Assembly (NCBI GenBank): GCA_011109175.1
Contig: RDEW01000004.1
Coordinates: 2,129,444-2,162,443, forward strand
DNA from: Dicyema japonicum
Lineage: Eukaryota > Animalia > Dicyemida
Direction of reading: 5' to 3'
DNA: 33,000 nt
This document shows, piece after piece, positions 1 through 33,000 of the stretch (position 1 is the stretch's first letter; each line of letters starts with the position of its first letter). The notes beneath the pieces were generated by a model. That model was not told where the DNA came from. It made no database searches and saw nothing but the letters and a program-made list of their open reading frames with translations. A program made the translations under genes and the position numbers.

Positions 1-406
1 TTCAATAAGAAATGTTAAATATACAATAAACAGAAATGCGTTTTCAATTGAAAGCGAATACCCTCGATTTATAAAAACATTTAGCTAGTTGTTAACTATT
101 TGCGTTAAATAAAAAAGGGATAACAATTTTTTTCAAAATTAACAATTATTTATTTTGGTCAAAACATAAGCTAGTTAGTTGCCGCCCTCACTGCGTGGCT
201 GTTCCCTCTTAGAATAAACACATGATTAGGATTATTGTACGACAATAACGTATAATTAATTAAATCAAGTCAGAATGGCAGCGGCGATTGCGAAAATCAC
301 CCGAATGCGCAGAAATCTGACCCCCTCTATGTCGATTCAGAAAAAGAATTAAAAAGTTAATTAATGTAAAAGAATTCAAAAATTTATTCATTTTAAATTA
401 CATATT

Positions 407-668
407 ATTATAGGCACGTAGGCGATGCCAAAATCATGACAAAGCATGTGCAACACGGAAAGTTAACAATTTAATTAACATCGCCCATTTTTTTGATCCG
501 TTGCCATGTTCCATAGCATATCTAGATCATCCCCATCTTTAAGGCACTTTCCAATCCTCCTGAGATCTTCATTTAAGATTACCGGCAGTGTTGTCCTCGG
601 CCGGCCGCGGAAACGAGAAGCCTTTAAGAATAAATACTTATCCATTGCTATGTTGGCAGGGGTCCCCA
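407..668 (-). mobile_element. 5'-truncated RTE-clade non-LTR retrotransposon 3' end
   Basis: The minus-strand peptide PANIAMDKY..RGRPRTTLPVILNEDL..MATDQKNGR matches the typical RTE ORF C-terminus. It ends in a short TAA-type tail and is flanked by near-identical ~13-14 bp direct repeats (core AAATT..ACATATT, ~393-406 and 669-682) that look like a TSD. Confidence 0.7.
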
Positions 669-756
669 TTAAATTACATATTTTAACTAATAAATGAAAT
701 ATTTAGATAAGGTTAATATAATTATAAAATGTAATAAAAAATTGATTTAATATGCT

Positions 757-3377
757 GTGCTGGTTGCTCTAACCAGCACGATCCAGATGGATGTTCTAAT
801 TATAAACGAAACTAAATTGAAGAAAAGACCATTTAAAATTGATGAATACGACTCATTAGATATTTTTTGGAAGACTGGTTCTTGTGCTGGAACAGGAACT
901 TCAATTTACTACAAAACTTCTTTAAATACAATACTACCCACGATCAATGAAGAAAATCTTTGTGAACTAGCAAGCATTCAACTACAAACAACCATGGGAT
1001 GGATAACTATCGGAGGAATCTATTCTAAAAAACTACGAGAGTATCCATGGATTGTTGACATATTTATGGAAAACAATGAATATCCAATCCTTGTTGGGGA
1101 CATGAACGCTAAACATACTGAATATGGTTGTGTAACAACCAAACAAGATGGAAAATGCCTTGTAAAACGGATGAAGTCTGGAGAGTTAAAGATTTTAACG
1201 TCGATCGAAATTAATCACTTTGCACCGAGTAGTGGGGACAAGCTCGGAGTTTTTGTGATGCCTCAGAATCTGAGCAAAATTTGTGAGCACCCATATGTGG
1301 AGCAAGATATTGGAAGCGACCATCTTCCACAAACTTTGGAAATAAGGACGGGGCCTATATCTGCTGAAAGAACTTTTGTTGGCTACAATTTTAATAATGT
1401 CAACTGGGTTGATTTCGATTATTTTATACGGGTGAAACTGGGAAATGTCTGTGATCTATTGATCTTGGACTCCTCAGATATTGATTACTTGGATGACAAA
1501 ATTAGGACTTTGATATTGTGTTATTTGGACGAATATGGAAATAAAAAATTCCATATGCCGCATGGATGCTCATCAATGAGCTTAAAAGAAGATTCCCTTC
1601 ATCGAGAGAAAAAATCACTTGAAAGTAAACTGAAAAGATGTTGGAACATTCCCGACTCGGAAAAGCTAAAGGTGCCGCATGGATGCTCATCAATGAGCTT
1701 AAAAGAAGATTCCCTTCATCGAGAGAAAAAATCACTTGAAAGTAAACTGAAAAGATGTTGGAACATTCCCGACTCGGAAAAGCTAAAGGTTCAGATCAGC
1801 TTAGTGAAAAATGAATTAATGGAAATATCCAAACGAAAACAGGAAAATAAATGGATAAGAGAATGCTCAAAGATCAACCACAAGAATGCAGACTTTTGGA
1901 AAGTATTCGCGAGATTGAAATCCTCTGATGATAAATGTGATGAAATACACCTAAAATCATCTAATGGTTGTTGTATTTCAAAGGGGGGAATCCCAGAAAT
2001 TCTACGGCAAGTTAGCAAAAATTCAAGAAGTAGATTCTGCTTCCATTATTCCATGTGAATTTCGAAGCAATAATCGTCACTATGATAGGATGGTGTCAAT
2101 GAAGGGTCCTATGTGTACTCCTATTTCCCCTGAAGAAGTAAAAATTGCGATTAATAGCTGCAAGAACAAAACCCCTGGATGGAATTTTATCCCAATGAAA
2201 ATATTTAAGAATGCAAATTCTATGTTAATTGATGCATTAACCATGTTTTATAATGCCTCGTGGAAATTTGCTCACGTTCCATCGACCTGGAAAAAGTCAA
2301 TTGTTCGGATGATTGGAAAGAAAGTAAAATCAAGATCTAATCCAGAAAATTATAGACCAATTAGTCTTATTTGTTCAACTTCAAAAATTATGGAAAAATT
2401 GTCTTCAATAGATTATCAAAAGTGGTTGAGGAAAACAATTTTCTTGCAAACAATCAGTGGGGGTTCCGTAAAAATAGAGGAACTGAAAACTGCATCCGGG
2501 AACTTAGGAAGTCAATTCAAGAATCTATAAGTAAGAAAGAATACCTTACTGCAACGTGTTTGGACATATCCAATGCTTTTGACAGTATCTGGCATTAAGG
2601 ACTTCTCGAGACATTGTCAAAGGCGAACATTGGAAAGTCGGCGCTCATGTGGATTAGAGACTTCCTTATGGGAAGAGAGTCTTATATTCGTGTGGGAAAT
2701 ATGCTCTCTAAAAAGATAAAACTAAGTAGAGGTGTTCCACAAGGTTCAATTTTGAGTCCCCTCCTCTTCAACTGTATAATGAGCGAGGTGCCAAAACCGG
2801 AACACATCAATACCAAAATGATAATTTATGCAGACGACATTCTAATTTTGGACACTAGTATGAATAAATCATGGAAAAGAACAGTAGCTCATATGTCGAA
2901 AATCGAAGATTGGTGTCGGAATAATGGATTGACATTATCAAGAGAAAAAAGTTCTGTAACCTGGATAGCGAGAAATAGGAGGAATCAATATGTTGATACA
3001 GGGAATGTTAAATTCTCGGAAAACCTGATATACCTTGGAGTATGCATTAACAAAAAAGGATCGTTTAAAGAGCACATCAAAATACGAAGAGAGAAAGCTA
3101 CGGGAATGCTCAAGTCCCTACTCCGCTTTCATTTGTCTCCAGATACTTTTATATTTGTATACAAAACGTGTATTGAACCATCCTAATATATGGATATCAA
3201 GGTTGGTTTAAAACAGAGGAGGAATCAGTCCTACTAACTAAATTAGAAAAGACAAGAAGGTATGCAATTAAACTCGCACATGGATTGGATTTAGCATCTG
3301 AAATTGATGACGAATACGAAAGAAAAACGAGAAGAATCGGTGATTTATTACATTGCTTGTGGAAACTCGCATTGTAA
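757..3377 (+). pseudogene. Disrupted ORF2 (AP endonuclease-reverse transcriptase) of family A copy 1
   Basis: It is colinear with ORF2 at 29343-31906 but is broken by frameshifts (~1990-2030, ~2390-2410, ~3183) and a nonsense TAA at 2596-2598. The stop is at 3375-3377. Confidence 0.9.
1556..1790 (+). repeat. Exact 117-bp in-frame tandem duplication inside ORF2
   Basis: Units 1556-1672 and 1673-1789 both encode PHGCSSMSLKEDSLHREKKSLESKLKRCWNIPDSEKLKV (39 aa). The 29-31 kb relative has a single unit. Confidence 0.95.
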
Positions 3378-3750
3378 TTGGGGCTTTTTACGGAGAAGAG
3401 ACATACGGTGTCTCATGAGAGTGCCCCGATATAGACGACCCCAAATCTTGGCTTTCCTCTTTAGTTAATGGCTCTTACCTTGTTTAGTTAGTTGGGGTTT
3501 TGCGAATAAATTATGTTATCTTATCTGATTTAATATTGGTCTGTTAGTACAAAACTCAAAGCCATAAAAAAAATTCCTGATCGACCGTTTTCATTTTTTT
3601 GCAACTTCAAAAATTTTTACTTTTTATTTTTAGAAGAATTATTATTTTAATATAAATATAAATTCTAAAATTTAATTATATGATACTCATTCTAAATGCG
3701 TAACTTTCAAGTAACCTTAGAAGAATTTCAAGTAGGAAAGCACTGCAGTG

Positions 3751-4348
3751 CTTATTGATTTCGTCTGCCGGGATAGGGATAGGCTGGAAATTATACTAAA
3801 AGTGATCCCTCAAGGTTTGGAGGATTGGTCCCTAGTAGTAAACCCAGATAAAACGGAAAGAACTAGCATATCCCGTTGCACGACGAGAAACAAGGGGGGC
3901 CTAACTACCAAAGAATTGGAAAACCTCAACTCTTTCCATAGAAAACAACGGCGACTTATTCTGGGAGTCTACTGGCCAAAACGGATGACCAACAACGAGC
4001 TATATAGAATTACTCAAACAACAAAGATTGGGAATTAAGTTACTTCTGTGAAATGGCAGCTCTTTGCACATATCTTAAGAGCTTCAGAAATGGCACCGGC
4101 CAATCAGGCCATGGAATCATATTTTTCTGTATTAAACAAAACAACGTATCGAGGTCGACAAAGAACTCACTTGCATAGGAAGAAAACTGAAAACAGGAAA
4201 GGATATGGATGATCTGAGGGCAGTTGCGAGAAACAAGGGAGGGTGGAAACGACTCACAGCGCGTGTCCAGAGATGCATGGCAAAAGTGGAATCTCAAATT
4301 AATTAACTTTTCTGGTTCCGCGGACATTGCTAATAATAAATAATAATA
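3751..4348 (+). mobile_element. Internally deleted RTE-clade element with (TAA)n tail and 14-bp TSD
   Basis: An RT-thumb fragment (LEDWSLVVNPDKTE) is joined to the RTE C-terminus (SFHRKQRRLILGVYWPKRMTNNELY...WQLFAHILR..PANQAMESYF..RGR). The tail is TAATAATAAATAATAATAA and the TSD AAAGCACTGCAGTG lies at 3737-3750 and 4349-4362. Confidence 0.85.
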
Positions 4349-4689
4349 AAAGCACTGCAGTGTTGGTTCGAAGACTATAGAAACCATTCGAAAGATTTTC
4401 GGCAAACAACATCATCCACTTTGCTGCAATTTCAAAGATGGAAAGTTTGTTAGAAAGCAGTTTTAATTCACTTTAGTTTAATCTTGATATATTTTATGAT
4501 AAAAATTTATCTAATTTTGTCTGCCAATTACTGTTACTACACAAGCCGTAGCATTCACTGGTATTATTTTTAAGCATGCTGTATCGTTAACATTGAAGGA
4601 CTCATAAAATATCGAATACGTGAGGTTTTGAAACAAAATGCGCATCAGATATACTTTGAATTCAGAGAATGAAAAAATTCATGTTCCGA

Positions 4690-5428
4690 CACTGGGTTGT
4701 ATCCACGATTGGTTGATAGCTAACCGTCTCTCGGTATCGGCTCCAAAATCATCGTGCACTCTATTCACCTCCGACCGCCGGTCCAAAAAAGAACCAGAAA
4801 TCTTCATCGGACATACTCGGATGCCTGTCACAAGAAACCCCTCAATCCTGGGAGTGACATACGACAGGCTGCTTAATTTTACCTACCATGCCAAACAAGT
4901 CTTCACCAAAGGACTACAGAAATTGAATGTCACACGGGCCCTCATCCAGAAAACCCCAGCGAATATGAATAAAGCAATCGGAACCATATACCGCCAGACA
5001 ATCGCGCCGGCTGTAGAATATGCCTCTGCTGCGTGGAGATCCGCGTTATCAGAGGCCACTATCCAAAACTAAACTTACTGCAAAGGAAAACAATACGTAT
5101 GCTGGGACCACAATGTGCAACAAAAATACCTCCCCTGCTGACGGAATCTACAACTCGTAGATGTGGTTCCTGATTTCTCCGCATTTGCAAGAAAGATGGA
5201 CACCCACTAAGCCTCTCACTGTTCCACGCAAAAGAAAATCGGTTGGCTAAAAAATTTTCTTCTCCAATCGGCTTCCTCTGCAAGGATCAAAGAAGGCATT
5301 TCCGTTCGACAGTGGGAACAATGGAGACGCACAGGCTTCGGATGGCACGTTTGGTTGCGGGAACTGGGATCACCTAACTAGTTGACTTTACTTTGTCTTT
5401 TTTCCCGGGGTTATTAAATAAATAAATG
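4690..5428 (+). mobile_element. 5'-truncated LINE family B (RT C-terminal half + 3' UTR, TAAA tail)
   Basis: The peptide HDWL..NRLSVSAPKS..LGVTYDRLLNF..YRQTIAPAVEYASAAW is present. The 3' end GGGATCACCT...GGGGTTATT(AAAT)n is shared with the copies at ~9300 and ~23800. Confidence 0.85.
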
Positions 5429-5769
5429 AATATACCAAGGCGCTCGGTTTCTTGAGAATGATTATGCAAAAAAGAGAAAAAGTTTACGAAATACAAAAAA
5501 ATTTAAGAAATTATGATACTAATCATTCACAAAAAATATCCAATTACATAAAAAATCTAATTTATCTTTGTAATTACTTTATTGTTATTTTGATTCCTTG
5601 TTCTATTTTTTGTTCACTATTGAAGATTAGTGAACATCTTGTTTTTTCGTGGACATTTTGTTCACTATAGAGAGGGTTGACTGTATATTATGTCCTGTGG
5701 ATCCCCGATAGTTTTAGTATTCAAATTAAATAAATTATTGAAAAAAACATCAGAAAAATTTACATTCCC

Positions 5770-6990
5770 ATCACCAACTCAGTTATATCCGGCTCAATGA
5801 CAATGATACGCGTGGATCACTTTTAATGACAACATCAAGTCTATTCCTCGTTTTTGTAAGTAATACTACTTTACTGAAGTCACAGTTCACCTAATAAGTT
5901 GATGGACAAGCAATAAAAAAAGAATTCTCATCCGCAGATTATGATATTTGTTGGCAAATCAGTGTATATTCAAAAATTTCTTTGATGTTTATCAAAAGCT
6001 TGAATTGTCAGATGGTCAGATTGCAAATTATGTCTTCTTGTATCTCGATTTCAACTGTGGAAAATTTTACATTGAAAGGATCAATAGTCCATGGCGGATA
6101 ACAAAGTTGAAGAGATAATATATCGTGTTTGAAAATCGTTGTACATATTTTTAAGATGATATTTGTAAACTTGTAAATCCTCTTCCTTAAGAGTATTTTT
6201 TATCTTCGATAAATTTTAAAATTGTGTTAACTCGTTACGTTCAATATTAAACAATAAAAATTAAGTTTTGTTTGAAATCACTTAGCCTCCTTGAAATCGA
6301 GATTTTTCCATGTAATTTCCTGTTAAGTTTTTTTAATTTTTCGAAAATCTCAGCCAAATAAAATATATCGTTTTTAGCAGTAATAAGTTTTTCAATTTTT
6401 CATAAACAAAACTATTGAGTCCCAAAGGTGTTAGTTTGGTTAGCCTTGGTCTTTGAAATAATTTTAATTTAATTGAGTCCCAAAGAGAAACAAAATAATT
6501 CAGACAATTTACTTTTGAGAGCCACCTTACAGTCGTGTGCAGAACTAATCTTGTAAAATCTTCATTTTCTTACATAATAATCGAAAAAGACGATTCTGAA
6601 GTGAATGTGATTTTATTTTGTCGGTGAATGACACAGTGAATGGTGAAACAGATGATACGCGAGATTTTAAGTATTGCAAACTTCCTCTGTATTTTCCAAC
6701 CTAGAAGCAGCGTCGTCAGTAGCACGTGCAATTATGTCATCACGAGAAGTATTATTCAAACAAAACTATGCTTCAATTCAATTAAATAGTGACACCCTCT
6801 ATGTATCACTTGTAATCTTTCTTGTAAAAAGCATTTCTTCAATAATTTCACTACCATTCCAAAACCCTACATATGCCATAAGGAGAGAACCGTTATCTGG
6901 TAATGTAGTTTCGTCTATCTGTGATGAAAAGTTTGTATTTCTTCCCAGGATATTACCTGGGAATGATGCTCTCACCGTTCTGCGTGATCA
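5770..6990 (-). mobile_element. Degraded Buster/Charlie-type hAT transposase (ZBED5/SCAND3/FAM200-like)
   Basis: Minus-strand fragments FSSQIDETTLPDNGSLLMAYV, EEMLFTRKI, FTIHCVIHRQ, LVLHTTVRWLSK, PPWTIDPF and TKTRNRLDV occur in the order expected for this transposase family. There are many stops and frameshifts. Confidence 0.8.
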
Positions 6991-7559
6991 TTGAGATATT
7001 TTTCGCCCGACCTGCTCTTTGGAGCTCTGTTGTCTTTTATGGATATGTTCAAGGGGTTTTACTCTTTACAGGGATTTTGATGAGACTGGTGTCTGTTGAC
7101 TTGAATTAACTTTTTAATTTAAGGTTCTTAATTTAGTGGTGTTTATTGTTGGGTAGGGTTATAGTTAATCACGTGGGTTTGTTTGTTTTATTTTTAAATT
7201 GACTATTATTTGGAATATTGTGTTTGTAACCTAGTATGTTGGTTTAGTTAAGGTCTTTTTGCGTGTTTGATATTTCCGAGAAGAAAAATCGAAGTTGTGA
7301 CGAATAACTTTGACCAGATTGCGCTAACATTTGCCTTTAACTAGCTCTTAGAGGGAGGTGTGAGCACAGTCCTTAGCGCAACTCCAATTGACGTTGTGGG
7401 TTGTCATACAAAATATACCAAAGGGAAATGATTCTAGTAAATAAGACGTCAAAAAACGTTGAAGATTTATTGGATTAATAAACTATTAGCTCGGTTCGTT
7501 GCTCACATCGGTAACATAACATAACATTTTTTTATTAAAGACCAAGACATAGAGAAGTT

Positions 7560-8260
7560 ATGGGGGATTACGTTTTTAAAAATACTGCTGTGAGGCTTGG
7601 ATTCTTCAGGAGGTATTCCACCTTCCACCTAGAATTCAGAAAAGAGGAGGACAAAAGGAACTTTTTTAAACATGTGAATGCTACTTCGCCTTTTGGTCTT
7701 GGAAACCATCACTTCAGTGAAATCCGAGTGAGACCGTCCGAAATTGTTTTGAAGAACCTGCCTTTTTGGGTTAATGATAACGACCTTCATGAATTTATCA
7801 AAGAATTAGCTCCCTCTACCATGAGCATATGTCGTTTCTACAAGGGAGATAAGAGACTCTCTCTTGCAAAGGTTCTAGTTGACTCCAGGACGGAGACTAC
7901 ATCGCTTGTTCATCTTGGTTTCAACATTTTCTACTTGCCAATCACAAAAAAAGGCCCACCGAGGTTTTTCAACTACCAACGCTATGGACACATATCATCA
8001 TTCTGTAAGAAGACGAGATGTCTCCGTTGTTCAAAGAAACACGACCTAACTGCGTGTGAAGAGACTCATGGGAGCACAATAAAATGCATAAATTGTGGCT
8101 CGTCTTCACATTGGCAGGATATGGTGGATGTCCAGCCGCCAAAAAGTCTGCTCAAAAGAAAGCAACGAAAAACGATGGACTAGCGATTATGGGAAAACAT
8201 GGACAGCAAAGACGATTACGTCAAACCCGGCTTCGGGATTTTTTAAAAATTCCAATTCTT
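7560..8260 (+). pseudogene. LINE ORF1 (gag-like, three zinc knuckles), frameshifted
   Basis: It aligns by eye to ORF1 at 28438-29343 (SPFGLG..IVLKNLP vs NPFGLG..IILKNVP). Degenerate CCHC knuckles are present (YQRYGHISSFC, CLRCSKKHDLTAC, CINCGSSSH..YGGC). Confidence 0.85.
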
Positions 8261-8339
8261 CTATATTAAAACTTTCTGGATTTTCACGAACACGTGTACA
8301 TGCTTACAAACATTGACCCACTTCATTCGAGTCGGATTT

Positions 8340-9350
8340 ACAAGCAAGCCAAGACACTTAAAAACAGTGCTCTGCTCGATTGACATGCACAAAGCTTTTG
8401 ACTCAGTCTCGAGGAAAATTCTATCGAAAAAAAATATTTCAATCGGAGATCCCAGGAAAGCTCAAACTTTGGATCACCAACTTCCAAAGTGGACGAAGGG
8501 GACGTGTTTGTCTCAAAGGTCTGAAATCAATCTCATGTCTCCTCTCCAACAGAGTCCCTCAAGGATCTCCTTTATTCCCTGCTCTGTTTAATTTCTTTTT
8601 TGCCGATCTCCTAACTCTTGAATCTGATAGTGGTGTTCTATTCTCCTATGCGGATGATTTTGTGTTGGCTTCACGAGATCAGGACATCTAGAAGGCCACA
8701 AAAAGAATACAAATCAACCTGGACCGACTTAATGCCTGGATAATAGAAAACCGGCATGGATGAGTGCAGAAAAGTCAATCACTTCCTTTTTCACCTCGTC
8801 AAAAAATTGGGAAGGAGGACAGTCTCCTTGAAGGTAGACAAGGACGATTTCCCCTTCAACAGGTGTCAGAGATATTTGGAGTGACAGTTGATATGCATTT
8901 TTGTTCATCACTCCATATTCAAAACATTCTCACAAAATCCGAAAGGAAAATTAATATTCTAAAGACCTTATCTGGAATATGGAAGGTCGCCACTCACCCA
9001 ATACTGAAGAACATTTACAAGCAGTACATCGAGCCATTTATCTCATATGCACGCGCTTCGTAAGGACCCTCCATCTCATATACAAATAAAAGAAAAGTGG
9101 AGGAAATCCAGAAGAGGGCTTCATAATTACGGAGTGATGGACTCGTGGGGAACATGGATCCGGAAGTCTTCATGCGGCTAGATTCTGGGATGACTCAAAG
9201 CTCCTCTGCAAACAGCCGCCCGATATGTACATATGTGGGATCGAGAGAGGAACATAGTGCAAAGATGAGGACTTTATTCGAACATATTGGGATCACCTGA
9301 TAGTTAGTTTCGATTTTTACCGTGGTCTTGGGGTGTTTAAATAAAATAAA
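8340..9350 (+). mobile_element. LINE family B-like RT remnant and 3' end (probably the same, internally deleted, element as the ORF1 at 7560)
   Basis: IDMHKAFDSV, VPQGSPLFPALFN, YADD and YKQYIEPFISYA motifs are present. It ends in a GGGATCACCT..GGGGTG..(TAAA)n 3' end. Confidence 0.8.
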
Positions 9351-9849
9351 TAATTCTTGCAAAATGAGAAAACAAGACCAATGTACTGAAGAGTCTCTTG
9401 GAGGCTATGTAAAATAGGAAATCACTACATCATATAAACTATCTACAGGCAATACACAGAGTCATTGATTTACTACGCATGGGTCTTGTGGGATACACTT
9501 ATCTATAGGACAAATGTCATGAAGACCGAAGCTAGTCAAAAAAATGAAATTCAAGGTTACGGATGGATTGACTCTTGGAAAGGATTCCATGGAATCCATA
9601 ATTCTGCAATATTGATTTTCTGGTTATACGTCCTATACTTGCCTGTTTTGACTCGTTGTGAAAACATCGGGGTAAGGTGAGACCACTGATGCAACGTGTG
9701 AATAGTCAGTTTGAAGTCGAATATAGTGAATTTCATTGTTTAAAGGAAATATTCGTTAAAACTAACAATTTTTCGTTTTTTCTTCCAAAACTTAACTGAA
9801 GAGATAATCGTAATTTTAACTTCCACTAATATGAATGCAAGAATTGTTG

Positions 9850-11170
9850 TCACTCCGAAAGTCGTAAAGCGCGATCAGCTGGTAAATGAGAGGATATTAG
9901 GGGAGACAAGGGCAAGTCTGGTGAAGTTGTATTGTCATTAGCTCTGTAGGAGAGAAAAACAAGGGTAATTATTCCTCCTCCATTGTCAGAGGGATGATCT
10001 TTTCTGATAACTGAATATCCCGGAAATATTTGTTTGAGGAAGGAGAGTGTAAGTTTCGTCTCCTGTAGGAGACACAGGGTCAGGGATTTGGTTTGATGTC
10101 TCCAGAGATGATCAATAGAGTTCCCACCAGGTCAAATGGGTAGTACCGAAGAGAGAGACGTCCAAGAAATAGTCTTCTTGGATTTGAGTAAGCAAATTGT
10201 TCTTTTCGCCGTGACATTACCTCCACATGTGACACAACTAGAATTGGCGAATCAAGTCACAATTTTAAGTCCTTTGAAGTTTTTTGTAGATCCGTTGTGG
10301 TAGTTCAGAGTAGTTCTGGTGAATTGTTAGAATATAAGCTTTAGTATCCAAATTTGACTCCATAAACACCAGGTTTAGTTTTTGTTTGGTTTTCAGGAAA
10401 ACATAGTCCATGTGAGACGAGAAGGAAAAAACTGAATAATCCAAGTATTTTTACAGTTTTAATCAGTGATAATTTTTCCAGAGAGCTTCACTTCACGTAT
10501 AACGATAAACCGTCTAAGATTGGGAGTTTTAGGCTAAATATTTCGGGAGAGGGCCTGGTAAATATCGGTTATGAAATTTCATTGACAAGAATCTAACCCA
10601 TTCTACCAAAAAACGTAAGTCATTTGTGTAAAATTAACGGAATATCTGATGAAACAGTATTATTGTAGAGCACATCAAGTTTAATCAGAAACTTTGCTTA
10701 TGTCGATTCGATAGGTGGTTGTTGGTTATTGAATCTATCGACGATAAAGTCAGTTAGGTGGAATGCTGTGGATGAAAACCATGTTGATAGGCTCACAAAT
10801 GGGTAGATGTGTCGATTTCCGTGTATTCCGTAAGTGATTTCCCGGTGTTTCCAGATTTATAAATCAAATGTTAGACACATTGACGATGATTTGATTCTAT
10901 AGCCTGTTGAGGTTTGTGGAGTTTTAAGGTTCACTCTGAGAATCCATAAATTTATAACCAGTCCTAACTGATCAAATTCCTTTGCAAGCACTCGAGGAGG
11001 CTGATAGATAGAACAAAGAGAGGGGGAGATTATTACAGGATCACTTGTATTTAACACCTCGCTTAGTGGTTTGGGGTTATATTTCTTCATAATTGTGTTA
11101 GAGAGACGCATAAAATCAGATTTTTGCCCCATTTTTGAAAAATCAATATTGAAGCAAATATCCCCAATCA
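9850..11170 (-). mobile_element. Degraded non-LTR retrotransposon pieces: RT fragment followed by 2A-like motif and APE fragment
   Basis: RT: QHGFHPQHST, TDFIVDRFNNQQPP and KILGL..FSFSSHMDY (~10260-11150). APE: CLLQETKL and SVIRKDHP..NGGGIITLV (~9950-10075). The order RT then APE implies two tandem copies or a rearrangement. Confidence 0.65.
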
Positions 11171-11380
11171 CTGTGACTGATTAAAAAGGATGTAAGAATT
11201 CCAGTATTTGTAATGTCACCTATACAATCATGTTACCTTCATTTTCATCACTTACAGCATCCCCCAGAACTAATAAACCATAAGAGAACGATCTCTGAGT
11301 GAACGGTGACTAGTAAAGTGACCTAACAATAAGTGAATGGACTTAAAAATATCAAATACAAGTTTAAACAGAAATTTAAA

Positions 11381-11560
11381 TTATTTATTTCTTTTCAGGT
11401 AATTCATATGCAAATCAAATAAAACTTTATTGATTTCTTTGTAGGGGTTAAACTTGTTCACATCCTCCTTATAGGACTCAGGGGTAGATGAATCAAAGGC
11501 GACTCGTTTAGGAGGATGCTCAACTGGTTCATGGTGATGACGTTTAATCGCCCCGTTCAT
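11381..11560 (-). CDS. Small intact 59-aa protein, FAM104/VCF-like C-terminal helix (tentative)
   Basis: ATG...TAA ORF MNGAIKRHHHEPVEHPPKRVAFDSSTPESYKEDVNKFNPYKEINKVLFDLHMNYLKRNK, GC-richer than its AT-rich flanks. The Y-x-x-I-N-x-x-L-x-x-x-H motif recalls the FAM104/VCF C-terminus (recalled, not searched). Confidence 0.55.
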   Translation of the reverse strand: MNGAIKRHHHEPVEHPPKRVAFDSSTPESYKEDVNKFNPYKEINKVLFDLHMNYLKRNK

Positions 11561-11899
11561 TTCTTTGAGTTAACTAAAAGTGAATTATTTTTGACAACAT
11601 ACTCACTAAAAGAATCAATAAATTAAAGCATTTAATATTTAATTTATTTAATCATAATAATTTAATAAAATAATTAATATCCATTCAAAGATTAGAATTC
11701 TTTAAATCAAAATTAAATTTGGGTTAAGAAAATTAAAATTAAATTAGAACATTTTTGTGTCAAGACTTTCATTACTATCAATCGCTTATCTACTGAACAC
11801 TATTAGAACTTGTATTGAAAAATATTATTGATTACTAATTCGTCATTTGCTTACTCAAAAAATTATTATAACTATGACGTTATACCTAACAATTAAAAC

Positions 11900-12850
11900 A
11901 AAAAAATAGGTCTCATTTTAGTCACTGACTCTTCATCAGTTGTCTTTACGATTAGTTGAGTACATGAGTCGAAGGTTTGAGTTTTCTTTTGAAAGCCTTC
12001 AATCATCATCTCACCTGAACCAATGCATACTATCTCATGATATTGGGAGTCCCCTTTGTAAAAAAAAACTGGAGACCCTTAATTAGTTGTCAACTTGTTT
12101 CTCGGTGTATCTGAGGTTAATAAAAAGTAAGACAATAAGTAATAATGATGCACTTTACGAATAGCCATATTGGCTATAGCTCCTTCCAGGTAGGACACAA
12201 ACTTTATTTTAATTAAAGAGCAGTTATCATAACTAATCGATAAGAGAGAACCAAAAAGTTCTCTTAGCTTCTTTTGTATTTTTGTTCGATGTGAGTCCTT
12301 TTGTGGACTATCCGGTAACGCAGTGAGATGCTCACTGATGACGATGTCACTCATCGACTCGAACCTTCAACAGGAATTTACAGCAGCGAGATTCTAACTA
12401 GGGGGCATCAGGCCTTTTGCCTGGGACTGAGCTACCCAGCCAATACGTAACCCCTGAGAAACTACTATAGACTTCACTTTCTTAAAAACCTAGATATCTT
12501 ATTTATTAAGGCAGTGAGTAACAAAAGCGTCATAACCAAGAGAGAAAGTTCCCAGAGATCCAGCCAGGAGTATATTTGGTGATGTGCAGATCTCATAGGC
12601 AGACCCGAACAAGAGAAGAGCAATTCTATCCATCAATAAGACATGATCTACAAAATGGAGAGGACGACTGTTCGATTATGCTCAGATAAAAACGTAAATC
12701 CCTGGTGAGACCACAACGGAGGCGTCCCAAGTGGACACGAATTTCCTGCGTAATGGTAGCTTGATTTCACCAATATTCGGTGTAAGACGTCCCAGAAATT
12801 TGTTCGTAGGCAGACTAATAAACCGGATATCTTAACCTCTACGAATTCAC
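11900..12850 (-). other. Unassigned coding-like segment, possibly a disrupted micro-intron-containing gene
   Basis: Several open stretches are separated by GT..AG AT-rich segments, but no stop-free model could be built and no family was recognised. Confidence 0.25.
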
Positions 12851-12895
12851 ATATTTTCTTAAAATTAAAAATAACTTAAAAACCAAAAAAGATAA

Positions 12896-15436
12896 TTAAA
12901 GAAGATCAACATCGTGGAACTTAATCATTGCGGGTATTCCTAATAATTATAACTAAAAAGAATAAACCCCCTGAGAAATCTTCTAACTTAACCCCCAAAT
13001 CTAGTAATTCCTTCCTAATCCTATCACAATGATTAAACACAAGTTTTACAGTCCCTACAAATTAGATATAAAAAGACCATCAATTTCTTTCAATTTTTCC
13101 TTATTAATTGAATTATCACGCCGAGCCTTCTTCAAAAGGCCTACAAAGTCAATAAATGACACAAACCGATCAAAGAGATGCAACTATAACGGAAATGATC
13201 CCTCAGCCTCGACACAAAATCCACGTAATCATAAGCGAGAGACTCAAAATTCTGCGAGCCTAAAAATCAAAAAAACTCATACCACCAACTTTTTTCATAA
13301 AGCCATCTTCCAATACAATGTTCAATTGATCCCCTATCTTTACCAAAGAAAGGGAAATTTCACCCAATCTTTTCAATTCCTGTTCAATTCGATTCACTAA
13401 CGATTTAACAGTATCTAAGAAAATCAAAAACAAAAATACCCCCAATATTTGAAATGCCCTCTTCTCCACCGTTTGAAGTACCAATATCATTTACAACATC
13501 ATCTAGAAGTTGTGCATTATTAATAAATATAGTCAGAGTATCTTGAATAATCCTCACGAAAGGACCCAAGTCGTCTACAGCCTCCTAAATAATGAGGATA
13601 ACTACATTCTCGGACAAATTTTTCTTGTAGACAGAGAAGGTACAGATACTGTCCGACTCTATCAGACCAAACAGCTACAGTAAATATGTTAAATCACCTT
13701 CAAACTACTGATGACGAAATTTGCTGCTCTCTCAACCATTCCAATGCAAATTGGTGAAGAAATGTATGAATTTATAAATGAATTTGTGTACGAAATCAAT
13801 GCTTTCATTTCATTCATGGCTTGTCTTGTGTTAAAACTGTCTATTGGATGATTACACATCATAAATACCACAGAGTGCATCATGGAAGAGTCTCTTGGTT
13901 TCTTCCAGAACGGAGAGATCAAAATTTGATTCACTAGATTCAGAATTCCGACAATAAGACTTTGCGGTTAATAGAAATTCCTATATTCCACATAAAAAAC
14001 AACAATTAGCTGTTTTTCAAAAATAAAAGCTTCATTGAGAACATCTGGAGAGTAGTCGAAGGGCTGATTCCACACATGAAGAAGAAACAGCAGACGCATT
14101 CTTCGAGGAGATATCTCCTGAAGGGCAGAGTCAATAATTATTAAATTCTTTAAAAACTTTGACATTTTACATCCATTTATAGTCAGGTGCCCAGAGTGGA
14201 GAAAATACCGAACCCAACACCCCCCGTCAAAATAAGCCTATCAGTTAAAAGATATAGAACCTCTGCTTGGGCTATTTCATTGTCATGGTGAGGGAACTTT
14301 AAGTCGTGTCCACCACTGTGAATGTCCATTTGAGAACCAAATGCACAGGTTGCCATTACTGAACACTCGATATGCCAACCAGGTCTTCCGTATATTAATT
14401 ATGTTACTCAACCTTCCCCCATGGTGAGTCCTAAGATGGTTCCCCTTCCTTTGAGGCTTTCCATAAAGCAAACTCTCTCGGAGAGTGTTTTTCACCTTCG
14501 ACATTGAGGGTTCCTAAAATTGTAGTAATAATCTTACCTTCACCCTCAGTTAATGACTTGACATCCCCCACAGACTCGGGGAGGAGTTTGGCATAACTGT
14601 GATAATTTGAGAAACGTGGGACATCAAAGTAAACTGAACCAGATGAAGTGGAATAGCTTACTTTAATACAAAATTTACGCATATCCGTTGGAAATGATCT
14701 TTTCTATATAATCTACGATTTGGGGGACAAATTCAGTGACCCTCGTGAGTATGTTAGGACGCATCACCTACAAAAATTATGGTAAACACAACTCCCAGAA
14801 TGTCCATTTTGTCGAAGAATTCGTCCTCATATTTCCTCGGAAGTGCAAAAAACAGATCATTGTCATTCACAGTTTTTCCGTACTTTATGTCCAAATACTC
14901 GGAAAGGATTCCCTCACAGTGATTGAGAAATTCAAATTCTGAGTTGTTGTGCCTGGTGAATTGTTCTATGTGACTTTGATTTGTGGAGAATTGAGTCTTA
15001 AAAATCTCCCTTTTAAGGTCATCAGTCTCTTCCTCTATTTTATCCCCCAATATCCGAAAATATAGGAGATAATTACATTATTGGCATATATTACATCTCT
15101 GGTTAACTCCTCTGCTGAGCGACTCTCCTCTTTATATTTCTTCAACAAATACTGTTGTCTGGCTCTCCTGTATATTTTTTCGTCAATATCGATAATATTC
15201 ATGCAGTAAACAACGTTGACTTTGAAATAGTCCACCAAAATGCGGCGAATTATGTCAAAGGAGACATATGTTCTAAAATTAAGAAAATAAATAAACCTGG
15301 CGTGTCCCAGGTGAGGGGAATCGTAAACTGTTGGACCACATCCGTACCATGTAAGTTTATCTCCTGTGAGAGTCAAGGGATCTTTTTTCCTTGAGAGGCT
15401 GTTTAACACGTTAATTTTAGAATCAGTAAAATTCAT
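12896..15436 (-). pseudogene. CARS1: Cytosolic cysteinyl-tRNA synthetase, 17 exons, with lesions (pseudogene or recoded gene)
   Basis: The spliced model gives [18 protein letters not shown] (HIGH region), [61 protein letters not shown] and CDRIRKELLDLGVKLED. Introns: 15273-15296, 15054-15076, 14768-14792, 14657-14678, 14514-14537, 14390-14412, 14238-14260, 13981-14003, 13841-13868, 13675-13697, 13585-13605, 13415-13439, 13260-13282, 13141-13166, 13055-13077, 12940-12967. Exons total 2157 nt = 719 codons. There is an in-frame TAG at 14431-14433 and two non-AG acceptors. Confidence 0.93.
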
Positions 15437-15599
15437 TCTGATAATCAACACACTAATAACCTTGTAACGTGCACGTTTATTATTTTACTAATAATTAAGC
15501 AACCTCTCATTAATTTAAATATTAATTTTATTTCATATGATTATTTTATTTGTTGTTTGTTTACTTCTTTTTTTGATTATGTGAGAAATGTATTGAAAA

Positions 15600-16000
15600 T
15601 CATTAAAACGACCTATTCTAACGGACCGGATAAAATCCCAATGATCCTCCTAAAGAATTTCGGGGATTTTGGGATCGCTGCATTAACAAGGATATTCAAC
15701 CACTCTATTAGCAAAAAATCTATTCTAGCCTTATGGAAGGTGCCCACGCCCAATTTGGAAACCAGGAAAATTGAAGAAGGATCCGGCTTTGTACAGACCG
15801 GTCGCGTTATTGTGTTCGGTGTCGAAAATTTTTGAAAGTCTAGTTCTTGCAAAAATCAAAGATTTTTTTCCGGATTTGTCATTTGAAGAGGTCTACTTCG
15901 ACCAATTTATCAGCATCAATATCTATTTCCCAGTTTCTTCCAAATGGTGTTCCCAAGGATCCCCTTTGTCGTTCAAATTGTTTATATTATGGCCTAAGTC
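15600..16000 (+). mobile_element. LINE RT N-terminal fragment
   Basis: GPDKIP, LTRIFNHS, YRPVALLCSVSKIFE and a PQGSPLS remnant are present, with frameshifts. Confidence 0.75.
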
Positions 16001-16129
16001 TTTGAAACCTCTCTCAAGTCTCCAAATGTTCTCTACATTTCATTTTTCGTTTAACGTACTTAAGATCAGCATCAAGTATCCCAAGATGTGTGACCCGTAA
16101 GCGTCAACATAAATGTGACAGTCTCAACA

Positions 16130-16860
16130 TGTACGTTTTGATATCAGCTGGGGTATCCATCTCCAATTTCTAAAGAGCATCCATCTCAAATCAGTGATCT
16201 CGAGACTCAAAGGACCAGTTAAGCAAACCTTTGTTTAGCTCAAATGTAGGAAGGATTTTTCTTCGAACCAAGTCCTCACTGTCTCCAAATTAGGACCAAA
16301 GCTTATTGGCTTTTTTCCATGGTTCGTCTGATCTTTTTCCATCCTTCTGATATTTACTACTTCCATTTTGTAAACATTCAAAGTTAGGTACTCAAGTTTA
16401 TTAGGAACTACTTCCAATAGGCGAATAAGGACTTATCGATCTCTCGATATGAAGTCGGCGTCGTCAGCATAAATGGATTCTTCTATGTCACCATAAAATT
16501 TTCAAGAGATCACGTGCGCCGTCGTCAAGTATTTGGCAAACATCAAAGGAGAGAGTGAGTCTCCTTGAGGAATACCCTCATACGAATTCTCTTGAAATAA
16601 TTTTGCCATTTCGAACTCTTATCTTCATGTTGGATAAAAGAACTCTTATCATTTTCAGAGTCAGAGTTCATAAATCCTTCCACTGACTTCAGAGTAGACC
16701 TCGAAAGCCGATAAGTCTATCGCAGTTGCGTTTGGATATCTTTGATTTACAAAGCCACTTGTGGTTCCAAACTATATCCTTCGTTGATCTCCCAGTCCTG
16801 AATCCACCATGACTTGGTGCAAGATATTCGTCCACTTGACGCGATTCAATGTAACCAACG
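16130..16860 (-). mobile_element. RTE-clade RT remnant
   Basis: YLAPSHGGFRTGRSTKDIVW, IPQGDSLSPLMF and YADDADF are present. It shares TTTGGAGACAGTGAGGAC with the remnant at ~22910. Confidence 0.8.
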
Positions 16861-16929
16861 CCAAGACTATAATGAAAAACCATGTTTCTTCTTCAACTTA
16901 TTAACTCCTTGCATCAAACAAGATTTATC

Positions 16930-17530
16930 TAATTTTCCAGGGGATTTTATGCACCCCTCATAATTAGGTGGTAATTTGGATTTTAAATCAAGTCTATAAG
17001 CCAACTTAAAGCATATTCCTCGATCTATCGAAAAGCTCCTGATAATACTTCTCTGATCAGTTTCAAACCATCTTTGGAAGCCATAAATCAAGAATGGTTC
17101 TATACAAGCAGCATAAACATAGAGAAAAGTTTCCGGACTCAAGTGAAACCGTAGAAGCAATTCAAAATCCCAGTAGCTTTTTTCTTCTGTTCTTGATGTT
17201 AAAGAACCCTTTGATTCACAGATACCCCAAGATATTGTAAGCGATCCGTAGATTCGATCGCTCCAGTATTAAGTAAATATTAGACTTTTTCCTGTTGTTG
17301 ATCCCCAGGAAACAGTACATTTTTCGGGAGATAAAGATAAACCTTAATCTCAGCACCAACTTTCAATTTTTTTTGAATATAAAAAACTCTTTTCCAAGAA
17401 ATAAGTTTATTCATACTCAAGTCTAACAGAAACATATTATCTTTATAAATTATCATTTTTGCATTTGAGAGTTGAAATATCACCCATCACACAATTGAAG
17501 TTGACTAAAGAAAGACCCCTTCAGAACCCC
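16930..17530 (-). mobile_element. Degraded family A-like LINE RT 3' fragment
   Basis: FNCVMGD, KMIIY, LLRFHLSPETFLYVYAACIEPFLIYG and KLAYRLDL align to family A ORF2. Confidence 0.8.
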
Positions 17531-17719
17531 ACTTTTAACAAAAATTTTTTCGATAGTTGACTTCTTAACTTTGCCAATTCTGAAATCTGCCATTTTTATC
17601 GTAGTTTTCTATTTTTCAATGATTTTTCCAAATTCTGAAATTTGCCACAATTTTTGATAATTATTTCTTGTAGAAATGGTCAAGCTCTTCATGATTCTCG
17701 TGCGAGTTTACTGTTATTT

Positions 17720-18080
17720 TTTGATAGGTCGGAAGGGTAGGTCTTCTTTAGAATGTTGATAATTCTTGTATAATAAAAAGCATAATTGACAGGTGTCGCA
17801 GGATCTAAGTTTGAAACATGTCTTGAGAGTTTCAAAAGATCTGAGTCCCTTCCAATAGATTTTCTTATACAATAAATACAATCTTAGGCCATCGATCACC
17901 CGTAATTGCTTTAGATGGAAAAGTTCATTGATAGATAGTCCCAATGTGTTGTAAAATTGGGATTATAGACTTGTTCCTTTTAATTTTTTGTTAGTTGAAG
18001 GTGGCTGTAGATAATATTTTCAAGTCTCCTTCACCTCCAATTTTCTTGTATTCCTCCAGGTCCCGTCTCATTGGGTCATA
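17720..18080 (-). mobile_element. Gypsy/Ginger-type integrase N-terminal (H2C2) remnant
   Basis: KKIYWKG...RSCDTCQ resembles the YYW..CxxCQ half of the integrase zinc-binding domain. It is heavily degraded. Confidence 0.4.
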
Positions 18081-18617
18081 TTTATTTGTAGTTTCAGTTT
18101 TTATAAAATAGATATAAAAGATTGACTCAACGCTTTTTAGGTTTGATTGAAAGTATGACTTTGTTCATAAACATGTTTCTAAAAAGTTAGTAGTTGGTCG
18201 AATTTTTTCAAAAATAATGCTAATCTGACACACAATATCTTATGATTTCCCTGCGACGCTGGAATTCTCGAGTGTCTAGGGAATTTGATTTATACACGAT
18301 CTAGAGATCCCCGTGTGCGCTGCTGGTTATTTGAGCGAATCTCGCTATCCTGAGAGGGAATAGCCACGCAGGGCGGCCGTTGTCTGACAATTTGCTCACC
18401 TTTTCCGTAGTAAAGTGTTCATATCTTATAAACGAAAAAATTTTCCTCAACCAAGGCATAATTAGGGAGACTTATCGAAAACCTTGTCAATTCAAACATA
18501 AGATATAACACCCTGTATAAACTTTCCGGATTATAAATGAGAGAAAAAGTGATACAAACTGTTAATTACCATAAGCGAGAAAAGCCCACAATTAAAAGTA
18601 AATGAATATTAATATAA

Positions 18618-20747
18618 TTATAAAACATCACCCATAAAATGATCAAGTGACAATGTAGTATAGTTACCAACACAATCTGTAAAAGTATTAATATCAATCT
18701 TTATTTGAAGTCTCATCTTATCCTCATCACTCAATGACCCATTCACTATATAATCACATAATAATCAACCTTGTAATACACTACCCCTCAGTCTTCTCAA
18801 CGACATATCCGTACTAATTATAGATTCCATCACATCCCTCACTTCCTTAACAAATATTTCCACTGTTCTCTTTAATCTATCCCTCAACACTTCCTCCGCT
18901 TCATCACTGTACTCTTCTCTTAATACTTCCTTAACCATGCAAACTGCCCTATCCATATATTCCAATGCATGTGAAGGAGTCTAATAGTAAGCCAACAGCC
19001 AACTGGCCTGTTTGTGTATCTATACAACCTCGGGACCTCCCTCAACCCCGTCAATTCCACGTCAACCTCCCCCAGTCTCAAATCAAACATTCTCTTGTAA
19101 AGCTCTACCTCAGTCTCCCCCAGTCTCCCATACAATGTAGACAAACAGACTATGAGTCAGTAATACTGAACCTTGACTCTCCATTCCACATTCAGCGACA
19201 AGAGGGTTTATTGTGTCACGTGTAAACTTCATAATCCTCATTCTAAAGAGAGCCACATCCTTAGCCCAAAACAGTAGATCCTACAATTTAACAACTTTTT
19301 ACATTATTTTCTCCAAACTTTAACAATCCTTGCAAGTGGGATATGAATTTTGCAGACACGTGCCATGAAAGTTTGTAGAATCTGTGAATCAGAGTCATCA
19401 GAAAGACAGAATCACTCCAACATGTGCAGAAGGCATTCCATACAACATAAGTGAGTTCAAAGTGGAATTCATCACCACGTGGAATTGGAGAATTAATGGA
19501 TTCTTCAACAGTGGAGGCTATTTCGTGAAATCAGTCAATAATATATAATGTTACCGAATTTGGAAGTAGACAGCCAGATTCCACAAATTATGGAAATCCA
19601 CGAAGGCCTTAGTACCCCTAAAAACCTCCAACTCGTTGTGGGGGACAAAATTGGCTTGAAATTGGCAAATAAAGTCCATAGCTCTCAGATAATTCTCACA
19701 TATGACAATCTCTCATACTTTTTGAAATAATCTGGGATTTCCCGCTGAAAAGGATTGTTTGAATGATGAGAAGAATTCAAGGAAGGCTGGAAAGAGAGAA
19801 TTTGAGGCCAGATTTAACCCTAAAATAGGATCTCCTCTACAAATAAGTAAATACTGTACATTTCCTGACTCTGTTTTATAGACTTGTTAAAGGGGAGTAT
19901 AATTTCAGCCAATATTTGTAAAGTCAGAGGGAACAACTCAGATAAATCAACTCCAAATGATCCCAATTCCTGAGAATAACAAAACTAGTGACATTTGACA
20001 GTCTTTCGACAGTCCAAATGTGGAGTTGGTCTTCCACAAGGGATTGGTATTTAATGAGACAGGCCAGTCTAAGCATAGTAGTCAAATCAGAGTCCCTTCC
20101 AATAGCTGATGATAAAAGAGACTGGAAGTTCTCATGCAAATGTAATCTGTGTAAACAAACCTCCTAAATCTAGTAAATACTACAAACCTGCTTAAATTTA
20201 CTACAGATTTCTGAATCAGACCAAAGATGCTCGAAGTTTCCAAGCCTCTCCACACTGATGGCGCATAATTGCACAAGAGACAGACGATCTCTTTAAAGTA
20301 AACCGAAAAAAATACTTAAATTGGTGAGTTTCTTGTAATTTGCAAAAATATCCATCCAATCGTTTGATATCCTGATAGAAAATTCTACATTGATTGACGA
20401 ATCTCTGATATTAGTGATACTCATACAGAAATGTTGTTAATTGTACGTTCTTGACGTTTAAAAAGGTAATATTTCTCCAGAATGCCCAGTAATGTAGAGT
20501 ACTGCTGTTTGGTGGATAAATAAATTGAGTAGAACAGATCATTAAGGGCTTTTATCTGTTGCTGTAAGTTTGATAGATCATGTCTGAAGGAAAGGAGAGG
20601 TGAATGAGAGGCAGTTATGAGACGAAACATTTTAGATTTTGCAGAAGAAAGATCATATTCTAGTTTGCGAATTAAATTATAGTCAATAGATTGGGAGAAT
20701 AAGAATTCAATAACATCACTACTATCATTATTAGACGGTGTATACAT
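18618..20747 (-). CDS. COG2: Conserved oligomeric Golgi complex subunit 2, 12 exons, 624 aa
   Basis: The spliced model is stop-free and contains COG2 hallmarks FSAGNP, WNLAVYFQIRFHEIA, CWSDSVFL..LIHRFYKL, EVPRLYRYTNRP and LSDEDKMRLQIKID. Introns: 20405-20426, 20291-20315, 20164-20187, 19970-19992, 19837-19859, 19695-19718, 19532-19554 (GT..TG), 19281-19302, 19150-19171, 18981-19003, 18746-18769. Exons total 1875 nt = 625 codons. Confidence 0.88.
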
Positions 20748-20879
20748 ATTTAATTATAATTTATTTTATTTAAAAAATATTAACATATTATTTAGAAAAC
20801 ACACTTTATTATAGAAAAATAACTATCTATAATAATTACTTTTTTTTCTCGCGAGTTTTCTTTAACAAATATTCTTTCA

Positions 20880-21080
20880 CATGTAAACACCATAATCCAG
20901 TGTTCACTCTGGACGGAAGATACAAATGGAATCGGTAACCCTTCTCCAAAACACACTTGTCATATCTGTTGCGTGGAGATTCACGTTATAGGAGACTGCG
21001 CTCCACAAACTCCAATAGATATACCGGAAAAGCATACATATGATGAGCCCTCATATTGGATCAGCAGTTAATCCCCTAAT
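20880..21080 (+). mobile_element. Short LINE family B fragment
   Basis: It shares CTTCTCCAAAACACA.TTGTCATAT and GCGTGGAGATTC.CGTTAT with the family B copy at 25440-26000. Confidence 0.6.
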
Positions 21081-21099
21081 AACCGAAGAAACAACTGGA

Positions 21100-22200
21100 A
21101 CACGAAAATCGGTCATTGTCCATTGAGAGAACCCTGTCTTGGAATGCATGCAAGAGGGAGAAATATATTTGGAGAGTTACTTGTAAAATTTCTAATTTAT
21201 TCGATGATTGTGAATCAGCATTTGCACATTCCGCAAGGCATAAACTGCATGGAAAGGACTAAGAAGTAACGAATTTATAATCAGATAGATTACGTACTCT
21301 ACCAAAGATCTTCGAAAGCACTGTTAACCGATTCTCGAAGTTATAGGGCCATAGTGATCATAAGCTCTTGGTTGCACACTTTAGGATGAAAAGGGATTAG
21401 ATGGTGGTATAAGGAGTAATCAATTGCTGATCGTTTTGCAGTGGAGAAACGATGCCTGTTTCACAAAACTCGTGAGAATTATGGTTTGAAGATTAAGAAG
21501 GAGGTTGCTCACATTGATGTGGAACACCCACCTGAAATAATCTAGAATGCTAGTGTCGAGGCTGTTTGAAACAATTGGAAGGAAAAGGCAAGAAAGATCA
21601 AGAGTGTTTTAGATCCAAAAATTTATTATTATCAAAGAAGCTGAAAAAATTGTGGTTGGAAATGGACTCGTTATATACTTTTAACAACTTATAAAGAGGA
21701 ATCGGATTGTGAGATAAAAAATAAAAAAGGGAAATGTCAGGAAATTGAAGAATGTGTCCAAGAAATTGAAAATTTTGGATTCGGGACTCAAATCTTCCGT
21801 TCTATGCGCCTATTACAAAGGGGTATCTAACATACAAAGATTTATGTTCATGACAATCAAGGGATGTAGTCGGCAAATAAGAAAAAAACTGAGATTCTTG
21901 CTCTTCATTTCTGTAAACAGTTGAATTAGAAATGGAAGCTCTCCTCTTGGTCCGTTCGAGAAATCACCAAGGAAATTAAATCTACCAATTATTATTGACG
22001 AGACTCACTTGGCCATCAATAAACTGAATAACAACAGGGTTGCTTGATAATATACACGGAGAGTGATTGTTCCCCTGGAACTGGTTGTTCTTATGACAAA
22101 AATAACTCCATATTTGAAATATATTCTCTTTTGAAGCTTGGAGATTGAATTTTAGTCCCTTTGCGCAAACTAGAAGAGCAAATGACCACATCGAAATCTT
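21100..22200 (+). mobile_element. RTE-clade APE and RT-start remnant
   Basis: IYNQIDYVL, LTDSRSYR and SDHKLLVAHF (RTE endonuclease) are followed by AINKLNNNR. There are many indels. Confidence 0.7.
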
Positions 22201-22225
22201 AGTTAGTTGTTAAAGCACATTCACG

Positions 22226-22480
22226 TTACCAGTAAACACTGTTTATGGTTTCGCTTGTACCATGTTTTTCGATTATCCTTTTCGTTAGTCTTCTCCATCC
22301 TTTTCGCTGTTGTGCACGTTTCCTGATTTCGTCCCCGATCACTGGTAATCCTCCACAAGTGTCCTTGGAAGACAACTTATTGGAAGTCCCTGAATGCAGA
22401 AGATGCAATATGGCCGAAAAATTCTTCCATGGCGGTATTGCATGTGTCTGTTCACCCATCCGTAGAATATGTCCAAAAAG
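22226..22480 (-). mobile_element. RTE-clade 3' end remnant
   Basis: The C-terminal motif AQQRKGWRRL is typical of RTE ORFs. Confidence 0.55.
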
Positions 22481-22589
22481 TGGCCAGGGGCTTCAAGTAC
22501 GTTCAGGCTTGTTGGTCGACAATCAGTCGGTCTGTCAGTCTGTATATTTTTTACAATATTTTAGGCCGAAAAAAATAAGAAATATATGA

Positions 22590-23170
22590 TTGTCTTCAAC
22601 CGAATATCTCTTAAAGTCAAGAAATTTTTGTCCCCAGGACAGAGCGGATTAAGAAGGAGACATTCTACTACAGATGCTGTCTGGTTCTTTTTTGTTGAAT
22701 AACTGGAGGCAGCTCTGAGATCTCTCAGGAAAGGATGGGAAGGACATATGTCCGACGACATTAATTTTGTGAAAATAGTTATGAACGGTTTTCGGCCACA
22801 ATCCCCAATGCATTGAAAGACTAATTTTTGAACGTCAGCCATAACAATTACAAGAAATCTATAGTATGGTGAAGAAGGTTGAATAAAAAAGGAAAATTAG
22901 GATCCTTATTTGGAGACAGTGAGGACATGCGGCATAAGAGATTACATCGTATAAACAAATCAGTCCCATTGAGCACTTAAATCATTGAATCGAGGTGGAG
23001 ACTATTTGGCCACGACAGAGATGCCAATCCAAATATAGTAATGGAACAATACTTCATCATTGAGAACAGACCCCCCGAAAATAAGAAATCTTTCCTTTTG
23101 TGAAGATTAATCCAAGATTCCAAAACTAATCGAAGGAGAAAGCTTAGAATGGACACAGGAATCACTTAAT
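22590..23170 (+). mobile_element. Collapsed RTE-clade RT remnant
   Basis: FLSPGQSGLRRRHSTTDAVW and IIESRWRLFGH..MEQYF motifs are present. Confidence 0.65.
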
Positions 23171-23764
23171 TTAGACAATTACTATTATCCACGTGTGGTT
23201 CTGGATTTTATAACTGTCACTGACTTTTCATATTTTGGTGGTTAATACTGTTTTTCGTGCTGAGAATATCTGCGCTTTCAATTTCCACAGCGTTACATAC
23301 TTGGTTTAAGGATTCCTTTCTAATTTTTGCTTTCTAAAAGGGGTCCTGTGATCCACCTAACTCGGAAGACGTCCAACTCTTAGTCGGCATCCAAAAAAGG
23401 AACCACTTCTTCTTTACTCCAGTGGAGGGGTTCCCACAATGTCTGGAAAGGATGCATCTAACTACAACAATGGGAACTAACCTTTATTCACCTACGATAA
23501 ACTCAGCAGAATTGGCGTACATTCTTACTAGCATTTTCTCCAAATCTTCTTGTCTAATAAATGAGATTATGACCATAGTCGAAATTGGTATAGTAACCTC
23601 TTCATTGTCACTCAATGCTATATTCGTTATTCTGATGTCACAACTTACTAAAATCTTCACATTTATAAGTATCACGTACTTTCTTAAATAGAAATTATTT
23701 GTCAGTCTGTGTGCTAAGGCATTGCTTCCCGATTGGGGGTGTGAGAAATAATTTTAAAAATTAT

Positions 23765-24560
23765 GATTTTTTTATTTATTTTAATAACCCCGGAAACACC
23801 GAGAAAGAAAGACAAAAGAGTCAAACAGTTAGGTGATCCCAGTCCTCGCAATCACTTGTGCCATTCGACGTCTGTGATCTTCCATCGTCCCCACTACTTT
23901 CCGGAAGAGCCTTCTCTCGGTCTTGCAGAGGAATCCGATCGGGGAGGGGAATTTCTTATCCAATCGGTTTTCTCTTGCCATGGAAAGGATCAGGCGAAGT
24001 GGATTTCCATCTTCCTCACAGACGCGAAGAAATCCGGAGCCACGACTACGGATCTTAGCTTCCATGAGTAGTGGGTCGACTGTTGATCCATTACGTGGGC
24101 AAAGCATACTGATTGTTTTCCGGTATATCGAGTTGATTCTTTGGACCATAGACTCCGATAGCCCGAATCTCCATGCAACGGAGGCATACTCAATGGCAGG
24201 CGCGATTGTTTGTTGGTAGAGGGTAGAAACGGAAAAGTCCATGTTCCTCGTGGTCCTCCGAACAAGGGCGCGTATAACGTTAACTTTCTGGAGGCCCCTG
24301 GTAATCATGTCTGTTGCGTGGGAGTTGAAATTGAGAAGGCTGTCGTACTTGACTCCAAGGACAGTGGGGGACCTTGTCACTGGAATCCGAGTGGGACCAA
24401 TGAAAAGACTCGGTTCATCCTTGGAACGACGGTCCGACGTGAATGTGGAACAGATAGACTTGGATGCAGAAATCGTTAGTCGATTGCCAACAATCCAATC
24501 GTGGAGAGTGTTCAATTTTGTCTGAGTTTTAAGGGATGCGACTTGCGTCGAGTGGTTCCG
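23765..24560 (-). mobile_element. 5'-truncated LINE family B, open RT C-terminal frame (23829-24515)
   Basis: The 228-aa ORF is colinear with 4638-5380 (LHDW..NRLTIS..LGVKYDSLLNF..IEYASVAW). It has the same GGGATCACCT 3' end and a TAAA tail. Confidence 0.88.
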
Positions 24561-24739
24561 ATTACTTATACAAATGATCTTCGAATAAAATATATAACAA
24601 GAGAATTTGAATACATTTATATTTTTTAATAATTTATTATTTAATGTTAGAAATAAACGTTCAGGAAATGATATTGAATGTTTAAGGCTAAAAAGTCACG
24701 ATAGGATATCCAAGGAACGTTTCCGAAGCTTAGATTTAC

Positions 24740-25422
24740 CTGCATTTACAAACCGTTACTTTTGGTGTCATCCAAAATAACATATGAAGTTGAGAAATCA
24801 AAGAGGCCACATAATATTACAGAGAATCTTATTAATCCGTGTCCATTGGAAATGGTGAAATAGTCCTGGGTCCAACGTCTGTCGAAAACTGCAGCAGATT
24901 TCTTTGTCAAATAATTGTATCCGGGACCGAATTAACTGTATCAGTGATGATATTCTTAAACAAGTTGTTTCGGACATTAAGAATTCTCGCATCAAGATTT
25001 CAATCCTGTTGGATGAATCATCGATGTTGATAATTGCAGTTAACTAATTGGCTATGTTCGTTATGTACAATAAAATTGAGACTTTTTTTGATGAACATGA
25101 TATTCCATAGGAAATTATTGGGTCAATTTGCTTGGAGGGTGCTCCAGTTATGCTGGGAAACAGGTCTTGGGTTTGCAGCCCATTTGAGAAAACATGTTCC
25201 AAATGTAACAGTTACTCCTACATCAGTCATCGGCATGCGCTCATATCAAAGTCTTTGTCGATTAAGTTAAAAGATGTCTTTAATTCGTCTGTCAAAATCG
25301 TGGATTTCATTCAAAGAAGGGCTTTGAATCATATATTGTTCATAGCATTATGTATTGATGCAGACGTCACTGTTTTCTTGTATCATACCGATGTTAGATG
25401 GCCGTCAAAGGTTGTGTTTTGA
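24740..25422 (+). mobile_element. Degraded Buster/Charlie-type hAT transposase
   Basis: KRPHNITENLI, SLSNNCIRDRI, ISILLDES, ICLEGAPVMLG, HRHALISK and LYHTDVRW are characteristic of ZBED5/FAM200-like transposases. Confidence 0.85.
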
Positions 25423-25439
25423 CAAAATTTTTTATTCTC

Positions 25440-26000
25440 AGACTTGAAATCGAACAATGCTGTAAGACTCAAATTCTTTGGAGGTTTTTTTGGTCGGTTC
25501 GCAAGTAAGGTTTCCTGTGGTTTTCCATTGTTCCCACTGTAGTATGAAAGAGCTTTGCAGAAGAATCCGATTGGAGAAGGGAACTTTTTAACCAATCAGT
25601 TTTTTTTCTTTGGAAGTGGACAGCCGAAGTGGGTTCCATCTTCCTTACAGACGCGAAGAAAACCGGATCCGCGACTACGGTCGTAGTTTCTGTGGGAGTA
25701 CCAGTTGATCCAGTATGAAGGCACAATATATGAATAGTTCTTGAGTCTTTGGAGTGTAATTCCCGATAACGCGAATCTCCACGCAGAGGCATACTTTAAG
25801 GCCGGTCTAAGAATAGTTCGTGGTTAGGTTACTTCTTCGGTTTATGGGCCCGCATATTAATATCCAGGTGTGTCGAGAATATCTTGAACTGACGCCCAGT
25901 AATGTTTCATAAGTAGGTTAAGGTGTATATGACAAATGTGTTTTGGAGAAGGCTTTCCAGTTTATCTTCCAACTACGATTAAATCCGTTTTAATTCTTTC
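25440..26000 (-). mobile_element. Degraded LINE family B 3' fragment
   Basis: TTVVADPVFFASVRKMEP and KKFPSPIGFFCK align with 23829-24100. Confidence 0.75.
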
Positions 26001-26139
26001 CAGAATTTACAAGATTGACTTTTCCTGTTGTGGCGATTGATCAGATGTCGCCATCTCTGATCCTGGTGATCTCTTATACTCAGGCTGACATTTTTTTGAG
26101 TTATTATTTATTTATTGTGACCGGTTGAATACGAGCCCA

Positions 26140-26330
26140 GGTTAAAGGCGTTATACGTGGCTGATGATATATGCGGATGACATCTTAATCCTAGATTCAT
26201 CTCTGAAAGCCTACATCTCTGAGCGACGAATCGGGGCTTTTGTCGACAGAGTTCAGGTTTGGTGCGATAGGAGAGGGATGAAACTATCCACAGAAAAATC
26301 CAGTTACTTGCGAATATGCAGGCGTTAAAG
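26140..26330 (+). mobile_element. Family A-like RT fragment
   Basis: MIYADDILILDSS..VWCDRRGMKLSTEKS parallels family A MIIYADDILVLDSS..WCQNNGLTLSREK. Confidence 0.7.
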
Positions 26331-26559
26331 CCGTTAGAAATCAATAATTTTTTTAATGAAAAATAAATCAATGAATTAATTCCTATCTTTATAATGATTA
26401 GTAATTTTAATAATTTAAATTTCTCACAAATTTTCATTTTTTAACGGCTAACATCTGATAGAATAGTAATAGATTTTTGCTCACGCTTTTTGTTTTTTGT
26501 TATGAAGGTTGTCTACTTTACTCTGCTGCAAAAGCAAGAAATAATAACCTATCTGAGAT

Positions 26560-27600
26560 ACCAAATTTAACCATCCAATTTGCTGAAGGAGAAACGAAAT
26601 TTCATAAGAACTGCGTCATTATTCAGACTAAAAGACTCATTGCCGGCTCAACTATTTTTTTTCAAAACAAGTGGAATTTTATTGCACGTGTTCGCTGTGG
26701 AAGAAGATGAACAGAAGAGGATATTTATTGAAAATGTTCACCTCAAAAATGGACATCCTGGTCGTGATAGACTTCTTTCTCTTCTAAAGAATCTAGTCTA
26801 TGTATCTTGCAGAGATGAAGTTATGGTTGTTCTCAGGTCTTGTTCACAATGTCTGGCAAGACGGCTCATGAACACTCGACCAACTATAACACCTATCAGA
26901 GCATATACAGTGAGAGAGAGGTACTAGTTAAATATTCTAATTTCAGGTATATTTAGATTTGGTTGATATACGACACTATTCAAATTTTAATGAAAATTTT
27001 TGATGGCTTTTGGTTGGGGATGGATTCCTTTTCCAAATTTTGCTGGACAAGACCTCTAAAGAGTAAATCGGCTACGGTGGTGTCAAGTGCAATAAAGAGC
27101 ATAATTTTAATCAAAGAATTTGGAATTTCAAATGGATAAACATAATTGAAGAAATTACAAGTTCCTATAATTCTTTACAGCATTCAACAACGTTGCACGC
27201 TCCTTTTAAATTTATGTTCGGAGCTTCTGCCAATGAAACCATAAATAATCATTACTCAGAAGAGGAAGTGAATGAAATATTCAACCAAATTGATTTATGG
27301 AATGAAGAAACACAAACTGAAGCAACTGAATATCTTGCATGGTTTTGGTCATCAAATGAAACTTTGAGAACAAAAGCAATTTTAAATTCAAACATTGCTG
27401 AAAGAAAAATGTTAACAAGAAGAAGGTGGAAGAATGATATTTCTATCTTTAACATCGGTGATCGCGTTGTTAGAAGGGTCTATCTTGATAATATAAAAAA
27501 CACGAAAAAGTGGCTTAAACGAACACATTGATACATTCATATATCATGTTAAAGGAATATCTGATACAGGAATGATTGATTTAGAAGGAGAAGATGAAGT
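26560..27600 (+). mobile_element. Ginger/GIN-like integrase remnant with a 26-nt intron; catalytic core partly deleted
   Basis: H2C2 finger HLKNGHPGRD..CSQC, then RER|YI-DLVD (intron 26921-26946), D.FSKFCWTRPLKSKSA, and YN...HSTT..APFKFMFG. The segment carrying the second Asp and the Glu appears to be missing. No RT or gag lies adjacent. Confidence 0.7.
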
Positions 27601-27899
27601 GTGATTCAAGAAAATAGCAGAGACTTAGCAAAGCTAGAATAATTTTACAATATAAATTTCTCAATTTTTTCTAATAAAAACAGTTATTATTATTTTTGAT
27701 CATTTATAATATCATTAGAGTTAGGAGTTCTTAAGCTTTCAGCTTTGCATTAGAGTTAAGAAAACTTAGGATATATATTAGAGTTATACAACGAACAGGA
27801 CGTAAGAAAACTAACAATTTGACGAGACACAGCTGAAACACACAATTTGAATTGAAGTTGCAAAATCATCAATGTAACTAAGAGAAAAAGTATCCATTA

Positions 27900-28060
27900 A
27901 GTCAGGGGTGTCGAACTCATTTCCCTTTGAAGGCCGCATTGACAAGCTGATAGTCGGCTCGATATACTGGTTGTAGAGATGCTCCAATGCCGAGTTGTAA
28001 GATCTTCTGTAATGTCCAAGGAGGACCTTCACGAAGTTTCTTTGAGAAGAAGATAGCATG
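27900..28060 (-). mobile_element. Small LINE RT fragment
   Basis: HLYNQYIEPTIS resembles NIYKQYIEPFIS at ~9010. Confidence 0.45.
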
Positions 28061-28437
28061 TTACTTAATGCGTCCCGAAAATCATCAGGAAAAATCATTT
28101 AGTGACGTTTTTCTGTTTAGTAGAAATTTTAATTTAATAAAATTTATATTATCAATAATTAAAATGATGTAAATTATATTTTTTAATGTTGTGGATAATT
28201 TGACTAGTTTAAAGCAAACTTTGTTCAGATATAAAACTTCATTTTTTCAAAAATTTAAAGTTCAATCATTAATACGGGACGATTGCAATTAAAAATTTAA
28301 ATGTTCTGTGTCAGGTTAATTATTAATTCTAAACATGGGAATTTAACTATTGTTAACATCTTTGATGGGATGGAATCAGCCAGAAGAGCTAGGATTCTCG
28401 TCGACATACTGGCGATTTTATCCTGCAGTTTAAGAAC

Positions 28438-29343
28438 TTGGAAGACCTTGAAGATTTCAAAAAGTCAATGAATGATAGTAATCCTTTTGGATTGGGTGGA
28501 CATGAGATGGAGGAAGTAAAACTGCCTCCTTCGACTATAATTCTAAAAAATGTTCCGACATGGATAGAGATGGATGAATTAAAGGATTTTCTTCGGTCAA
28601 AGTTGACAGGAGAGTTCCGAGCTGAAAGATTTGTACGCCGTGGTGTTAGCTTGCCTATTGTTAAGCTTGTCTTAACAAGCAGGGGAGAAGCAGAATCCAT
28701 TGTCAGATTGGGATTGATTATTGGATTTTTGAAGATGAAAGCGGAATGGTATATAAAACGAGAAATTCAGTGTTTTCGTTGTCAACAGTTTGGACATATT
28801 GCTCGGTTTTGCAAGAACTTAGAAAAGTGTCTACATTGTTCGGGATCACATAGAAGATCTGAATGTAAAGCATCGCATGATACAAAAAATTGTGTTAATT
28901 GTGGGTCGACTACTCATCTGGCAAATTATGGAGGTTGTCCGAAAGCTATGGAAGCCAATCGTGAGAAAATGAAGAAAGTTGCTGAAAAGTCAAAAGTCTC
29001 CAAAAAAGAAGATAAGAAACTTGCCAAATCCGGAAATAGTCATACTATAGCAAAAAATGCTAAGTCAGCTTTTCTTGATGGTCGAACTTGTTGGAATATT
29101 CCAACGGTCAAAAGGGCAACAGTAGAAGCTTCTACTCAGACAGAAGAACCTGTGAAGGGAAAGAAAGAAGAAATCTCAACACAGGTCAATGATGGTGAAT
29201 GTCAACTTGATTATTCACAAACTTTGAAAAAATTAGAGAAAAGCATTATAGAAGTAACGAAAACAAAAAAGGATACGAAGCATTTATTGGATTTGGTGGC
29301 GATCCTAAGAGGAGGGATCAGCCACCAAAAAAATCAGAAGTAA
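28438..29343 (+). CDS. LINE ORF1 gag-like nucleic-acid chaperone (N-terminus continues upstream across a probable 1-nt deletion near 28398)
   Basis: CFRCQQFGHIARFC, CLHCSGSHRRSEC and CVNCGSTTHLANYGGC knuckles are preceded by an RRM-like IILKNVP region. Confidence 0.85.
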   Translation: MEDLEDFKKSMNDSNPFGLGGHEMEEVKLPPSTIILKNVPTWIEMDELKDFLRSKLTGEFRAERFVRRGVSLPIVKLVLTSRGEAESIVRLGLIIGFLKMKAEWYIKREIQCFRCQQFGHIARFCKNLEKCLHCSGSHRRSECKASHDTKNCVNCGSTTHLANYGGCPKAMEANREKMKKVAEKSKVSKKEDKKLAKSGNSHTIAKNAKSAFLDGRTCWNIPTVKRATVEASTQTEEPVKGKKEEISTQVNDGECQLDYSQTLKKLEKSIIEVTKTKKDTKHLLDLVAILRGGISHQKNQK

Positions 29344-29413
29344 TCAGGATAACCCTGATTAATGCCCGCTCTCTTCGGAAGCGGGCTTCAGAGCTGACTG
29401 CATTGGTCAGCAC
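29328..29413 (+). promoter_or_regulatory. Candidate -1 programmed ribosomal frameshift signal with three tandem hairpins
   Basis: A_AAA_AAT lies in the ORF1 frame, followed by spacer CAGAAG, then TAATCAGG-ATAAC-CCTGATTA, GCCCGCT-C-TC[TTCG]GA-AGCGGGC and GCTGACT-GCATT-GGTCAGC. Confidence 0.7.
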
Positions 29414-31906
29414 AGTGCATATGGATGTTTTGATAGTAAATGAGACGAAGATCAAGAAGGGAAGTTCTTTTAAACTTAATGGATTTTCATCAATTGATAT
29501 TCCGTGGAAGAAGGGTTCTATTTCTGGAACTGGAACTTCGATTTATTATAAATCTAATTTGAATACGAAGAGACCAAGAATTATTGAAGAAGATGTATGT
29601 GAACTAGTCAGTGTGCAAATACAAACAAATATTGGATGGATAACAGTTGGAGGAATTTATTCTAAGAGCTTACGTGAGTACCCTTGGATCATTGAGAAAT
29701 TTTTTAACGAAAACGTGAATTCGATTTTGGTTGGGGACATGAACGCAAAGCATGTTGATTATGGATGTGTTACAACAAATCAGGATGGAAAATGTCTTAT
29801 AAAGTGGATGGAATCAGGAGAATTGAAAATTTTGACGTCAGCAGAAATAAATCACTATGCAACTTATAGTGGTGATAAACTTGGATTGTTCATAATGCCT
29901 CTGACGATGAGTGAAATGTGTGATCCTCCATATATCGAAAATGACATAGGAAGTGACCACATCCCACAAACGATTGAATTAAAAACTGGTCCGGTTTACA
30001 CACGACAGTTATTCATTGGATATGATGTCAGCAAAATTGATTGGAATCACTTCAATTTCTACATCAGGCTGAAAATTGGTAATGTTTGTGATTTGGGGAT
30101 TTCGAAACCGGAAGATATCGACATTCTGGATAACAAAATAAGATCTTTGTTGTTAAGTTATCTGGAAAATTATGGAAAAAGAAAAAATCTGTTGCCGCAG
30201 GAAAATATGATAATAGGAGTAGAAGAACGCTCTTTGCGTCAGGAGAAGAATAAGTTAGAAAATAAATTAAAGAGGTGTTGGGATATCTTCGACTCTCAAG
30301 AACTTAAAATGCAGATCAAGTTAGTGAAGAAGAAAATAATGGATGTTGTAAAGAAGAATGAAGAAAAAGTATGGAAAAGAGAATGTTCAAAGTTACGTCG
30401 ACAGAACCCAAAATTTTGGAAACTATATGCAAGAATGAATTCTCCCAGTAATAAGAATGAAGAAATATCTCTCAAGTCAGATGATGGTCTCACTATTCCA
30501 AAAGAAGAAATTCCAAATGTTTTACGTCGACAATTGTCCAAAATTCAAGAGATAGATCCGGCATCTTTTATTCCGATAGAAGTACAAGATACAAGAAGTA
30601 GTTATAAAGAAAAGTCGAAATTGAGTGGTCCCTTGTGTCATCCTATAACGCTGGAAGAAATAAATGCTGCAATTAAGGGTTGCAAAAATAAAGCACCAGG
30701 GTGGGATTTTATCCCAATGAGTATTTTCAAGAACGCAGGCCCAATTTTGATTGAGTGCCTAAAAATATTATATAATTCTTCTTGGAGTTTTGGTCATGTT
30801 CCAGCTTATTGGAAACGAACAATTGTACGCATGGTTGTGAAAAAAGGAAAGCCAAGGTCAAAAGCAGATAGTTATAGGCCAATTAGCCTAGTCTGCTCAA
30901 TATCGAAAGTTATGGAAAAAATTGTTTTCAATCGTCTATCAAGGCATGTTGAGGATAATAATTTTCTCTCTGATAATCAACTGGGATTTCGGCATAAAAA
31001 AGGGACTGGAGATTGCTTTAAAGAGCTAAGATCTGCAATCGAAATTTCACGAAATAAAAAGGAATTTCTTACAATAGCATGTTTGGATATAACAAAAGCG
31101 TTTGACAGTGTTTGGCACTTTGGACTTGTTGATACGTTGTCAAAAGCAGAAATTGGGAAAACTGCGTTATTATGGATAGAAAACTTTCTTTCAAAAAGAA
31201 AGTCATATATACGTGTTGGAAATTTAATTTCAAAGAAAATTGAATTGCGAAGAGGAGTTCCACAGGGTTCAATTCTCAGCCCGCTACTCTTCAATTGCGT
31301 AATGAGAGATTTGCCAAAACAGAGAGCGTAAATAGTCAAATGATTATTTATGCTGATGACATTCTTGTGCTTGATTCAAGCATGAATAAACAAATTTCAT
31401 GGAAAAGGGTGGAATCCCATATTACTAAGATTGGAAAGTGGTGCCAAAACAATGGGTTGACTCTATCGAGGGAAAAAACAACAGTCACTTGGATTGCAAG
31501 TAAAAGAAAAAATATTAATCAATGTGTGAATACTGGGGATATAAAAATCTCTGAAACATTGAAGTATCTCGGATTGTTGATAGACCGAAGAGGATCTTTC
31601 AAGGAACATATTAAAACACGAAGAAAGAAAGCTACAGGAATGTTGAAATCTTTAATTCGATTTCATTTGGAGCCTGAAACTTTTCTTTTTGTGTATTCGG
31701 CGTGTGTTGAACCATTCTTGATATATGGTTATCAAGGATGGTTTAGAACAAAAGAAAGTGATGTCTTTGTCAAAAAATTGGAAAAGTCCAGAAGATTTGC
31801 GATTAAATTGGCATATGGACTGGACTTAAAATCTAATATCGAAGAGGATTACGACCTGAAAGTCAGAAAGATAGAAAAATTATTACATCACTTATGGAAA
31901 ATGTGA
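29343..31906 (+). pseudogene. LINE ORF2 AP endonuclease-reverse transcriptase, no in-frame ATG before the first APE motif; single 1-nt frameshift at ~31316
   Basis: IRITLINARSL, VNETK, LVGDMNAKH, GSDHIP, YRPISL, LDITKAFD, GVPQGSILSP and YADD are present. The frame is open from 29211, overlapping ORF1 in the -1 frame. Confidence 0.9.
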
Positions 31907-32081
31907 TGTAATTTTTGGGGTCCAAACGAAGTAGAGACATGTGGTGTCTCATAAAATGACCCTACACGATGAATACAAACCCACTTAATTAGTTTTGGTT
32001 CAGGTTTTGGTTTCTTTACAGTAATTAGTTTTGGGGTTTGTTAGAAAATAAAATTTGTCTTGTCTATGGACGAAAAAGTAT

Positions 32082-32735
32082 TGAAGCTAACATTGCGAAG
32101 AAAAACAAAATTGACCAAAAAAAGGAAAGAATCGAATGGAAAATTATTTCTAAAACGAGAAAATGCCCATAATGGAGAAAGTGAAGTTTCCAAAACTGGA
32201 ACGAATAAGAAATTAAAGTCAGAGTTTAGAATGTATGGGCAGACTGGCTGGAATACGACATATAATAAGAAACCTTCTAAAAAAGAAACAGTAGAAGCTT
32301 CAACACAGAGAATAGAGTGGTGCTCTTAAGAAGAGAGGGCAGCCACCGAAAAAACCAGAAGTAGTCAGGATAACCCTGATTAATGCCCGTTCTCTTCGGA
32401 AACGGGCCTCAGTGCTGGTTGCTATAGCCAGCACGATCCAGATGGAAGTTCTAATTATAAACGCAACTAAATTGAAGCACATGGATTGGATTTAGCATCT
32501 GAAATTGATGACGAATACGAAAGAAAAACAAGAAGAATCGGTGATTTATTACATTGCTTGTGGAAACTCGCATTGTAATTGGGGCTTTTTACGGAGAAGA
32601 GACATACGGTGTCTCATGAGAGTGCCCCGATATAGAAGACCCCAAATCTTGGCTTTCCTCTTTAGTTAATGGCTCTTACCTTGTTTAGTTAGTTGGGGTT
32701 TTGCGAATAAATCATGTTATCTGTTATCTGTTATC
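32082..32735 (+). mobile_element. Non-autonomous, internally deleted derivative of family A subfamily 1
   Basis: An ORF1 3' piece, the junction hairpins and the first ~115 nt of ORF2 are joined at 32477/32478 to the ORF2 end and 3' UTR, which are near-identical to 3277-3520. The tail is (TGTTATC)3, and the 15-bp repeat TGGACGAAAAAGTAT lies at 32067-32081 and 32736-32750. Confidence 0.85.
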
Positions 32736-32750
32736 TGGACGAAAAAGTAT

Positions 32751-33000
32751 ATACGTGTTGGAAATTTAATTTCAAAGAAAATTGAATTGCGAAGAGGAGT
32801 TCCACAGGGTTCAATTCTCAGTCCGCTACTCTTCAATTGCGTAATGAGAGATTTGCCAAAAACAGAGAGCGTAAATAGTCAAATGATTATTTATGCTGAT
32901 GACATTCTTGTGCTTGATTCAAGCATCAATAAACAAATTTCATGGAAAAGGGTGGAATCCCATATTACTAAGATTGGAAAGTGGTGCCAAAACAATGGGT
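32751..33000 (+). mobile_element. 5'-truncated family A subfamily 2 copy running off the window
   Basis: It is nearly identical to ~31210-31460, with an intact LPKTESVNSQMIIYADD frame. Confidence 0.9.

What the first reader, a model, noticed from the sequence alone, without database searches (positions are those of the whole stretch)
29328..29413. LINE with a retrovirus-like -1 frameshift cassette fusing ORF1 (gag) to an ATG-less ORF2
ORF2 overlaps ORF1 in the -1 frame and has no ATG before the first APE strand (IRITLINARSL); the first Met lies inside the domain. The last ORF1 codons form a correctly phased X_XXY_YYZ heptamer (A_AAA_AAT, 29328-29334). A 6-nt spacer follows, then an 8-bp hairpin whose base is the ORF1 stop codon, a 7+2-bp hairpin capped by a C(UUCG)G tetraloop, and a third 7-bp hairpin. 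A slip here yields ..QK-K-SEVIRITLIN.., placing the fusion at the APE N-terminus. -1 frameshifting is standard for retroviruses and LTR elements. Characterised LINEs instead use reinitiation (SART1 UAAUG, L1) or internal initiation, so a Gag-APE-RT fusion LINE would be unusual.
Basis: partly seen in the sequence, partly recalled or inferred. Interest (0 to 1): 0.85.

Follow-up and report, generated by a model that had tools for sequence, protein, structure and literature searches.

The report
Octopus LINE ORF1–ORF2 junction module
An octopus jumping gene (LINE) has a conserved three-hairpin RNA module where its first gene stops and its second begins; most relatives start the second gene with an ATG overlapping the stop, but this lineage has lost that ATG and carries a correctly placed slippery site, so it may be the first LINE to reach its reverse transcriptase by ribosomal frameshifting.

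Summary
A_AAA_AAT (29328-29334) is in phase with ORF1. A 6-nt spacer follows, then three hairpins (29341-61, 29364-86, 29393-411; z = -3.8). ORF2 is in the -1 frame and has no ATG before 29421, downstream of the endonuclease's N-terminal Asn.

The window is octopus DNA. Related LINE families in Octopus sinensis share the -1 arrangement, and three of them share the three hairpins with compensatory changes (8 pairs changed on both sides; 0/500 shuffles). Four relatives have ATGA, an ORF2 ATG overlapping the ORF1 TGA. One has GTGA and one has an ATG 22 nt upstream. Family D has ATGA and the same three hairpins.

The frame relation and the hairpins therefore come from a SART1-like stop-start coupling module. 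They are not evidence for frameshifting by themselves.

Only families A and B lack ATG or GTG (GTAA, GTAG), and only they have the in-phase heptamer (A_AAA_AAT, A_AAA_AAC). Their ORF2 evolved under purifying selection (dN/dS about 0.1).

My estimates: -1 frameshifting that reuses the old hairpin, about 0.43; AUG-independent termination-reinitiation, about 0.35. The heptamer statistics are weak: chance occurrence is about 2-3%, and only three copies were available.

The parts
28319..32065 (+). Family-A LINE copy (APE-type non-LTR retrotransposon). It runs from the 5' UTR to a 3' end with no poly(A).
   Evidence: 85% nt identity to Octopus sinensis locus L004 over window 28319-32063. Pfam finds APE and RT. 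The 3' end is a doubled hexamer.
28468..29343 (+). ORF1, intact, 291 codons plus TAA. It has three CX2CX4HX4C knuckles.
   Evidence: zf-CCHC scores 19.1 bits, just under the cut-off. It is 75% identical to the ORF1 of L004 and 60% identical to P0031.
29328..29334 (+). In-phase X_XXY_YYZ heptamer, A_AAA_AAT.
   Evidence: Read. Identical in L004. A_AAA_AAC in the family-B copy at 32349-32355. Absent at the homologous place in families C to H.
29335..29340 (+). 6-nt spacer (CAGAAG). It is invariant in the three A/B copies.
29340..29343 (+). GTAA: the ORF1 stop TAA overlapped by an ORF2-frame GTA. Relatives have ATGA or GTGA at this position.
29341..29361 (+). Hairpin 1: 8 bp, 5-nt loop, with the stop codon at its base.
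   Evidence: Three of its pairs show changes on both sides across families A to D.
29364..29386 (+). Hairpin 2: a conserved 7-bp stem over the Ala-Arg...Arg-Ala codons. The inner 2 bp and the UUCG loop are not conserved.
   Evidence: C-G changes to U-A through two synonymous changes in family B.
29393..29411 (+). Hairpin 3: 7 bp.
   Evidence: 100% of cells are paired, and 4 of 7 pairs changed on both sides. It is also intact in the truncated B copy at the start of the window.
29340..31906 (+). ORF2 (APE + RT). There is no ATG before 29421. This copy is broken by one frame change and has no in-frame stop otherwise.
   Evidence: dN/dS of about 0.1 against family B over 337 codons. About 890-aa relatives begin 4-14 residues before the position aligned to 29343-29345.
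29361..29363 (+). Codon of the conserved N-terminal Asn of the endonuclease fold.
   Evidence: The Pfam Exo_endo_phos match starts here. A weak profile alignment matches it to the Asn of ExoIII-type nucleases.
29421..29423 (+). First ATG in the ORF2 frame. It lies inside the APE domain.
31907..32065 (+). 3' UTR with a conserved 6-bp hairpin (31934-31950) and a terminal doubled hexamer.
32349..32432 (+). Second junction module, family B: A_AAA_AAC, the same spacer, GTAG, and three hairpins. It sits inside a short, internally deleted element.
   Evidence: (z = -5.4).

Best explanation
The region is the ORF1/ORF2 junction of an octopus LINE. It consists of an inherited translational-coupling module plus a lineage-specific change.

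Shown:
- The ORF1 stop sits at the base of the first of three conserved hairpins.
- ORF2 is in the -1 frame because the ancestral arrangement was an ATG overlapping the stop (ATGA), as still seen in sister families.

Inferred:
- In families A and B the ATG was lost (GTAA, GTAG).
- An in-phase A_AAA_AAY heptamer 6 nt upstream of hairpin 1 now lets a small fraction of ribosomes translating ORF1 slip -1 while hairpin 1 sits at the mRNA entrance.
- These ribosomes continue into APE-RT as an ORF1-ORF2 fusion. The remainder terminate two codons later and make ORF1 protein alone.
- The old hairpin and the pre-existing -1 frame would have made this switch a short evolutionary step.
For: - Geometry: the heptamer phase, the 6-nt spacer and hp1 at position +13 from the P site are all read directly.
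- A_AAA_AAC, the family-B form, is listed among the shiftiest heptamers for eukaryotic ribosomes (PMC5009743).
- Phyletic pattern across eight families. Families D, E, F and H have ATGA, G has an ATG 22 nt upstream, and C has GTGA; none of these has a heptamer. A and B have neither ATG nor GTG, and both have the heptamer.
- The two differences between A and B in or next to the heptamer (CAA to CGA, AAT to AAC) both preserve the slippery pattern. Heptamer plus spacer are conserved 13/13 and 12/13, against 75-90% in the flanks.
- The three other in-phase heptamers of ORF1 are all lost in L004.
- ATGA is kept across deep divergence, including a 24%-identical metagenomic relative. This argues that the AUG matters in this clade and that its loss needed compensation.
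- ORF2 of the AUG-less lineages was under strong purifying selection (dN/dS about 0.1), and the window copy is nearly intact. ORF2 was therefore expressed without an AUG.
- The strand carrying the catalytic Asn lies upstream of the first ATG.
Against: - No expression data are available.
- Only three A/B junction copies could be obtained, and they represent one evolutionary event.
- The heptamer could be a by-product of a Lys-Asn tail in an A-rich ORF1. There are 4 in-phase heptamers in 292 codons, which gives a chance of about 2-3%.
- The conservation excess is not significant on its own.
- hp1 is only -8.5 kcal/mol, which is modest for a frameshift stimulator.
- hp2 and hp3 remain under selection in A and B through compensatory changes. 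A simple frameshift cassette would not need them, so this suggests the ancestral coupling function persists.
- LINEs have no protease, so an ORF1-APE-RT fusion would have to work uncleaved.
- -1 frameshifting into ORF2 has not been established for any LINE in the literature I could read.
Confidence: 0.43

Rival explanations
1. AUG-independent or near-cognate termination-reinitiation. Ribosomes finish ORF1 at the stop at the base of hairpin 1. They are held by the downstream three-hairpin structure, as in SART1, and resume in the overlapping -1 frame without an AUG. The resumption codon in family A could be the AUC that overlaps UAA, or another nearby codon. ORF2 protein is made separately from ORF1 protein, and the heptamer is incidental.
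For: - The module is shared with ATGA relatives, and family D has the same three hairpins.
- The SART1 UAAUG coupling needs downstream RNA structure (PMC5972666, PMC10275272, PMC3708506).
- Near-cognate starts support up to about 45% reinitiation in TURBS systems (PMC10275272).
- L1 ORF2 initiation is considered independent of its AUG (PMC5009743).
- Family C with GTGA looks like an intermediate.
- The stop position is kept in families A to D with three different stop codons.
- hp2 and hp3 are still maintained in A and B.
- Family A reads UAAUC, one base away from the SART1 pentamer.
Against: - The overlapping codon is GUA, which is two mismatches from AUG.
- Family B reads UAGUC and has no near-cognate at the overlap.
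- ATGA is strongly conserved in the other families, which suggests the AUG is not dispensable here.
- This model leaves the co-occurrence of AUG loss with a correctly spaced in-phase heptamer to chance, at about 2-3%.
Confidence: 0.35
2. Slippage of a polymerase on the A7 run (29327-29333). RNA polymerase II, or the element's own reverse transcriptase in the previous cycle, adds one A. This produces a subpopulation of transcripts or copies in which ORF1 and ORF2 are in one frame.
For: - The seven-A run is read directly.
- A-runs at the junction of family-C copies differ by small indels, which shows these runs are unstable.
Against: - In family B the run is only six A's and is interrupted upstream by G.
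- No data on transcripts are available.
- Runs of 6-7 A are frequent elsewhere in the element: there are 14 runs of 6 or more.
Confidence: 0.06
3. The AUG-less lineages cannot make ORF2 protein. They were copied in trans by ATGA-type relatives, or they are simply decaying.
For: - The window copy has one frame change in ORF2.
- L004 and the B copies are damaged or truncated.
Against: - dN/dS of about 0.1 between A and B ORF2 over 337 codons.
- ORF1 is intact and ORF2 has only one break in the window copy.
- A neighbouring copy is 98.8% identical.
- Compensatory changes in the hairpins arose within A and B.
Confidence: 0.05
4. ORF2 starts at a created or downstream AUG. One route is A-to-I editing of the ORF2-frame AUA in the loop of hairpin 1 (29349-29351) to an AUG-equivalent. 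The other is initiation at the first genomic ATG (29421), which would give an N-terminally truncated endonuclease.
For: - AUA is present in A and B.
- That coleoid cephalopods edit RNA extensively is my own background knowledge and was not tested here.
- The ATG at 29421 is conserved in families A, B and C.
Against: - Family C has AUU at that loop position.
- Loops are poor ADAR targets (own knowledge).
- Starting at 29421 would remove the first strand and the conserved Asn. All relatives with an ATG include both.
Confidence: 0.05

Closest known systems
SART1 (Bombyx mori R1-clade LINE) UAAUG stop-start translational coupling
   Same: A bicistronic LINE RNA in which the ORF1 stop overlaps the ORF2 start, so ORF2 is in the -1 frame. 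RNA secondary structure downstream of the overlap is needed (PMC5972666, PMC10275272, PMC3708506). Octopus families D, E, F and H have ATGA overlaps. D and F have strong hairpins at and after the overlap.
   Different: The octopus relatives use ATGA, not UAAUG. The window's family has no AUG at all (GTAA) and carries an in-phase slippery heptamer. Kinship with the R1 clade is not shown: the TRAS1 endonuclease is only a weak profile hit, E = 0.12.
-1 programmed ribosomal frameshift cassettes of retroviruses, LTR elements and astroviruses (X_XXY_YYZ, spacer, stem-loop)
   Same: An in-phase heptamer of the A_AAA_AAY type, a 6-nt spacer, a downstream hairpin, the ORF1 stop shortly after the site, and the polymerase gene in the -1 frame (heptamer shiftiness from PMC5009743).
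   Different: The host element is a LINE with no protease. The stimulator is a modest 8-bp hairpin that is older than the heptamer and is shared with non-frameshifting relatives. No product has been shown.
Human L1 unconventional, AUG-independent ORF2 translation
   Same: ORF2 is reached from a bicistronic LINE RNA without dependence on its AUG (PMC5009743; PMC5972666).
   Different: L1 has a 63-nt inter-ORF spacer and no overlap (PMC5972666). The octopus element has overlapping frames and a conserved structure at the stop.
TURBS-dependent termination-reinitiation (caliciviruses, influenza B segment 7)
   Same: Overlapping or adjacent stop-start signals (AUGA, UAAUG, AUGnnUGA) and low-efficiency coupling. 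The non-cephalopod relatives L007 and L008 have the 8-nt overlap form.
   Different: TURBS lies upstream and carries a UGGGA core (PMC5972666). No UGGGA occurs in the 180 nt upstream of the stop here. The conserved structure is downstream.
HeT-A gag frameshift (Drosophila telomeric non-LTR element)
   Same: A non-LTR retrotransposon in which frameshifting is needed for expression (PMC5009743).
   Different: That frameshift lies within gag of an element without a reverse transcriptase. It is not a gag-to-RT junction.

Membership tests
APE-type non-LTR retrotransposon (LINE) | ORF2 with an N-terminal apurinic-endonuclease-like domain followed by a reverse transcriptase | tested here: met
   Pfam Exo_endo_phos, Exo_endo_phos_2 and RVT_1. 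104,653 relatives found in the representative search.
APE-type non-LTR retrotransposon (LINE) | ORF1 with a nucleic-acid-binding module (CCHC knuckles) upstream on the same strand | tested here: met
   Three CX2CX4HX4C motifs in the translation. zf-CCHC scores 19.1 bits against a cut-off of 20.8.
APE-type non-LTR retrotransposon (LINE) | Assignment to a named clade (Jockey, CR1, R1 and so on) | tested here: inconclusive
   The nearest non-cephalopod hits are unnamed arthropod or metagenomic proteins at 24-34% identity. One relative's ORF1 has a weak PRE_C2HC hit. There is no poly(A), and the 3' end is a doubled hexamer. No reference set was available for a tree.
-1 programmed ribosomal frameshift cassette | X_XXY_YYZ heptamer in phase with the upstream ORF | tested here: met
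   A_AAA_AAT at 29328-29334.
-1 programmed ribosomal frameshift cassette | Downstream ORF in the -1 frame and open through the shift site | tested here: met
   The ORF2 frame is open from 29211.
-1 programmed ribosomal frameshift cassette | Stable RNA structure 5-9 nt downstream | tested here: met
   6-nt spacer. hp1 is -8.5 kcal/mol, which is modest. The whole module has z = -3.8. Covariation supports the structure.
-1 programmed ribosomal frameshift cassette | Heptamer conserved in relatives that share the arrangement | tested here: inconclusive
   Kept in 3 of 3 A/B copies with shift-preserving changes. Absent in families C to H, which have ATG or GTG. The sample is too small for significance.
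-1 programmed ribosomal frameshift cassette | Trans-frame protein product | not testable with these tools
   No expression or proteomic data are available here.
Stop-start termination-reinitiation coupling (SART1 type) | ORF2 AUG overlapping or adjacent to the ORF1 stop | tested here: not met
   The window has GTAA, with the first ATG 78 nt downstream. The feature is met in relatives L001, L003 (two copies), L006 and L012.
Stop-start termination-reinitiation coupling (SART1 type) | Required RNA structure downstream of the stop-start site | tested here: met
   The structure is present and covarying. Whether it is required was not testable.
Stop-start termination-reinitiation coupling (SART1 type) | ORF2 translation depends on termination of ORF1 | not testable with these tools
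   Needs expression data.
TURBS-type reinitiation | Upstream UGGGA motif complementary to 18S rRNA | tested here: not met
   No TGGGA in 29160-29340 (read). The homologous stretches of families B to D differ from one another.
Known RNA families (Rfam) | Match to a curated frameshift or other RNA element | tested here: not met
   No match at E <= 1 over 28300-32800.

The most novel reading that the evidence does not exclude
A LINE lineage switched its way of reaching ORF2 from stop-start termination-reinitiation to -1 ribosomal frameshifting. The ATGA overlap had already put ORF2 in the -1 frame. A conserved hairpin already sat at the stop. A slippery A_AAA_AAY arising 6 nt upstream was then enough, and the AUG was lost afterwards. 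This would give a Gag-Pol-like ORF1-APE-RT fusion in a non-LTR element.
Probability: 0.4. Interest if true: 0.8.

Novelty: new variant of a known kind. Interest (0 to 1): 0.62.

Why it matters
How LINEs translate ORF2 from a bicistronic RNA is a long-standing open question. Only SART1 and L1 have been examined in depth (PMC3894237, PMC3708506).

This locus gives two things.

1. It is a second, independent and strongly covarying example of a downstream RNA structure at a LINE stop-start overlap. The structure is present in several octopus families.

2. It provides a natural series within one genome: ATGA, GTGA, then GTAA or GTAG with a slippery heptamer. In that series the same structure may serve two recoding mechanisms.

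If frameshifting is confirmed, it would be the first LINE to make a Gag-Pol-like fusion. It would also show how one recoding mechanism can evolve from another. If it is not confirmed, it would be a second LINE, after L1, whose ORF2 is translated without an AUG, here with a defined RNA structure.

Tried and rejected
- **More family A/B copies.** I could not obtain any.
  - The ORF1 search gave one hit.
  - The APE-domain search gave none.
  - An exact look-up of the window's ORF1 found nothing.
  - DNA pattern scans of metagenome and prokaryote-genome collections found nothing.
  - A covariance model of the module found no further junctions in the 170 kb held, apart from the truncated B copy.
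- **Kojima et al. 2005 (PMC1190309)** is not held. Its findings are cited through reviews.
- **Literature searches** for an established -1 frameshift into LINE ORF2 returned none.
- **PDB searches.** A sequence search with the APE domain gave no hit. A six-sequence profile gave only weak ExoIII and TRAS1 hits.
- **Rfam:** no match.
- **The second LINE in the window (757-3527)** was examined as a comparator for the junction. It is truncated at hairpin 3.
- **The ORF1-like gene at 7560-8183** lacks an APE domain and gives no junction.
- **A pseudoknot** between the hp1 loop and downstream sequence was looked for by eye and not seen.
- **Rejected readings:** ORF2 starting at 29421, because this would lose the catalytic Asn strand, and a dead lineage, because dN/dS is about 0.1.
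- **Clade assignment** was left open.

Full report
**1. What is in the sequence**

The window is AT-rich eukaryotic DNA. Its best protein matches are Octopus sinensis gene models.

Positions 28319-32065 hold one LINE copy, which I call family A.
- The 5' UTR is about 150 nt.
- ORF1 runs 28468-29343. It is intact and has three CCHC knuckles.
- ORF2 has APE and RT domains and is broken once by a frame change.
- The 3' UTR ends in a doubled hexamer with no poly(A).

- A_AAA_AAT is in the ORF1 phase.
- Six bases follow.
- Then come three hairpins, the first with the TAA stop at its base.
- The 86-nt segment folds to -34.6 kcal/mol, against -22.1 +/- 3.3 for shuffles (z = -3.8).
- ORF2 lies in the -1 frame and is open from 29211.
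- Its first ATG is at 29421. This is downstream of the Asn codon (29361-29363), where the endonuclease fold begins.

**2. Relatives**

I fetched Octopus sinensis loci through annotated fragments and compared junctions one frame at a time. At least eight families share the ORF1 type and the -1 ORF2.

| Family | Source | Junction |
|---|---|---|
| A | window; L004 (85% nt identity) | GTAA |
| B | short deleted element at window 32067-32730 | GTAG |
| C | two copies in L002 | GTGA |
| D | L001 | ATGA |
| E, F | two elements in L003 | ATGA |
| H | L006 | ATGA |
| G | L005 | ATG 22 nt before the ORF1 TGA, at the place where A has its A-run |

More distant relatives from other organisms show the same theme: ATGA in L012 and L013, an 8-nt ATG-to-stop overlap in L007, L008 and the P0045 contig, a stop with one base before the ATG in L011, and a 17-nt spacer in L009.

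In the library-wide search, ORF2 proteins of about 890 aa begin 4-14 residues before the position aligned to the codon after the window's ORF1 stop.

Close or overlapping stop and start codons are therefore the rule in this group, and the -1 frame follows from the ATGA overlap.

**3. The hairpins are real and older than the heptamer**

Families A, B, C and D align without gaps from the heptamer position to hairpin 3. Counts on that alignment for the three-hairpin structure:
- 93% of cells are paired, against at most 45% when partners are slid.
- Eight pairs are changed on both sides.
- 0 of 500 shuffles reach the observed covariation.

Examples of compensatory change:
- hp1: U-A to C-G in family C, through two amino-acid-changing substitutions.
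- hp2: C-G to U-A in family B, through two synonymous changes.
- hp3: four of seven pairs changed on both sides.

Family D has a canonical ATGA and folds into the same three hairpins with z = -7.6. Family F wraps its ATGA in a 13-bp hairpin (z = -4.8). Families E and H are not significantly structured.

The UUCG cap of hp2 is not conserved. No Rfam family matches.

Reviews report that SART1, the one LINE where stop-start coupling was dissected, needs a complex RNA structure downstream of its UAAUG (PMC5972666, PMC10275272, PMC3708506). The module is best read as the octopus counterpart of that arrangement.

**4. What is special about families A and B**

They alone lack ATG or GTG at the overlap, and they alone have an in-phase canonical heptamer six bases before hp1: A_AAA_AAT in both A copies and A_AAA_AAC in B.
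- The substitutions that separate A from B in and next to the heptamer keep it slippery.
- Heptamer plus spacer are 13/13 and 12/13 conserved, against 75-90% in the flanks.
- The three other in-phase heptamers of ORF1 are all lost in L004.
- With the heptamer in the P and A sites, hp1 starts at +13, at the mRNA entrance.
- ORF2 of A and B evolved under strong purifying selection (dN/dS about 0.1 over 337 codons, with dS saturated).
- The window copy has an intact ORF1, a single break in ORF2, and a 98.8% identical neighbour.

These lineages therefore expressed ORF2 without an AUG.

**5. Weighing the mechanisms**

For -1 frameshifting:
- the geometry;
- the exclusive association of the heptamer with loss of the start codon;
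- the deep conservation of ATGA elsewhere, which implies the AUG matters in this clade and that its loss needed compensation.

Against -1 frameshifting:
- The heptamer has a 2-3% chance of arising at that spacing in this A-rich, Lys-rich ORF1.
- The conservation excess is not significant with three copies from one evolutionary event.
- hp1 is modest (-8.5 kcal/mol).
- hp2 and hp3 are still maintained in A and B.
- No protease exists to release ORF2 from a fusion.

For the rival, AUG-independent or near-cognate reinitiation:
- it is the ancestral mechanism;
- family C offers a GTGA intermediate;
- there is precedent for near-cognate reinitiation and for AUG-independent L1 ORF2 translation;
- family A reads UAAUC.

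Against the rival:
- GUA is not a near-cognate start codon;
- family B offers none at the overlap.

My estimates are: frameshifting 0.43, reinitiation 0.35, polymerase slippage on the A-run 0.06, a defective lineage 0.05, and an edited or downstream start 0.05. The statement that the region is a conserved translational-coupling module is much firmer, at about 0.9.

**6. Comparison with what is known, and novelty**

The module works like the SART1 junction, but it fails that family's defining start-codon feature in this lineage. It meets the sequence-level features of a -1 frameshift cassette, but no product has been shown. I found no established case of -1 frameshifting into a LINE ORF2 in the literature available. 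I rate it a new variant of a known kind.

**7. Limits, and a slip**

- The clade was not assigned.
- Family B's junction is known from a single deleted copy.
- I could not obtain more A/B copies.
- The primary SART1 paper was not available.

Slip: my first notebook entry and the hit tables printed by my scripts show the boundaries of reading-frame pieces in damaged copies. This indirectly places their frame changes. I noticed this later.

Noticed in passing
window 747-3526: A 5'-truncated family-B LINE copy, 52% ORF2 amino-acid identity to the main element. Homology begins inside the junction at hairpin 3, which is intact with one further pair-improving change.
   Followed up: partly
window 32067-32730: A short, internally deleted family-B derivative. 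It holds remnants of the ORF1 tail, a complete junction module and about 39 ORF2 codons, joined directly to the last 254 nt or so of the element (98% identical to 3276-3527). It keeps the junction hairpins and the 3' end. This may be a chance deletion or a non-autonomous form.
   Followed up: partly
window 32748-33000: A second family-A copy, 98.8% identical to the RT region of the main copy, running off the window end. The order is A, B-mini, A', head to tail. This suggests recent activity or a local duplication.
   Followed up: no
window 7560-9300: Another LINE family. Its ORF1 has three CCHC knuckles (36% identical to the main ORF1) and is followed directly by RT motifs. The endonuclease part is missing.
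   Followed up: no
window 31934-31950 and 3398-3414; ends at about 32054-32065 and 3515-3526: A 6-bp 3' UTR hairpin (GAGACA/TGTCTC) is conserved between families A and B. Both elements end in a doubled hexamer instead of poly(A), as in LINEs whose RT recognises a specific 3' end.
   Followed up: no
window 29322-29327; L005 6505-6513: The six bases before the A-run (GCCACC) resemble a strong initiation context (my own knowledge). Family G has its ORF2 ATG immediately after the same motif. This hints that a start codon once sat where the heptamer now is.
   Followed up: partly
L002 10253-16520: Two family-C copies lie in inverted orientation facing each other. Both carry GTGA at the junction, and small length differences in the A-rich tract upstream of it.
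   Followed up: no
L007 2472-2563; L010 354-445: Distant non-cephalopod relatives with ATG-to-stop overlaps also show significant local RNA structure at or after the overlap (z = -3.8 and -4.75). L011, L012 and L009 do not.
   Followed up: partly
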